Assembly: GCA_963665115.1 (NCBI GenBank)
Contig: OY762007.1
Span: forward strand, 4,608,001 to 4,672,000
Length of the DNA stretch: 64,000 nt
Direction: 5' to 3'
Source: an uncultured Rivularia sp.
GTDB taxonomy: Bacteria > Cyanobacteriota > Cyanobacteriia > Cyanobacteriales > Nostocaceae
Both the position numbers and the translations under genes were made by a program. A model generated the notes under the pieces. The model did no database searches and had not been told where the DNA came from. It saw nothing but the letters and a program-made list of their open reading frames with translations. Position 1 is the first letter of the stretch. Each line of letters opens with the position of its first letter. Below, in pieces: positions 1 through 64,000 of this stretch.

Positions 1-282
1 AGATACGAAAAAATATTCACCGGGAGCAAGTTGAAGAAACTTGACTCCTTGGGCTGGTATTTCCAGCAGTTGGACAATTTGCTTAACGAAAATGAAACAG
101 GCGATCGCACTTAACACTACGGCTATCAGCGAATAAAAAATCCGCGATCGCAATTCTTCTAAATGATCGAAAAGCGACATTTCAACTTCACCGGGTAACT
201 CCGAAAGAAATTCCGATTCCGAAGTAGTATCAACGTCAACATCTTTTGTGGTAGTAGTTTCAGCTTCTGAAGAACGAGACAT
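1..282 (-). CDS. tatC: Twin-arginine translocase subunit TatC (5' part; runs off window start)
   Basis: Manual translation from ATG at 282 gives MSRSSEAET...[24 protein letters not shown]...[15 protein letters not shown], containing the TatC 'M.L.DHLEELR.R' signature. Not in the ORF track. Confidence 0.92.
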
Positions 283-587
283 ATTAAATCAGTTATCAGT
301 GAACAGTTAGGAGTTAGGAGTTAAAGAGAGTGGAGGAAGCGGAGAAAGAAAATAAAAATTGATAAAGAAAATCAATTGCTTCCCTTGCCTCCTCTGCTTT
401 ATTTCCCCACTCTACCCCCTCTCCCCACTCTATGTTTTTAATTTTTATCCGGTTTTCCCAAAAAAGGGCTGGATAAGTTATCAGAAAAGTGTAAGTTGAT
501 TGTCAATTTACGCGGCACGTAAAAGGTTCGTTTGTCTGAGAGGGAGTCTACTATGACGTAACCTACAATTCTACTTGAGGTTAAAGA

Positions 588-817
588 TGCATAGTACAGT
601 TTGTTATCTCATGTTGGCATTACCTGTTATTGGGTGGAATGCTTTCGGTAGCTTTGCTGCTAGTAATGGTTTACAATCTTTTGACAGCAAAGAACTTAGA
701 ATTACCGATTTTGTTAGTAGTGAAATAGTTGTTGGATCGTATTCAACACCATTTCAATTATCGGCTAGAGATGACCGAATAAAAGATTGTCTTCGTTCGG
801 GAAATTGTAAGAATTGA
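588..817 (+). CDS. Small hypothetical, possibly secreted protein
   Basis: ATG at 588, hydrophobic signal-like N-terminus, C-terminal DCLRSGNCKN. No family recognised. Confidence 0.4.
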
Positions 818-1726
818 TGCATTATTGTTTTTAATTCTTAGTTACTGTATTTTAAATCATTATTTCTAGGATTAATTTTATAATTATTCCTTTATCTAGC
901 TATTTTTATTTGTAGATACGAAATATCACTTAGATAATTTTACCGATTTTAAGTTATATATAATAGTATTTAAGAAGCTTCATTTTGATTTTGCACCAGG
1001 AAAAACAAGGGTAAGAATAGTATCATTCTAAATCGATAGAATGCAGTAAAATCTGCCACTTTTCAAGCAGTTACGATTTTATAGAGCCAGTTAGTTTAAA
1101 TGAACTGAAAATATTGCTGATGTAATAGTTAACATTTTTTGGTATCTAATTTATCATTTTGTAGCTGTTTTGTTACGAGATAGATATTAGTTGTGCTGGT
1201 AGTTATTTTTTATATATCTGTGGAAGATATTTAATTGGTGATGTGATGAAAATAAATCCTTGGTGGATTACTTTTAAACATTAAATCCAATTTAGCAAAA
1301 TCTACGGTATAGATTGTAGCGAACATTTGAATAAAGCTAATTGGGATAAAAGATAGCGATATTCATAGATATCTATAGCTATCATCTATAAGCATTGTCC
1401 TGTCAGATGGAATTCGCATCTACACATACATAAGCTGCCCAGGTGGGTTATGCCAGGTGGGTTATGAATTACTTAGTCCACGCAGGTAGGCTTTAACTGT
1501 GTAGCAGATGTTTCAACCGCCGGATAACTTTTATAGCAGTTGTTTTAGTACCAAAAAAAATGAAGAATTCTGTAACTATTTTATCCAAACATCGTGCGAA
1601 TCAATATTATTTATAAATCCGGAATACTGCATTTTTAATTTGTATTCAGAGTGAAGCTCACTCGATAGAAAAATCCTCATATTGTTATAAATCTCGTTTT
1701 AAAAATAGAGCGAGTAGCAGTCTTTT

Positions 1727-3064
1727 ATGCTTCTAAACTTAGAAAGATTTTATCAAGCTTGTAATCCGAGCCAACCTCTAGTCATGGGAGATGCTGATGC
1801 TCGTCGATATTATATTGATTTCGCTGCGGTAAGGGGCGGAAAAATTATTGAGGCGTTACAAAGGACTATTACTAGAATATCACCGGATGTACCCACAACT
1901 CAACTTTTTACAGGACATATTGGTTGCGGTAAATCTACGGAATTATTGCGATTAAAAGCCGAATTAGAACTTAAAAATTTTCATGTAGTTTACTTTGAAT
2001 CCACCCATGTTTTGGAAATGGTGGACTTAGATGTTACCGATATCTTTCTGGCGATCGCCGGACAGGTTTCTCAAAGTTTGGAGTCGATAAAAATCCGTTT
2101 GAAGCCTTCTTATTTTACGAAGCTGTTTGGCGAAATTGTTGATTTTCTCCAAACTCCGATCGATTTGGAGTTGGAAGGTGAACTATCGGTGGGAATTGCG
2201 AAAATTACGACTAAAACGAAGGAAAGTCCTCAGTTAAGAAGAAGATTACGGGATTATTTAGAACCGCGAACTCTAAATATTTTGCACTCTATCAATAATG
2301 AGTTATTAGCTCGTGCTAATCAAGAACTTAAAGCTAGAGGTAAAAAGGGATTAGTGGTAATTGTTGATAACTTAGATCGAGTTGCAATTCGTCCTTTACC
2401 ATCTGGACGTTCTCTACCGGAGTATTTATTTATCGATCGAGGAGAACAGTTACGCAAACTCAATTGTCATATGGTTTATACAATTCCTTTGGGTTTAACT
2501 TTTTCCAACGATAGCGCTCAATTACAGCATCGTTTGGGTGGTGGTGTTGCGCCAAAAGTTTTACCAATGATACCCGTGCGTAAACGTACTGGTGAAATTT
2601 TTACTCCTGGCTTAGATAGTTTGCGACAAATGGTTTTAGCGAGAGCTTTTCCTACTATTAATCCCGCAGAAAGGTTACATTTTATAACAGAACTATTCGA
2701 GACTCCGGAAGCTTTGAATCGGTTGTGTTTAATTAGTGGCGGGCACGTGCGAGACTTACTTGGATTGCTGTTTGATTGTATAAGGGAACAAGATCCACCT
2801 TTTAGTAATGAATGCGTGGAGTTGGTAATTCAAAGACATCGCGATTATCGAGCGAATGCTATTGATACTCCCGAATGGGATTTAATTTTCCAAGTCGTAC
2901 AGCAACAGCGAGTTAGAGGCGATATCGAATATCATACTTTGCTACGAAGCTTATTTATTTTTGAGTATCGCGACCATCAAGGAGTTTGGTTTGCCATTAA
3001 TCCAGTATTAGCAGAAACCAGGAAGTTTAAGTCGTGGTTGGAACAACAGAACAATCGGATTTAG
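1727..3064 (+). CDS. P-loop ATPase (cyanobacterial AAA/KAP-like)
   Basis: Walker A GHIGCGKST and Walker B VVIVDNLDR. Overlaps the start of the next gene. Confidence 0.85.
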   Translation: MLLNLERFYQACNPSQPLVMGDADARRYYIDFAAVRGGKIIEALQRTITRISPDVPTTQLFTGHIGCGKSTELLRLKAELELKNFHVVYFESTHVLEMVDLDVTDIFLAIAGQVSQSLESIKIRLKPSYFTKLFGEIVDFLQTPIDLELEGELSVGIAKITTKTKESPQLRRRLRDYLEPRTLNILHSINNELLARANQELKARGKKGLVVIVDNLDRVAIRPLPSGRSLPEYLFIDRGEQLRKLNCHMVYTIPLGLTFSNDSAQLQHRLGGGVAPKVLPMIPVRKRTGEIFTPGLDSLRQMVLARAFPTINPAERLHFITELFETPEALNRLCLISGGHVRDLLGLLFDCIREQDPPFSNECVELVIQRHRDYRANAIDTPEWDLIFQVVQQQRVRGDIEYHTLLRSLFIFEYRDHQGVWFAINPVLAETRKFKSWLEQQNNRI

Positions 3065-6000
3065 TCGCTGCTAATGCTTCTGCTTTAAGAAGTTTAACGC
3101 GAGCAATTTCCCTTTCTAACGGGGAATTCTCGCTCGCATTAGTATGCTGTAATTATCAAGTTTTACAAGAGCAAATATTACAGCATTTGCAAGAAAAATT
3201 AGGGAAAAACTACCTATTACAAAAGGTCTGTTTACCTCCCCAGGCAAGGAGTTTATACAGTACAATTCATACGAAAATAGTTGAAACTGATTCGGATGAT
3301 TCGCAAAAAAGTGAAAACTTACCCAAAATAGCATTAATGGTTTTGGGTTTAGAATCAGTTGATGCACTCGATGACTTATTAAGTACTATCAATCACGTGC
3401 GCGATGAATTTCGCAAACAACATCCTTTCCCGATGGTAATTTGGGTAAACGAAGAAGTATTGCACAAATTACGGCGATTGGCCCCAGATTTTGCAAGTTG
3501 GGCTGCCACACCGATAAAACTTGAAATGACAACGATACAATTGCAGCAGTTTTTGCAACAAGAAACCGATTCATTATTCTCCACAGTTTTAAATATTGCC
3601 ACAGCCAGAGAAAAAGAACCTAGAATTATCAAAAATAATCGATGCGGTAAAAACTGTTTGGCAAAAAGTCAAAAAAACTCATCCGAACAGTATTGTCAAT
3701 GTACCTTAGAACAAATTTGGCAGCAAAAAAACGAACTGCATCATGCAATTAAAGACTTACAAACCCGTGGAATTAACTTAACTCCAGAACTAGAAGCTAG
3801 TTTACAATTTGTGTTTGGTTTGGACGAATACGTTAAAGACTCTATAGAAAAAGCAATAAACCACTTGAGGGACAGTTATCAGTTAACAGTTAACAGCGAA
3901 CAGTCTTTAATAATAGGTTATCGAAAGACAAATAAAACAGAAAAGATAATAATTTCTACCCCCTCTCCCTCTCTCCCCCTCTCCCCATCCTCCCACCTCC
4001 TCCATCAAGGAGTCATCCTCTTATACCTGGGTTTGTGTTTTCACCGTTTAGCCGAACGCGATCGCGGCGAGCAAGATGGTAATTGGCAATCTGCTGTGAG
4101 TTATTTCCAGCAGTGTTTGCAGGTATTTGAGTTGGCTGAGCGTCCGGTTTTGGTGGCGCAGTTTATCGGACAATTATGTGAGGTTTTACAGCAGCTTCAG
4201 GATTGGAATAAGTTACGGATAGTCGCTCAAAAGTCTTTGGAATTGCACCAGATACATGGTAATTATACTCAGCTTGCTTGCGATTGCGGTTATTTAGCAG
4301 ATGTGGCTTTGCAAGAATCAAAATGGAAGCAAGCAAGTAAATATGCTCAAGCTTCGCTGTTTTATTTGGCAGAAGCAAAGAATAACCATAAGGCACATCA
4401 AGCTTTATTCCCGTTGCTATTGGAGCAGATTTATCAGCTGGTTTTGGTGAAAGCTCTACAACTCTTGGGCGAGGAAAAAACCGCGCAACAGCATTTAGAA
4501 AATGCGAGTCAGAAGTTATCAATGATGATGGAAAATAGCGATTATCGTTATGATGTTCATCGTTACATTCGGCTTTTACGGCGGTTGCGATGGCTTTATT
4601 ACGAGTCAGGCAAGTATTTGGAAGCTTTTTTTATTCGTCGCGAACGACGTTCGGTAGAGCAACAGTATGGTTTGCGTGCTTTCATTGGTGCGGGTAGGTT
4701 GGAACCCCAAAGACAAGCAAAAAATCCGGTGTTAATTTCACCTGCGAAAAATACTGATGTTGCTCTGGAAATTACTGCTTCTGGTAGGGAACGAGATATT
4801 AATTTATTGATTGGAAAAATTAGTCGTTCCGATAAAAAGTTAATTTTGATTCATGGTGAATCGGGAGTCGGCAAAAGTTCTATTGTTAATGCTGGTTTGG
4901 TTCCAGCTTTGCAAAATAGACCAATTGGCGACCAAATTGCGGTACCCGTTGTGTTACAGGTTTATACAGATTGGGTGCGGGAGTTGGGTAAGTCTTTGAG
5001 TGAAGCGATGTTTGTCGATCAATCGCCGATTCGATATGCTTTTGGTAAGGAATTAAACGCTTCTCCTTATCCAGCCACACCGATTATAATCTCAAGTATT
5101 TTAGAACAGTTACGAGAAAATGCTAATAACCATTTGATAACTGTGTTGATTTTTGACCAGTTAGAAGAATTCTTCTTTGTTTGTAACGATAGAAGTCAAA
5201 AAGCAGAGTTTGATAATTTTATCTGTGAATGTTTAAATATTGCTTTTGTAAAAATAATATTTTCGCTAAGGGAAGACTATTTACATCATTTGCTAGATTT
5301 AAAACGTTTGGCGAAACAAGATTCAATTAGTAATAATATTTTAGATAAAGATATCCGCTATCAAGTTAATAATCTTTCCTCGGAAAATGCTAAAAGGGTA
5401 ATTCAAAAGTTAACGGAACGCTCTGAATACAATATTGAACCCGCTTTAATTGATACTTTAGTAGAAGATTTATCGTCAGGAATAGGAGAAGTACGTCCGA
5501 TTGAGTTACAGGTAGTAGGAGCGCAACTACAAGATGAAAGAATTACCACTTTAGCTAAATACGAACCCTATCGACCGAATAAATTAATTGAGCGATATAT
5601 CAAGGAAATTATTAAAGATTGCGGTTCGGAAAACGAGCAAGCTGCTTTACTGGTTTTATATTTATTAACTGACGAAAATCATAAAAGACCTTTTAAAACT
5701 AAGGCTGAATTAACAACCGAATTAGCAGAGTTTGAGTCGGGAGAAAAATTAGAGCTAGTCTTAGAAATTCTAGTACGTTCGGGATTAGTTGTATTATTTG
5801 CTGATATTACAGAACGCTATCAGTTAATTCACGATTATTTAGTTGATTTAATTCGTTTATTACAACAAGAGGAGTTAAACTTTCAAAATCAATTAAAAGA
5901 ATTAAGATATCAAGTACAGGAAAGAGAAACAGAAATTACTCGACTCCATAGCGAATTAAGGAAGAAAAAGCAGTCAAAAATAGTTGATAATCAACCCCAT

Positions 6001-8244
6001 GAAAACGTAAATGGATTTACAGAATTAAAAGAACTTCGCAAACGTGAAGAAGTTAGCCGAGTTGAAATTGAGCGGCTATTAGCAGAATTAGAACAGCAAA
6101 AGTTACAAGCGCAGCTAGCAGAAAGTCAACAGCAGCAAAAACTCAGCGAAGTCAAAGTTAATCGTTCTTTGAAAATTGCTCTTGCGGGTTCTGTTACGGC
6201 TATTTTTGCTTTAACAGCTTCGACGATAATGTCAGTGTATTTATGGAGACAATCTTTAATCAGCGAAATTCAAGCCATCAGCGCTTCAGCAGAAGAACTT
6301 GCAACTTCGGGTAAAGATTTCGATGCTTTGAGACAAGGATTGAAAGCAGCAAATAAATTTAAGACTGCATTTTTACCGGATGCTTATACAAAAGCTCAGG
6401 TAATGACGGCTTTACATCAAGTAGTTCCACAAATTAGAGAAAAAGAAACAATATCCGGACATTTATCAGGTGTTAATAGCGTTGCTTTTAGCCAACTTAA
6501 CTCTTTAATAGCTTCCGCCAGTGCTGATAATACAGTTAAATTATGGTATCCAGATGGTAAATTTTTTCGTACTTTATCGGGACATACTGATGTAGTTAAT
6601 AGCGTCACTTTTAGTCCTGACGGTACTAAAGTTGCTTCTGCTTCTCAAGATAAAACTGTTAAGCTTTGGACTTTAGATGGTACAAGTTTAACTTTATTAG
6701 GACATACTGATATTGTTAATAGTGTTGCTTTTAGTCCTAGTGGTAGAATAATTGCTTCTGGAAGTACCGATAAAACACTCAAGCTTTGGAATCGTGCAGG
6801 CAAATTATTAAAAACACTTTTCGGTCATGATGATGCAGTTTTGCAAGTTGCTTTTTCTCCTAATGGTGAAACCCTTGCTTCTGTAAGTAGCGATAAAACT
6901 ATTAAGCTTTGGAATCAAAACGGTAAAAATATTCGTACTATTAGCGGACATCAGGATGCAATTACTAGCATTGCTTGGTCTAAAGACGGTAAAATTATTG
7001 CTTCGGCAAGTTTGGATAAAACTGTCAAATTGTGGAATCTTCAAGGCAAGTTATTAAAAGTTATTAAAGCACATTCAGAACCTATTACTGCTGTCAACTT
7101 TAGCCCCGACAATCAAGTTATTGCTACAGTCAGCACCGACGGAACCGTTAAACTTTGGCGCTGGCAAGATGGAATACTATTAGGAACCCTAAAAGGACAC
7201 AAAGATTGGGTAAATGATGTTAGTTTCAGCCCAGATAGCAAAACTCTTGCTTCCGCTAGTCGAGATAAAACGGTGAAACTTTGGTCTTGGCAGAATTTAT
7301 TATTAGGAAATCTGAAAACACATAATAAAGCAGTCACCAGCGTTAGTTTTTCCCTAGATGGTAATTTAATTGCTTCGGGAAGCACCGATAAAACTATTAA
7401 ATTATGGACTCCTAACGGTACGCAAATCAAAACTTTACAGCCATATCAAGAGGAAATTTGGGATGTCAGTTTTAGTCCCGACGGTAAAATTATTGCATCT
7501 GCGGGTAAAGATAAAACTATCAAACTATGGCAAAATAACGGTAAATTAATTAAAACTATTGCTGCTCACAATAACGTAATTTTAAGTCTTGCTTGGTCTA
7601 ATAAAGATAATATTTTAGCTTCTGCTAGTAAAGACAAAACCGTTAAACTGTGGCATAGAAACGGCGAATTAATTACAACTTTGTCGGGACATCAGCAAGC
7701 TGTAAACTGGGTTAGTTTCAGTAGCGATGGTGAATTTATTGCTTCAGCTAGCGACGATAATACCGTTAAAATTTGGCATAAATCCGGTAACTTATTACAT
7801 ACATTGACGGGACATAAAGGTTCCGTATTTGGTCTTTCTTGGTCTAAGAAAGGTAATATTCTCGCTTCAGCCAGCCTTGATGGTACTGTGAAATTGTGGA
7901 ACCAAAAAGGCGAATTACAGCAAACTTTAATTGCAGAAGGTGAAGAATTTACTGGCGTAACATTTAGCCCCGACGGTAAATTATTAGCAGCTACCAGCGA
8001 AGATAAAGTAAATCTTTGGCAGCGTGACGGTACGTTATTAATTACTTTGAAAGCCGATCGAGAAGAGTTTACCAGTATTAGCTTCAGTCCAGATAGTGAA
8101 ACTTTATTAAGCGGTACCAGCAGAGGGACAATAATTTTACGAGATTTAGATAATTTAACCTTAGAAAAATTACGTATTAAAGGCTGCGACGCGCTGCAAG
8201 ATTATGGGAAGGAAGAAGATGATTTGTGTTTGGATAAGAGATAG
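3034..8244 (+). CDS. STAND-type NTPase with TPR-like region, coiled coil, TM helix and C-terminal WD40 propellers
   Basis: Walker A GESGVGKSS, Walker B LIFDQLEEFF, IIFSLREDYL (nSTAND1-like), about 14 GH...W repeats (ASASxDKTVKLW). Confidence 0.88.
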   Translation: MVGTTEQSDLVAANASALRSLTRAISLSNGEFSLALVCCNYQVLQEQILQHLQEKLGKNYLLQKVCLPPQARSLYSTIHTKIVETDSDDSQKSENLPKIALMVLGLESVDALDDLLSTINHVRDEFRKQHPFPMVIWVNEEVLHKLRRLAPDFASWAATPIKLEMTTIQLQQFLQQETDSLFSTVLNIATAREKEPRIIKNNRCGKNCLAKSQKNSSEQYCQCTLEQIWQQKNELHHAIKDLQTRGINLTPELEASLQFVFGLDEYVKDSIEKAINHLRDSYQLTVNSEQSLIIGYRKTNKTEKIIISTPSPSLPLSPSSHLLHQGVILLYLGLCFHRLAERDRGEQDGNWQSAVSYFQQCLQVFELAERPVLVAQFIGQLCEVLQQLQDWNKLRIVAQKSLELHQIHGNYTQLACDCGYLADVALQESKWKQASKYAQASLFYLAEAKNNHKAHQALFPLLLEQIYQLVLVKALQLLGEEKTAQQHLENASQKLSMMMENSDYRYDVHRYIRLLRRLRWLYYESGKYLEAFFIRRERRSVEQQYGLRAFIGAGRLEPQRQAKNPVLISPAKNTDVALEITASGRERDINLLIGKISRSDKKLILIHGESGVGKSSIVNAGLVPALQNRPIGDQIAVPVVLQVYTDWVRELGKSLSEAMFVDQSPIRYAFGKELNASPYPATPIIISSILEQLRENANNHLITVLIFDQLEEFFFVCNDRSQKAEFDNFICECLNIAFVKIIFSLREDYLHHLLDLKRLAKQDSISNNILDKDIRYQVNNLSSENAKRVIQKLTERSEYNIEPALIDTLVEDLSSGIGEVRPIELQVVGAQLQDERITTLAKYEPYRPNKLIERYIKEIIKDCGSENEQAALLVLYLLTDENHKRPFKTKAELTTELAEFESGEKLELVLEILVRSGLVVLFADITERYQLIHDYLVDLIRLLQQEELNFQNQLKELRYQVQERETEITRLHSELRKKKQSKIVDNQPHENVNGFTELKELRKREEVSRVEIERLLAELEQQKLQAQLAESQQQQKLSEVKVNRSLKIALAGSVTAIFALTASTIMSVYLWRQSLISEIQAISASAEELATSGKDFDALRQGLKAANKFKTAFLPDAYTKAQVMTALHQVVPQIREKETISGHLSGVNSVAFSQLNSLIASASADNTVKLWYPDGKFFRTLSGHTDVVNSVTFSPDGTKVASASQDKTVKLWTLDGTSLTLLGHTDIVNSVAFSPSGRIIASGSTDKTLKLWNRAGKLLKTLFGHDDAVLQVAFSPNGETLASVSSDKTIKLWNQNGKNIRTISGHQDAITSIAWSKDGKIIASASLDKTVKLWNLQGKLLKVIKAHSEPITAVNFSPDNQVIATVSTDGTVKLWRWQDGILLGTLKGHKDWVNDVSFSPDSKTLASASRDKTVKLWSWQNLLLGNLKTHNKAVTSVSFSLDGNLIASGSTDKTIKLWTPNGTQIKTLQPYQEEIWDVSFSPDGKIIASAGKDKTIKLWQNNGKLIKTIAAHNNVILSLAWSNKDNILASASKDKTVKLWHRNGELITTLSGHQQAVNWVSFSSDGEFIASASDDNTVKIWHKSGNLLHTLTGHKGSVFGLSWSKKGNILASASLDGTVKLWNQKGELQQTLIAEGEEFTGVTFSPDGKLLAATSEDKVNLWQRDGTLLITLKADREEFTSISFSPDSETLLSGTSRGTIILRDLDNLTLEKLRIKGCDALQDYGKEEDDLCLDKR

Positions 8245-8323
8245 GAGTTAAAAATTCAAAGTTAAAAATTAGTAGTTAGAGAAGACAATCCAAAATCTAA
8301 AATAGAATGTGACCTTTCTTTGC

Positions 8324-8977
8324 TTAAACTTTCTCACGTATCTTATTTAAAATTAAATATGTTCTAGCACTAAATATACGGTTCAATTTCTCGTTAGGTT
8401 CAATTTCTATTAAGAAACTGTGAAAAAATAATTTACGCAAGCCGTTTTGTTGATCTCTAAGAGCAGCTTTGTAAATAGTTACATCACAATCCTTTTCTAG
8501 TTCTTCCAATAACTTATTTTGTGCGCTTATTTTAGCTGGTTCTGAAGCTTCATAATTTGATTGAGATAGTTCTTTAACTAATTCCTCAAGGTTACTAGGG
8601 TTAAAAGAAGATTTCTTCGCAAATAGCTTTTTACCAAATTGTTTTAATTGTTTTTCCAAAAATTTTATTTTATTTTCTAATTTTTTAATTCCCGTATCAT
8701 TTTCTAAAGGGTTATAATTTTTTGCCCCGCGATACTGAGTGTAAGTAGAATTTTGGATTAATTCTTCCCGACATTTTTCGGCAATAATCTTGTCTGAAGA
8801 ATAACAACATTTCTCTAGTGCTACAGCTAAATCTTGAGCAACTTGTTTATTATTTTTAATTTCATCAATGATTACTTGTAGAACCTGCCAACTTTGTTTT
8901 GTCGAATCATAAGCTATATTTTCTACTAAATCCTGCCAAATAACTTTAAATAGTATGAGTAAAAAAGTTTCTGCCAT
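8324..8977 (-). CDS. Hypothetical protein
   Basis: 217-aa ORF with ATG start and no recognised motif. Confidence 0.6.
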   Translation of the reverse strand: MAETFLLILFKVIWQDLVENIAYDSTKQSWQVLQVIIDEIKNNKQVAQDLAVALEKCCYSSDKIIAEKCREELIQNSTYTQYRGAKNYNPLENDTGIKKLENKIKFLEKQLKQFGKKLFAKKSSFNPSNLEELVKELSQSNYEASEPAKISAQNKLLEELEKDCDVTIYKAALRDQQNGLRKLFFHSFLIEIEPNEKLNRIFSARTYLILNKIREKV

Positions 8978-9117
8978 GCAAGCGCTCTCTGCTGTTTTTT
9001 CAGTATAAATTACACTAATCTATACTATAAAAACCTTTCATGCCTACGTACTATGACTTAATTTTGGCTTATTATATATACTTTTAATACTTGTAATTTT
9101 GCTTAAATAAAGGTTCG

Positions 9118-9164
9118 TAGTAAGCGATTTATCGCTTTTTTAAAAGGACTTAAGTCCTTACTAC
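9118..9164. repeat. Inverted pair of GTAG-REP-like palindromes
   Basis: GTAGTAAGCGATTTATCGCTT ... AAGGACTTAAGTCCTTACTAC. Confidence 0.65.
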
Positions 9165-9271
9165 GAAACTTTTATGTATATAGTGGCGATTGAATAAATT
9201 ATCAAGGGTTTGTTTTGCCCATAATCGTCGGGAGACGTAAAATTTTACGTCTCTACAACCCTATGACCTAA

Positions 9272-11516
9272 TTAGTTGCTCCCTGGTGTTGGCTTTGTAG
9301 TTGCTTCTGGCGTTTGTTGCTGTTGATATTGAGGGAATTGAGATTGGTTTGCAGAATATTCTCCTACTAATTGAGATGTTTGAGGATTATAAATCCTTAA
9401 ATAATTCCAGTAGTTTCCAAGCACCTGACGGACGTAATTTTTAGTTTCGGGAAAGGGAATTGCTTCTACAAATTCATCTGGATCGTCTATAGGTAAGGTT
9501 TTTAACCATTTAGAAACATTTCCAGGACCTGCATTGTAACTAGCAACTGCCAACAGCGAGCTATCTTGATATTGCTTGTGGGTGCTGTCTAAATACCACG
9601 TACCGTACATGATATTATCGTTGGGATCTTCTAAGCTGGTGCTTTTATAATCCACGTTGATTTGTGGTGCAATCCATTCGGCAGTAGTTGGTAGCACCTG
9701 CATTAAACCTGTAGCATTAGCAATAGATTTAATTTTTTCTTGAAATCTCGATTCTTGACGTATCAAGGAAACCACCAAGAAAGGATTAAGATTACGTTCT
9801 TTAGACCACTTGCTAATTAGATCGAAGTAAGGGAATGGATAACGAGCCTGCCAATACATATTTTTCCGGCTCAATTCCTGATATGCAGCTTTCTCGTCAG
9901 GTTCTTCCCTATCTTCTAATTTAGCTACTATCGAAATTCCACCTACATAATTTCCCCTTGCTAGCTGCATCAAACCTTCAGTAAACTGTTCGGCGACTGT
10001 TGGCTGTGCCTTGTTTTCAAATTCAGTTTCCCATTGCAGCCAAGCGTCTCTTTCTTGTCCTAATAGATACAGTTCTTTAAAAGTATCGGAACCGGCTGGT
10101 GGTAAAGGACGGATTCGATCTTTCATTTCCGGACTCATGTCACGCAAGCTATTGAAATCACCAACGTCCAAACCTAAAGTAACGGCAGAACGCCATGAGT
10201 AATAAGAGTAAGGAAAATTACTAACTGCATATTCATAAGCTTGTTTTCCTTCTGCTTCCTTACCAAGTCTAGTTGCCCATTTGCCGACCCAAAAAGCGGC
10301 TCTAGGAGCCAAAATACTAGTGGGATTATTCACCGGAATCGGGCCTGCCCATTCCCATGCGGCTTCATAATCTCTAGCTTTTGCTTTTTGCAACGCGACT
10401 TTCCAACGGTATTCTGCTGCTTGCTCGCTATTACCAAATTTAGTAATTAATAACCTTAAAGCGTCTCTAGCACCCGTATTATTGTTTTGCGATTGCAAAA
10501 CTTTGGATTTACGAATCAGCGCTTCCCCAGCTTGTTCGGGGAAATTGGCAATTGCCTGGTCGAGAAAAGGTAAACTTTCGCTACCCGTTCTGGTTAACTC
10601 AGCCAAACGCAACAATGCTTTACCACTTTCTCTTTCTTGAGGAAATTCGTTTAGCAATTGTCGATAAGTTAATTGAGCCTTTTCTCTTTCTCCACTTAGC
10701 TGCAAACCTCTACCATGACGATAAATGTTTTGGGGCCGTAGGAGTGGCTTTTTCGTAAGCAGTAGCTGCTTTGCCAAATTCCTTACTTTCCCAATACGCA
10801 TTTCCAATTACTTGCCAATCCTCCGGTTTGAGGGTTGGTTCGTTAACAAGACGATCTAACACCGGAACAATTCCCGGTTGTTCAAAAGCGTACTTTGCTA
10901 AAACTAACTGTAATTCAGGCTGATTGGGATTTTTTGCCAAACGTCCCCGAATAATGTCCCACGTCAAAGGATGAGAAGGAAACTCGGCGATCGCCCGATC
11001 TTGATATTCTTCGAGTCCAATTAAATACAAGGCTTTCGCAACAACTGGCTCTTTAGAATATTCTTTAACAACAGCCTGCCTTTTATCGGAAGCTTTGCCA
11101 TCTTCACCAAGAATACGGTACGCACGAGCCTGCTGTAACAAAACATAAGGCTTTAAAGCTTGATAATCATTTTCCAGACCATCAAGTAATTCTAGTGCTT
11201 CCTGAGCTTGGTCTTTTACAAGCAAATCATCCGCTAAAAGATAACGAGCGCGATATTGTTCGATTGAAGACGAACCACCCTTGGCAATTTGTGCCAACTG
11301 AGCCGCACGTGCTTCCGGGGGCTGATTAACTAAAGGCAAAACAACAGATTTGGCTATATTCGCTTCCGAAATAACCTGCTCTTGATTATTGCCATTAAAT
11401 AACCGCCCCAAATTTTTACCAATTTGAGGGGCTGAAACCATAGCTCCAACCAGAAAGGCGCAGACTCCTGCACCCGCAATAAGCGAAATTTGTTTTTTCT
11501 GTAGCTTCTTCAGCAT
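9272..11516 (-). CDS. slt: Soluble lytic murein transglycosylase (Slt family, TPR-like N-terminus); one apparent +1 frameshift near 10732-10737
   Basis: SLT motifs IRQESRF, ATGLMQV and ASYNAGPGNV, plus ETKNYV. The two track ORFs join as KATPTAQNIYRHG when one C is removed from the coding-strand GGCCCC. Confidence 0.88.
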
Positions 11517-11634
11517 TGATACCCGCTGAGAATTTAACAAGAATATCTTGCACTGTAGCATCACTGGTGGTCAAATTAACCTACGTTAGCTACCAATTTG
11601 GAATTTTTATCAAATAATTTGCAAAAAGTTGTTA

Positions 11635-11820
11635 GTTGATAGTTGTTAGTGGTTAGTTGTTGGGCATGGGGGATTGGGGATTGGGCATTGGGGATTGGTA
11701 ATTGGTAATTGGTAATTGGTAATTGGTAATTGGTAATTGGTAATTGGTAATTGGTAATTGGTAATTGGTAATTGGTAATTGGTAATTGGTAATTGGGGAT
11801 TGATAATTGAGGATTGGGAA
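11635..11820. repeat. STRR heptamer tract, mainly (GGTAATT)n, flanked by (TAGTTGT) and (GGGGATT) units
   Basis: About 14 tandem GGTAATT units are visible directly. Confidence 0.95.
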
Positions 11821-11869
11821 TAATAAGCGAGCAAGATGCTCGCACTACTCTCCCCATCTCCCCATCTCC

Positions 11870-13132
11870 CTAATCTCCCTTTGCCAATTCGGGAGTTTTC
11901 CCTAATAAACCAATCATCAATTTGAGATTCAATATTCTAATGAAAGGTACGCGCTGCATTACCCATAAGCCAAAGCGTCTGGCTATGACTACAGGTAGGA
12001 ATTTGTTGGAAAATACTCTATCTAATAAATCTGTAAAACCTAATATTGCTAGGTTTTCTCGTTTGCGCCAGCGTTCGTAGTTTTTAAGTACTTTGATATT
12101 TCCAATATCTTTACCAGCAGAATGTGCTTCTTTGATGACTTGGGCTAAAGCTGCTGCATCGCGAATGCCTAAATTTAAACCTTGTCCGCCGACGGGATGA
12201 CATTTGTGTGCTGCATCGCCGATTAAAGCTAGTCGATGCAATACATAACGATCGCTTTGCATTAACTGCACTTGGAAAATAAAGCGATCGCCAAGTAATT
12301 CTAGTTCACCCATTTGGTTGCCGAAACGTTTTTCTAATTGTGTGAGAAATTGCTCGTCATCGAGTTCCAACAAAGCTTTTGCTTCTTCATGGGGTGCTGT
12401 CCAAACAATCCGACAGCGGTTTCCCGGTAGCGGTAATACTGCAAAAGGTCCGCTGGATTGAAATTTTTCGTAAGCTGTATTGTTGTGAGATTTTTCTGGT
12501 TTGACAAATGCTACAATGCATGATTGCCAATATTTCCAACCTTTGGTTTTTATTCCAGCAGCTTGACGAATTCGAGATTTGCCTCCGTCAGCAGCTACTA
12601 TTAAATGGCTGCGAATTGTGCATATCTCTCCTGCGACTTTAACCTCTACCGTCGCAACATCTTCGAGGTACTCGGTACTTATAACTTCCGCAGGACATAA
12701 ATAAGTGATGTTGGCACTGTCTTTGACAACTTCTTGCAAAGGATAAAGTAGCGCTTGATGTTCGGCAACGTAACCCAAATCTTTGCTGCCGAGATCGTCC
12801 GTGTTAAATTCTACTACCTCGGAATAATCCGCATCGGAAAGACGCACGCGGTTATAAGTCTCGATTTGGGGTAATATCTTGTCCCAAATTCCAATTCCTT
12901 GATAAATCAACGCCGACAGCATATGTATCGCGTAGGCTTGTCCTTTCGCTACCGACGCAGATTGAACTCTGGCTTCGATTAAAAGTATTTTTAGTCCCGA
13001 ATCATTTAATGCAGCGGCTAAGGTTAAACCGATAATTCCGCCACCGACAATTACCAAATCGTAATCATACCCTCGTTTCTGAGCAAGGGATTGGGAAGGA
13101 GAGCTAATTTTAGAGAGCTGCGCTTGTGCCAT
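11870..13132 (-). CDS. FAD-dependent hydroxylase, UbiH/COQ6 family
   Basis: GGGIIG Rossmann motif, AADGGKS, LIGDAAHKCHPVGGQGLNLGIRD. Confidence 0.9.
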   Translation of the reverse strand: MAQAQLSKISSPSQSLAQKRGYDYDLVIVGGGIIGLTLAAALNDSGLKILLIEARVQSASVAKGQAYAIHMLSALIYQGIGIWDKILPQIETYNRVRLSDADYSEVVEFNTDDLGSKDLGYVAEHQALLYPLQEVVKDSANITYLCPAEVISTEYLEDVATVEVKVAGEICTIRSHLIVAADGGKSRIRQAAGIKTKGWKYWQSCIVAFVKPEKSHNNTAYEKFQSSGPFAVLPLPGNRCRIVWTAPHEEAKALLELDDEQFLTQLEKRFGNQMGELELLGDRFIFQVQLMQSDRYVLHRLALIGDAAHKCHPVGGQGLNLGIRDAAALAQVIKEAHSAGKDIGNIKVLKNYERWRKRENLAILGFTDLLDRVFSNKFLPVVIARRFGLWVMQRVPFIRILNLKLMIGLLGKTPELAKGD

Positions 13133-13302
13133 TGTTAAGATAAATCACAGCGTTTTTAATATTGTGACGTATTTTGAAGGAATTATGCAAGGAGATGGGG
13201 GAATTGGGAGATGGGGGGACAAGGAGATGGGGAGAAATGAAACTTTTAACTTTTACTCCCTGTTCCCTATTCCCTCTTCTAAATTGGCAGAACAATTAAT
13301 TT

Positions 13303-14799
13303 TTATTTCAAAGGAAACGCTACACAGTTTCTTCCAGATGATTTCGCGTTGTACAAAGTTTTGTCCGCAGCAGCTATCAAAGTTTGAGTTGAGTTATTGA
13401 AATTAGGAAGAGTCGAAGCTATACCAAAACTAACAGTGACACAATTGCTTGCATGAGAATTAATGTGGGGAATATCTAAAGATTTGATTGTTGAACGAAT
13501 TTCTTTGGTTAAATGAATTGCTCCCTCTAAATCGGTATTTGGTAAGAGGATAATAAACTCTTCACCACCATAACGAGCAGCTAAATCAGCAGGGCGTTTA
13601 ATAGCTTCTTTCAAAACAGTAGCGATTCGGCGCAAACATTCATCTCCTAATTGATGTCCGTAAGTGTCGTTGTAATTTTTAAAATAATCGACATCACACA
13701 TAATCAAAGATACTAGCCCTTGTTCCCTTAATAAACGTTTCCATTCTTGCTGGAAATAATAATCAAAGTAGCGACGATTTGCTAATCCCGTTAAACCATC
13801 TGAATTTGCAAGTTTTTGTAATTGCTTATTCGCAAAATTCAATTTTTCTGCTATTTCGCGGTATTCAGTCTCATTTTGGGTTAATATTGATTGCATTATT
13901 CGGCATTGCTGTATTTCTTTCTCCAATAATTTATTTTGATTTTGGAGTTGCAGCGTTTGTTCATTGACTGTTTGCTGCAAAATTTTTATTAAAGCTTGCA
14001 TTTCTAATGGATCTAAAACTCGCAGCAAGCTACTTTGGGTAATAATCCCAGATAACTTTCCCTCGACATCAATTACAACTAACCTGCGAATATTTTCTTG
14101 CTCCATTTTTTGATGAGCAAACCATAAAGTATCTTTATTTCTAATAGGTTTAAGGGGGGCACTCATTACTTCTTTAGCTATAGTTGAGGAAAAGTCCCAG
14201 CCTTGTGCCCGTAATCTTACTATATCTACTTCCGTAATAATTCCAACAGGATAATATCCTAACTCCGTATTTCCCTTTGCGATCGCCACACAGCTAACTC
14301 TGTTTTTAGCCATGAGGAGAGCGATATCCAAAATATTAGTGAGGGGAGAAGCTTGAATTACCTGTGTTTCCATCAACTCGCAGACCAATCTAGACCGAAG
14401 CATATCGGCAGGTTTAAAAACTTGCCGAATTGTTTTAGGAGTGACAATACCAACCAACTGCTCAAGCTCGTTTACAACTGGTAAATGGCGAATTCGATGG
14501 CGACGCATCAAATTTAATACCACATATACATCGGTAGCTTGAGATGCGGTAACGGAAATGATATTTTTTGACATCACATCAGCAACGTTTAAACCAGCAA
14601 AATTCTGACGCTTAGCCGTCATTTTTACTACGTCTCTTTCCGTATAGATACCGATTAGTTTTTGCTGTTCTACAACCAAAACACAGCTAGCTTTGGATTG
14701 ACTTAGTAGGTTAACGACATCTTTGACCGATTGATCGACCTGAACTGTGACAGGTTTAAAATCAATAGCTTGATTGAAGGGAAAATCATCTGATGTCAT
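13303..14799 (-). CDS. Diguanylate cyclase with four CBS domains
   Basis: CBS motifs (GIYTERD, IRHLPVV, GIITEVD), then DGLTGLANRR and ARYGGEEF. Confidence 0.92.
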   Translation of the reverse strand: MTSDDFPFNQAIDFKPVTVQVDQSVKDVVNLLSQSKASCVLVVEQQKLIGIYTERDVVKMTAKRQNFAGLNVADVMSKNIISVTASQATDVYVVLNLMRRHRIRHLPVVNELEQLVGIVTPKTIRQVFKPADMLRSRLVCELMETQVIQASPLTNILDIALLMAKNRVSCVAIAKGNTELGYYPVGIITEVDIVRLRAQGWDFSSTIAKEVMSAPLKPIRNKDTLWFAHQKMEQENIRRLVVIDVEGKLSGIITQSSLLRVLDPLEMQALIKILQQTVNEQTLQLQNQNKLLEKEIQQCRIMQSILTQNETEYREIAEKLNFANKQLQKLANSDGLTGLANRRYFDYYFQQEWKRLLREQGLVSLIMCDVDYFKNYNDTYGHQLGDECLRRIATVLKEAIKRPADLAARYGGEEFIILLPNTDLEGAIHLTKEIRSTIKSLDIPHINSHASNCVTVSFGIASTLPNFNNSTQTLIAAADKTLYNAKSSGRNCVAFPLK

Positions 14800-14830
14800 A
14801 TATGTAACAAGAATACACCCAGTTTCGATA

Positions 14831-15587
14831 CTAACCTAAGCTTACAGCGATTAAATCATCAGACATATCGAAGTTAGCTGTAACATTTTGCACATCGTCT
14901 ATAGCTTCAAGAGTATCAATTAATTTATTGAGCAACCGTGCTTGTTCTGAGTCAGAAACATCTACATTATTGCTAGGAATCCAGCGTAATTCTACATCGG
15001 TAACATCAAATTGTTCTTGAAGCGTTTGATTGAGGTTTTCTAAATCTACAACTTCGGCTACAACTTCAGCCATATCATCGTCGGTGATTTCGTAAAATTC
15101 GGCACCGCCTTCTAAGGAAGCTTCCAGAAGTTTTTCTTCGTTAGGAACATCTTTTACAGTACAAACGCCTTTTTGGGAGAACATCCAGCTAACGCAACCT
15201 GTTTCCCCAAGATTGCCGCCATTTTTAGTAAAAGCTTCTCGTAAATATGCTACCGTGCGGTTGCGATTGTCCGTTAAAGCTTCAATCAAAATCGCTACAC
15301 CACCCGGCCCCGTAGCCTTCATAGCGTATCTCCTCTAACTTTGCACCATCATCATCAAAAGTACCCGCACCTTTGGCGATCGCCCGCTCGATATTATCCG
15401 ACGGAATACCGGCTGCTTTGGCTTTCTCGATTGCGGTACGTAGTTGAAAGTTACCATTAGGATCTGCTACACCATTTCTAGCTGCAACAATAATTGCACG
15501 AGATAGCTGAGTGAAGGTTTTACCTCTTTTAGCGTCAACCCGCGCTTTTTGACGCTTAATATTTGCCCATTTACTGTGTCCTGCCAT
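14831..15587 (-). CDS. yebC: YebC/PmpR family regulator; apparent +1 frameshift at 15306-15311
   Basis: [14 protein letters not shown] start. The conserved YEGYGPGGVA is restored by removing one G. Also TDNRNRT. Confidence 0.93.
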
Positions 15588-15757
15588 AATTTAAACCTAT
15601 AAAATCAACCGATCGGCTAAAAGATATGAATTTTTCTCTAAAATTAATTTTATTCTAAGCATTCATGTTTAAATGCAGTGTATTAAATTTTAGAGAATTA
15701 AGAAACCCAGTTTTTTATGTGGGTTTGTTAACAACTCGAATTATTTTAAGAAAAAGA

Positions 15758-17035
15758 ATGTTTTATCAAAAATTATTGGCTTTAGTAATAGTTTCTATAA
15801 TTTTCATCACGGGATGCCAGACTTCATCGAGTGAAAAAAGCAATATAACCTATCTGACTTTATGGCAGGGAGTAAACCCACCGTCTAATAGAGATGTTTT
15901 ACAGGACTTAGTAGATAAATTTAATCAAAATCATCCTAACATTCAAGTAGAGTCGCTGTATGTAGGGCAACCAGATCAGCAAATGCCGAAAATTTTAGCG
16001 GCAGTAGTGGGAAATGCACCTCCAGATTTATTATGGTTTAATCCCACAATTGCCGGACAATTAGTCGAATTAGATGCTTTGGTACCGCTGGATGAAATGC
16101 TTAATAAATCCCCGGTTAAAGATGAAATCGATCCGGCTTTGTTTGATTCAATGAAGTATCAAAATAAAATTTGGTCGGTACCTTTTGCAACTAATAATGT
16201 CGGAATTTTTTATCGTCCAAGTTTATTTAAAGCGGCGGGAATTGAAGAATTACCAAGCACTTGGGAAGAGTTTCGTCAAGCAGCCAAAAAATTAACTCGC
16301 GATACCAATGGAGATAATAAAGTTGACCAACACGGTATCTTTTTACCTTTAGGAAAAGGTGAATTTACAGTATTTATATGGCTGCCGTTTATGTGGAGTG
16401 GTGGAGGAGAATTAGCTTTGGAAGCGGCAAAAGTAGATTTAGCAGAAAATAAAGGCGCGATATCAGCTTTACAACTATGGCAAGATTTAGTTAAAGATGG
16501 TTCGGTGATATTATCTGCACCAGAAAGAGGTTTTGAAACAGATGCTTTTATGTCTGGAAAAGTAGCAATGCAGGTGACGGGACCTTGGACTTTGACTTAT
16601 ATTAATAATGATATTAAAAATGGTGATTTTGGCGTATTTCCCATTCCTAAAGATGAACGTCAAGCTACCAGTATTGGTGGAGAAAATCTATTTTTATTCA
16701 AAACCACGCCAAAGAGAGAAAAAGCAGCATTTGAGTTTGCAGAATATGTAGCAAGCGAGGGATTTCAAACAGAATGGGCTTTAGGAACTGGATATTTACC
16801 TGTAAATTTAAAGTCGCGTCAAAGCGAAAAATATCAGACTTATATTGAAAATAATCCCACAGCCGCCATATTTTTAAAGCAAGCAAAGTATGGGCGCAGT
16901 CGTCCGGTTTTTACTGGTTATACTAGAGTTTCGGAAAGTATTGGTAGAGCAATGGAAGCAGTTTTGTTAGGTAAAAGTAGTCCGCAAGAAGCTTTGAAAG
17001 AATCCCAGCAAAGATTGGATTTGATTTTTAAGTGA
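15758..17035 (+). CDS. ABC transporter sugar-binding lipoprotein
   Basis: Lipobox ITGC and SBP family 1 features (PDLLW, YRPSLF, GPW). ATG at 15758 preferred. Confidence 0.88.
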   Translation: MFYQKLLALVIVSIIFITGCQTSSSEKSNITYLTLWQGVNPPSNRDVLQDLVDKFNQNHPNIQVESLYVGQPDQQMPKILAAVVGNAPPDLLWFNPTIAGQLVELDALVPLDEMLNKSPVKDEIDPALFDSMKYQNKIWSVPFATNNVGIFYRPSLFKAAGIEELPSTWEEFRQAAKKLTRDTNGDNKVDQHGIFLPLGKGEFTVFIWLPFMWSGGGELALEAAKVDLAENKGAISALQLWQDLVKDGSVILSAPERGFETDAFMSGKVAMQVTGPWTLTYINNDIKNGDFGVFPIPKDERQATSIGGENLFLFKTTPKREKAAFEFAEYVASEGFQTEWALGTGYLPVNLKSRQSEKYQTYIENNPTAAIFLKQAKYGRSRPVFTGYTRVSESIGRAMEAVLLGKSSPQEALKESQQRLDLIFK

Positions 17036-17071
17036 TATTGGTAATTGGTAATTGGTAATTGGTAATTGGTA

Positions 17072-17373
17072 GTAGGTTGCGTTAGGCAGACAACAAATTT
17101 ATAATTTATCAGTTAGAATTCTGCCGTAACCCAACATTGTGATTTGTAGAGAATCCCAAGTTTTCAACTTCGTAGTATCGAGCGAGCAAGATGCTCGCAC
17201 TACGATATATTTTTCCAAAATTGGGATGCTCCTGTAATTGGCGGTTAATTGAACATATTCAAACAACCAGAAAAATATTTATTACGCTCTCAATATATTG
17301 ATGTTGGGTTACTACACAATTAATAAATCTTGTCGTAATTAAATAATTTATTTTCGTGTCTAACCCAACCTAC
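17072..17373. repeat. Nested REP-like cluster (GTAGGTTG(G/C)GTTAG...GTAACCCAACA family, inverted pair, enclosing a GCGAGCAAGATGCTCGCACTAC copy)
   Basis: Same family as 40828-41121. The right copy supplies the last codons and stop (SRLG*) of the monooxygenase. Confidence 0.75.
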
Positions 17374-18817
17374 TCAATCCAAAAGGCAACAATCCCAATA
17401 AAATCATCATCAAAATTGCATACAATATCCGAGTTGTCCGTTCAACCTTTTTCAATATATCGTTATAAGAAAGCTGATGATTTTGAATTAGAAAAAATGC
17501 TGGTGGAGTAATTAAGAAGGGTAATATTTTGCTTAATGAAAGGCGCAACAAAAAATTAATATTCCACAACTTTTTGCGAATCGGAGCTTGATTATATTGC
17601 CAAGGATAACCTACTTGCATCAAACGTATTAATGCTTTTGTATCGGGGAGTCTTAAGGATTCATACAAGGGTAAAGCTTCAACAAAATTGTTGTTACTTT
17701 TTTCTAATGCATCGTTAAGCGTACATACGTCTTCTAATGCTGAGTTGACACCTTGCCCTAAATCTGGAGGAAAGCTGTGAATTGCATCTCCTAACAAAAC
17801 TACAAATGATTCATCATTTAATTTTGAGTAGAATCCATCGCAGTATTGAGGAATGGGGAATTCTCCACCTTTGGTTAGAGCAAATCTTTGGGCTTCTTGG
17901 GAAGAAACTATTTTGTTGATGGGTAATTGCGGAAAGGATTTAGTTAAAAAGTCATGCATTTCCTCACCGCTGTTTAATTCCCAGATATTATGATTTGGTT
18001 TGGTTATAATATTTGCGCTACGTACTTCATCTGGATTTTTTACAGGTAATAATCCCAGAGATATTGATTTTTTTCTATCTTTGAATGCGCTACGAACAGC
18101 ATATGCCATTTCGCTGGTAGTTAGTTCTTCGCCTTTATCATCTAAAGGAAATTTTGGCGGTAAAGTTAATATTTTGTATCTTAATCCCGAACTCGGTGAA
18201 GGGAAATATTTCATCTCGAATTTGCTTGATGATGAGTCATCCCACTGTTTGAGAGTATTTCGGACTATAGAGTTGATTCCGTCGCATCCTACTAATAGAA
18301 AAGGCTGAAATTCTATTTTTTGATCGTTTTCGATTATGGCGACCTTTATTTCTTCAACTTTACTTTCTTGATTAATAATTTTATTAATTTCAACGCATTT
18401 TGCATTAAATATAACCGTTATAGAGTCTTGCCAATTTTGTTCTATTTCTTGATAAAGTAAATTAACAAATGTTTTGCGCGTTATCCAATAAGCGGGTTTT
18501 CGATTTGGATCTACAATTGGTAATTTTAAACTTTTACGATTTCCATCTGGCGTAATTTTAGTTAAATAAAAATCTGTGCTGGCAACGCCATTTGTAGGTA
18601 ATTGCTCGGTAATTCCAATATAATCTGTAAATTTTTGACCGCGCCCATCTATTAAATAATTAAATGATTTATCGGGTTCATAATAATCTGCGGTAGGGCG
18701 TTTTTCTAAAACTGTAATATTCCGCCAACCGCGTTTAGCTAACATCAGTGCGGTTGCGAATCCTGCGGGACCACCTCCGATAATTAATACTAGTTGATGG
18801 TAATTATTATTTATCAT
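17360..18817 (-). CDS. FAD-dependent monooxygenase (kynurenine 3-monooxygenase-like)
   Basis: GGGPAG, GCDGINS, LLGDAIHSFPPDLGQGVNSALED. Confidence 0.85.
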   Translation of the reverse strand: MINNNYHQLVLIIGGGPAGFATALMLAKRGWRNITVLEKRPTADYYEPDKSFNYLIDGRGQKFTDYIGITEQLPTNGVASTDFYLTKITPDGNRKSLKLPIVDPNRKPAYWITRKTFVNLLYQEIEQNWQDSITVIFNAKCVEINKIINQESKVEEIKVAIIENDQKIEFQPFLLVGCDGINSIVRNTLKQWDDSSSSKFEMKYFPSPSSGLRYKILTLPPKFPLDDKGEELTTSEMAYAVRSAFKDRKKSISLGLLPVKNPDEVRSANIITKPNHNIWELNSGEEMHDFLTKSFPQLPINKIVSSQEAQRFALTKGGEFPIPQYCDGFYSKLNDESFVVLLGDAIHSFPPDLGQGVNSALEDVCTLNDALEKSNNNFVEALPLYESLRLPDTKALIRLMQVGYPWQYNQAPIRKKLWNINFLLRLSLSKILPFLITPPAFFLIQNHQLSYNDILKKVERTTRILYAILMMILLGLLPFGLSRLG

Positions 18818-19108
18818 AATTTATTTATACATAATTATTAGTTTTTAATTTTACTATAAAATTATGATGCTAAAGCTTAAAAATAAGTAAGAAAATTGTA
18901 TGTGATAAAGATGTCTAACCCACTCTATAAAAATAAACCCGATTTTTTATAAAAACCGGGTTTATAGACTAATTTATGTATAAAAATACGGGCAGAATAC
19001 CTTTGCCACAAGATTACTTTCTCTATACTTATTTTCTCCGCGTACTCTGCGTACTAGTAAGGTTTTATATTCAGTAATCTTGTGCAATAAAGAAAGTCAT
19101 ATAAAATA

Positions 19109-19858
19109 CTAAGCCGATAATACAGCTTTAACTTTTCCAAACCGCCGCTCTCTATTTTGATAGCTTGATAATGCTTCTTGGAAAGCTGTCCTGTTAAAAT
19201 CTGGCCATAAAGTATCTGTAAAATACATTTCTGTATATGCCATTTGCCATAGAAGAAAGTTACTTAATCGCTTTTCTCCACTAGTACGGATAAGTAAATC
19301 TGGTGCGGGAATGTCTGCCGTATATAAATTGCTTTGAATTAAATTTTCATCGATATCTTCTGGTTTAATTTCTCCTTTTTTAACTAACTCCGCTACTTGA
19401 CGGCAAGCGCTGATAATTTCTTTGCGACTACCATAATTAACTGCAACATTAAACTGAACATCTTGGTTATTTGATGTTTCCAACATTGAACGCTGCATTT
19501 CATTTTGTAATGATTTAGGTAGTGCAGATAAATCGCCAATAAAATTAATTCGTACACCTTCCCTATGCATTTCTTCTAATTCGCGACGCAACATTTTTTC
19601 AAACAAAATCATCAAAAAATCAACTTCTTCAGTTGGTCGTCGCCAATTTTCAGTAGAAAAGGCGTAAGCTGTTAATATCTTAATTCCCCAATCTTTGCAG
19701 CATCGCAAGAGTTCTTTAAGCGTTTTTGCACCTTGCCGATGTCCGGCAATACGCGGTAATTTTTGTTGAGTAGCCCACCTCCCGTTACCATCCATAATTA
19801 CGGCAACATGCAAAGGTAAGTTTTGTAAGTTTAAATCTGTGGGTAAGTTTGAATTCAT
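19109..19858 (-). CDS. uppS: Isoprenyl transferase (cis-prenyltransferase)
   Basis: [42 protein letters not shown]. Confidence 0.95.
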
Positions 19859-19897
19859 AGGGTTGTAAATTTAAGAACTTCGATTTTATACAGAAAA

Positions 19898-20878
19898 TTA
19901 TGTATTGACTATGAGGAATTTTGAACTTTGATTTGAACTTTGAATTCCTGTGTCCCCAAATAGTTCATTTAAATATGCTGGTGTCAGGGTATTATTCCAA
20001 ATCCACATTTGATGTATTGCAGAGTAAAAGGTATATAACAAGCTGCATTTGTTACTAAAATTCCAAGAATCCCATTTGAGAATCTGCATCATCCGTTTTA
20101 AAGTTCTAATCAAACTATTGCGCTGATAATTTCGATGGCGAGTTTTTATTAACGTTTTAGTTATTTTGATGGCAGAAGTATCGGGATAAGCCCAAACACC
20201 AAATCCCCAGAATTTCGTCATGTGGTTGATTTCGTCAATTGCTAATTGCTCTAAAATGTCTTGCAGCGAACCAGTTGTGTGAACCATCAGCCATATATAA
20301 AGACAAGTCGCGCTCAATTCAGTTGCTATCCGATGCAAACCATGACGATATAAATCTTCGTAAGGATTATCGGTAGGTAGATAGCTTCTAACAGTGCGGA
20401 ATTTTGGAGTTATTTTTTCACCCGTCAACTGCTGGTAAACCTTAATTAATGCAGGGGTATGCTGACGCTCTTCTTTTTCCCATAATCCCGGCTCTATCAG
20501 CTTTTCGTTTTCATCAATCGTTCCTCCTACATACTGAGCCATTTGTGGATGTAATTTTTGGAAATATTGCCGACTCGTTTGAGTATATCCTCGGATAGGC
20601 GCTTCGGTATCCATCGCACCGACTATAACCGATAAAAATACTTGCAAATCGATACCACTTACCTGCTCGCGATTAATACTTTGCCAGTCAATGGGTTTCC
20701 AAGCACGCGGTTGTGGTTGGTTAAACTGTGATGGTAAATCTTTCAAGCGCTCGTGTAATTCTTCCTTTGCAAGATAATGTTTGATGAGAGAATTTATCTT
20801 TTGCTGAATTTGAAAGTTGTTGCGTAAATTTGTTTTAGTTCCCCGATTTAGCTCGGATTCACTAAGTATTTCTATCAT
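19898..20878 (-). CDS. Ferritin-like (di-iron) domain protein
   Basis: Paired EERQH and DEINH ExxH motifs. Confidence 0.75.
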   Translation of the reverse strand: MIEILSESELNRGTKTNLRNNFQIQQKINSLIKHYLAKEELHERLKDLPSQFNQPQPRAWKPIDWQSINREQVSGIDLQVFLSVIVGAMDTEAPIRGYTQTSRQYFQKLHPQMAQYVGGTIDENEKLIEPGLWEKEERQHTPALIKVYQQLTGEKITPKFRTVRSYLPTDNPYEDLYRHGLHRIATELSATCLYIWLMVHTTGSLQDILEQLAIDEINHMTKFWGFGVWAYPDTSAIKITKTLIKTRHRNYQRNSLIRTLKRMMQILKWDSWNFSNKCSLLYTFYSAIHQMWIWNNTLTPAYLNELFGDTGIQSSNQSSKFLIVNT

Positions 20879-21015
20879 CTTTTTTTTATTTAAGTATTTA
20901 TTTTTGCTTCGTGACTACCAGTTTAAATGTGGTGCTAGTGGTTTGTCAGTCGGGTAAAGTAGGGTAAAAAGTATGGTTGAGATATTTATTGGGAGTTATT
21001 GAAGTGATTTCTTTC

Positions 21016-21270
21016 TAACTGACATCTTCCATCATTCTCCTGCTCGCCTTCACAACCACCTTGTAAGCCGGAGGCTTTCTAGCCCGCACGCAATACCTAC
21101 GGTACGCTCCGCTAGCCGCGTGAACGCAGAGAAATCAATTTCAGGGCTGCATATACAAAGTACGTTAAAACGCACTAAAAGCCTTACTCAGCCATCTTTA
21201 GATGACTTGCTTTATAAGCCTGGGAATTTATTCCAAGGCGGTTATTGAGAATAGTGCAAGATGTGAGTTA
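21016..21270. mobile_element. MITE-like element with terminal inverted repeats and TA flanks
   Basis: Left end TA|ACTGACATCTTCCATCATT; right end AATAGTGCAAGATGTGAGT|TA (reverse complement TAACTCACATCTTGCACTATT). No ORF inside. Confidence 0.65.
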
Positions 21271-21414
21271 AGAGATACAAGTACTGAAAATTGAAAAGTA
21301 AAGGAGAAAGTCAAGTTTACATAAACTTGTCTAAAAAGACTGGTTCCCAACTGTAGACTAGGATTGAGCTTTGCTCCTTTCACTTGTAAGTTAAACTACC
21401 TTGGTCGCTAAACA

Positions 21415-23916
21415 ATGGATGATGAGGCAGTATTGGTATGGTTGGATACCGTAATACCTTCTAAAACTGGAGAACAATTAAGCGAATTAGATAAAATTAT
21501 TCTTCAGCAGGTTTGGCTGGGAAGAAAGTATTTGGAAATTGCTGATTTTTATGGCTGTACTGAGGGACACGCAAAGGATGTGGGTTCTCGGTTATGGAAG
21601 TTACTGTCTAAAGTGATGCGTCAGAAGATTACTAAAAGTAACTGTCGTAGGGTTTTAGAAAAGTGTTTTCGTAAAGCTGGTTCGATATCGGGTTTGTTTG
21701 ATTATCAAATTACGGAAAACCTAACCCCCCAGCCCCCTTCCCTACCAGGGAATGGGGAGAATGAGAATTTAAAGCCTCTCTGCGATACTCAGAAAGGTTT
21801 TTCTGATACCGTAAAAAACTCATTTAAACCAGAAAATATCAATTTTATCGGGAGAAGTGATGCGATAAATAGAATTGATGATTTAATAAATCTTGGTAGT
21901 AAAGTTATTGTGATTCAAGGTGAAGGTGGTTTGGGAAAAACTACTTTGGCTCAACAATATTTGCATTCTCAAGGGTTTGATGTAGTTTTAGAATTGTTGA
22001 TGGCAAAGGAAACTCAAAATATTACTTCAGCGCAACGGGTGGTGGAAGAATGGTTAAAATATGATTTGGCACAAGAGCCTGGTTTGGAATTTGGAGTAAC
22101 TTTAGGAAGATTAAAACGACAACTCCAATCAAAGCAAATTGGAATTTTAATTGATAATTTAGAACCCGCGCTGGATGGAAAAGGACGTTTTATTGCTCCT
22201 CATCGCAACTACATTGAATTATTGCGGATTTTAACTGATGCGAGAATAAATTGTACAACTTTAATTACTAGTAGAGATAGACTTTGCGAACCCGAATTAA
22301 ACGTAACTCACTATCGACTTCCCGGTTTAGATAAATTAGCTTGGCAAAAATATTTTATTAACCGTGAAATAAAGATTGAATTACCAACTTTGCAAAAAAT
22401 TCATCATGCTTACGGTGGCAATGCTAAGGCAATGGGAATTCTTTGCGGTGCAATTCTGGAAGATTTTGATGGTGATGTTACTGCTTATTGGCAAGAAAAT
22501 CATGCAGATCCTTTAGCAGTTACAGATTTAAAAAATTTAGCTGCGAGTCAAATTAACCGCTTGCAAAAACTTGATTCTCAAGCATATCGTTTGCTGTGTC
22601 GTTTGGGATGCTATCGTTACCAAGATGTTTCTACCGTACCAACTTCAGCACTTTTGAGTTTATTATGGGATGTTGAAGCAATAATGCATCGTCAAATAAT
22701 CGCTTCGTTGAAAAACCGCTCATTGATAGAGTGTAATAAAGGTGAATATTGGCTGCATCCCGTAATTCGAGCCGAAGCTATTTCGCGATTGCGATCGAGT
22801 GAAGATTGGGCGATCGCCAATCACAAAGCCGCAGAATTTTGGACGGATAGCATACAAACAATCGAAACTTTTCAAGATGCTTTACAAGCGTTGGAAGCTT
22901 ATTATCACTATATTGAAATTAATCAATTTGAATTAGCCGGGAAGCTGATTATTAAAAGTAGAAACAATCAATGGGGGCAATTTTTACCTCTGGGAAGCAC
23001 TTTATATCGGATGGGTTTGATTCAACCTGTTTTAGATGCCATTAATTATATTATCAATCGTATTGACGACGATACAAAAATTAGCGAACTATATAATATT
23101 TTAGGCGATTTATACTGGATAAGCGGTAAAGTACAGGCTGCAATTGAATATCAAGATAAAACAATTAATTTAGCAAGACAAGCGCTTGAGTCTATAGCTA
23201 ATAAAGAAGAGAACAAACAGGCATTTTATTATTATCGGATGCTTGAAGTTGATTCTTTATTAAGCATCGGACTTTATAAAATTGATTTATGGGAATTATC
23301 AGAATCTGCCGATTTATTTCAACAGGTAATTAATTTAGCTCAAAACACCGCGCATCATCCTTGGGCAGAAAAAGCAGCCGTTTGTTTGTCCTTAGTTAAT
23401 TCTTATTTAAAACAATATCCATCTGCTTATTTACTAGCGGATGAATGTTACAACAACATCACCGCAGAGCCGAATATTGAAAAAACGGCAAGATTTGCTT
23501 ATTTTATTCAAATACTTGGTCAAACTTATGTGAACTTAGCAGATTTTAGTAAAGCCAAGGAAATGTTTTTGATGGCTTTAAAATTTGCCGAAGAAAGTCA
23601 CTATACGCAGGTTAAAGCAAAAAGTTTGAATGGGTTAGCTGAAATATGTCGGAAAAATCACGAATTTGAATTGGCTTTGGAGAATCATTTAGCAGCGATT
23701 GAATTATTAGATAAAATTGGCGCTAAATGCGATTTAGCTGAAGCTTATTTTCAGTTGAGTTTGACTTATAATAATATTGGTAGTGACAGTGAAAGTCGAG
23801 ACAATATTGATAAAGCTATTCGGTTGTTTAAGGAGATAGAATCACCTAAGCAGGTGGAGAAAATCAGCGAGCGATTAGCAGTTAGCAGCGAACTGTTTTC
23901 AAACAATTATTTATAA
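21415..23916 (+). CDS. N-terminal HTH-like domain + NB-ARC/AAA NTPase + TPR protein
   Basis: GEGGLGKTT, ILIDNLE, LITSRD, YWLHPVIR, C-terminal TPRs. Contains an in-frame repeat insert (LTPQPPSLPGNGE). Confidence 0.85.
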   Translation: MDDEAVLVWLDTVIPSKTGEQLSELDKIILQQVWLGRKYLEIADFYGCTEGHAKDVGSRLWKLLSKVMRQKITKSNCRRVLEKCFRKAGSISGLFDYQITENLTPQPPSLPGNGENENLKPLCDTQKGFSDTVKNSFKPENINFIGRSDAINRIDDLINLGSKVIVIQGEGGLGKTTLAQQYLHSQGFDVVLELLMAKETQNITSAQRVVEEWLKYDLAQEPGLEFGVTLGRLKRQLQSKQIGILIDNLEPALDGKGRFIAPHRNYIELLRILTDARINCTTLITSRDRLCEPELNVTHYRLPGLDKLAWQKYFINREIKIELPTLQKIHHAYGGNAKAMGILCGAILEDFDGDVTAYWQENHADPLAVTDLKNLAASQINRLQKLDSQAYRLLCRLGCYRYQDVSTVPTSALLSLLWDVEAIMHRQIIASLKNRSLIECNKGEYWLHPVIRAEAISRLRSSEDWAIANHKAAEFWTDSIQTIETFQDALQALEAYYHYIEINQFELAGKLIIKSRNNQWGQFLPLGSTLYRMGLIQPVLDAINYIINRIDDDTKISELYNILGDLYWISGKVQAAIEYQDKTINLARQALESIANKEENKQAFYYYRMLEVDSLLSIGLYKIDLWELSESADLFQQVINLAQNTAHHPWAEKAAVCLSLVNSYLKQYPSAYLLADECYNNITAEPNIEKTARFAYFIQILGQTYVNLADFSKAKEMFLMALKFAEESHYTQVKAKSLNGLAEICRKNHEFELALENHLAAIELLDKIGAKCDLAEAYFQLSLTYNNIGSDSESRDNIDKAIRLFKEIESPKQVEKISERLAVSSELFSNNYL

Positions 23917-23956
23917 CTGAAACATGAGTTTTTTGTAATTATTAACATAATATTTG

Positions 23957-24101
23957 TGGCGTTGCTAAATTGACATATGAATTTATTTTTCTCATATTTA
24001 CTAGCCCCCTAAATCTCCCAATTTTGGGGGACTTTAAATTATTTTTCTCCCCCAGAATTGGGGATTGGGGGGCTTCGGCATACTTTTAATCAGCAACGCC
24101 A
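23957..24101. mobile_element. Short MITE-like element
   Basis: Terminal inverted repeats TGGCGTTGCT...AGCAACGCCA, with internal C-rich/G-rich palindromes. Confidence 0.6.
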
Positions 24102-24354
24102 AATTTTCTATTATTTAGGAATAGAGATAGCAAAATAAGCGTTTCTAATGTAATAGTAAATTTAGGCGTGTTTAAAAACAAAAATAATGAAAAAGCGTAT
24201 CGCCTTGAGTGCGCCTGCTGAAAAAAATGGTGTGTATGGTTAAGCGAGCGATAAGATTCTATTGATAAATCTTAAATATAAAAGTGAATTTAAAATCGGC
24301 GAAGTAGGAGCAGTTGTCAGGAGCAAAAAACTGTTAACTGACAACCGTTAAATA

Positions 24355-24831
24355 CTAAGCACCTTGTAATCTAGCGAAGCCAAAGGTAACGTTAAACTCT
24401 TCACACCAAATTGCTACAGATTTGAAGTCATCTAAATCAAAGTTGGCTGGAATTTCATAACGTTGAGCGCCATCGAAGCGTTGTAAGTTAGCCAGAGTTA
24501 CATAATTTTTTTCTTGTAAGTTGACGGGTACGGTGCTTTTGCGGTGTAAAACAACTCTTACTTTCGGTCCGCGTGCGGTGGTAAATCCTTTACTGAATTC
24601 CAAATAGCGCTTACCATTCTTCTCAACAATTTTAGCCGTACCGTTGGTGGGGTGGTCTTGTTCGGTGGTAACAAAGCTACCGGATGCAATCAGTGATTGT
24701 GATTTTGCTGCAATTACACTTCGTCCCGCTCTTTGTGCCTGTACTGGTTGTGCATTGAGTGCTAACTGTCCGACGCTACCGAATAATACGATTGATGCGA
24801 TTCCGAATCCAGCTAATTTGTTGAGTTTCAT
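24355..24831 (-). CDS. DM13 domain secreted protein
   Basis: Signal peptide, HPTNGTA, GPKVRVVL, SVAIWCEEFNVTFG. Confidence 0.85.
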   Translation of the reverse strand: MKLNKLAGFGIASIVLFGSVGQLALNAQPVQAQRAGRSVIAAKSQSLIASGSFVTTEQDHPTNGTAKIVEKNGKRYLEFSKGFTTARGPKVRVVLHRKSTVPVNLQEKNYVTLANLQRFDGAQRYEIPANFDLDDFKSVAIWCEEFNVTFGFARLQGA

Positions 24832-24966
24832 TTGTAGTTACCTCGTGTTGGTTGTTTCTCCGTCCTTAATTACTAATATGAGGGATGAAGCTGAGGTGGT
24901 AGTGAATGATAACTGAGGTAGCGGTAAGAGTTATCTGAGAAAACTGAGAGTTAACAGCTTGTATGT

Positions 24967-26526
24967 TCACGCCCGAATCACAGTAATAGCCCGTTGATTT
25001 TCAGTAGTCACAACCTTGGTTGATAAACGTTCTTCTATTGGTAATGCATTTTTACGTCTGTCAAATACGAGTAACCAACCTTCATTTAATCCCAAACGTG
25101 CTAAATATGATTCTAATTGTTCGATTCCTTCGGCTTGGGGGTCACGTTTTTTTTCACGCCACACTTTTAATTCAATTCCAAGAGTAGTAGAACCATACCT
25201 TAAACATAAATCCATCCTGTCACTACCGATTGCATATTCCCGTTCTAAGGTACCACCACCATTAACAACGCGATGCAAGAAAGCCATTAATACTAAATGA
25301 GGTGCGATTTCGTGATAGCCAGTGCTACCTAATAATGGTTCTCCATGCTGTCGCCAGAATTTAATAAAAGCTTCTAATAAAGCATTTTTATTTAATTCCC
25401 CTTCTGGAGTTAGCCAAGTCGGTGCAATCATAGGTAGAGAAGCCATTGGTGTTACCGTTAATACTCTCGGTAAAACCTCGCGATAAATTGGGTTTGCAAT
25501 TGTTAATCCACCTTGGGGATGCATGATACACAAACCCAAGTCAATTACAAATTGAATATCATCATTGGGAATATCTCCTAATTCCAAACCAGCTAAAATT
25601 GGTTCGATAATTGCTTTAATTCTTGGTTCCCGCAAGCGTTCAGCTAAACTATCAAGATGGGTATCTCGACGAGCAATTAATATTTCTTTTGCTTGTAAAA
25701 TATGCTCTTTAGTAATAGGAATATTTCTATCCTTAACCATTTTTTCCACAACTTCTTTAGCTAAAGCATTAACTAACCAAGGTTGTCCCTGAGTTAAATC
25801 AAAAGCTGTTGCGCTGGCTTCTGGTGTGAAAATTTGTCCGGTATCTTCAGTATGTTGTTGGTATAATTCTGCGACTTCTTCAGCGTTAAAGTTTCTTAGG
25901 GTTATAGAACTAACTTTGATATTAAAAGGGCTGGATGTATTTAATCTGTCACTCCCACCGGATGCAACTTTGTAATCTCGCACATCTCTTAAACCTATTA
26001 AACCTACAGAAGAGGGAAAATTTTCTGGACGATTGGGAAAACCATCTCGTAATTGGCGTAAAACTGAAATCAAAGTATCATCTTGCAGGGAATCGATTTC
26101 ATCAATAAATATTACCAAAGGTTTCGTTGAAGATTTTGCCCAGGCTTGACAAAAAGCTCGAATTCTGCGTCCTGGTTCTTCTTTTTGCCATTGATTGAGA
26201 ACGGGTGGTTGCAATTCATCGGGCAATCGAATCGAAATTGTATCGTACCAAGTTCCCAAAATAGCCAATTCTGCCGCACCTGGATCGTGATTAAAAGCAC
26301 TTCCCACTTCCACCGATACCATTACTGCTGTGTAGCGTCCACTTGCAGTAAGCTGTTGCGCTAAAGCTAACATTGCCGTAGTTTTACCAGTTTGACGGGG
26401 TGCATGAACGACAAAATAGCTTTCTTGTTCGATAAGCATTGACAAATCAGGTAGCCGACTTGTCGGTGGTAGCATATAGTGTTTGTCTGCTTTACACGGA
26501 CCTGCAATGTTAAACCAGCGAGACAT
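24967..26526 (-). CDS. AAA-like ATPase with C-terminal PD-(D/E)xK nuclease-like domain
   Basis: HAPRQTGKTT, IFIDEID, C-terminal REYAIGSDRMDL...IELK...QLESY. Confidence 0.85.
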   Translation of the reverse strand: MSRWFNIAGPCKADKHYMLPPTSRLPDLSMLIEQESYFVVHAPRQTGKTTAMLALAQQLTASGRYTAVMVSVEVGSAFNHDPGAAELAILGTWYDTISIRLPDELQPPVLNQWQKEEPGRRIRAFCQAWAKSSTKPLVIFIDEIDSLQDDTLISVLRQLRDGFPNRPENFPSSVGLIGLRDVRDYKVASGGSDRLNTSSPFNIKVSSITLRNFNAEEVAELYQQHTEDTGQIFTPEASATAFDLTQGQPWLVNALAKEVVEKMVKDRNIPITKEHILQAKEILIARRDTHLDSLAERLREPRIKAIIEPILAGLELGDIPNDDIQFVIDLGLCIMHPQGGLTIANPIYREVLPRVLTVTPMASLPMIAPTWLTPEGELNKNALLEAFIKFWRQHGEPLLGSTGYHEIAPHLVLMAFLHRVVNGGGTLEREYAIGSDRMDLCLRYGSTTLGIELKVWREKKRDPQAEGIEQLESYLARLGLNEGWLLVFDRRKNALPIEERLSTKVVTTENQRAITVIRA

Positions 26527-26612
26527 GAGTGTAGAGAATTAGCGGACACTTTGAGTTTAGACGATTTTGGGGAAGGGGATTGATATTTTAACCTGGCGAT
26601 TGAATATGCTGC

Positions 26613-26642
26613 ACTCATGCTGAGTATGACAAAGTAGATGCC
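26613..26642 (+). pseudogene. higB: Remnant 3' end of a HigB-type toxin gene
   Basis: ACT CAT GCT GAG TAT GAC AAA GTA GAT GCC encodes THAEYDKVDA, the typical HigB C-terminus, directly upstream of higA. The rest of the gene is missing. Confidence 0.7.
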
Positions 26643-26669
26643 GCAAACAATCCAAACAGAGGTTAATCT

Positions 26670-27047
26670 ATGGAAATACGCCCAATTAGGACTAAAACTG
26701 ACCATCAAGAAGCTCTTCGAGAGATTGAGTTGCTGTTTGATGCTGCCGAGAATACACCTTCTGGCGATCGCCTAGACATCCTTAGTACTCTCGTAGAAGC
26801 TTATGAGAAAACACATTTTCCGATTGAACTACCCGATCCGATTGAGGCAATTCATTATTATATGGATACTCGTGGTTTATCTCGTCGTGATTTGGAATCA
26901 TGTCTAGGCAGTAGAGCAAGGGTATCTGAGGTTTTATCTCGTAAACGCACCTTAACTTTAGAGATGATTCGGAAGTTAAATCAAGAATTAAAGATTCCGG
27001 CTGAAATTCTTATCCAACCCTATGAGTCAAAACAAGTCTCCGCATAA
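26670..27047 (+). CDS. higA: HigA-type HTH antitoxin
   Basis: IRPIRT..DHQEAL, LVEAYE...PDPIEAI, SRARVSEVLSRKRTLTLEMIRKL. Confidence 0.85.
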   Translation: MEIRPIRTKTDHQEALREIELLFDAAENTPSGDRLDILSTLVEAYEKTHFPIELPDPIEAIHYYMDTRGLSRRDLESCLGSRARVSEVLSRKRTLTLEMIRKLNQELKIPAEILIQPYESKQVSA

Positions 27048-27100
27048 TAAAGCGATAATGCACCCGGCAGGTGATAGGCAAAGTTAACAATTTAAAGCCT

Positions 27101-27397
27101 TTAGGCGATCGCACCACGCCAAGCCCCCAAAATTGCTAATTCTGCGGCGCTGGGGTCATTGTTAAAGGCACTTCCCACTTCTGCGGATAACATCACTGCT
27201 GCATAACGTCTGGTTGCGGTAAGTTGTTGCGCTAATGCCAACATTGCCGTAGTTTTACCAGTTTGACGGGGTGCGTGAAGGACAAAATAGCTTTCTTGTT
27301 CGATAAGCATTGACAAATCGGGTAGCCGACTTGTCGGTGAAAGCATATAGTGTTTGTCTGCTTTACAGGGATCTGCAATATTAAACCAGCGAGACAT
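27101..27397 (-). pseudogene. Truncated duplicate of the 5' end of the AAA ATPase at 24967-26526
   Basis: Near-identical MSRWFNIA...HAPRQTGKTT...AAELAILG, ending at a HIP1 site (27105-27112). Confidence 0.85.
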
Positions 27398-27647
27398 GGG
27401 GTGTAGGGAGTTAGCGGACACTTTGAGTTTAGATGATTTTGGGGAAGGGGTTGATATTTTAAGCTGGCGATTGAAATCGCGGCTACACAGGCAAAACCCG
27501 CCTGCGCGGGTTAATCATTAAGTTGGTTTAAGTGGGTGTAGTTTGACTACAAGATTAGATACAGCGGGAAATACGGTCAATTATGGAGCAGTACCGGATA
27601 CATTTTTTATCGAATAGAATCGTGAATGTTGCGATCGCAGGTGGTGC

Positions 27648-28442
27648 ATGACTACTCGAAATTTCAAACGAGCATACAATCAGCTAGAAGTATGCATGGG
27701 AGACTTCGCTAAGAAAAATGGTGAAATATATGTTCCTAATATAGTTCCAGAAAGTCCAGCAGATTATATTTTTATATGTATGGAACCTTCATTGGGTGAA
27801 TGGGCAAAAAATCGCGATGATGCAGAAAGCAAATTAAGAGATGGATTCAGGAACTTTCTTGATGGCTTTAATACAATGATATTGCACTACGCCATACGTA
27901 ATTATCTTTGTAAAGACAATCAAACTTACCATATTACCGACCTTTCAAAAGGAGCGATGCTTGTTAAAGATGCAGATAATAATAGGATAAAAAGATACGA
28001 AAATTGGTATCCTTTATTGTTACATGAAATGAACTTAGTTGCTTTTAGTAACGTAATGGTTTTTGCTATAGGCTCTCATGTTGTAAATTTTCTTCAAAGA
28101 AAACAATTTCCTTGGGATTTTACACAATTAATTCATTACTCAGGTCAAGCTGTTAGCCATTGGGATAAACCTATCCAAGAAAATGAAGAAGATTTTAAGC
28201 GATTTCAGGATACAGTTACTGATGAGGATTTTTTGAATAATGCCAAAGCTGTTATCGAAAGTTCAAAAGTACCTCTAGTAATCGGTAAACGGGCACTTGA
28301 AAGATTAAGCAAATCGAATCTTACACTTTCAAGACGTAAGCTAATGTTTAACTACAAGTTGATTTTCGATGCAGTACGTTACAAAAATAGTCCCTACACA
28401 GAGCGTGGAGGTGCAGAAATAGATAGTTATTGCATGAGTTAA
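27648..28442 (+). CDS. Hypothetical protein, possibly uracil-DNA glycosylase-like fold
   Basis: Motif order IFICMEPS / YHITDLSKG / FAIG / LIHYS resembles UDG-superfamily motifs. Confidence 0.5.
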   Translation: MTTRNFKRAYNQLEVCMGDFAKKNGEIYVPNIVPESPADYIFICMEPSLGEWAKNRDDAESKLRDGFRNFLDGFNTMILHYAIRNYLCKDNQTYHITDLSKGAMLVKDADNNRIKRYENWYPLLLHEMNLVAFSNVMVFAIGSHVVNFLQRKQFPWDFTQLIHYSGQAVSHWDKPIQENEEDFKRFQDTVTDEDFLNNAKAVIESSKVPLVIGKRALERLSKSNLTLSRRKLMFNYKLIFDAVRYKNSPYTERGGAEIDSYCMS

Positions 28443-28656
28443 ATAGGAGATTATCATAAAAATATTTTCAATTTACAACCTAATCTAAGTGTTTATAAAA
28501 TAATTTATTAGTAAGGTGTGTTACAGCTTTTTAGAGGATGTTTTTAAAGTCGGATTTAATACCTTCCCTGTGTGGGGTTTTCTCTCTTGCCTGATTCGGC
28601 ATTGTGCCTCAAATATCGGATAATCACAAATGTACTTAAACTTAAGGGTTAACTGA

Positions 28657-29656
28657 ATGCTATGGTTCGTTGCGTCTCTTGGGGTAGTGATTGTAGTAAT
28701 TGGATTTGGAGCCATCTATCAAGCACTTGCTACAAATCGCGATCGTCGAAGGTTTCTGCCACCTGGAAAGGTAGTTCAAATTAACGGCAAAAACTGGCAT
28801 TATCAAGTGATGGGTGAAGGTAGCCCAACAGTTATCGTCGATAGTGGAACCGGAGGTACTCATCTAGATTGGCAATTAGTGCAGCCCGAAGTTGCCAAAT
28901 TTACAAGAATCTTGACCTACGATCGAGCAGGCTATGGCTGGAGTGATTTAAGTTCAGAACAACGTACTGCTGAACAAGTCGTTGGTGAATTGCGGCAGCT
29001 TTTGAGAGAGATTGAAGTTGAGCCACCCTATATCTTAGTAGGAATGTCTTTAGGTGGTTTATTTAGTCGCTTATTTACCTATGACTATCCAGAAGAAGTG
29101 GCTGGGATGGTTTTAGTGGATGTCGCTCATGAGAGAATGTATGAGGATACACAGACCGAATGGGTTGAATTAAACAAACGATTGGAAGGGCTGTTAACTC
29201 ACTTGGTGCCAATTATAGTTCGTATTGGTCTGCTTCGTTTGCTTGTCGCTTTTGATTCTCTGCCGATGGCGGCTGGTTTATTCCAAAAATTTCCACCTTC
29301 AACACGACCCTCTTGCTAAAGCACTCTATTCTCAAACTCAGTTTGGAAAAACCTTTGCTCAAGAATCGGCTGCGGTATCAATCAGCATGAGCCAGGTTGA
29401 GCAAGCACGTCAAATAAAGTCGTTTCCAGATATTCCTCTTATTGTTTTGTCGGCTGGAAAACCAGCCTTCGACATCACACAAGAGGTGCTTGAGAAGTTG
29501 CAAGAGTTACATGCAGATCTAGCCAATGATTCGCCACAAGGCGTTCACATTGTTGCTCACGAAAGTGGGCATGCAATACACCTCGACAAACCAGAATTAG
29601 TCATTGATGCAGTTCGTCAAGTTGTTGAAAAAGTGCATTGCAGTAGCGCCATATAA
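28657..29656 (+). CDS. Alpha/beta hydrolase; apparent +1 frameshift at 29308-29310
   Basis: YDRAGYGWS, nucleophile motif GMSLGG, and SGHAIH in the second ORF. Removing one C gives TRPLAKALYSQ. Confidence 0.85.
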
Positions 29657-29715
29657 CCCTGGTGCAGCGGACTGCATAAAGTACTTGTGGTGTTGCAAAG
29701 GTATTGCCGTCACCA

Positions 29716-29891
29716 CCATCACCCCCTGCTAAAGAAATCATCAAAACCGCAATAATCTTCAATCCAAAGCGAGAAGCAAGAAAGTCTGCCAAAAGAAGGA
29801 ATGGCTGCTGGTACGATCGCACTCGGTATTGGTTGCGGTGTTAACCAAATTGTCAGCGGAAATATCGGAGCTAAGGCAATACCAATTAAAG
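29716..29891 (-). pseudogene. Degenerate copy of the 3' end of the MFS gene at 30502-31653
   Basis: LIGIALAPIFPLTIWLTPQ is identical to the MFS protein. The copy has an internal deletion and a frameshift. Confidence 0.8.
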
Positions 29892-29932
29892 TTAAAATTG
29901 AGATGTAATATTTAACGGCAATCTTCATTAAT

Positions 29933-30235
29933 ATGACGAACCAGTCTAGCTCACCTCCAACTACTCTCGAAGTGCTGCTTCATGAAATCGAAGCTACTCC
30001 TAGAGAGTATTGGTCAGATTTACTAGATACTTTGCGCGAGTTTCGACAAAATATTCCATCAACCGCTTCACCCGTTATCGATGCCGAGCAAGCGCAGAAA
30101 AATCAAGCAGCGATCGAGCTTCTAGATTCCTTGCTGGATGATACTGAAGATGCCTCGGAACATCAGCAAACTTGGGATTTTTTGAAAACTGCTTTGGATG
30201 AAGATAGGTTATCTAATCGCCCCTTATTCCCATGA
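29933..30235 (+). CDS. Putative antitoxin
   Basis: KNQAAIELLDS...EHQQTWDFLKTALDEDR. Overlaps a PIN-like gene via ATGA. Confidence 0.65.
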   Translation: MTNQSSSPPTTLEVLLHEIEATPREYWSDLLDTLREFRQNIPSTASPVIDAEQAQKNQAAIELLDSLLDDTEDASEHQQTWDFLKTALDEDRLSNRPLFP

Positions 30236-30453
30236 ATCGTTTGATTTTACTCGATTCTGGACCTTTGGGAATGGTTACGAATCCGAAAGCTACGGGTACT
30301 CCCCTTGATTGTCAACTTTGGCTAAAATCCCTCTTACGACGCGGAGAAAGGTTTGCTATTCCAGAAATTTCAGATTATGAAGTTCGTCTTAAAGTTAGAT
30401 ATATTTGCCTAAATTTTCCGATAAAAACATCCCATCCATTTTTCTACGGTTGA
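30232..30453 (+). pseudogene. Truncated PIN/VapC-type toxin
   Basis: ILLDSGPLG...IPEISDYEVR followed by unrelated sequence. About half of a PIN domain. Confidence 0.7.
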
Positions 30454-30501
30454 GGTTCAATTTCTTTGAAAGAAAAATCCTATCCTCCGAATAAACATTG
30501 T

Positions 30502-31653
30502 TCACTGCTCACTGCTCACTGTTGACTGATTAACCATCCCCCGATGCAAAACCAACATCACCCCAGCTAAAGGAATCATCAAAACTGGAATAACCTCCAA
30601 TCCAAATCGAGATGCAAAAAACCCAGCTAAAGAAGGAATTGCTGCTGCTCCCAAACTTGCCGAACTTGTAATAAAACCAATCGCAGCCGGTACAATCGCT
30701 GTAGGAATCCATTGCGGTGTTAACCAAATAGTCAGCGGAAATATCGGCGCTAAAGCAATACCAATTAAAGGCAAACTAAATAATTGATTTGGCAATAACC
30801 ACCAAGCAATCAAACTTAAACTTAATAATATTAAACTATAATTCAAAGTCCGATTTGCTCCCCACAATTTAACAAATCGTCCGCTGATAAAACGTCCTAA
30901 AGTTAATCCCAACCAGTAAGCACTAACGCTATAACCTGCGATTAATGTTGGGGTATTTCTACTAATATGTTGAACGCTATAAGCCCAGTTTCCTACAGAT
31001 GCTTCTGTTCCCACGTAAACTGCTAACAATAAACCAGCTAGTAAAACTGTATGTGTTTTCAAGGCTTCACCCAAATTTGCAGAAGCAGTTTTATCCGATT
31101 TAATTCTCTTAGTTAATGGTTTGAAATCGGATATCACAGCCCATAACATCCCAAATACCATTAATCCGACAACCGCAGCAAAAACCAGATAAACACTGCG
31201 CCAAGGTAAGTTTACCGCTAATAACGTAGTGGCGATCGCCGGTCCTAAAAGTGCCCCAATTCCATAAAAACCGTGCAGCCATCCCATCAAATCCGCTTGA
31301 TTTCGGTTGGCAATATAGCTGTTAATCCCCGCATCAATTAAGCCAATTCCCAAACCCAGCAACGAGCCAGCAGCAACCATCAACCACCAAAACGGACTAA
31401 AAGCGTAGACTATTAAAGCAAATGTCAGGCTTGTGGATGCTAACAATAACATCCTTGCTAAACCGATGCGGCTGCTTAAGATACTGCTAGCTAAAGCGGC
31501 AAAAATATAACCCGTAACTTGACTCAGAAAAAGTAGGGTAATGTTGGCTGAAGTTAGATTGTAAGTTTCACCGATTGAGGGAATGAGAACACCCAAACCA
31601 CCTTCGGCAATACCGATTGCTATGAATGCGTAGAAAGATATTAGGATTGCCAT
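30502..31653 (-). CDS. MFS transporter (FucP/TsgA-like)
   Basis: About 12 hydrophobic helices, LHGFYGIGALLGP, VYVGTEASVGNW. Confidence 0.9.
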   Translation of the reverse strand: MAILISFYAFIAIGIAEGGLGVLIPSIGETYNLTSANITLLFLSQVTGYIFAALASSILSSRIGLARMLLLASTSLTFALIVYAFSPFWWLMVAAGSLLGLGIGLIDAGINSYIANRNQADLMGWLHGFYGIGALLGPAIATTLLAVNLPWRSVYLVFAAVVGLMVFGMLWAVISDFKPLTKRIKSDKTASANLGEALKTHTVLLAGLLLAVYVGTEASVGNWAYSVQHISRNTPTLIAGYSVSAYWLGLTLGRFISGRFVKLWGANRTLNYSLILLSLSLIAWWLLPNQLFSLPLIGIALAPIFPLTIWLTPQWIPTAIVPAAIGFITSSASLGAAAIPSLAGFFASRFGLEVIPVLMIPLAGVMLVLHRGMVNQSTVSSEQ

Positions 31654-31836
31654 GAGGAGAAAGAGTTATGAGTTATGAGTTAAAAATTATTCCACCATTT
31701 GTAGTGGGAGCCAGAATGCTCCCTGGTAATTCAATATCTTTCTTTCTTGTTATCCAATCCCCAGTGCCCCACGCCCAATTACCAATTACTAATTATTACT
31801 CAATATTTTTGGCGCTAAAGCGCAACTACGAACCAA

Positions 31837-33246
31837 TTATCCATGATTACAACCCGCTATCGGTAAACATATTTTAAAAGTAGTTTTTCCGGGTTTTGAT
31901 TCTAAATATAAAGCTCCTTTATGACGGTTTTCTACAATTCTTCTCACTGCATCTAATCCCAATCCGCTACCTTTTCCTACTCCTTTTGTTGTAAAAAATG
32001 GTTCAAAAATACGCGATTGTACATCTTCGGGAATTCCGGAACCGGAGTCGGTAATTTCGACTTTTAATGAGTTTTCAAAGTGAGAAGTTGTAATTTTTAA
32101 AATGCCTTTTTCGTTCATTCCATCAATGGCATTATCGATTAAATTTGTCCAAACTTGGTTCAGTTCGCTACCGTAAGCAAGAATTTGAGGAAGGTTTTCT
32201 CCATAGCAACGCTGAATTTCAATTCCATGTTTTAGCTTGAAAGAAAATAGTTTTATCGTATCTTCTAAACCTTGATGAATGTCTACCCACTGTTGAGCGC
32301 CACGATCTAAATGAGAGTATGATTTCATCGAATGTACTAAATCCGAAATCCGTTCGGCACCGCGCAAACCGTTTTTAATCGTAGACATGACATCAAAGGA
32401 AATCGCCAGCCAGCGTATTCCCATGTCTCTAAGTTCGGTGGTATCATCTCGCCAGCGCTCCATCATTGTATCCAGCAGTTTTACGTCTACTCCACCTGCG
32501 GCTAAAGGCTCGGCAATATTCCAAGCCTTTTCTACTCCATAATCTTCTAGCCAATCAAGTAGCTCATCTTCCCTGTCAGCTATTGTCATCGGATCTAATT
32601 TGTCATTATTAATGATGTCGTAGCCGTCATCCCTAATTTTTGTCCATTTCTCGGTATGTTCGTCTTCTACCCGATGCTGCCCGTAAACTAAGTTCATGCG
32701 CTGCAATTCCAGCAATGCCGGGGTGACGTCTTTCAAAGCCCGAACTAAAGCAGCAGCAGGGTTATTAAGTTCGTGTGCTAAACCCGCAGCCATCGTACCT
32801 AAAGCCGCCATTTTTTCGCGGTTGCGGATAAAAGATTCTAGTCCCCGCAATCTTGTTTGAACTGCACGAAATATTGTTGTTTCAAATTCACGACATTGGT
32901 GAAGCAATTCTAAAAAGTCTTCTGCGGGAAGTTCGTAAACGCGACAGTCATTTAAAGCCCTTAACTGAACCATAATTGGTTCGTCGGTAAGGATAGGAAT
33001 CTCCCCCACAAATTCCGGTGCTGTATGCTGTCCCAAAGGCATTTCCACACCATCGGAATGACGAGTGATACCAAGTTTACCCGCCATCAAAATAAATAAA
33101 CCTCGCGGTGGATCGTTTTCATAAACCAGGATTTTACCTTGCGAGAGCTTGATTTCCTCAGCGCGATCGCAAACCCATTCCAACCGACTCTGAGGAAGTA
33201 TTTTAAATAATTCCAGAGTTTGCAATTCTTCAGAACATAATGTCAT
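31837..33246 (-). CDS. Histidine kinase with cNMP-binding domain
   Basis: N-terminal cNMP fold (FVGEIPIL), H-box LAHELNNP, N-box NLIDNAID, DSGSG, FFTTK, GSGLGL. Confidence 0.93.
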   Translation of the reverse strand: MTLCSEELQTLELFKILPQSRLEWVCDRAEEIKLSQGKILVYENDPPRGLFILMAGKLGITRHSDGVEMPLGQHTAPEFVGEIPILTDEPIMVQLRALNDCRVYELPAEDFLELLHQCREFETTIFRAVQTRLRGLESFIRNREKMAALGTMAAGLAHELNNPAAALVRALKDVTPALLELQRMNLVYGQHRVEDEHTEKWTKIRDDGYDIINNDKLDPMTIADREDELLDWLEDYGVEKAWNIAEPLAAGGVDVKLLDTMMERWRDDTTELRDMGIRWLAISFDVMSTIKNGLRGAERISDLVHSMKSYSHLDRGAQQWVDIHQGLEDTIKLFSFKLKHGIEIQRCYGENLPQILAYGSELNQVWTNLIDNAIDGMNEKGILKITTSHFENSLKVEITDSGSGIPEDVQSRIFEPFFTTKGVGKGSGLGLDAVRRIVENRHKGALYLESKPGKTTFKICLPIAGCNHG

Positions 33247-33395
33247 TGTTAGTTGTTAGTTGTTAGTGGTTAGTTGTTAGTTGATAGGGGTAAGTGGCGG
33301 GTTAGTTCTTCTTCCCCCTCTTCCCCCTCTTCCCCCTCTTCCCCCTCTTCTTCTTCCCATCCCCTATGCCCTATGCCCAATCCCCAATTCCCAAA

Positions 33396-35062
33396 TTACA
33401 AAACTTTACTCAAGTAGTTATGAACAAACTGCACGCAAATTGAACCTTCACCGACTCCGGAAGCTACTCGTTTTACCGAACCGTGACGCACGTCTCCTAC
33501 CGCAAATATACCGGGGACGTTTGTTTCTAATAAAAAGGGGGTCGCGGTCTAAAATCCATCCTTTGGGACGATTGTTACCGTTGTGTTTTAAATCTGGGCC
33601 AGTACGAACAAAACCGCGATCATCTTTTTCTAAAACTCCATCCAGCCATTCGGTACTGGGTTTTGCTCCGATAAATATAAACAGCGAATTTGCGGGTACT
33701 GTTTCTTGTTCGTCGGTCAAATTATTAACTAAAGTCAGTTCTGATAAGCTGGTTTCGCCTTTTGCTTCAACGACACTTGTATTTATCTTGACTTCAATAT
33801 TCGGCGTGGCTTCAATTTGCTCGATTAAATATTGAGACATACTTTTAGTCAAGGAATCGCCGCGCACCAAAATAATTACTTTGCTGGCGTATTTAGAAAA
33901 ATACATTGCTCCCTGTCCGGCAGAATTCGCCGCACCGATGATATATACTTCCTCGCCTTCGCAGGAACGGGCTTCTGTCTGGGCTGCACCGTAGTAAACA
34001 CCTGCACCAGTCAAACGCTCGATTCCCGGTACGTTTAACCTTCGCCAAGCTACACCTAAAGCTAAAATCAATGCATGACAGCTAATTTCGCCACCGTCTT
34101 TTAGCTGAATGATTCGATACTGGTCTTGTACGCGAATTCCCTCTACTTCTTGGGGCGTAAGAATCTCTACACCAAACCTTCTAGCTTGAGTTACAGCCCG
34201 TCGCGCTAAATCTCCACCGCTTAAACCGACGGGGAATCCCAAGTAATTTTCAATACGCGAACTCGTCCCAGCTTGTCCTCCCGGCGCTTCTTTTTCGATC
34301 ATTATCGTTCGCAATCCTTCGGAAGCACCATACACCGCAGCAGCTAAACCCGCAGGACCTCCACCAACAATAATTAAATCGTAAAAGGGTTTATCAGCTT
34401 GGGTTTGTAAACCGATTTTTTCTGCAAGTTGAACGTTGCTTGGTTGCAACATAGAAGCACCATCGGAGAAAAGCACCAAAGGTAAATTTAAACGATCGCA
34501 ATCTGCATATTCAACCAATTTTTGAGCTTCTTCCGAAGATTCAATATCCAACCATTCATAAGGAACTTGATTTCGTGCCAAAAAATCTTTAACCTGGTGA
34601 GAATCCGGCGACCAACGATTACCGATAACGCGAATACCTTCAAATGGTGGACGAAAATGCGCCATCCAATCGTCAATTAGATCGTCGATTACCGGAAATA
34701 GTTTTTCTTGAGGTGGGGTCCCAAGGTTTCATTAAATAGTAGTCAACTTGAGTTTTATTAATCGCATTAATAGCCGCATCGGTATCCGCATAAGCAGTAA
34801 GTAAAGCGCGTTTGGCATTGGGATACATTTCTAATCCCTTCTCCAAAAATTCCACCCCAGACATTTGCGGCATTCTTTGATCCGCTAAAAACAAAGCTAC
34901 CGTTTCATTGCGAAGCTTGAGCTTTTCCAGAGTTTCTAAAGCAGTCTTACCAGAATCCGCACGCATAATCCGAAAGCGATCGCCGTATTGCTGCCGTAAA
35001 TCTCGCGCTACCGCTTGCAACACTTGCGGATCGTCATCAACCGTTAAAATTACAGGCTTCAT
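33396..35062 (-). CDS. Response regulator fused to a thioredoxin-reductase-like FAD domain; two apparent +1 frameshifts (34715-34722, 33537-33541)
   Basis: Receiver motifs VDDD, ADQRMP and KPWDPP join GGGPAG...SSRIENYLGFP. The corrected tail reads DPFLLETNVPGIFAVGDVRHGSVKRVASGVGEGS...SKVL*. Confidence 0.88.
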
Positions 35063-35284
35063 AATCAATTATCAGTGAACAGTTATCAGTGAACAGTGCA
35101 GAGTTGGGGATTGGGGATTGGGGATGGGGGATTGGGGATTGGGGATTGGGTATTTTTTTGATATGGAAAACAACAAGGGAGCAAGATGCTCCCACTACAA
35201 ATAAATTTCTAATTTTATAATTATTAACTCATCTTTTCCCCATCTCCCCTTGTCTCCTTGTCCCCTTGTCTCCCCATCTTCTCG

Positions 35285-35680
35285 TTAAACGAGCATCTGA
35301 TAAAGACCAATCAAATTCTCATCTGGATCGCGTAGGTAAGCTGTTTTAATCCCGTACATAGGATTGTTCATTGGTTCTGTGGTTAATTTGATTCCTTTTT
35401 GTTTAAGTTTTATACATTCATCTTCTAAATCATTAACTGTAAAAATTAAGGCTACGGTGTCTTGACATTCTGCTGTTGGGGGCTTTTCATGGTTGTGAAT
35501 CATCTGCGCCATTTCCGAACGTCGGAAGATACTAAGTCTCATATCTGCAACATTAAATTCCGCGTATCCGCCTCGTTCGTCTTCTTGCGTTACTTTAAAT
35601 TCCATGATGTCTTTGTAGAAACTTACGCAGGCTTTCCAATCGTTAACAAGCAATCTGGTAAAGGATTTATAGACTTTCAT
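35285..35680 (-). CDS. VOC/glyoxalase family protein
   Basis: FYKDIM...YGIKTAYLRDPDENLI. Confidence 0.85.
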   Translation of the reverse strand: MKVYKSFTRLLVNDWKACVSFYKDIMEFKVTQEDERGGYAEFNVADMRLSIFRRSEMAQMIHNHEKPPTAECQDTVALIFTVNDLEDECIKLKQKGIKLTTEPMNNPMYGIKTAYLRDPDENLIGLYQMLV

Positions 35681-35732
35681 TTTTTTTGGATTCCCCTGTA
35701 TAAATCAAATAAAGTTGATAGTTGTTTCCTAT

Positions 35733-35813
35733 TCCCTACTCCCTACTCCCTACTCCCTACTCCCTACTCCCTACTCCCTACTCCCTACTCCCTATTCCCT
35801 ACTCCCTACTCCC
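35733..35813. repeat. STRR tract (CCCTACT)n
   Basis: About 11 tandem heptamers. Confidence 0.95.
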
Positions 35814-35822
35814 TTTAAAAAA

Positions 35823-36446
35823 TCAAGACATACCTTGCATTTCTAAAGCTTTTTTAACGCCTGCATCGGCGGACATTTCTTCTCGGAAGCGCTTCAGGTT
35901 TGGGTAATCATTAATATCGATTGGTGTTTGGTCGATCCAGCGCGTGATAACGTAAAGATAAGGATCGGCTACGGTACGTCCATGAGCAATTGGATGTTTA
36001 TCTAAACGCTCGTTTAAGGTTTTATAATGTTCGCGGAGGCGCTTGTAAGTTGCCTGACGCAAGGCATCATACTGACTTTCATCATCAATAAACTTCTGTG
36101 GTGCAAAGTGCGGTGCAAAGTCGGCGTGTACTTCGCTAGTCATATAGGAAAGCCATTCTTCAAGTAGGTAACGCTCGTAAGCATCATTGCCCCTACCGAG
36201 ATTGGCTTGAGGATATCGATCTATTAAATACATTAAAATAGCGGCGGCTTCTGTAAGTACCTTGCCATCTTCGATAACTAAAGCAGGTACCTTACCCTTT
36301 GGGTTTACCTTTAAATACTCTGGTTTGAGGTGTTCGCCGTGCTTCATCACTTCAAGTTCGTAAGGTTCGCCAATCCACTCAAGCGCTATATGAGGGGCTA
36401 AAGCGCAAGTGCCTGACATGGTGTAAAGTTTTGGTGATGTTGACAT
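35823..36446 (-). CDS. Glutathione S-transferase
   Basis: VNPKGKVPAL, LTEAAAI, TVADPYLYV. Confidence 0.92.
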   Translation of the reverse strand: MSTSPKLYTMSGTCALAPHIALEWIGEPYELEVMKHGEHLKPEYLKVNPKGKVPALVIEDGKVLTEAAAILMYLIDRYPQANLGRGNDAYERYLLEEWLSYMTSEVHADFAPHFAPQKFIDDESQYDALRQATYKRLREHYKTLNERLDKHPIAHGRTVADPYLYVITRWIDQTPIDINDYPNLKRFREEMSADAGVKKALEMQGMS

Positions 36447-36488
36447 GATAGGTAGATTTCCTGTTTTGTGTTTATGTTGCTCAAAAAA

Positions 36489-38699
36489 TCAAATTAATTT
36501 ATCTGGCGTAATTGGTAGATCGCGAATGCGTTTACCTGTGGCATGATAAATCGCATTGGCTACCGCCGCTCCAGCACCAACAATACCAATTTCACCGACT
36601 CCTTTCACTCCTAAAGGATTGATATATGGGTCATTTTCTTCGATAAAAACGACTTCGATATCGGGAATATCAGCATTGACGGGAATCAGATATTCGGCAA
36701 GGTTGTGATTAACAAAGTTTCCATAGCGCTCGTCAAGAATGCTTTTTTCATGCAACGCTTGAGATATACCCCAAACTATACCGCCAATCATTTGCGATCG
36801 CGCTGTCTTTTGGTTAAGTATTTTTCCTGCACCAAATGCACCTAAAAACCGAGAAACTTTTACCATCCCGTTGATTGGATCTACCTTAACTTCGGCAAAG
36901 TGTGCGCCAAACGAATGCATGGAATATTTTTTTCTGGCTTCGTCGGGTTTAGATTCTACTTGCACGGATACTTCTTTAAGCTTGTTTCTACTCAAAATTT
37001 CTGCAAAAGTTTCTCCCTTCGATGCATCTTTAACAAAAACGCCACCATCTCTAACTTCTAATTCTGCTGCTTTCAAATTCTTCAGTGCCGAAAGATTATC
37101 TTCTCGCACTAAGGACACCATTTTATCGCGGAGTGCCATACAGGCTTCATATACCGCGCTACCGTAAGAAGCCGCACCCCAAGAGCCACCGGAACCGGGA
37201 GAAGGTGGTAATTCGGAATCGCCAATTTCTACCGCTACTTTATCTGGCGATACTTGTAATACTTCTGCTGCTACTTGCGCCAATATTGTATACGTGCCTG
37301 TACCGATGTCAGTTGCTGCAATTTGCACCAGTAAATTACCATTTGGCATAATTTGAGCGCGGGCTGTAGCGGCTTGTCTATTGGTGGGATAAGTGGCTGT
37401 AGCTACACCATAACCAACTAAGTAACGACCGTCGCGCATTGAGCCTGGATTGGGATTGCGCTTTTCCCAGCCGAAGCGTTTTGCACCTTCTCGCAAACTT
37501 TCCACAAGGGAACGACTCGACCAAGGTAAGTTTTTATAAGGGTCTTGGGGCGGGTCATTAATTATACGCAACTCAATCGGATCGATGTTGAGTTTATAAG
37601 CTAATTCATCCATCGCCGATTCCAAAGCGTACATTCCCGGTGTTTCGCCAGGGGCACGCATGATGGTTGGTACTACCATATTTAAAGGTACGGCGCGATG
37701 GGTAACAAGCACGTTGGGGGCATTGTATATCATGTTAGTAGCTCCACCAACGTGTTCGACAAATTCTTTGTCGATATTGGTTTGTGTGGTAATTTCGTGC
37801 GCTATAGCCGTTAGTTTACCGTCTTTCGTCGCACCCAAACGAATCTTTTGCAAAGAATAGGGACGACAGCCCACCGAATTAAACATTTGCTGACGCGATA
37901 ATGCAAGTTTAACCGGGCGTTTGACTTGCTGCGCCGCCATCGCAGCCAAAATAACGTGTTCCCGCACCGGGAATTTGCAGCCAAATCCACCACCAATAAA
38001 CCGCGAAATTACCTGTACGTTTTCAATCGGAATTCCAAAAGTATTAGCTACGGCTTTTTGTGCCCCCATCACGTGTTGCGATGCATCATAAAGCGTCAGT
38101 TTATTACCTTGCCAAACGGCGGTAGTTGCCGAAGGTTCCATCGGATTATGATGTTCGATCGGTGTTGAGTAATTTTCGTCTAACTTTACTTCTGCTGCTT
38201 GCAAACCTTTGTTAACGTCACCGCGCCCAGAATCGGGTTCCAAAGGAACCAACAATCTTTCCGGCTTGTAGGCAAGACTAAGATTTTTTTCTAAACTTAG
38301 CGTAGGGGTTTCGGGGAGATAAGTTACTTTAACTAACTTAGCCGCATATTCAGCTTGTTCTAATGTTTGTGCAATTACGACACCTATATGCTGTCCGTAA
38401 AAATTAATTTTATTATCTTGCAATACCGGAAGCGGTTTAACTAAAGGGTTGCCGCCAGATTCATTATTTGTTTGTCCGACTTTAGGTGCATTTTGGTGAG
38501 TAATAACCGCAATCACGCCTGGTAGCTTTTCCGCCGCACTGCTATCAATATTGCGGATACTTCCCTTAGCAATTTTGCTTTCAATGACAACAGCATGAGC
38601 CATATTTTGTAAGGGATATTCAGCAGCATAAAGCGCCTTACCAGTTACCTTCAGTCTGCCATCTATTCTACTTAGCGGTTTACCAATTGGATTAGTCAT
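36489..38699 (-). CDS. Xanthine dehydrogenase family molybdopterin subunit (PaoC/YagR-like)
   Basis: HHNPMEP, IGGGFGCK, MRAPGE, DIGTGT, GVKGVGEIG. Confidence 0.92.
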   Translation of the reverse strand: MTNPIGKPLSRIDGRLKVTGKALYAAEYPLQNMAHAVVIESKIAKGSIRNIDSSAAEKLPGVIAVITHQNAPKVGQTNNESGGNPLVKPLPVLQDNKINFYGQHIGVVIAQTLEQAEYAAKLVKVTYLPETPTLSLEKNLSLAYKPERLLVPLEPDSGRGDVNKGLQAAEVKLDENYSTPIEHHNPMEPSATTAVWQGNKLTLYDASQHVMGAQKAVANTFGIPIENVQVISRFIGGGFGCKFPVREHVILAAMAAQQVKRPVKLALSRQQMFNSVGCRPYSLQKIRLGATKDGKLTAIAHEITTQTNIDKEFVEHVGGATNMIYNAPNVLVTHRAVPLNMVVPTIMRAPGETPGMYALESAMDELAYKLNIDPIELRIINDPPQDPYKNLPWSSRSLVESLREGAKRFGWEKRNPNPGSMRDGRYLVGYGVATATYPTNRQAATARAQIMPNGNLLVQIAATDIGTGTYTILAQVAAEVLQVSPDKVAVEIGDSELPPSPGSGGSWGAASYGSAVYEACMALRDKMVSLVREDNLSALKNLKAAELEVRDGGVFVKDASKGETFAEILSRNKLKEVSVQVESKPDEARKKYSMHSFGAHFAEVKVDPINGMVKVSRFLGAFGAGKILNQKTARSQMIGGIVWGISQALHEKSILDERYGNFVNHNLAEYLIPVNADIPDIEVVFIEENDPYINPLGVKGVGEIGIVGAGAAVANAIYHATGKRIRDLPITPDKLI

Positions 38700-38942
38700 T
38701 ATTGTGATTTTAGATTTTAGATTGAAAGTTAGGAGTGAGTAGCGAGTAGAAAGTAGCGAGTAGAGGTAGTGAGAAATAAATTAACTATTAAGGCAACTAG
38801 CTAGAAAGGAGTAGTTAAATATTGCGATTGAAAGCCGTCTTTACAAAATCTGTTATTCAATCTTCTTCAAACCTCATATTTCTTATTACTTGCCACTCGC
38901 TACTTTAAGAATTTCTCTGCCCCATGCCCTATGCCCTATGCC

Positions 38943-39935
38943 CTATTCCCAGTTTCCTTGCGCTGCTGCACTCAAAGCTTGCACGATCGCCCTCTTCGTC
39001 ATTTCCACTTTAAAAGCATTATGTTCGTAGGTTTTCGCGCCTTTTACCGCTGCCTCTGCTGCTGCTTGAAATGTCTTTTCGTCAGCTTTGGCATTATCAA
39101 GAATTTTCTCTGCTTCGGTTGCACGCCAAGGTTTGTGTGCTACACCACCTAACGCCAATCTTCCCATGCGAATAGTACCGTTATTATCCATTTCTAAAGC
39201 AGCAGCTACAGAAATTAAAGCAAAAGCATAGGATTGTCTATCTCTAACTTTCAAATAATGCGAGTTTTCTGCAAATGGCGATTCTGGTAAAAGTACTGCC
39301 ACTATTAATTCATCTGGCTGCAACTCAGTTTCAATTTGCGGGGTATTTCCAGGTAATCGATGAAAATCAGCAGCTTCGATCAACCGCTCTCCTTTTGAAC
39401 CTTTAACTTTAACTACAGCATCCAAAGCTGCCAGCGCGACGCACATATCGGAAGGATGAGTCGCGATACACTCTTCAGAAGCACCTAAAATAGCGTGAAT
39501 GCGGTTAAAACCTTCAAGCGCCGCACAACCAGAGCCAGGTAAACGTTTATTACAAGGCATCGCCGTATTATAAAAGTAATAACAGCGAGTCCTTTGCATC
39601 AAATTTCCCCCTGTAGTTGCCATATTTCGTAATTGCGGCGAAGCACCAGCAAGCACAGCTTCCGACAACAGCGGATAACGTTTTCTAATCGTGGGATGGT
39701 TTGCCATATCGCTGTTTTTTACCAAAGCCCCGACACTCAAACCATTATTTATCCCTTCAATTTTCTCCAACTCCAACCGATTAATATCTACGAGTTGATT
39801 AGGCTGCTCCACACCTTCCTTCATCAAATCCAGAAGATTAGTTCCACCCGCGATAAACTTTGTTTTTTTGGCTGCGGCAACACTTTTAACAGCCGCATCT
39901 TGATTGTCTGCACGAATATAAGTAAATGGATTCAT
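38943..39935 (-). CDS. FAD-binding subunit (PaoB/YagS-like)
   Basis: AGGTNLLDLMK, QLRNMATTGGNLMQRTRC, KVRDRQSYAFA. Confidence 0.92.
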   Translation of the reverse strand: MNPFTYIRADNQDAAVKSVAAAKKTKFIAGGTNLLDLMKEGVEQPNQLVDINRLELEKIEGINNGLSVGALVKNSDMANHPTIRKRYPLLSEAVLAGASPQLRNMATTGGNLMQRTRCYYFYNTAMPCNKRLPGSGCAALEGFNRIHAILGASEECIATHPSDMCVALAALDAVVKVKGSKGERLIEAADFHRLPGNTPQIETELQPDELIVAVLLPESPFAENSHYLKVRDRQSYAFALISVAAALEMDNNGTIRMGRLALGGVAHKPWRATEAEKILDNAKADEKTFQAAAEAAVKGAKTYEHNAFKVEMTKRAIVQALSAAAQGNWE

Positions 39936-40044
39936 AAAATAGTTAGTTGTTAGTTGTTAGTGGTTAGTTGTTAGTAGTTAGGAATTAACAATTTTCTACC
40001 CCCTCTTCCCCCTCTTCCCCCTCTCTTCTTATCTCCCTATCTCC

Positions 40045-40683
40045 CTACACTTCACCGCTCGCTTCCTTAACAGCTGCAACAATACCGGGATAAGCTCCGC
40101 AACGGCAAAGATTTCCGCTCATTCTTTCGCTGATTTCAGCATTGGTAAATTCTATTTGCCCTTCTTTTCTTACATCGGTTGTTACCGCGCTGGCTCTACC
40201 TTGTTTAGCTTCTGCAATTGCCGCAACCGCAGAACAAATTTGACCGGGGGTACAGTATCCGCACTGAAAACCGTCGTGTTTAATAAAGGCTGCCTGTACC
40301 GGATGTAGTTCGTCTCCTTGCGCTAATCCTTCGATGGTGGTGATTTCTGCACCTTCGTTCATAATTGCTAGCGTCAGACAAGAATTAATTCGCCTTCCGT
40401 TAACTAACACCGTACAAGCGCCACATTGCCCGTGTCCGCAACCTTTTTTAGTACCAGTTAAACCAATATATTCACGCAAAGCATCGAGTAAAGTCACTCG
40501 CGGTTCAACTTGTAAATTTTGCTCTTTACCGTTGATTTTCAGCTTGATGTTAACCGTATCGCTTTGTGAAGGCTGCGGTGTTGTTTGCGCTAAAGTCTTT
40601 TTTGTAAATTTACCAATTACAGTTGCTAATGCGCCGACGAAGGTTAACTGTCCGAATCTTCGCCTTCTTAATTTGACTTTCAT
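40045..40683 (-). CDS. (2Fe-2S) subunit (PaoA/YagT-like) with Tat-like signal
   Basis: GCGHGQCGAC, QCGYCTPGQ, NLCRC, N-terminal LRRRRFG. Confidence 0.92.
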   Translation of the reverse strand: MKVKLRRRRFGQLTFVGALATVIGKFTKKTLAQTTPQPSQSDTVNIKLKINGKEQNLQVEPRVTLLDALREYIGLTGTKKGCGHGQCGACTVLVNGRRINSCLTLAIMNEGAEITTIEGLAQGDELHPVQAAFIKHDGFQCGYCTPGQICSAVAAIAEAKQGRASAVTTDVRKEGQIEFTNAEISERMSGNLCRCGAYPGIVAAVKEASGEV

Positions 40684-40827
40684 TACTTAAGTAACTAATA
40701 GGATTCTTATAGAAAACCAGCAGCTATCTAACTACAGTTTCCCGATAAATATAAGTTATAGAATATCAGCCTTAAGATTGATTAGTCTTCTAACTAAAGG
40801 AATATGCAATTTTGTGGCGAAAAGTTC

Positions 40828-41121
40828 GTAGGTTGGGTTAGACGCACGCAGAATAATAGTTGGCAACTCAAAATTCTTGTCTTGCGTCGTAACCCAACAT
40901 CTTTATTATTAGTCGTTTAAGCTCGTAGGTTGGGTTAGACGCACCAAAAATAATAGTTGCCTTCCTAAAATTTATCGAAGCGTCGTAACTCAACATCATT
41001 ATTCGTCGTTTAAGCAAATATATTGTTATTTATAAGGCATAGAAGTAATGTTGGGTTACGACACGATTAAATAGATTGAAGTGACTTGCACAAATTTTCC
41101 TTCGTGTCTAACCCAACCTAC
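40828..41121. repeat. REP cluster (two direct copies and one inverted copy of GTAGGTTGGGTTAGAC...GTAAC(C/T)CAACA)
   Basis: Copies start at 40828 and 40925; the inverted copy ends at 41121. Confidence 0.8.
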
Positions 41122-41150
41122 ATACTCTCAATTACCAAATACCAATCCCC

Positions 41151-42296
41151 TCATGTCGTAACAATATCATTCGCAGCCGCCCATTGAGCAATATCCTGCT
41201 TCTGAATCGCTGCTGCCATTAAGTCGGGGAATTTATCCGGGCTACAGGCAAAAGCTGGACTGCCCATTTTGGCGAATTCTTCTGCTATTCTATGGTCGTA
41301 CATTGGTGCGCCTTCGTCATTTAATGCCAGTAAAGTTACTAACTGCACGCCAGAATTAACGATTGCTGCAACACGCTTTAACATTTGGCGGCGATCGCCA
41401 CCTTCGTACAAGTCGCTAATTAATACAAGAATGGTATCTTGGGGTTTTTGAATAAAGCTTTGACAATAAGCCAGCGCTTGATTAATGTCGGTACCGCCAC
41501 CCAGTTGAGTGCCAAACAGTAAATCTACTGGATCTTGGGCTTCATCGGTTAAATCTGCAACCGCCGTATCGAAGACAATTATCCGTGTTTGAATTGCGGC
41601 TAAAGATGCTAAAACTGCTCCAAAAATTCCTGCATAAACTACAGAAGTTGCCATCGAACCGCTTTGGTCAATGCAAAGTATAATATTCCGTAAATTGCTG
41701 CGTTTGCGTCCGTAACCAATGCGAGTTTCAGGAATAATTGTGCGGTATTCTGGTTGATAGTGTTTTAAATTAGCGCGGATGGTGCGGTTCCAGTCGATTT
41801 CGTTATGGCGGGGGCGACGGTTGCGGATAGCGCGGTTGAGGCTTCCCATCACGGCTTGCTGGGTGGGGTTTGTCAGTTTGCGCTGCAATTCTTCGACGAC
41901 GCGACGCACCACTTGACGGGCAGTATCTTTGGTTTTTTCTGGCATGATATTGCTCAAAGACAGCAAATCTGCAACCAAATGTACGTCTGGTTCCACTGCC
42001 GATAGCATTTCTGGTTGGAGTAACATTTGACGCAGGTTGAGACGTTCGAGTGCGTCTTGCTGCATGACTTTTACCACCGATGAAGGGAAATAACTGCGAA
42101 TATCTCCCAGCCAACGCGCAACCTTTGGTGAGGAACTACCCAAGCCCCCAGAGCGTTCGGAATCATACAGTGCATCTAAGGATTTATCAATTTTGGCATC
42201 AGTACCAGTTAATTTGCAGCCAGTACCATCAGCTTTTTGGCTGCCAAGGATGAGTCGCCAGCGGCGCAGACGTTCGTTGTTTGATTTTTCAGTCAT
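41151..42296 (-). CDS. VWA domain protein (YehP/CoxE-like)
   Basis: RLRRWRLILG start, MIDAS motif DQSGSM, GGGTDI, ISDLYEG. Confidence 0.9.
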   Translation of the reverse strand: MTEKSNNERLRRWRLILGSQKADGTGCKLTGTDAKIDKSLDALYDSERSGGLGSSSPKVARWLGDIRSYFPSSVVKVMQQDALERLNLRQMLLQPEMLSAVEPDVHLVADLLSLSNIMPEKTKDTARQVVRRVVEELQRKLTNPTQQAVMGSLNRAIRNRRPRHNEIDWNRTIRANLKHYQPEYRTIIPETRIGYGRKRSNLRNIILCIDQSGSMATSVVYAGIFGAVLASLAAIQTRIIVFDTAVADLTDEAQDPVDLLFGTQLGGGTDINQALAYCQSFIQKPQDTILVLISDLYEGGDRRQMLKRVAAIVNSGVQLVTLLALNDEGAPMYDHRIAEEFAKMGSPAFACSPDKFPDLMAAAIQKQDIAQWAAANDIVTT

Positions 42297-42866
42297 ATCG
42301 ATTTGACATTTTACAAAATTTTTATATTAGAACTTATGCGTAAATCGTAATCAATACAAAATAATATCGTAAGTTATATAATTTTTTTGACTTAATCTAT
42401 CTGAGGCTAGATTAATTATTTTGAAGCACATTATATAAACGAGATTGCAAACTATATATATCAAGTCTAAAAATATTGACGTAAATGCGATAAATAATTA
42501 TTTAGGGTTCAATCTGCCACGAAACATAGATATCGTATTGCATAGTAGAAAATAGCCGAACTTTTTTAATTGTCAGGTGTTAGGGATTTATAAGATTTGA
42601 TATTTTTAAAGTTTATTCCGGTATGAAGTTTAGAATAAGTCACGATTAAAACTTGAATTTGATTAGCTAATAAATTATTACTTCTATCTTTTGATTAACT
42701 CATTCACTGTTCTTTCGGTAGAAGCAAAATTTAGAAAAGCTTGAGATGATTTAGATGTACGCTAACAAAACGTTGAAGAAAGTTTTGCAGCAGATGCCAG
42801 ACGTGTAAATCTTGATTTAGAGATACACCTATAGCGTAAATACTATTGTTAATTAGGAGGTCAAGA

Positions 42867-43868
42867 ATGACATATACAAATACAAATAATGTCGATTATA
42901 AAAGAGCCGCTGGTTTATTTTACAGCCGCGACGAAGCAGAAGCAGCCGTTCGTGGATTGAAAGATGCAGGTTTTAACCAAGATAGAATCTCCGTGATAGC
43001 GCGTGATGCCGACAAAGTAGAAGGCGTTCAATCAACACAAGATGTTGGTAATAAAGCTGATGAAGGTGCTACTGCTGGAGCTTTAACTGGTGGAGCATTG
43101 GGCGGAATTACTGGTTTGCTCGTAGGCTTAGGAGCATTGGCAATTCCCGGTATTGGGCCAATCATATTTGCTGGTGTTGAAGGAACTGCGATCGCAACTA
43201 CTTTAGCTGGTGGTGCAATCGGTGCGGCAACTGGTGGATTGGTAGGTGCTTTGGTTGGATTGGGAATTCCTGAAGAAAAAGCAAAAATCTACAATGACAG
43301 AGTTTCTGGCGGTAGCTTCTTAGTAATGGTAACTGGTACCGAAGCTGAAGTAGAACGTGTCGAAACAATCATGCAGCGTTGCGGTGTTGAAGAATTTGGT
43401 ATTTACGACGCACCAAATGCACCAGCACCGGCTCCACAACCAGTAGCAACACCTCCCAATCCTCGTGCAGAAGTTGCAGATAGTAACAACGTCAAGCTTT
43501 ACGAAGAACGTTTGGTAGCAGATAAAGAACGTCATAAAGCTGGTGAAGTTGCTATTGGCAAGCACGTAGAAACAGAAACAGCTAAAGTAGCCGTTCCCGT
43601 TGAGAAAGAAAGAATAGTAATTGAGCGTACCACTCCTACAAATGAAAGAGCAGTAGCTCCAGGAACTGCTGATTTCTCTGGTGGAGAAGTTGCTAATGTG
43701 GATATTTACGAAGAAACTGCTGAAATTGGTAAGGAAGCATTCGTTCGTGAAGAAGTAAAAGTTCGTAAAGAAGTTGAACACGAAACTGTAGAAGCGCAAG
43801 AAACACTTCGCCGCGAAGAATTAGATGTCGATGTTGATGGTAAGCCAGGAATTCGTAAAGACAGATAA
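42867..43868 (+). CDS. General stress protein with C-terminal DUF2382 (YsnF/AvaK) domain
   Basis: AGGAGG RBS, Gly-zipper GALAIPGIGP, LYEERLVADK...VREEVKVRK...LRREEL. Confidence 0.85.
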   Translation: MTYTNTNNVDYKRAAGLFYSRDEAEAAVRGLKDAGFNQDRISVIARDADKVEGVQSTQDVGNKADEGATAGALTGGALGGITGLLVGLGALAIPGIGPIIFAGVEGTAIATTLAGGAIGAATGGLVGALVGLGIPEEKAKIYNDRVSGGSFLVMVTGTEAEVERVETIMQRCGVEEFGIYDAPNAPAPAPQPVATPPNPRAEVADSNNVKLYEERLVADKERHKAGEVAIGKHVETETAKVAVPVEKERIVIERTTPTNERAVAPGTADFSGGEVANVDIYEETAEIGKEAFVREEVKVRKEVEHETVEAQETLRREELDVDVDGKPGIRKDR

Positions 43869-44004
43869 AAATTAAATGGAAGAAATTAAAATTGCAGAGA
43901 GAGTATTAAATAATTAGCGTAAATACTCTGTCTGCGATCTTCCATCTGTAATTAACCAATCAAATTATTAAATTTAGTTAAAAGAACATAGTGAGGAGAG
44001 AAAA

Positions 44005-44463
44005 ATGAAAAAATTAGCAACATTATTATTAGGTAGTATTTTACTTTTTAGTGCAGCTGCTTGTGATAATAACACCGCAAAGACTAGTGCTGATGCTCCC
44101 GATTCTGTTAGCGGTAGTGTAGAACAACCTGGAACAGTAGAAGAAACAAAAGAAGATGCGGCCAGCGAAATTCGTCAAGATCAGTTGAATGCCGATATCA
44201 GAGCCAGAGAACAACGTAACGATATAGCTGGCGATCAAACTGAAAGAGCAGATGCTGATTTAGCAAGTGAAGTACGTTCTAAATTAGAAGCTAATATTCC
44301 TCGTGCAAAATTAGTTATTGAAGCTGAAGAAGGTGTAGTATCAATTGGAGGTACAGTTCCCGATCAAAAGGAATACGACACAATTGAACCTTTGGCTAAA
44401 CAGATTTTAGGGGTAAAAGGTGTGAAGATGGAAGAAGTTAAGGTTGTACCACCTGCTAACTAA
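44005..44463 (+). CDS. BON-domain lipoprotein
   Basis: Lipobox AAAC, DLASEVRSKL...GVVSIGGTV...GVKGV. Confidence 0.82.
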   Translation: MKKLATLLLGSILLFSAAACDNNTAKTSADAPDSVSGSVEQPGTVEETKEDAASEIRQDQLNADIRAREQRNDIAGDQTERADADLASEVRSKLEANIPRAKLVIEAEEGVVSIGGTVPDQKEYDTIEPLAKQILGVKGVKMEEVKVVPPAN

Positions 44464-44593
44464 TTATGGTTTTACAAGACTTCTGGTAATCTGAATATTA
44501 CGGATTATCTAAAAATAAACTTTTTAAGGCAGAAATTATCAGTATAATAATTCTGCCCAAATTTTTTTAAATTTATAATTAGGAGAAAAAATT

Positions 44594-45124
44594 TTGTTTA
44601 ATAGTTGGGACTCTTTACAACACACGCTGACAATCGGAACATTGGGCTATATAGCTATAATTTTTCTGATGCGTATTTCGGGAAAGCGGACTTTATCTAA
44701 ATGGAATTCTTTTGATTTCATTGTTACTATCGCATTCGGTTCTATATTAGCAAGTTTAATGCTATCAAAAGATACTTCCTTAACACAGGGAGTATTAGCA
44801 ATTGGATTATTGGTGCTTTTCCAATTTATTATTACTTGGATTTCAGTACGTTCTGACATATTTCAGGGATGGATTAAAGCAGAACCAACCTTACTGCTTT
44901 TCCAAGGTGAATTACAGAGTAATGCTATGCGACATCAAAGAGTATGCAAAGGTGAAGTTTTAGCCGCGTTACGTACAAATGGAATGGCGGCATTAGAAGA
45001 CGCAGAAGCAGTAATTTTAGAAACAGATGGTAGCTTTAGCGTCATAAAGAAACTTAAAGAATCTTCAGCTTCTGCACTAGTTGATGTTAAAGGTTATCCC
45101 AAACAAAAAACTGCACAAATTTAA
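44594..45124 (+). CDS. DUF421 (YetF) membrane protein
   Basis: RISGKRTLSKWNSFDF, ILETDGSFSVI. TTG start after AGGAG. Confidence 0.85.
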   Translation: MFNSWDSLQHTLTIGTLGYIAIIFLMRISGKRTLSKWNSFDFIVTIAFGSILASLMLSKDTSLTQGVLAIGLLVLFQFIITWISVRSDIFQGWIKAEPTLLLFQGELQSNAMRHQRVCKGEVLAALRTNGMAALEDAEAVILETDGSFSVIKKLKESSASALVDVKGYPKQKTAQI

Positions 45125-45201
45125 AGTATCATCATAATAATCTGTTGTAAAATAAAAATTAATCGATAATAACAAAATTTTTATTTAACTAGGAAGTTAG
45201 T

Positions 45202-45987
45202 TTGCAACCAAATTTATTTTCGATTTCAAACAAGCTTTGCTTAGACTGGCTTGCTTTTTTCGGTATTATTATTAGTAGATATTTTGTCATCTGTGGGGGA
45301 GCGCATTTATTTTTTTATTCCATTTTTGCCAACTTTTTTGACAAACCTATTTTAAGTCGTAAGCCTCCGTCGTGGAAAACAATAAAAAAAGATATGGAAT
45401 TATCGCTTTGTAGCGCGGTAATTTTTGCATTTGGTGCGGCGTTGGTTATAACAGCATACGACTTAGGATTTACACGTTTATATATTTCCGTAGATAAATA
45501 TGGATTCTGGTATTTAGGGTTTAGTTTTGTTGTATTACTTATCCTTCAGGATGCATATTTTTACTTTATGCATCGATTATTTCACCATCCCTTACTGTTT
45601 AAAAAATTACATTACGGGCATCATCGCTCTGGAGATCCCACACCTTGGACATCGTTTGCATTTGACTCTAGCGAAGCAATTATACAAGCTCTTTTCTTTA
45701 TCTGTATAGTTTTTGTGTTACCACTTCATTACATCCCCTTGCTTACAGCTTTAATGGTGATGACAATATGGGCAGTCTTTAATCACATTGGATTCGAGTT
45801 ATTTCCATCGTCTTTTTATTCAAACTGGTTGGGAAAATGGTTTATTGGCTCAAAACACCATTTAATACACCATCGTAAATACAGGCTACATTACGGTTTG
45901 TATTTTACATTTTGGGATAAACTTTTAGGTACTCAGGATGCCAATTATGAAAAAGAAAAATTAGTTTCAATTCAAAAGCAAATCTAA
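45202..45987 (+). CDS. Sterol desaturase / fatty-acid hydroxylase family protein
   Basis: His boxes HRLFH, HYGHH, HHLIHH, and FWDKLLGT. Confidence 0.88.
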   Translation: MQPNLFSISNKLCLDWLAFFGIIISRYFVICGGAHLFFYSIFANFFDKPILSRKPPSWKTIKKDMELSLCSAVIFAFGAALVITAYDLGFTRLYISVDKYGFWYLGFSFVVLLILQDAYFYFMHRLFHHPLLFKKLHYGHHRSGDPTPWTSFAFDSSEAIIQALFFICIVFVLPLHYIPLLTALMVMTIWAVFNHIGFELFPSSFYSNWLGKWFIGSKHHLIHHRKYRLHYGLYFTFWDKLLGTQDANYEKEKLVSIQKQI

Positions 45988-46415
45988 CGTAATTTTTCCC
46001 GTACCTCCATTAATATTTGTCCTAACATATTCATTCCGCTACCATCTTTACCACAACCCCAGTAATAATCTCCGGGAGCATTTTCGATTATTTCTTCATC
46101 ATTAGTTGAAAGCAGAATTTCGCGAATTTCGGCGTGAGTTTCAAACTTTTTTAAAACAGCCTTTCGCATTACATCATCTTTAACTTCCTCCCAATCAGCA
46201 CGTAAAGGGCGTTTTCGATCTCTTCCCATCGTGGCAGCTTGTTTGGCAGTTTTAGCTTGCTGAATTTCTTCTAAATGATGAGTTTTGATAAACTTTTGGG
46301 CTTGAAAATAATGTTCTGTAGTTTTCCACCAAAAGCCCTCTAATTCAACACCGTGGGGGGAGAAATTCGAGAAGCAACCGTATTTGTCGTTGGTGGTGTA
46401 GAAGTAAATTGTCAT
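45984..46415 (-). CDS. NADAR (YbiA) family protein
   Basis: FSNF, TTEHYFQAQKF, DYYWG...GMNMLGQILMEVR. Confidence 0.92.
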   Translation of the reverse strand: MTIYFYTTNDKYGCFSNFSPHGVELEGFWWKTTEHYFQAQKFIKTHHLEEIQQAKTAKQAATMGRDRKRPLRADWEEVKDDVMRKAVLKKFETHAEIREILLSTNDEEIIENAPGDYYWGCGKDGSGMNMLGQILMEVREKLR

Positions 46416-46450
46416 ATTGATTTTGGATTTTGGATTTTATATTTTATATT

Positions 46451-46823
46451 TAGCGAGCAATATGGTAATTAGTTAGTGAGCAATATGGTAATTGATTAGC
46501 GAGCAAGATAGTGGTTAATTAGCGAGCAAGATGCTCGCACTACAGGGTAAACAAATGGTAATTAGTTAGCGAGCAATATGGTAATTAATTAGCGAGCAAG
46601 ATAGTGGTTAATTAGCGAGCAATATGGTAATTGATTAGCGAGCAATATGGTAATTGATTAGCGAGCAAGATAGTGGTTAATTAGCGAGCAAGATGCTCGC
46701 ACTACAGGGTAAACGAATGGTAATTAGTTAGTGAGCAATATGGTAACTAGTTAATGAGCAAGATGGTAATTAATTAGCGAGCAAGATGCTTGTCCTCGCG
46801 GACACGCTGCGCTAACGTACTAC
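46451..46823 (-). repeat. REP-derived tandem array left of RAYT
   Basis: Units of about 23 bp (TAGCGAGCAATATGGTAATTAGT), with full REPs GCGAGCAAGATGCTCGCACTAC at 46522-46543 and 46684-46705. Confidence 0.9.
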
Positions 46824-46827
46824 GGGG

Positions 46828-47277
46828 CTAATGTATTTTCCATAGGAAAGGATATTCTTCTGGTGTAGCTGATAAACCGGCTTTTACTGGATTTTGTCTA
46901 ATATATTCCCATTGATTACAAAACTCTTTTTCGGTTTGAATCATTTCGTCAAATCTGCCATCCTGCCAAACTTTTCCTATATGCAACATCACTTTAGTAA
47001 TTTGCTTGGAACTATAACTTTTAATGCTGTGTAAAATACTTCCTATTGACCAGTATTCATTTTCTGATTTAATAAAAGGTTGAATAATAAAATGTACATG
47101 ATCTGGCATTATGACAACAATAAAAAGGTTATACCTTTTTTGATGAAAAAATTTACAAGCATTTAATACAACTTGTCGGGCTTCTGAATTTAACTCCAAT
47201 CTTTCATAAGTTACAAAAGTAATAAAATATTTGCCTTCTGGTTTCTCTAACTTTGGTATTTGTTTTTTAAAGCTCAT
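46828..47277 (-). mobile_element. REP-associated tyrosine transposase (RAYT/TnpA-REP, HUH Y1 family)
   Basis: YFITFVT, MPDHVH (HUH), VWQ..RFDEMI, YIRQNPVKAGL. Flanked by GTAG-REP arrays. Confidence 0.88.
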
Positions 47278-47338
47278 TATTATCTATCTCAATCATTCGT
47301 CTACATATTCTTGATTTTTTATAACATTGCCTCCAATA

Positions 47339-47910
47339 GTAGTGCGTTAGCGCAGCGTGTCCGCGAGGGACAAGCATCTTGCTCGCTAATTTACCGAATC
47401 TTGCTCGCTAATTTACCGAATCTTGCTCGTTAATTTATCGAATCTAAAATAAATCAAACCGTAGTGCGTTAGCGCAGCGTGTCCGCGAGGACAAGCATCT
47501 TGCTCGCTAGTAAATTAAATCTTGTTTGCTAATTTATCTAATTTACCGAATCTAAAATAAATCAAACCGTAGTGCGTTAGCGCAGCGTGTCCGCGAGGAC
47601 AAGCATCTTGCTCGCTAATTTACCCAATCTTGCTCGCTAATTTACCGAATATTGCTCGTTAATTTACCGAATATTGCTCGTTAATTTACCGAATCTTGCT
47701 CGCTAATTTACCGAATCTTGCTCGCTAATTTACCGAATCTTGCTCGCTAATTTACCGAATCTTGCTCGCTAATTTACCGAATATTGCTCGTTAATTTATC
47801 GAATCTAAAATAAATCAAGCCGTAGTGCGTTAGCGCAGCGTGTCCGCGAGGACAAGCATCTTGCTCGCTAATTTACCCAATCTTGCTCGCTAGTAAATTA
47901 CATCTTGCAA
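47339..47910 (+). repeat. REP-derived tandem array right of RAYT
   Basis: GTAG-REP heads at 47339, 47461, 47569 and 47822; about nine 22-bp units TCTTGCTCGCTAATTTACCGAA at 47606-47803. Confidence 0.9.
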
Positions 47911-47922
47911 AAAAGCAATCCT

Positions 47923-50328
47923 TCAAACCCCCAAAAACTGCTTCAAAATAGGCAATACCAAAACAGCATTCGCTTCATCAATATGATTGGCATCATTTGA
48001 CACATTTCCATCCACACCATTCTTCACTCTCTCACCCATTTGTCGCCGCTCTGGCTCAGAAAAAGTTGCAAATGTACGCCGTAATAAAGGTAACGAAGCA
48101 ACAAAAAAATCTTCACTTAAGGTACTTACCCAGTTATCTAAAACTTGCCAAAGCTTATCGTCATGTAAAAGTAATAAACCGCTACCTTTTAAAAATCCTT
48201 CCACCCATGCACCTGCTTGAGATGGCTCCGTAGCTGTAGATAAAGCCAACCCCATCCGACGTGCTGCTTCTGCTGCATCCAACACCTCAGCATCCAATAA
48301 TAAACGACAGCAACGCCCGGAAATTAAACCATGTACGTTGGAATTATCTGCAATTTGCGATAAAACTAGTCGCCAAGAGGTAATATATTCTTCGTTTTGT
48401 AATAAAGCAATGGCATTATTTACCTTGACTACATTCTCATACATCGCCGATGCTGCATCGTCATCCAAAGAAGCGCAGGCACCCGGCAAACTAATACAGA
48501 TTCGCGCTACCAAACCATCAACAACATGAGATATCATCTGTGTATCTGTTTGACGCACGTTACCGTAACGCATCACATTAGCGAGCGGTGGTAATGCATT
48601 CATTAAATGACTGACATCGCTAGTTAAAGCCGCAGCATTTTGCAATCGCGACATCAAATAAATTACTGCATCAGGTAAGTCAGACAAAATAACTTTATCC
48701 AGCAAACCTGTCAGCATTGGTAACTCATCAGTTGTATCCGCAGCACTACAAGCTTTCACATTAGCAGCATCACCAATAGTATTACCCCAAACTCCGGCTT
48801 CAATTAAATTGACGGCAAATTCGGGATGCCATTGCACCAGCCAAAATTCGTGAAAAGTACCCTTCTTACCGCGAGTTTGTTGAAATTGTCCCCAAGGAAT
48901 ATCTAAAAGATTAAGACGATGCAGCAAGTGAGAGCGAGCTAAATCGTTTTCTTTTCGCAAATCCAAATCGTACATCTTTTCTGTAACATCCGCAGGCATC
49001 CGCAAGCGCTTTTGCTGTCGCTGTAAATCTTGCTGCAACGGCACCATCGGCGTTTCGTCGGGAACTTTGCCCAAACTTTCACCAACAATCAATTTATCGA
49101 AAATTAGCTGCATCGGTAAATCGCTACCAAAACACATCACCGTTTGAGTAGCTTCATTTAACTCCGGTAAACCTGGCAAAGAACGATTTCGCAAAGCCGC
49201 CAAAGATTCCGCCAACCGCACTGCTTCAATAACGTGTGCTGAAGAAGCATCTAAATCTTGCTCTCGAAGTAAACGTGCTACTCGTGTCATCCAGGTGATA
49301 GAGATGGGGGGAGGGGGAGAGGGGGTGGAGGAGCCACTTGCGTGCGGGGGTTCCCCCCGTTGAGCAAAGTGGCATGGGGTGGAGGGGGTAGAAATTTCTT
49401 GTTTGTCTTCTCCCCTTGTCTCCCCAATCCCCAATGCCCAATTCCCCATGCCCGAATTCCAAAGATGATGATACCAACCTGGTGATTCTATACCCGCGCC
49501 ATAACCGCTGCTGTATGACAAACGTCCGTAAGTCCAAGGTATCCAGGTTGCCTGTACTTTTATTTTAGGTAAACCTTTGAGTAATGCAGTATCTTCTTTT
49601 GCTGGTGGCATCTGGGAAAGTGCGGGAGCGTGCCAAGCTCCACAGACAACGGCGATGCGTTGAAATCCTTCTTTTTGTGCTGCGCGGATGGTTTTCCGCA
49701 TATGTGCTTCGCGTTTGGCTTCGATGGGATTTTCCGGTGCTGGCATTTCTTCACGCACGGCAGTCATTGCTTCGAGGATAGCGGTAAATAAATCAACACT
49801 ATCTCCCCGTGTTTCTACCATATGTTCCCACCAACGTTCGCCGTCGCTGTAACCTGCTGCTTCGGCAAGTAAGCCTAGAGGATCTTGTGGGGTAGAGGGG
49901 GTAGAGGGGGTAGAGGGGGTGGAATTTTCTAGTTGTACTGTCTCCTTGTCTCCTTGTCCCCCCATCTCTTCATCTCGTTCTTCGGCGTTAAGCGAAGCTC
50001 TACCGAAGGTAATCGCCATCCGATGAGTCAGGGGTAAATCCATGAACCGCACGGGGATATTATTACTTAGTCCATATTGTATTGCTTGCCACTCTGGTGA
50101 GAAGATGGCGAAGGGATAATAAACGCTTTCTTTGGGGTTGTCTGGGAGGTAAATTAGTAGTGCTACGGGGGGCTGCATTTGCGATGAAGCGACTAGTGGT
50201 AGCAAGGATTCGGCATCGGGTGGCCCTTCGATTAAGATGGTGTCGGGTTGTAGTTTTTCTAATGCTCGGCGTAGGCTGCGTGCTGAACCGGGGCCGTGAT
50301 GTCGGATACCAAAGATGTGGGTTGTCAT
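47923..50328 (-). CDS. DUF5682 (YehM-like) protein with in-frame repeat insertions
   Basis: FGIRHHGPGSA, IEGPPD, FSPEWQAI, VVCGAWHAPAL, SGYGAGIESPGWY. Confidence 0.88.
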   Translation of the reverse strand: MTTHIFGIRHHGPGSARSLRRALEKLQPDTILIEGPPDAESLLPLVASSQMQPPVALLIYLPDNPKESVYYPFAIFSPEWQAIQYGLSNNIPVRFMDLPLTHRMAITFGRASLNAEERDEEMGGQGDKETVQLENSTPSTPSTPSTPQDPLGLLAEAAGYSDGERWWEHMVETRGDSVDLFTAILEAMTAVREEMPAPENPIEAKREAHMRKTIRAAQKEGFQRIAVVCGAWHAPALSQMPPAKEDTALLKGLPKIKVQATWIPWTYGRLSYSSGYGAGIESPGWYHHLWNSGMGNWALGIGETRGEDKQEISTPSTPCHFAQRGEPPHASGSSTPSPPPPISITWMTRVARLLREQDLDASSAHVIEAVRLAESLAALRNRSLPGLPELNEATQTVMCFGSDLPMQLIFDKLIVGESLGKVPDETPMVPLQQDLQRQQKRLRMPADVTEKMYDLDLRKENDLARSHLLHRLNLLDIPWGQFQQTRGKKGTFHEFWLVQWHPEFAVNLIEAGVWGNTIGDAANVKACSAADTTDELPMLTGLLDKVILSDLPDAVIYLMSRLQNAAALTSDVSHLMNALPPLANVMRYGNVRQTDTQMISHVVDGLVARICISLPGACASLDDDAASAMYENVVKVNNAIALLQNEEYITSWRLVLSQIADNSNVHGLISGRCCRLLLDAEVLDAAEAARRMGLALSTATEPSQAGAWVEGFLKGSGLLLLHDDKLWQVLDNWVSTLSEDFFVASLPLLRRTFATFSEPERRQMGERVKNGVDGNVSNDANHIDEANAVLVLPILKQFLGV

Positions 50329-50507
50329 GATTATTTAAACCGCAGAGACGCGCTCGGGCGCAGAGGAAGAAAAAGAGAGTAAGAAGTTAATTAAACTATA
50401 TTTTTATAACTTATTAGCTTTTCAAAGAGTAATGAGCGTTCGTAAAGTGATATTACAGGATTTTGATTTTTTAACCCTGAAATATCATAAATGTACAAAA
50501 ATTTGAT

Positions 50508-51923
50508 TCAAATTTCCTCAGTTACAACTCTACGAATAATTTCAGTTATATCGGCAGCCATACGTGCATCAAGCTCTGCCCATTTACCGTTAGTGGGATT
50601 TGTAACTCCTCGAAGTGTCATGGCTAATGTTCTTAATTTTCCTAATTGAGTATTAGATTTGAAACGCTCGTCAATAAACTGCACGAAAGCGGTGTAAGTA
50701 ATTTCAAATGTATTTCTACTATTACTATATCCATAACCTAACTTGGAAATAATTACTGGTGCGCCGATAGTTTTTTCTAATCCTAAAGTTTCTAAAGCTA
50801 CTTCTGCATAGCGTGCTTTATCGTAAGCCATTGCATAAATTATATCTTTAAGACTGTGCCATTGCGCTGCCGGTAAACGTGCTGATTGATTAAGATGTAA
50901 ATGCCATCCTAACATTGACATCAACCGGGTTAAATCGTAAGCGGAAAGATAATTTTTATCTATTTCCAAACCTGTAGCAGCAGCATTTAATATTTGCTTT
51001 CCGGTAATCCTATCAAATAAAGATGGTTGAGAAATAAAAGGTGTTTCACCGTATCCGCTACGAAATTCTAAATTTTGATTTCCAGTGATGCTTTTAAGCC
51101 AGTTTTCTAAACCAAAAGGTGTTTGAAATCTTTTTAACATCGCAGCCGCTGAATTTGAACTTGCTATTTTATTTCTATAACTAATGATATCTAGGACTAT
51201 ATCTAAAAAGTTATATTTTTTATCGTTAATATAGCAGCTTTCAATATCAAGGTTAGCCAATTTTGAATTTGCTTCACAAGCTGTATTCAGAATCGGAATA
51301 ATCTTTGTCGCACTCCAAAATTGATTTTTAGTTAAATAATTTTTTCCCAACCACCGGGTTTTAATTTCTCCACTATCAAATTTACCGAGACAGACACAAG
51401 CTTCTGTAATTACTGAATCTAGAAAGTTTAAACTTGTATTTTCAATAGTTGGTATTGTTCCTCGTTGGGGATAATTATTGTATGTTGAATTAATAGATTG
51501 ATTTTCGTATTTTGCAGCTAAACGGTTAGAATATTCGTTGATTTGAGCAATATAAGTCGAATTTTTAATATCTCGGTGTAAGAATGCTGCAACATCATCA
51601 CCGGAAAGTCTGGTTTTTTTTGCTATAGCAAGTAATTTATGAAAAATTGATTCTTGATTTGCTGTTTGTAAGATAAATGGTAATTGCTTTGTAATTAACA
51701 GCTTCCAAGCAAAGTTTTCATCAAAGCGAAGTATTGGTAAATCTACAGCCTGACAAAACTGTTTAATTGCACCTTCAGTCATTGGGCCATAATCACCATC
51801 TACTAATTTTCCACCAGGATATAAACCCAAGCTTTTAAGATTAATTTGGATTTCGGTAACTAATTGTTCGTCTGCTTTTACTTGTTCTTTGCTTAATAAA
51901 CCACTAATATTTTCAAGCTTCAT
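50508..51923 (-). CDS. Peptidoglycan-binding domain protein with beta-lactamase-like C-terminal region
   Basis: VDGDYGPMTEGAIKQF PG-binding motif; WSATK, SSN and SKLG resemble SxxK, SxN and KTG. Confidence 0.65.
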   Translation of the reverse strand: MKLENISGLLSKEQVKADEQLVTEIQINLKSLGLYPGGKLVDGDYGPMTEGAIKQFCQAVDLPILRFDENFAWKLLITKQLPFILQTANQESIFHKLLAIAKKTRLSGDDVAAFLHRDIKNSTYIAQINEYSNRLAAKYENQSINSTYNNYPQRGTIPTIENTSLNFLDSVITEACVCLGKFDSGEIKTRWLGKNYLTKNQFWSATKIIPILNTACEANSKLANLDIESCYINDKKYNFLDIVLDIISYRNKIASSNSAAAMLKRFQTPFGLENWLKSITGNQNLEFRSGYGETPFISQPSLFDRITGKQILNAAATGLEIDKNYLSAYDLTRLMSMLGWHLHLNQSARLPAAQWHSLKDIIYAMAYDKARYAEVALETLGLEKTIGAPVIISKLGYGYSNSRNTFEITYTAFVQFIDERFKSNTQLGKLRTLAMTLRGVTNPTNGKWAELDARMAADITEIIRRVVTEEI

Positions 51924-52167
51924 ATTCTGTTAAAATTTCTGACTATAAAATTCTACTATCACTACAAGCGTTTATGTCGTGAATACAGAAAATGAGGAAA
52001 TAATAAATTTTAACTTCTTACCAATAGGGAATAGACAACAGTCTCAAGTTGAAGTTAATTATAAAATTAAAGATATTTTCCGAAATCTTTCAAAGGATAT
52101 TTGTAGTGATAAACATAAAGAGATTTTACAAATAACCTACACATAATTATTATTTCGGAGCAAAACG

Positions 52168-53307
52168 ATGCCTGTTTTATCAAATAGTGTGAAAATTTTA
52201 GTCAAAAATGCTCGATTTACAGCGGCTGAATTAGTTAACTTAGATAAGAAAATTCAGCGCAGACAAACAAACTTAAAAGAAGCAGAAATTATCGCTACAA
52301 ATTATGCCGATACTTTAGAAGCTGGTGTCGGAAACTGGTTAAATAAACTATTACGTAAATTTGGCAGTCGAGTGAAAGTCGCAGAAGCTATAGTTAATCT
52401 CGCTGAGGATACGGCATTACTCAACGGACAAATAACCATACCCGATTCCGGACGCACACACCCATCGGTTCGTAATATTCAACGCTGTTTAATTGCTTTG
52501 GCAAGTCGTACCCAAGTATTAGATTATATGCTTCCCGAATATGGAGCAGATGGAATCTATGGTGGAGAAACAGCCAAAGCTATAAAAGCATTTCAGCAAA
52601 AGAATTCACTTTCTATCACCGGGAAAGTTGACGCTCATACAGCTAAATTATTAGATAAAGCTCTCAAAACGACTAATGTACCGGGAAGTTTATTTGCAAC
52701 TCCCAAGGATATAGTTAATGCAGCGATAGAACTTTGTAGTGGAGAAATCGCACAATATTATGGTGTTCCTCAACCTTGGATAAATAACGATCCTAAGCAT
52801 AACGTTCCTGTAGATATCCACTTTAACTATCTTGTAAATCGCTGGAAGTGCAATCTATTTGGCGGTAATGTATTGCGTAAAGCTGGTTACGAACCTCCTT
52901 ATTACAAAGATAATACGAATGATGGAAAAGGCGAATATCCTAACGCCAATCAATGGTATAAATGGACTGAGAAATATGCTCTTAGACAGGCAAATCCCGT
53001 GCGTTTCGAGTTAATTGCTGAAGTTGCTGCAAGTTCTTTACCTCAAAGCGAAGCAAGAAATCGAATTCATCAATTATTTGCTTTGATTCAACCCGGTGAT
53101 TTCTTGATGGTAGACCATCAAGGAGGACACACTCAAGATGGAGGACATACTCGGGTTGCTGTTAAAAGTGATTTTCAAGCTTCGGGTAAAGTATCTTTCG
53201 CGCAAGCTAGATTTGAGAAAGCAATGATTTTGGATGAAAGCGTTGATGATTTAGTTCATAAAGATGAGGAAAATATTTGGTTAATGCGTCCGAATGTGAG
53301 AATGTAA
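52168..53307 (+). CDS. Peptidoglycan-binding protein with putative Cys/His hydrolase C-terminus
   Basis: ADGIYGGETAKAIKAFQ...ITGKVD; WKCNLF ... GDFL ... GGHTRV. Confidence 0.65.
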   Translation: MPVLSNSVKILVKNARFTAAELVNLDKKIQRRQTNLKEAEIIATNYADTLEAGVGNWLNKLLRKFGSRVKVAEAIVNLAEDTALLNGQITIPDSGRTHPSVRNIQRCLIALASRTQVLDYMLPEYGADGIYGGETAKAIKAFQQKNSLSITGKVDAHTAKLLDKALKTTNVPGSLFATPKDIVNAAIELCSGEIAQYYGVPQPWINNDPKHNVPVDIHFNYLVNRWKCNLFGGNVLRKAGYEPPYYKDNTNDGKGEYPNANQWYKWTEKYALRQANPVRFELIAEVAASSLPQSEARNRIHQLFALIQPGDFLMVDHQGGHTQDGGHTRVAVKSDFQASGKVSFAQARFEKAMILDESVDDLVHKDEENIWLMRPNVRM

Positions 53308-53361
53308 TTAATAATTTCACATTGCCCGAGATGTGGCAATGCTACGTCTCGACAAGAATTT

Positions 53362-53856
53362 ATGATTGAATTTAAAATTGTTAATAATACTGAAGCGATT
53401 TCTAAAGTTGCCAAGTTAGCAAAGGATATTTGGAACGAGCATTATTTACCAATGATTGGCAGCCATCAGGTTTCATATATGCTCGATAAGTTTCAAAGTG
53501 AAGATGCTATCGAGCAGCAAATAAAAGAAGGATATAAATATTATATAATTCTTGAGAACCAAGTAGAAGCCGGGTATTTTTCTGTTAAGGATAAATCAGA
53601 AAAGTTATTTTTGAGTAAATTATATGTTCAAAAATATTTTCGAGGAAAAGGTATTGGGAAACAGGCAATCAAGTTTATTAAAAGCAATTTTGACAATCCC
53701 GTTATTCAACTAACTGTAAACAAAAATAATTCTCACAGCATCACTTTTTATCAAAATGTTGGTTTTAAGGTTGTTGATGATGTTGTTACAGATATTGGAG
53801 GTGGGTTTGTGATGGATGATTATGTGATGGAAATGCAGACTGTGGGTAATTGGTAA
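53362..53856 (+). CDS. GNAT N-acetyltransferase
   Basis: LSKLYV...FRGKGIG, LTVNKNN...FYQNVGF. Confidence 0.9.
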   Translation: MIEFKIVNNTEAISKVAKLAKDIWNEHYLPMIGSHQVSYMLDKFQSEDAIEQQIKEGYKYYIILENQVEAGYFSVKDKSEKLFLSKLYVQKYFRGKGIGKQAIKFIKSNFDNPVIQLTVNKNNSHSITFYQNVGFKVVDDVVTDIGGGFVMDDYVMEMQTVGNW

Positions 53857-53904
53857 TTGGTAATTGGTAATTGGTAATTGGTAATTGGTAATTGGTAATT
53901 GGTA
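53846..53904. repeat. STRR tract (GGTAATT)n
   Basis: About 8 heptamers. The tract supplies the GNAT stop codon. Confidence 0.95.
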
Positions 53905-54016
53905 AAAAATCCTTCACAGTTGCTTTTAATACATTATATATTGCTTCTATCAGTTAAACAGAAAAAACCCGATTCATAAAAAAATCGAGTAAATAATAAT
54001 AAAAAATTATAAATAT

Positions 54017-55612
54017 CTAAGCTATTTTCAGCACTTTACGTAAAACTAATTGGTCTTCTATTTTAACTTTTAGACGACCGTTTTCTATGTCCCGAATCCA
54101 GCTTTGGCTTTTTCCCATCAGTCTTGCTAATTCCCTTTGAGAAATGCTCAGGTTTTTTCTCGCTAAACGTATTTGTTCGCCAAGTAAACCACCTGCTGTT
54201 TTAATATTTCTTCTCTTTTTAGAGTTGCCAACCCTCTGCTGTTTTTTCCTTGCTGTAAGATTTGGCTGATCCCATTTTGGTGACATTTCAAAAGCTAAAA
54301 TTCTGGCATTCATTAGCATTTTCCACTTACCACGGGGACTCACATCGGTTAACCTTCTTCCTTCATCACCATCATTAGTCCAAAATTCCAAGGCTTCATC
54401 TGGATCTTCGGGAATATCTGCTAACTTTGCCCACAGCGGCTGAATCGGTTCTGGATAACTAACTGGATCGAAAATGGGTTTCATCCCATGATGCGATAAA
54501 GTTTCTAAATCGCTTTCATAAGTTCGCAGCAGTCGTTTTCTTTCTTCCCTTTGTCTGCAAGCAATTGCGACTTTGCGATCGCCATATGCAACACGCATTA
54601 ATGTAGGTACTGTAATGCGCTGTTGTTTGCCCATTTTTGCTTTGAACATTAACCACATCATAAGTCTTGCCGCACCTTCATGCTGCTGCCAAATACTCAT
54701 CACTGTAGTCAGCAAAGATTTAGGCAAATTACCATACTGATAAAAGGCTGTTCGCTCTTTGCAAGCATCTTTATTTAAAAAATACTTTGCCCAATCACCA
54801 GCTTTGACTCTAAATGTTAAACCTACCAAATATTTACATCCTAGATCGTCATGTTGGAAATGATGCTGAATTCCTGTTAAATCCCAAAGCTTACTTTTTT
54901 CTAAGAAAATTGGTTTGATACGCCCCTGTTGCGGCAAATCAATCGAAAGCATTAAGGAGCAAGCTTGGAGAACTAAATTTTTCATCAAAGCCAATTTTGT
55001 GGTTTTGTTCAAGTCTTTGCGTTTTTCTAACCCTAAATACTTCTCTATTTGCTTATCGTCTACAACAAACTCTTCCTCCCAAGATTTTTCCGAAAAAGTC
55101 GCATAAGCTGCAAAAATTAAATGCACGCAAGCAGATCGAATATCCAGAGCTTCTACTGCTTCTAAATCTGTGGCAAGTTCGCTTGCTTCAGAATAAGAAT
55201 TAAGATGAAAAGCAATTTTCCCCTTTCCTTGATTGATCTTTTTGCTGTAACGTACTTGGTTGTTTTCATCTATTTCCCAAGGCAAAGATGCTCTTTGAGA
55301 TAACACATTACAAGCTTCCCAAATCGGAATACCCGATGCAAATGGATTACTTTTACCATTAAAAAATAAATCGGAACTAGTTAATTCTCTATCGTCAATT
55401 TTGCACCTCCCTTTTTTTACTTGTAATGGTATTGGAGACTTACTCGGACAGGCAGATACGCACTGGGGTTCTGAATAATAACCCTCGCAATTGTTACATA
55501 AATGAGGGTCAATCCAATATTCACCATTATCGATTTTGATAGCACCTGTTGGACACTGAAAACGACATTTGTCGCATCCAGCACAACTATTGTTAGATAT
55601 TGTATAAGGCAT
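54017..55612 (-). CDS. cnfR: CnfR/PatB, nif master regulator (4Fe-4S ferredoxin domain + C-terminal HTH)
   Basis: MPYTISNNSCAGCDKCRFQCPTGAI...CNNCEGYYSEPQCVSACP; C-terminal XRE HTH SQRELARLMGKSQSWIRDIENGR. Confidence 0.93.
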   Translation of the reverse strand: MPYTISNNSCAGCDKCRFQCPTGAIKIDNGEYWIDPHLCNNCEGYYSEPQCVSACPSKSPIPLQVKKGRCKIDDRELTSSDLFFNGKSNPFASGIPIWEACNVLSQRASLPWEIDENNQVRYSKKINQGKGKIAFHLNSYSEASELATDLEAVEALDIRSACVHLIFAAYATFSEKSWEEEFVVDDKQIEKYLGLEKRKDLNKTTKLALMKNLVLQACSLMLSIDLPQQGRIKPIFLEKSKLWDLTGIQHHFQHDDLGCKYLVGLTFRVKAGDWAKYFLNKDACKERTAFYQYGNLPKSLLTTVMSIWQQHEGAARLMMWLMFKAKMGKQQRITVPTLMRVAYGDRKVAIACRQREERKRLLRTYESDLETLSHHGMKPIFDPVSYPEPIQPLWAKLADIPEDPDEALEFWTNDGDEGRRLTDVSPRGKWKMLMNARILAFEMSPKWDQPNLTARKKQQRVGNSKKRRNIKTAGGLLGEQIRLARKNLSISQRELARLMGKSQSWIRDIENGRLKVKIEDQLVLRKVLKIA

Positions 55613-56883
55613 AAGGCTTATTGCCACTTCACTTCTTGCGACTTTGGCTCAAGTCCTACCTAGATGTGTCTTCATCGTAAATTTTATTTACCACACTTTA
55701 CGACAAGAAAAAGGTTTACTTCTCGTAATTACTGACTCACATCTATAAATTTACTCTACGATTAATTACAGGAAGTTAATTAGTAGTATTAACCCGATCC
55801 TGTATTTCACACTTCGTTATTTATAGTTTTCATAAAGTTGTTAAAAAGTTTTGTTCGTAATGAGCTAAGGACTATTTTTTATGCTATTTCTACAGGTTTA
55901 GTGATAAATCATCACTTAATGACCTGCAAAAATATTTTAATTGTTCTCAAAGAACAACTCAATTGCTAATATCTTTTTGCAGAAAATTTATTTGATTTTA
56001 CTTGCGTCTATTTCTTATCTTAACATATTCTTCACGTAACCTTTATATTTATTTAGTTTTTGTTTACAATAGATTTTTAAGTATTTAATCCTATAGTGAT
56101 TTTAAAGTTTGGATACTAAGTTAAAAATCTGCTAAGTATTGCTAGATTTATTTTTTGATTGATTGCATAAAATAGGTTATTCATGAACAAATCACTAAAA
56201 TCAAAATAGTCATAAATTAACAAATGTAAATTTGAAAATACTATAGTATGATGAATAATATTTTTTACACAAAACTATTAATCAAAGATAAATTATATTT
56301 TGTAAACTTTATTTTTAATTCATAATCAAGTTAGCTGAATTAAGCTATCTTGGAATCAATGCTGGAATAAGGTTTAGTCAAGTAGACAGATATAGGTAAA
56401 TCTAAAATAAACGTGTCCTCCACTTATTAGATAACTTCGTGTAGCTGAATTATGTAATAAGCATTATTAACCGTCTAAATTAGACAGTATTTATATCTTG
56501 CGAACTTATCCCTCATAGAGAAAAATTATGTTCAATTGCTGCGTTTTATGAATCTTAAAATTAGTAGCTGCTTCTCTTTCAAGATTTACTCATCAAGACA
56601 TTATCCTAAAATCTGAAAGTCGTGTAATAAGTACATAAGTTTTAAAGTTATAAAAAAGAATTAAAAGCGTAGCGAAACAAACTTAAAACTTATGCATTTT
56701 CTTGCCAAATAGATGTAGCAAAGAAATTTTTACGGAATTACATAAGTATATGAAGGAAATCGCACCGCGTACCCTCATACCGTATAGATTCAATCGGCGG
56801 ATGAATGTAATAAACTAAAAGCGAAATCTGAAAATAAGCACATTCATCACCAAATTACACGAAACTTTATATCATAAGTCGCC

Positions 56884-57865
56884 ATGCAACAAATTCCTGC
56901 TTCATTACTAACCTTGGTTGCTGGAGCTTTAGTCACAATCATAGGTTTATGGGTTAGTCAAACTCATAATTTATTACCAGTACAAGCATCCGAACAAGCA
57001 CCATTGGTAGACGGATTCTTCAACGTCATGTTCGCGATCGCCATTGCTTTATTCTTAATCGTAGAAGGAACAATCCTATTTTTCGCGATTCATTTTCGTC
57101 AGCGTAAAGGCGACGAGACAGATGGGCCCACCAATTGAAGGAAACGTTCCTTTAGAAATATTTTGGACTGCAATTCCGACTCTAATAGTTTTTGCTTTAG
57201 GTATCTACAGCGTAGATGTCTACAAGCAAATGGGAGGATTTCCGTCATCTACTCCAGTAATAGAGGCTCAAAATCATCACGGTAGTGGAAGTGCCATTGC
57301 AGCCACGATCGGCGAAGCTCCGATAATTTCATCAGAAGCAGCACCTTTAGCCAGTCAAAAGGTTGGTATTAAAGGCTCACCCGAACAGCAAGGTAAAGCA
57401 GCAGATGTAACTGTAGACGTTACCGGAATGCAGTTCGCTTGGATTTTCAGTTATCCACAAGATAATGTCACATCCGGTGAATTACACGTACCAGTAGGTG
57501 CTGACATACAGTTGAACATTGCAGCAACAGACGTAATCCACTCATTTTGGGTACCGCAATTTCGTTTAAAGCAAGATGCGATTCCTGGAATGAATACCGA
57601 ATTGCGATTTGTCGCCACCAAACCGGGAACTTATCCCGTGGTTTGTACAGAATTATGTGGTGCTTATCACGGTGCAATGAGAAGTAAAGTAATCGTTCAC
57701 ACTCCCGAAGAATATCAAGGCTGGTTGCAAGAAAACCGCGTTGCACAGCAAGAATCGCAAACAGTTGCAATTAACCCCGCACAATTATCATCATCCGAAT
57801 ATCTAGCTGCATACAATTCGGAAATTGATATTAACTCAGCAACTCTTGCTCAAATTAATAAATAG
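56884..57865 (+). CDS. coxB: Cytochrome c oxidase subunit II; apparent +1 frameshift at 57124-57129
   Basis: DGPPIEGNVPLEIFWT is restored by deleting one base. CuA motifs DVIHSFW and CTELCGAYHGAM. Confidence 0.93.
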
Positions 57866-58053
57866 GGAATTGGGGATAGGGCATTGGGCATTGGGCATTG
57901 AGAATAAATATTTAAGAGTGGGTTAGCGTAGCGTGTCCGTAAGGACATACGTCTCGCTCGCTATTTAACTACCTTATCTCCCCATCTCCTTTTCCCTTAT
58001 CCCCCATCTTCTCAAAAAAATCTAAAATCCTGTTAGCGAAAATCCAAAATCGA

Positions 58054-58985
58054 ATGACTCAATTAGAACATCCACAAAGTACAACTGAAGTGGCTGCTCA
58101 TGCTCATCCCGAAGCATGGAAGTGGTATCAATATTTCACATTTAATGTAGACCACAAGGTAATTGGAATCCAATACCTAGTGACATCGTTTATTTTTTAT
58201 CTGATCGGTGGATTGATGGCTGTAGCCATGCGTGCCGAATTGGCGACACCGGATGCAGATTTACTCGATCCTAATCTGTATAATGCTTTTCTGACCAACC
58301 ACGGAACAATCATGATTTTTCTGTGGATTGTTCCCAGCGCAATTGGTGGCTTCGGTAACTATTTAATACCGCTGATGGTTGGCGCTAGGGATATGGCTTT
58401 CCCGAAGCTGAATGCTGTAGCCTTTTGGTTAAACCCGCCAGCCGGAGCTTTAGTTATAGGTAGTTTCTACTTCGGTGGTTCTCAATCTGGCTGGACAGCC
58501 TATCCACCCTTAAGTTTGGTAACGGCGAATACCGCTCAAAGTATGTGGATTCTCGCCATTGTTTTGGTCGGAAGTTCCTCTATTTTGGGTTCATTGAACT
58601 TTGTTGTTACCATCTGGAAGATGAAAGTTCCTTCTATGAAGTGGGATGAATTACCCTTATTTTGTTGGGCAATTTTGGCTACTTCATTATTGGCACTTGT
58701 TTCTACACCAGTACTAGCTGCTGGTTTGGTATTGCTGCTATTTGATATTAACTTCGGTACTTCCTTCTTTAAACCAGATGAAGGCGGTAACGTGGTTATT
58801 TACCAGCATCTATTCTGGTTTTATTCTCATCCAGCAGTTTATTTAATGATTCTGCCTATCTTCGGGATTCTTTCTGAAGTAATTCCGGTTCATGCACGTA
58901 AACCAATTTTTGGATATAAGGCGATCGCCTATTCCAGTTTGGCGATTTGCGTTGTAGGTTTATTTGTGTGGGTTCATCATATGTT
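58054..58985 (+). CDS. coxA: Cytochrome c oxidase subunit I, 5' segment (interrupted)
   Basis: DHKVIGIQY, GWTAYPPL, HLFWFYSHPAVY, ends VWVHHMF at the left direct repeat. Confidence 0.96.
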
Positions 58986-59019
58986 TCTTATTGATTAATA
59001 TTCCCTAAAAGCTGTAAAT

Positions 59020-59066
59020 TGTATCTAACAAACACTGTAGCCAATAAACATTGTTTGTTATGAACA
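59020..59066. promoter_or_regulatory. Three tandem TGT-N9-ACA boxes (NtcA-like) upstream of the recombinase
   Basis: TGTATCTAACAAACA 59020-59034, TGTAGCCAATAAACA 59036-59050, TGTTTGTTATGAACA 59052-59066; exact 16-bp period. Confidence 0.65.
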
Positions 59067-59097
59067 GTTTTTAAGGAATATATAGGGAATAAACACA

Positions 59098-60492
59098 ATG
59101 GAAGCAGACATCTACCAAGAAGCATTTAAAGACTTTGAATCATCAGCTACAACAGACGGCAGCTACTTGGGTATAAATAAAGCACGATTAGAGTTAGAAG
59201 CACATATGGAAATGAAGATAGAAGAAAAATTAAAAGAAGCTAATTTACGACTTAAAGAAATTAATGCGAAAGTTTCCTTGACTCGGAAAGGTAATGCAGT
59301 ACAGCTACGAGCTACGTTACCGCTTAAACCAGGTGACATTAGTACAAAAGGTAGACATACAAAGCAGTATCAAATATCGTTGAATATTCCAGCTAACTTA
59401 GATGGATTAAAAACAGCAGAAGAAGAAGCCTATGAATTAAGTAAGTTAATATCCAGAAAGTGTTTCGAGTGGAATGACAAATATTTAGGGCATAAAACCT
59501 CTGATAATGTTGATATAACCTTTGGTGAAATATACGAAAAATTTGAAGATATTTTTTTTCAATCAAGAAAAAGAGATATCAAAAGCGAACATACTTTAAC
59601 TGAATACAAAAAAGTTTTTAAAAGAGAATTTTTACCAAATTTAATTGTAAATAAAAGCAATATCGAAATTTCTCTAAAAAAAGTTGATTCAAGCAGCAAA
59701 AGATTTCAAGCGCTAAAAGTTGCCAGCATCATTTGCAAATACCTAGAAATAGACTGTGACTTTAAAACACTCAAGCTTCCTATCAAAGTACAAAAAAGAG
59801 ATATCCCTCAAGATAATTTGATTATTCAAGGTTTTTATGCATTCGATAAATACAGTGAATTAAACAAACATAAAAAAAATCCTTATTGGAATACTTACTT
59901 AATATATAGATTGGCTTATGGTTTAATAGCGACTTATGGATTGCGCCCTAGAGAAGTATTTAATCAACCCGATATTGATTGGTTTATGAGTGAAGATAAT
60001 ATCGATAATACTTGGAAAGTTCACAATGATAATAAAACAGGAGCGAGGGAAGTATTACCCTTTATGCCGGAGTGGATTGAACTATTTGATTTAAAAAATA
60101 AAAAGTCGTTTAATTTACTTAAACAAAGAACTGAAAAAATTAAATGTTCTTCACAATTAACTATTATAGTAGATAAAAATTCTCAATGGTTTAAAAGAGT
60201 TGGATTAGAATTTAAACCTTATGATTTACGTCATGCTTGTGCTATTAGAGCGCATTTACAAGGCATACCAATTAAAGCAGCAGCAGACAACTTAGGGCAT
60301 TCCATAGAAATGCATACGAAAGTTTATCAAAAATGGTTCTCATTAGAAAATCGTAAGAGAGCAATTAATACAGCTTTAAGTGAAAAAGAAGAATTAGAAA
60401 TAATTAAAGAGAAAAATATTTATCTACAAAATAGGGTGGATTTTTTAACCGCAGAATTAGAAAAGTATAAATTACAAGCAGTTAGTACATAG
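59098..60492 (+). CDS. XisA/XisC-like tyrosine site-specific recombinase
   Basis: VQLRATLPLKPGD...QYQISLNIPANLDGLKTAEEEAYEL (Xis N-terminus); catalytic YGLRPRE, KTG, YDLRHACAIR, LGHS, HTKVY. Confidence 0.93.
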   Translation: MEADIYQEAFKDFESSATTDGSYLGINKARLELEAHMEMKIEEKLKEANLRLKEINAKVSLTRKGNAVQLRATLPLKPGDISTKGRHTKQYQISLNIPANLDGLKTAEEEAYELSKLISRKCFEWNDKYLGHKTSDNVDITFGEIYEKFEDIFFQSRKRDIKSEHTLTEYKKVFKREFLPNLIVNKSNIEISLKKVDSSSKRFQALKVASIICKYLEIDCDFKTLKLPIKVQKRDIPQDNLIIQGFYAFDKYSELNKHKKNPYWNTYLIYRLAYGLIATYGLRPREVFNQPDIDWFMSEDNIDNTWKVHNDNKTGAREVLPFMPEWIELFDLKNKKSFNLLKQRTEKIKCSSQLTIIVDKNSQWFKRVGLEFKPYDLRHACAIRAHLQGIPIKAAADNLGHSIEMHTKVYQKWFSLENRKRAINTALSEKEELEIIKEKNIYLQNRVDFLTAELEKYKLQAVST

Positions 60493-60531
60493 TTCAAAGC
60501 AAATTTTACTCAGAAGAGGCATAATTTAGCA

Positions 60532-60564
60532 AACTTGGAAGTAAATTATAATTGTTTCCAAGTT
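60532..60564. terminator. Imperfect palindrome downstream of the recombinase
   Basis: AACTTGGAA-GTAAATTATAATTGT-TTCCAAGTT. Terminator versus protein-binding site is unresolved. Confidence 0.35.
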
Positions 60565-60763
60565 ATTTATTGTCTATATAGATACTCAAATTATGAATAT
60601 ATTTTTTTAAGGAATAAATAGCGAATATAAACATGAGAAATAACTTGATTTATGTAATTGTGGGCAGTAATTGAATATGTATTTAAGGAATATTTAGAGA
60701 ATAATAATTAAAATAAACATTTAGCTTTTGCTATCTAAAGATTTTAATGGTTCATCATATGTT

Positions 60764-61500
60764 CACCAGCGGTACACCGGGCTGGATGCGGATGTTTTTT
60801 ACCATCTCCACCCTGATAGTTGCAGTTCCTACCGGAATCAAAATCTTTAGTTGGGTGGCGACTCTTTGGCAAGGAAAAATTCGCTATACTAGCGCGATGC
60901 TGTTCGCTATCGGCTTATTGATGATGTTCGTTTTAGGTGGAATCGGTGGCGTTACCTTGGGTACAGCACCATTCGACGGACACGTTCACGATACATATTA
61001 TGTAGTTGCTCACTTCCACTACGTCTTATTTGGCGGTTCCGTATTTGGTATTTACGCTGCGATATACCATTGGTTCCCTAAAATGACCGGAAGAATGATG
61101 AATGAAAGATTAGGTCAAATTCACTTTGTCCTTACCTTCATCGGCACCAACTTAACCTTTTTACCCATGCACGAACTGGGTTTACAAGGAATGCCTCGTC
61201 GAGTTGCCATGTACGATCCACAATTTGAAGCTATCAATCAGCTTTGTACTTATGGTGCTTATCTGTTAGCAGTATCCGTAATTCCTTTCACCATCAATGT
61301 TATTTGGAGTTGGATGGCTGGAGCAAAAGCTGGCGATAATCCTTGGAATGCTTTGACATTAGAATGGACAACCGCTTCACCACCAGCCATTGAAAACTGG
61401 GAAGAATTACCCGTCGTAACTCACGGCCCCTTACGATTACGGCGTGGTAACTGAGGGTGAACCTTTAGAACCCACAGCAGAAGCAGAAGCCACTGCTTAA
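60764..61500 (+). CDS. coxA: Cytochrome c oxidase subunit I, 3' segment; apparent +1 frameshift at 61425-61430
   Basis: TSGTPGWMRMFFT...AVPTGIKIFSW, HDTYYVVAHFHYV, GMPRR. Removing one C gives THGPYDYG...ATA* ending at 61500. Confidence 0.95.
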
Positions 61501-61540
61501 GTAGGTCAAAGGTTATAGGTTAAAGGTCAAAGGTGGAATT

Positions 61541-61651
61541 GTAGTGCGAGCATCTTGCTCGCTGATGTTTAAAACGAGCATCTTGCTCGCTGATGTTTAA
61601 AACAAGCATCTTGCTCGCTGATGTTTAAAACGAGCATCTTGCTCGCACTAC
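61541..61651. repeat. REP-derived array of four 28-bp units between coxA and coxC
   Basis: GTAGTGCGAGCA...TGCTCGCACTAC termini; unit GAGCATCTTGCTCGCTGATGTTTAAAAC. Confidence 0.88.
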
Positions 61652-61837
61652 ATACAGCATATTTCATCTTTGTAAGGTACATTCGGACGGGCAGGGATGC
61701 CCATCCCACAAGAGTTTTGTAATATGAGGCTGTACCTCACTTATTTGCAAAGTGTGTAGTTCAAGCACAATCCAAAATCCAAAACAAAAACATCTGTTGT
61801 TAAGATCTAAAATCCAAAATTTAATAGGGGATACAAT

Positions 61838-62428
61838 ATGGCGATCGCCACAGAAAACTCACCAGCGCAACATGAAGAACACGCCGATTTACGAGTTATA
61901 GGATTAATAACTTTCCTAATCTCGGAATCCTTAATGTTTGGTGGATTCTTTGCTACCTATTTGTTCTATCGAGGAACCACTGCAACTTGGCCCCCCGAAG
62001 GAACAGAAGTAGAGTTATTGTTGCCAACCATCAACACCATCATTCTAGTGTCAAGCAGTTTCGTCATTCACTTCGGCGATTCAGCGATTAAAAAGAATGA
62101 TGTCAAAGGAATGCGAAAATGGTACAAAATTACCGCATTCATGGGAATTATTTTCTTGCTAGGTCAAGTTTACGAGTATCTGACATTAGGATACGGAATG
62201 ACTAGCAACTTATTCTCCAACTGTTTTTACCTGATGACAGGATTCCACGGCTTACACGTATTCATCGGAGTCTTGTTAATTTTAGGTGTATTGTGGCGTT
62301 CCCGTCGCACCGGACATTACAGCGAACACAAACATACCGGAATCGAGATGGCAGAAATCTACTGGCACTTTGTAGATATCATCTGGATTGTACTCTTCAC
62401 GCTGCTTTATATTCTTACTAAATTTTGA
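61838..62428 (+). CDS. coxC: Cytochrome c oxidase subunit III
   Basis: FLISESLMFGGFF, NTIILVSSS, TGFHGLHV, YWHFVDIIW. Confidence 0.95.
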   Translation: MAIATENSPAQHEEHADLRVIGLITFLISESLMFGGFFATYLFYRGTTATWPPEGTEVELLLPTINTIILVSSSFVIHFGDSAIKKNDVKGMRKWYKITAFMGIIFLLGQVYEYLTLGYGMTSNLFSNCFYLMTGFHGLHVFIGVLLILGVLWRSRRTGHYSEHKHTGIEMAEIYWHFVDIIWIVLFTLLYILTKF

Positions 62429-62562
62429 AGAATTGGGAATTGGGGATTGCGAATTGGGCATTGGGCATAGCTCACGGAGTTAGGAGTGAGGAATTGACAT
62501 TTCCCCTTGTCCCTTTGTCCCCCCCCTCTACCCCCTCTACCCCCTCTCCTTAAATCAAAACT

Positions 62563-63045
62563 ATGCAAAACACAGACGAATTCTCCTGGTACGAGGTACC
62601 CGAAGATGTCAAGCAGTTATTAGTATTAGCGGCAGATAATTGGGAAAATACCTCAGAGTCCGAAAAATACATTAATCAAGCTTTAGCTAAAACGGGAAAT
62701 AATTTAGACGTTTTAATCTCAGCTTATAGATATTTTTATTACAAACAGAATTATCAAATGGCGCTGGAAACAGCAGAAAAAGTTCAAAATGAAGTTAAAC
62801 AAACAGAAAAATTACCCGATGATTGGGAAAAACTAAAACCAGTATTAATTAAACGTAAAGAAGAACAAATTATCCGACTATATTTGAATTCTTATGCTGC
62901 AACGGGTCTAATTTTCGCTATATTAGGAAAAGAACAAGAAGCCAAAGAAATATGTCATAAAGTCAAAGAGATAGACGACAAAAATGACTTTGGCGCAGGA
63001 ATATTGTTTGATGTTTTAACACGTCCTCCAGAAGAAGATGACTAA
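62563..63045 (+). CDS. TPR-like hypothetical protein, paralog 1
   Basis: FSWYEVPEDVKQLL...AYRYFYYKQ. Confidence 0.8.
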   Translation: MQNTDEFSWYEVPEDVKQLLVLAADNWENTSESEKYINQALAKTGNNLDVLISAYRYFYYKQNYQMALETAEKVQNEVKQTEKLPDDWEKLKPVLIKRKEEQIIRLYLNSYAATGLIFAILGKEQEAKEICHKVKEIDDKNDFGAGILFDVLTRPPEEDD

Positions 63046-63141
63046 TATCCTCATTGGATTTTATCTTTAATCCAAAATCTTCTTATTCCCTTGTTCACTT
63101 CATTTACTCACTTCATCACTTCATCAAAGAAAGTCAAAACT

Positions 63142-63621
63142 ATGTCACAGATAGAACAATTCACTTGGTACGACGTACCCGAAGATATCAAGCAGCTATT
63201 AATAAAAGCAGCGGACAATTCGGACAATACTTCAGAGTGCGAAAAATACATCAGTCAAGCTTTAGCTAAAACGGACAATGAACTAGATGTTTTAATAGCA
63301 GCCTATAGATATTTTTATTACAAGCAAAAATACCAAATGGCGCTAGAAACAGCACAGAAAGTTCAAGAGAAAGCTAAAGAAATCGCAAAATTGCCCGATG
63401 GCTGGGAAGATCAAAAGCCAATATTATTTCAGCGTGAAGAAGAACAAATTATCCAAGTATATGTAAATGCTTATTCTGCCACAGGAATAATTTTCGCTGC
63501 ACTAGGAGAAGCAGAAAAAGCCCAAGAAATATCCGATAAAGTCAAAGACGTAGATAGAGCAAATGTCTTTACCGCAGGTATATTGGCTGATATTTCAGAA
63601 CTAGGTACTTTCAAGCAATAA
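63142..63621 (+). CDS. TPR-like hypothetical protein, paralog 2 (tandem duplicate)
   Basis: FTWYDVPEDIKQLL...AYRYFYYKQ. ATG at 63142 aligns with the start of paralog 1. Confidence 0.8.
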   Translation: MSQIEQFTWYDVPEDIKQLLIKAADNSDNTSECEKYISQALAKTDNELDVLIAAYRYFYYKQKYQMALETAQKVQEKAKEIAKLPDGWEDQKPILFQREEEQIIQVYVNAYSATGIIFAALGEAEKAQEISDKVKDVDRANVFTAGILADISELGTFKQ

Positions 63622-63861
63622 AATATCTAGAGGAAGGGTTCCGCTCCGAAGGCGGAACTCCCACCACTCACTTGTTTCTCCGAAATGTATCTGATAAAAC
63701 CCGATATTTTATTTTTTGGATCTCTCTAACGTCAGAAAAGGACAATGAAGAGTTAGGAGTTAGGAGTTAGGAGTTAGGAGTTAAGAGTTAATAATTAATA
63801 ATAAAGATGAATTTATACATTTAATTTTATTCACTGTTCACTGATAACTGTTAACCGATCT

Positions 63862-64000
63862 ATGGAAGGTAAAGACTGGCTTGTAACAGCAGATGGTAAA
63901 TATCAAGTTTGTAAATCTGTAAGAGCATGGGATTTGATTACTGAAAATTATCGGCTTTATCGCTTTCTTACGGAATTAGAAGATATTCTTAAAAAACAAT
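63862..64000 (+). CDS. Probable cupin/cysteine-dioxygenase-like protein (5' part; runs off window end)
   Basis: Manual translation MEGKDWLVTADGKYQVCKSVRAWDLITENYRLYRFLTELEDILKKQ resembles the N-terminus of proteins found beside cyanobacterial cox2/nif genes. Confidence 0.55.
   Translation, partial: MEGKDWLVTADGKYQVCKSVRAWDLITENYRLYRFLTELEDILKKQ

What the first reader, a model, noticed from the sequence alone, without database searches (positions are those of the whole stretch)
58971..60763. Minimal recombinase-only excision element splitting coxA at the CuB His-His codons
Seen: the coxA 5' half ends ...GTG TGG GTT CAT CAT ATG TTT CTT ATT GAT TAA and the 3' half begins GTT CAT CAT ATG TTC ACC AGC GGT. 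An exact 15-bp direct repeat GGTTCATCATATGTT lies at 58971-58985 and 60749-60763. Recombination removes 1,778 bp and gives an in-frame VWVHHMFTSGTPGW junction (about 555 aa after correcting the +1 at 61425). The only gene inside is an intact tyrosine recombinase. Established: XisA (nifD) and XisC (hupL) tyrosine recombinases excise such elements during heterocyst differentiation, and the HH pair ligates CuB. Inference: the oxidase is genetically disabled in vegetative cells and repaired by programmed DNA excision. The element is far smaller than the roughly 10-kb nifD/hupL elements and targets respiration rather than nitrogenase or hydrogenase. Other gene-interrupting elements are known in heterocystous strains, so the novelty of this exact site must be checked.
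Basis: partly seen in the sequence, partly recalled or inferred. Interest (0 to 1): 0.93.

Follow-up and report, generated by a model that had tools for sequence, protein, structure and literature searches.

The report
Mobile recombinase-only element splits heterocyst oxidase
A 1.8-kb DNA insert carrying only its own cutting enzyme splits the oxygen-consuming oxidase gene coxA2 in 17 of 26 related Rivularia-like cyanobacterial genomes and is likely cut out in nitrogen-fixing cells; such inserts are a known kind, but this site is new to the surveys I could read and the insert appears to be lost and swapped between species.

Summary
An exact 15-bp repeat (only two copies in 8.69 Mb) flanks a 1,778-bp, 29%-GC insert holding one XisA/XisC-family tyrosine recombinase; removing it restores coxA in frame. 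Four runs of one study bridge it, so it is not a misassembly. The host is likely coxA2, the heterocyst oxidase beside patB/cnfR.

The same site is split in 17 of 26 congeneric genomes and intact in 9. Both coxA halves (dN/dS 0.02-0.035), the recombinase and the repeat core are conserved, which implies working excision. Excision was not observed.

Hilton 2016 lists three coxA elements and 1.7-1.9-kb tyrosine-recombinase elements in Rivularia and Calothrix. New here:
- a tyrosine recombinase in coxA, at nt 918;
- a separate recombinase clade at the same codons of coxA3 in Nostoc;
- a TGT-N9-ACA array shared with xisA and anchored to the crossover site;
- repeated loss, plus element/host discordance suggesting transfer between species.

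It is best read as a selfish element hiding in a heterocyst-only gene, not a needed switch. The scan had noted kindred nif/hup elements on other DNA, but not this one.

The parts
54017..55627 (-). patB/cnfR-like regulator (N-terminal 4Fe-4S dicluster, C-terminal XRE HTH), divergent from the cox operon; marks the operon as cox2
   Evidence: domains; single copy in genome; CnfR definition in PMC8510180 passage; coxBAC2 lies near cnfR1 in PMC8461463 passage
56884..57865 (+). coxB2 (subunit II); apparent frameshift at 57127 is likely an assembly error; 326 aa without it
58054..58985 (+). coxA2 5' part (aa 1 to about 311, includes H259, H308, H309); runs on into the element and stops at 58998
58971..58985 (+). 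left direct repeat (attL-like core); the inner 14 bp are invariant in 16 of 16 left ends seen
59020..59066 (+). three TGT-N9-ACA motifs at a 16-bp period; same array at nearly the same distance from the core in this genome's canonical nifD xisA element; NtcA or other host-factor sites (inferred)
   Evidence: xisA NtcA ChIP region in PMC3898017 supplement
59075..59091 (+). 6-5-6 (11-bp period) direct-repeat pair just before the recombinase start; putative arm-type recombinase site (inferred)
59098..60492 (+). XisA/XisC-family tyrosine recombinase, 464 aa; R283, K313, Y375, R378, H401, Y410
60532..60564 (+). long AT-rich hairpin followed by a T-rich run after the recombinase gene; putative terminator (inferred)
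   Evidence: a similar hairpin is the best local fold in 10 of 13 complete elements
60611..60627 (+). second 6-5-6 pair, about 139 bp before the right core; putative arm-type site
   Evidence: present at -137 to -140 in 15 of 15 right ends
60687..60703 (+). third 6-5-6 pair, about 63 bp before the right core; putative arm-type site
   Evidence: pattern met in 13 of 15 right ends; visible with one change in the other two
60749..60763 (+). right direct repeat (attR-like core); inner 14 bp invariant in 16 of 16 right ends seen
60749..61500 (+). coxA2 3' part (aa about 307-555, includes H394, H396); extra base at 61427 is likely an assembly error
61838..62428 (+). coxC2 (subunit III), intact

Best explanation
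This is a minimal interruption element of the XisA/XisC tyrosine-recombinase family sitting in what is likely coxA2, the heterocyst oxidase subunit I gene, and its recombinase likely excises it as a 1,778-bp circle during heterocyst differentiation, which would restore a 555-aa CoxA2. Likely working (all inferred): nitrogen starvation turns on the cox2 operon and the recombinase gene, which lies 126 bp inside the left end in the same direction as coxA, helped or gated by a host factor such as NtcA at the TGT-N9-ACA array. The recombinase binds the two 14-15-bp cores plus the three 6-5-6 sites, exchanges strands within the core and releases the circle. Vegetative cells keep the element and pass it on. 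It behaves as a nearly neutral selfish element: lineages lose it precisely from time to time, and element DNA moves between species.
For: Anatomy: exact repeats, in-frame join, recombinase only; 13 complete orthologous elements of 1,778-1,994 bp. Family: 42-52% identity to 8 paralogs in this genome's nif/hup region. One of these lies in the nifD element bounded by the canonical xisA repeat (46%). The H-to-Y substituted tetrad described for XisA/XisC/XisG (PMC3610870 passage) is present, and R283/K313/R378/H401/Y410 are intact in 15 of 15 orthologs (Y375). The coxA2-site recombinases form one clade (15 rows, support 100) inside a radiation whose labelled members flank nif, hup and cox genes. 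Function is under selection: dN/dS is 0.023 for the 5' half (15 split genomes) and 0.035 for the 3' half (13), against 0.027 and 0.033 in 9 intact genomes, and 0.125 for the recombinase. The 14-bp core is identical in 32 of 32 element ends, whereas 5 of 9 empty sites carry synonymous changes in it; only 7 of 38 comparable two-fold codons are invariant in the 5' half. The tandem TGT-N9-ACA pair has 5 matches in the genome: two at xisA, two at this element, one elsewhere. Orthologs keep two exact copies at +65/+81 from the core in 13 of 14 cases while the core-to-ATG distance varies from 118 to 163 bp. Precedent: coxA reconstitution by excision is reported as a preliminary result in Calothrix NIES-4101 (PMC11249958). 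Loss and exchange: at least 7 state changes on a 21-row coxA2 tree, and empties as one clade rejected (p-AU 3e-51). G163 and G167 differ at 0.227 (patB) and 0.241 (coxA flank) of synonymous sites but 0.021 in the recombinase; G000, G163 and G168 differ at 0.06-0.07 in patB but 0.16-0.22 in the recombinase.
Against: No excised junction or circle from this organism was seen in contigs of X1-X4; contigs drop rare variants and the joint table was cut. A circle-junction pattern found 0 matches in metagenome contigs, while the control pattern found 4 true left ends among 7 matches. No RNA data, so heterocyst-specific expression is untested. The NtcA ChIP paper annotates a different putative NtcA site upstream of xisA than the TGT-N9-ACA array. 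One own-genome paralog (beside hupL) and the xisA-type one show no exact 6-5-6 pair in the 190 bp scanned. Many orthologs are metagenome-assembled, so single discordant pairs could be chimeric.
Confidence: 0.82

Rival explanations
1. The element is not excised; CoxA2 is made as two polypeptides (aa 1-311 with both His ligands, and a second piece starting at the Met codon inside the right repeat) that assemble into a working subunit.
For: Both repeats contain CAT CAT ATG, so the 5' piece keeps H308/H309 and the 3' piece has an in-frame ATG. This would also explain purifying selection on both halves.
Against: It does not explain the intact, selected recombinase or the invariant non-coding halves of the cores. 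The 5' fragment's tail varies from 8 to 30 aa across 15 genomes. A terminator-like hairpin lies between the recombinase and the 3' piece. Same-family elements are excised in nif genes (PMC11249958 section 14).
Confidence: 0.05
2. The element is a host-domesticated developmental switch that is kept because it blocks or times cox2 oxidase assembly.
For: Carried by 17 of 26 congeners with conserved cis sites. cox2 is hit at several positions (coxA2 aa 85-91, 307 and 392, and coxB2), and a different recombinase clade hits the same codons of coxA3 in Nostoc.
Against: 9 of 26 congeners, including G171 and G172 (CoxA 99% identical to ours), have precise empty sites. cox2 is reported to be heterocyst-specific already (PMC4874684 passage). 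The same paper cites no growth effect of nifD element presence or absence.
Confidence: 0.1
3. It is an ordinary integrative element that excises at low frequency in any cell type, with no link to heterocyst differentiation.
For: Repeated precise loss requires at least occasional excision in vegetative or germ-line cells. Horizontal exchange implies activity outside terminal heterocysts.
Against: Unregulated excision would purge it quickly. The labelled family members flank heterocyst-function genes. It shares its upstream motif array with xisA.
Confidence: 0.03

Closest known systems
Small tyrosine-recombinase interruption elements of Rivularia sp. PCC 7116 (#7 hupS 1.828 kb, #8 nifB 1.868 kb, #9 nifD 1.735 kb) and Calothrix sp. 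PCC 7103 (#10, #11 nifD, 1.669 and 1.750 kb); PMC4874684 Table B (supplement parts 2-3 read)
   Same: Size, low GC, tyrosine recombinase, exact short direct repeats inside a heterocyst gene. #8 and #9 have the recombinase at the start of the element in the host gene's direction.
   Different: Target gene (coxA2) and repeat sequence. The coxA2-site recombinases form their own clade, about 45-54% identical to family members at other sites.
coxA2/coxA3 interruption elements of Calothrix PCC 6303, PCC 7102 and PCC 7103 (PMC4874684 Table B) and the two coxA elements of Calothrix NIES-4101 (PMC11249958 Table 2)
   Same: Cytochrome c oxidase subunit I split by a recombinase-bearing element that must be removed to restore the gene.
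   Different: Those carry serine recombinases. The Hilton ones lie at nt 255, 274 and 732 and are 12-984 kb. This one is a tyrosine recombinase at nt 918, 1.78 kb, with a different repeat.
nifD element (XisA) and hupL element (XisC) of Nostoc/Anabaena PCC 7120
   Same: Recombinase family with the H-to-Y tetrad; TGT-N9-ACA array about 32-66 bp from the core end on the recombinase-start side (own-genome xisA; also readable in the 7120 xisA ChIP region).
   Different: 9-11 kb with cargo; recombinase at the far end on the opposite strand; excision experimentally proven there, not here.

Membership tests
Heterocyst interruption (excision) elements, Hilton et al. 2016 definition | Gene split into two parts whose overlap is an exact direct repeat and whose join is in frame | tested here: met
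Heterocyst interruption (excision) elements, Hilton et al. 2016 definition | xis-like recombinase gene inside the element, near one end (start of the element if co-oriented) | tested here: met
   ATG 118-163 bp from the left core start, same strand, in 15 of 15
Heterocyst interruption (excision) elements, Hilton et al. 2016 definition | Interrupted gene is heterocyst-specific | tested here: inconclusive
   cox2 identity inferred from patB/cnfR synteny and from the two other cox operons; expression in this organism not measured
Heterocyst interruption (excision) elements, Hilton et al. 2016 definition | Excision occurs during heterocyst differentiation, leaving a circle | tested here: inconclusive
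   No own-organism junction in contigs; no circle junction in collections; only indirect support from selection
XisA/XisC/XisG tyrosine recombinases | Phage-integrase catalytic tetrad with His replaced by Tyr (R-Y-R-Y) | tested here: met
   R283, Y375, R378, Y410; definition from PMC3610870 passage
XisA/XisC/XisG tyrosine recombinases | Full-length homology to XisA-type proteins | tested here: met
   46-47% over 99% of length to proteins incl. one named XisA (P0115); 46% to own nifD-element recombinase
XisA orthologs in the strict sense (nifD-1353 element) | Clusters with XisA and uses the nifD repeat | tested here: not met
   Separate clade; different repeat
Published coxA element variants (nt 255, 274, 732) | Same insertion position (+/-10 bp) and serine recombinase | tested here: not met
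   nt 918, tyrosine recombinase
Lambda-Int-like arm-type architecture | Recombinase N-terminal domain binds direct-repeat pairs at fixed distances from the core | not testable with these tools
   Conserved pairs at fixed distances shown; binding not shown; the structure prediction never returned

The most novel reading that the evidence does not exclude
Heterocyst excision elements are not just inherited relics. This coxA2 element cycles through precise loss and site-specific re-invasion of the empty site across Rivularia-like species. A host factor (NtcA-like) bound at a fixed distance from the crossover gates the recombination complex itself. Two separate recombinase lineages have converged on the conserved His-His codons of the two heterocyst oxidases. 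A 1.8-kb one-gene element in cultured strains would then make the open 'retained or lost and reintroduced' question directly testable.
Probability: 0.45. Interest if true: 0.62.

Novelty: new member of a known kind. Interest (0 to 1): 0.4.

Why it matters
It extends programmed heterocyst DNA excision by tyrosine recombinases to the respiratory oxidase that protects nitrogenase; the coxA elements in the two papers I read use serine recombinases. More usefully, it is a one-gene element that is present or absent among close relatives, with signs of exchange between species. That bears on the question posed in the abstract of PMC4874684, whether such elements were retained or lost and reintroduced. 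Its short ends expose the conserved cis sites (core, three 6-5-6 pairs, TGT-N9-ACA array), so it is a compact model for how Xis recombinases choose direction and cell type. It also warns annotators that split coxA2 genes in these genomes are likely not pseudogenes.

Tried and rejected
Misassembly: rejected; contigs of four runs bridge the element and 17 genomes share it. Decaying pseudogene: rejected by dN/dS.

Direct evidence of excision from reads: none for this organism. In run X5 (a biofilm metagenome with a relative; share 0.17) one 375-nt contig at depth 6.5 skips exactly 1,778 bp, beside an element-bearing contig at depth 53. I do not count it as excision. It is a separate contig over 287 shared bases, with 27 differences from the window, and empty-site relatives exist, so a co-occurring empty-site strain explains it at least as well. 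No RNA holder was listed.

Collection scans: circle-junction pattern 0 matches in metagenome contigs. The left-end pattern gave 0 in viral contigs and 7 in metagenome contigs, 4 true left ends and 3 chance matches. Order-wide patterns in 401 genomes (27 other genomes of the family, none other of this genus): the coxA2 left end was found only in G000, the coxA3-type end in 1 genome (G018, not examined further).

Sigma-70 promoter scan: no excess over shuffles (19 vs 23.5). PDB sequence search for the recombinase: only a weak XerC-like hit. The AlphaFold job on alignment A2 had not finished after repeated collection attempts, so there is no structural statement.

A common origin of the coxA2-site and coxA3-site recombinases was rejected only modestly (p-AU 0.024, 37 of 101 rows used, LG+G4, with a long-branch warning).

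Literature searches: 'heterocyst + excision element + coxA' gave 0 papers; some searches returned the two papers discussed and none whose listing describes this site. Subscription journals and the figure-based supplements (Hilton S2 File; NIES-4101 Fig. S11, legend only) were not seen and could show this site. The scan's own notes had 0 hits for coxA elements.
Full report
OBSERVATION. The sequence is as described. GGTTCATCATATGTT is exact at 58971-58985 and 60749-60763, is not extendable, and these are the only two copies in the 8.69-Mb genome. The 1,778 bp between them are 28.9% GC against 42-45% for the coxA pieces, and hold one ORF of 60 aa or more: 59098-60492 (+), 464 aa, Phage_integrase. 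Removing one repeat plus the insert joins the COX1 halves in frame. Single contigs from four runs of one study bridge the element; X1 may be the window's source. Three of the four lack the extra base at 61427, which gives a 555-aa CoxA; the coxB frameshift at 57127 is likewise probably an error. Both repeat copies contain the His-His codons. That this pair binds CuB, and that H394/H396 bind the hemes, is recalled knowledge; one search shows only that the motif aligns with solved subunit I sequences.

WHICH OXIDASE. The genome has three coxBAC operons; the other two coxA genes (66% and 57% identical) are uninterrupted. A single-copy gene with N-terminal 4Fe-4S and C-terminal XRE domains lies divergently upstream, matching the description of CnfR/PatB (PMC8510180, passage). 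In PCC 7120 patB is all2512 and cox2 is alr2514-2516 (PMC7065334, table passage), and coxBAC2 lies near cnfR1 in other Nostoc strains (PMC8461463, passage). So this is inferred to be coxA2, which PMC4874684 (parts 1-3 of 5 and supplement file 1 parts 2-3 read) describes as heterocyst-specific.

THE RECOMBINASE. It has R283, K313, Y375, R378, H401 and Y410, including the His-to-Tyr change described for XisA, XisC and XisG (PMC3610870, passage). Eight paralogs at 42-52% lie in this genome's nif/hup region. One is inside the nifD element bounded by the canonical xisA repeat. In a 101-row tree the 15 coxA2-site proteins form one clade (SH-aLRT 100), separate from XisA proper. The labelled neighbours flank nifD, nifH, nifK, nifN, hupL, coxB and coxA; several rows stayed unlabelled.

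DISTRIBUTION. Of 27 genomes of the genus, 17 are split at this site, 9 are intact and 1 gave no cox2 match. One more carrier (G110) belongs to another genus of the family. Thirteen complete elements are 1,778-1,994 bp with no room for a second sizeable gene. The two closest genomes by coxA, G171 and G172 (99%), are empty. On a 21-row coxA2 tree presence changes at least 7 times and the empties are not one clade (p-AU 3e-51).

EVIDENCE THAT IT WORKS. Both coxA halves are under as strong purifying selection in split genomes (dN/dS 0.023, n=15; 0.035, n=13) as in 9 intact ones (0.027, 0.033), and the recombinase is open and conserved in 15 of 15 (0.125) (pairwise means, kin are not independent; G155 was left out of the 5' set because of a frameshift). 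The 14-bp core is identical in 32 of 32 element ends, while 5 of 9 empty sites have synonymous changes in it. A gene half downstream of a stop codon and a terminator-like hairpin stays under such selection most simply if excision restores the gene. Excision was not seen directly. There was no junction in X1-X4 (contigs drop rare forms) and no circle junction in metagenome contigs, against 4 true left ends found by the control. The one contig that skips exactly 1,778 bp, in run X5, is as well explained by an empty-site strain.

CIS ANATOMY. Three 6-5-6 direct-repeat pairs lie just before the recombinase start and about 139 and 63 bp before the right core. The -139 pair is met in 15 of 15 right ends and the -63 pair in 13 of 15 by pattern. 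Six of the eight paralogs have their own element-specific 11-bp-period repeat before the start. I read these as arm-type recombinase sites, a reading taken from scan note e1-2469047; binding is untested. Three TGT-N9-ACA motifs at a 16-bp period lie at 59020-59066. The tandem pair has five matches in the genome: two here, two upstream of the nifD xisA, one elsewhere. Offsets from the core end are 34/50/66 here and 32/48/64 at xisA. The same array (one mismatch in the first motif) can be read in the NtcA-bound region upstream of PCC 7120 xisA, though that paper annotates another putative site (PMC3898017, passages and supplement rows). Orthologs keep two exact motifs at +65/+81 from the core in 13 of 14 cases, while the distance to the ATG varies from 118 to 163 bp. 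The array is thus tied to the crossover site rather than to the start codon. That NtcA binds TGT-N9/10-ACA upstream of xisA is recalled from older literature that I could not retrieve.

MOVEMENT BETWEEN SPECIES. Synonymous differences in patB and the recombinase correlate overall (r 0.76, 91 pairs), so inheritance is largely vertical, but there are sharp exceptions. G163 and G167 differ at 0.227 in patB and 0.241 in the coxA flank but 0.021 in the recombinase, and flank mismatches run to 10 bp from the core. G000, G163 and G168 are close by patB (0.06-0.07) yet carry recombinases 0.16-0.22 apart, and their sisters G171 and G172 are empty. The recombinase tree rejects the host pair G156+G162 (p-AU 0.0003), and the coxA tree rejects the recombinase pair G000+G162 (p-AU 0.027) (both groups were named after seeing the trees). 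Against a clean re-invasion story: the recombinase genes look mosaic, the last 120 bp before the core are unusually variable among close hosts, and the G168 flank is itself discordant. Homologous exchange of short blocks may therefore do part of this, and metagenome bins can be chimeric.

A PARALLEL CASE. Five loci (four titled Nostoc, one uncultured) have the cox3-type coxA split at the same His-His codons by 1.8-2.3-kb elements with an 8-bp repeat and a 45-49% identical recombinase on the opposite strand. The two recombinase groups are not sisters in either tree; one clade is rejected at p-AU 0.024 with a long-branch warning. Independent arrival at a codon-constrained, hence stable, target is the likely reading.

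COMPARISON WITH WHAT IS KNOWN. PMC4874684 lists three coxA elements, at nt 255, 274 and 732, all with serine recombinases and 12-984 kb, and uses one as its Figure 1. It also lists tyrosine-recombinase elements of 1.67-1.87 kb in nifD, nifB and hupS of Rivularia PCC 7116 and Calothrix PCC 7103. PMC11249958 (section 14, passages and a supplement legend read) reports preliminary coxA reconstitution by two serine-recombinase excisions. So neither the small size nor the respiratory target is new. I found no description of a tyrosine-recombinase element in coxA, or of the nt-918 site, in searches of an open-licence library.

VERDICT. A real, well-conserved new member of a known class. It is most likely excised in heterocysts (0.82) and most likely a near-neutral passenger rather than a switch. 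Interest 0.4, carried by the presence/absence and exchange pattern, the parallel coxA3 element and the core-anchored motif array.

Noticed in passing
L047, L052, L061, L064, L069 (reverse strand; element ends about 3750-3880 and 5650-6140): cox3-type coxA split at the same His-His codons by 1,825-2,282-bp elements with an 8-bp repeat and a different XisA-family recombinase; a matching end pattern also occurs in G018 (L108).
   Followed up: partly
G000:C1:4203842-4205734 (in L079): nifN appears split at a His-Gly codon pair by a 1,886-bp XisA-family recombinase element with a 7-bp repeat; nifN is not among the 22 orthologs in Table 1 of PMC4874684. L062 and L065 carry orthologous recombinases.
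   Followed up: partly
G000:C1:4129765-4131138 (in L077): An XisA-family recombinase lies about 1.1 kb upstream of the nifB start, not inside a recognised coding region. Motifs resembling CnfR sites (recalled) lie upstream of it, so it may interrupt the nifB leader. No clear flanking repeat was found.
   Followed up: partly
L092 (G156), coxB2 near aa 104-112: coxB2 is split by an XisA-family recombinase (50%); this genome has three elements within one cox2 operon. coxB is not in Table 1 of PMC4874684.
   Followed up: no
L015 and L021, coxA2 near aa 392: A second tyrosine-recombinase element interrupts coxA2 just before the H394/H396 motif.
   Followed up: no
L076, L085, L088, L092, coxA2 aa 85-91: About 1.8-kb inserts, each with one ORF of about 490-500 aa that looks like a serine recombinase (by eye), near the published nt 255/274 positions. 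In G157 patB lies about 168 kb from the coxA middle piece.
   Followed up: partly
G000:C1:6561814: The only tandem TGT-N9-ACA pair outside the xisA and coxA2 elements; context not examined.
   Followed up: no
window 62563-63045 and 63091-63621: Two tandem paralogous (64%) TPR-like ORFs downstream of coxC2; the first was found next to cox2 in most relatives whose fetched stretch reached that far.
   Followed up: no
window 61549-61646: Tandem 28-bp repeat (about 3.5 copies) between coxA2 and coxC2; one unit is missing in run X4.
   Followed up: no
G000:C1:4138020 and 4194866: Two paralogous recombinases, including the xisA-type one, show frameshifts in the assembly; probably the same kind of assembly error as in coxA and coxB, not checked against reads.
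   Followed up: no
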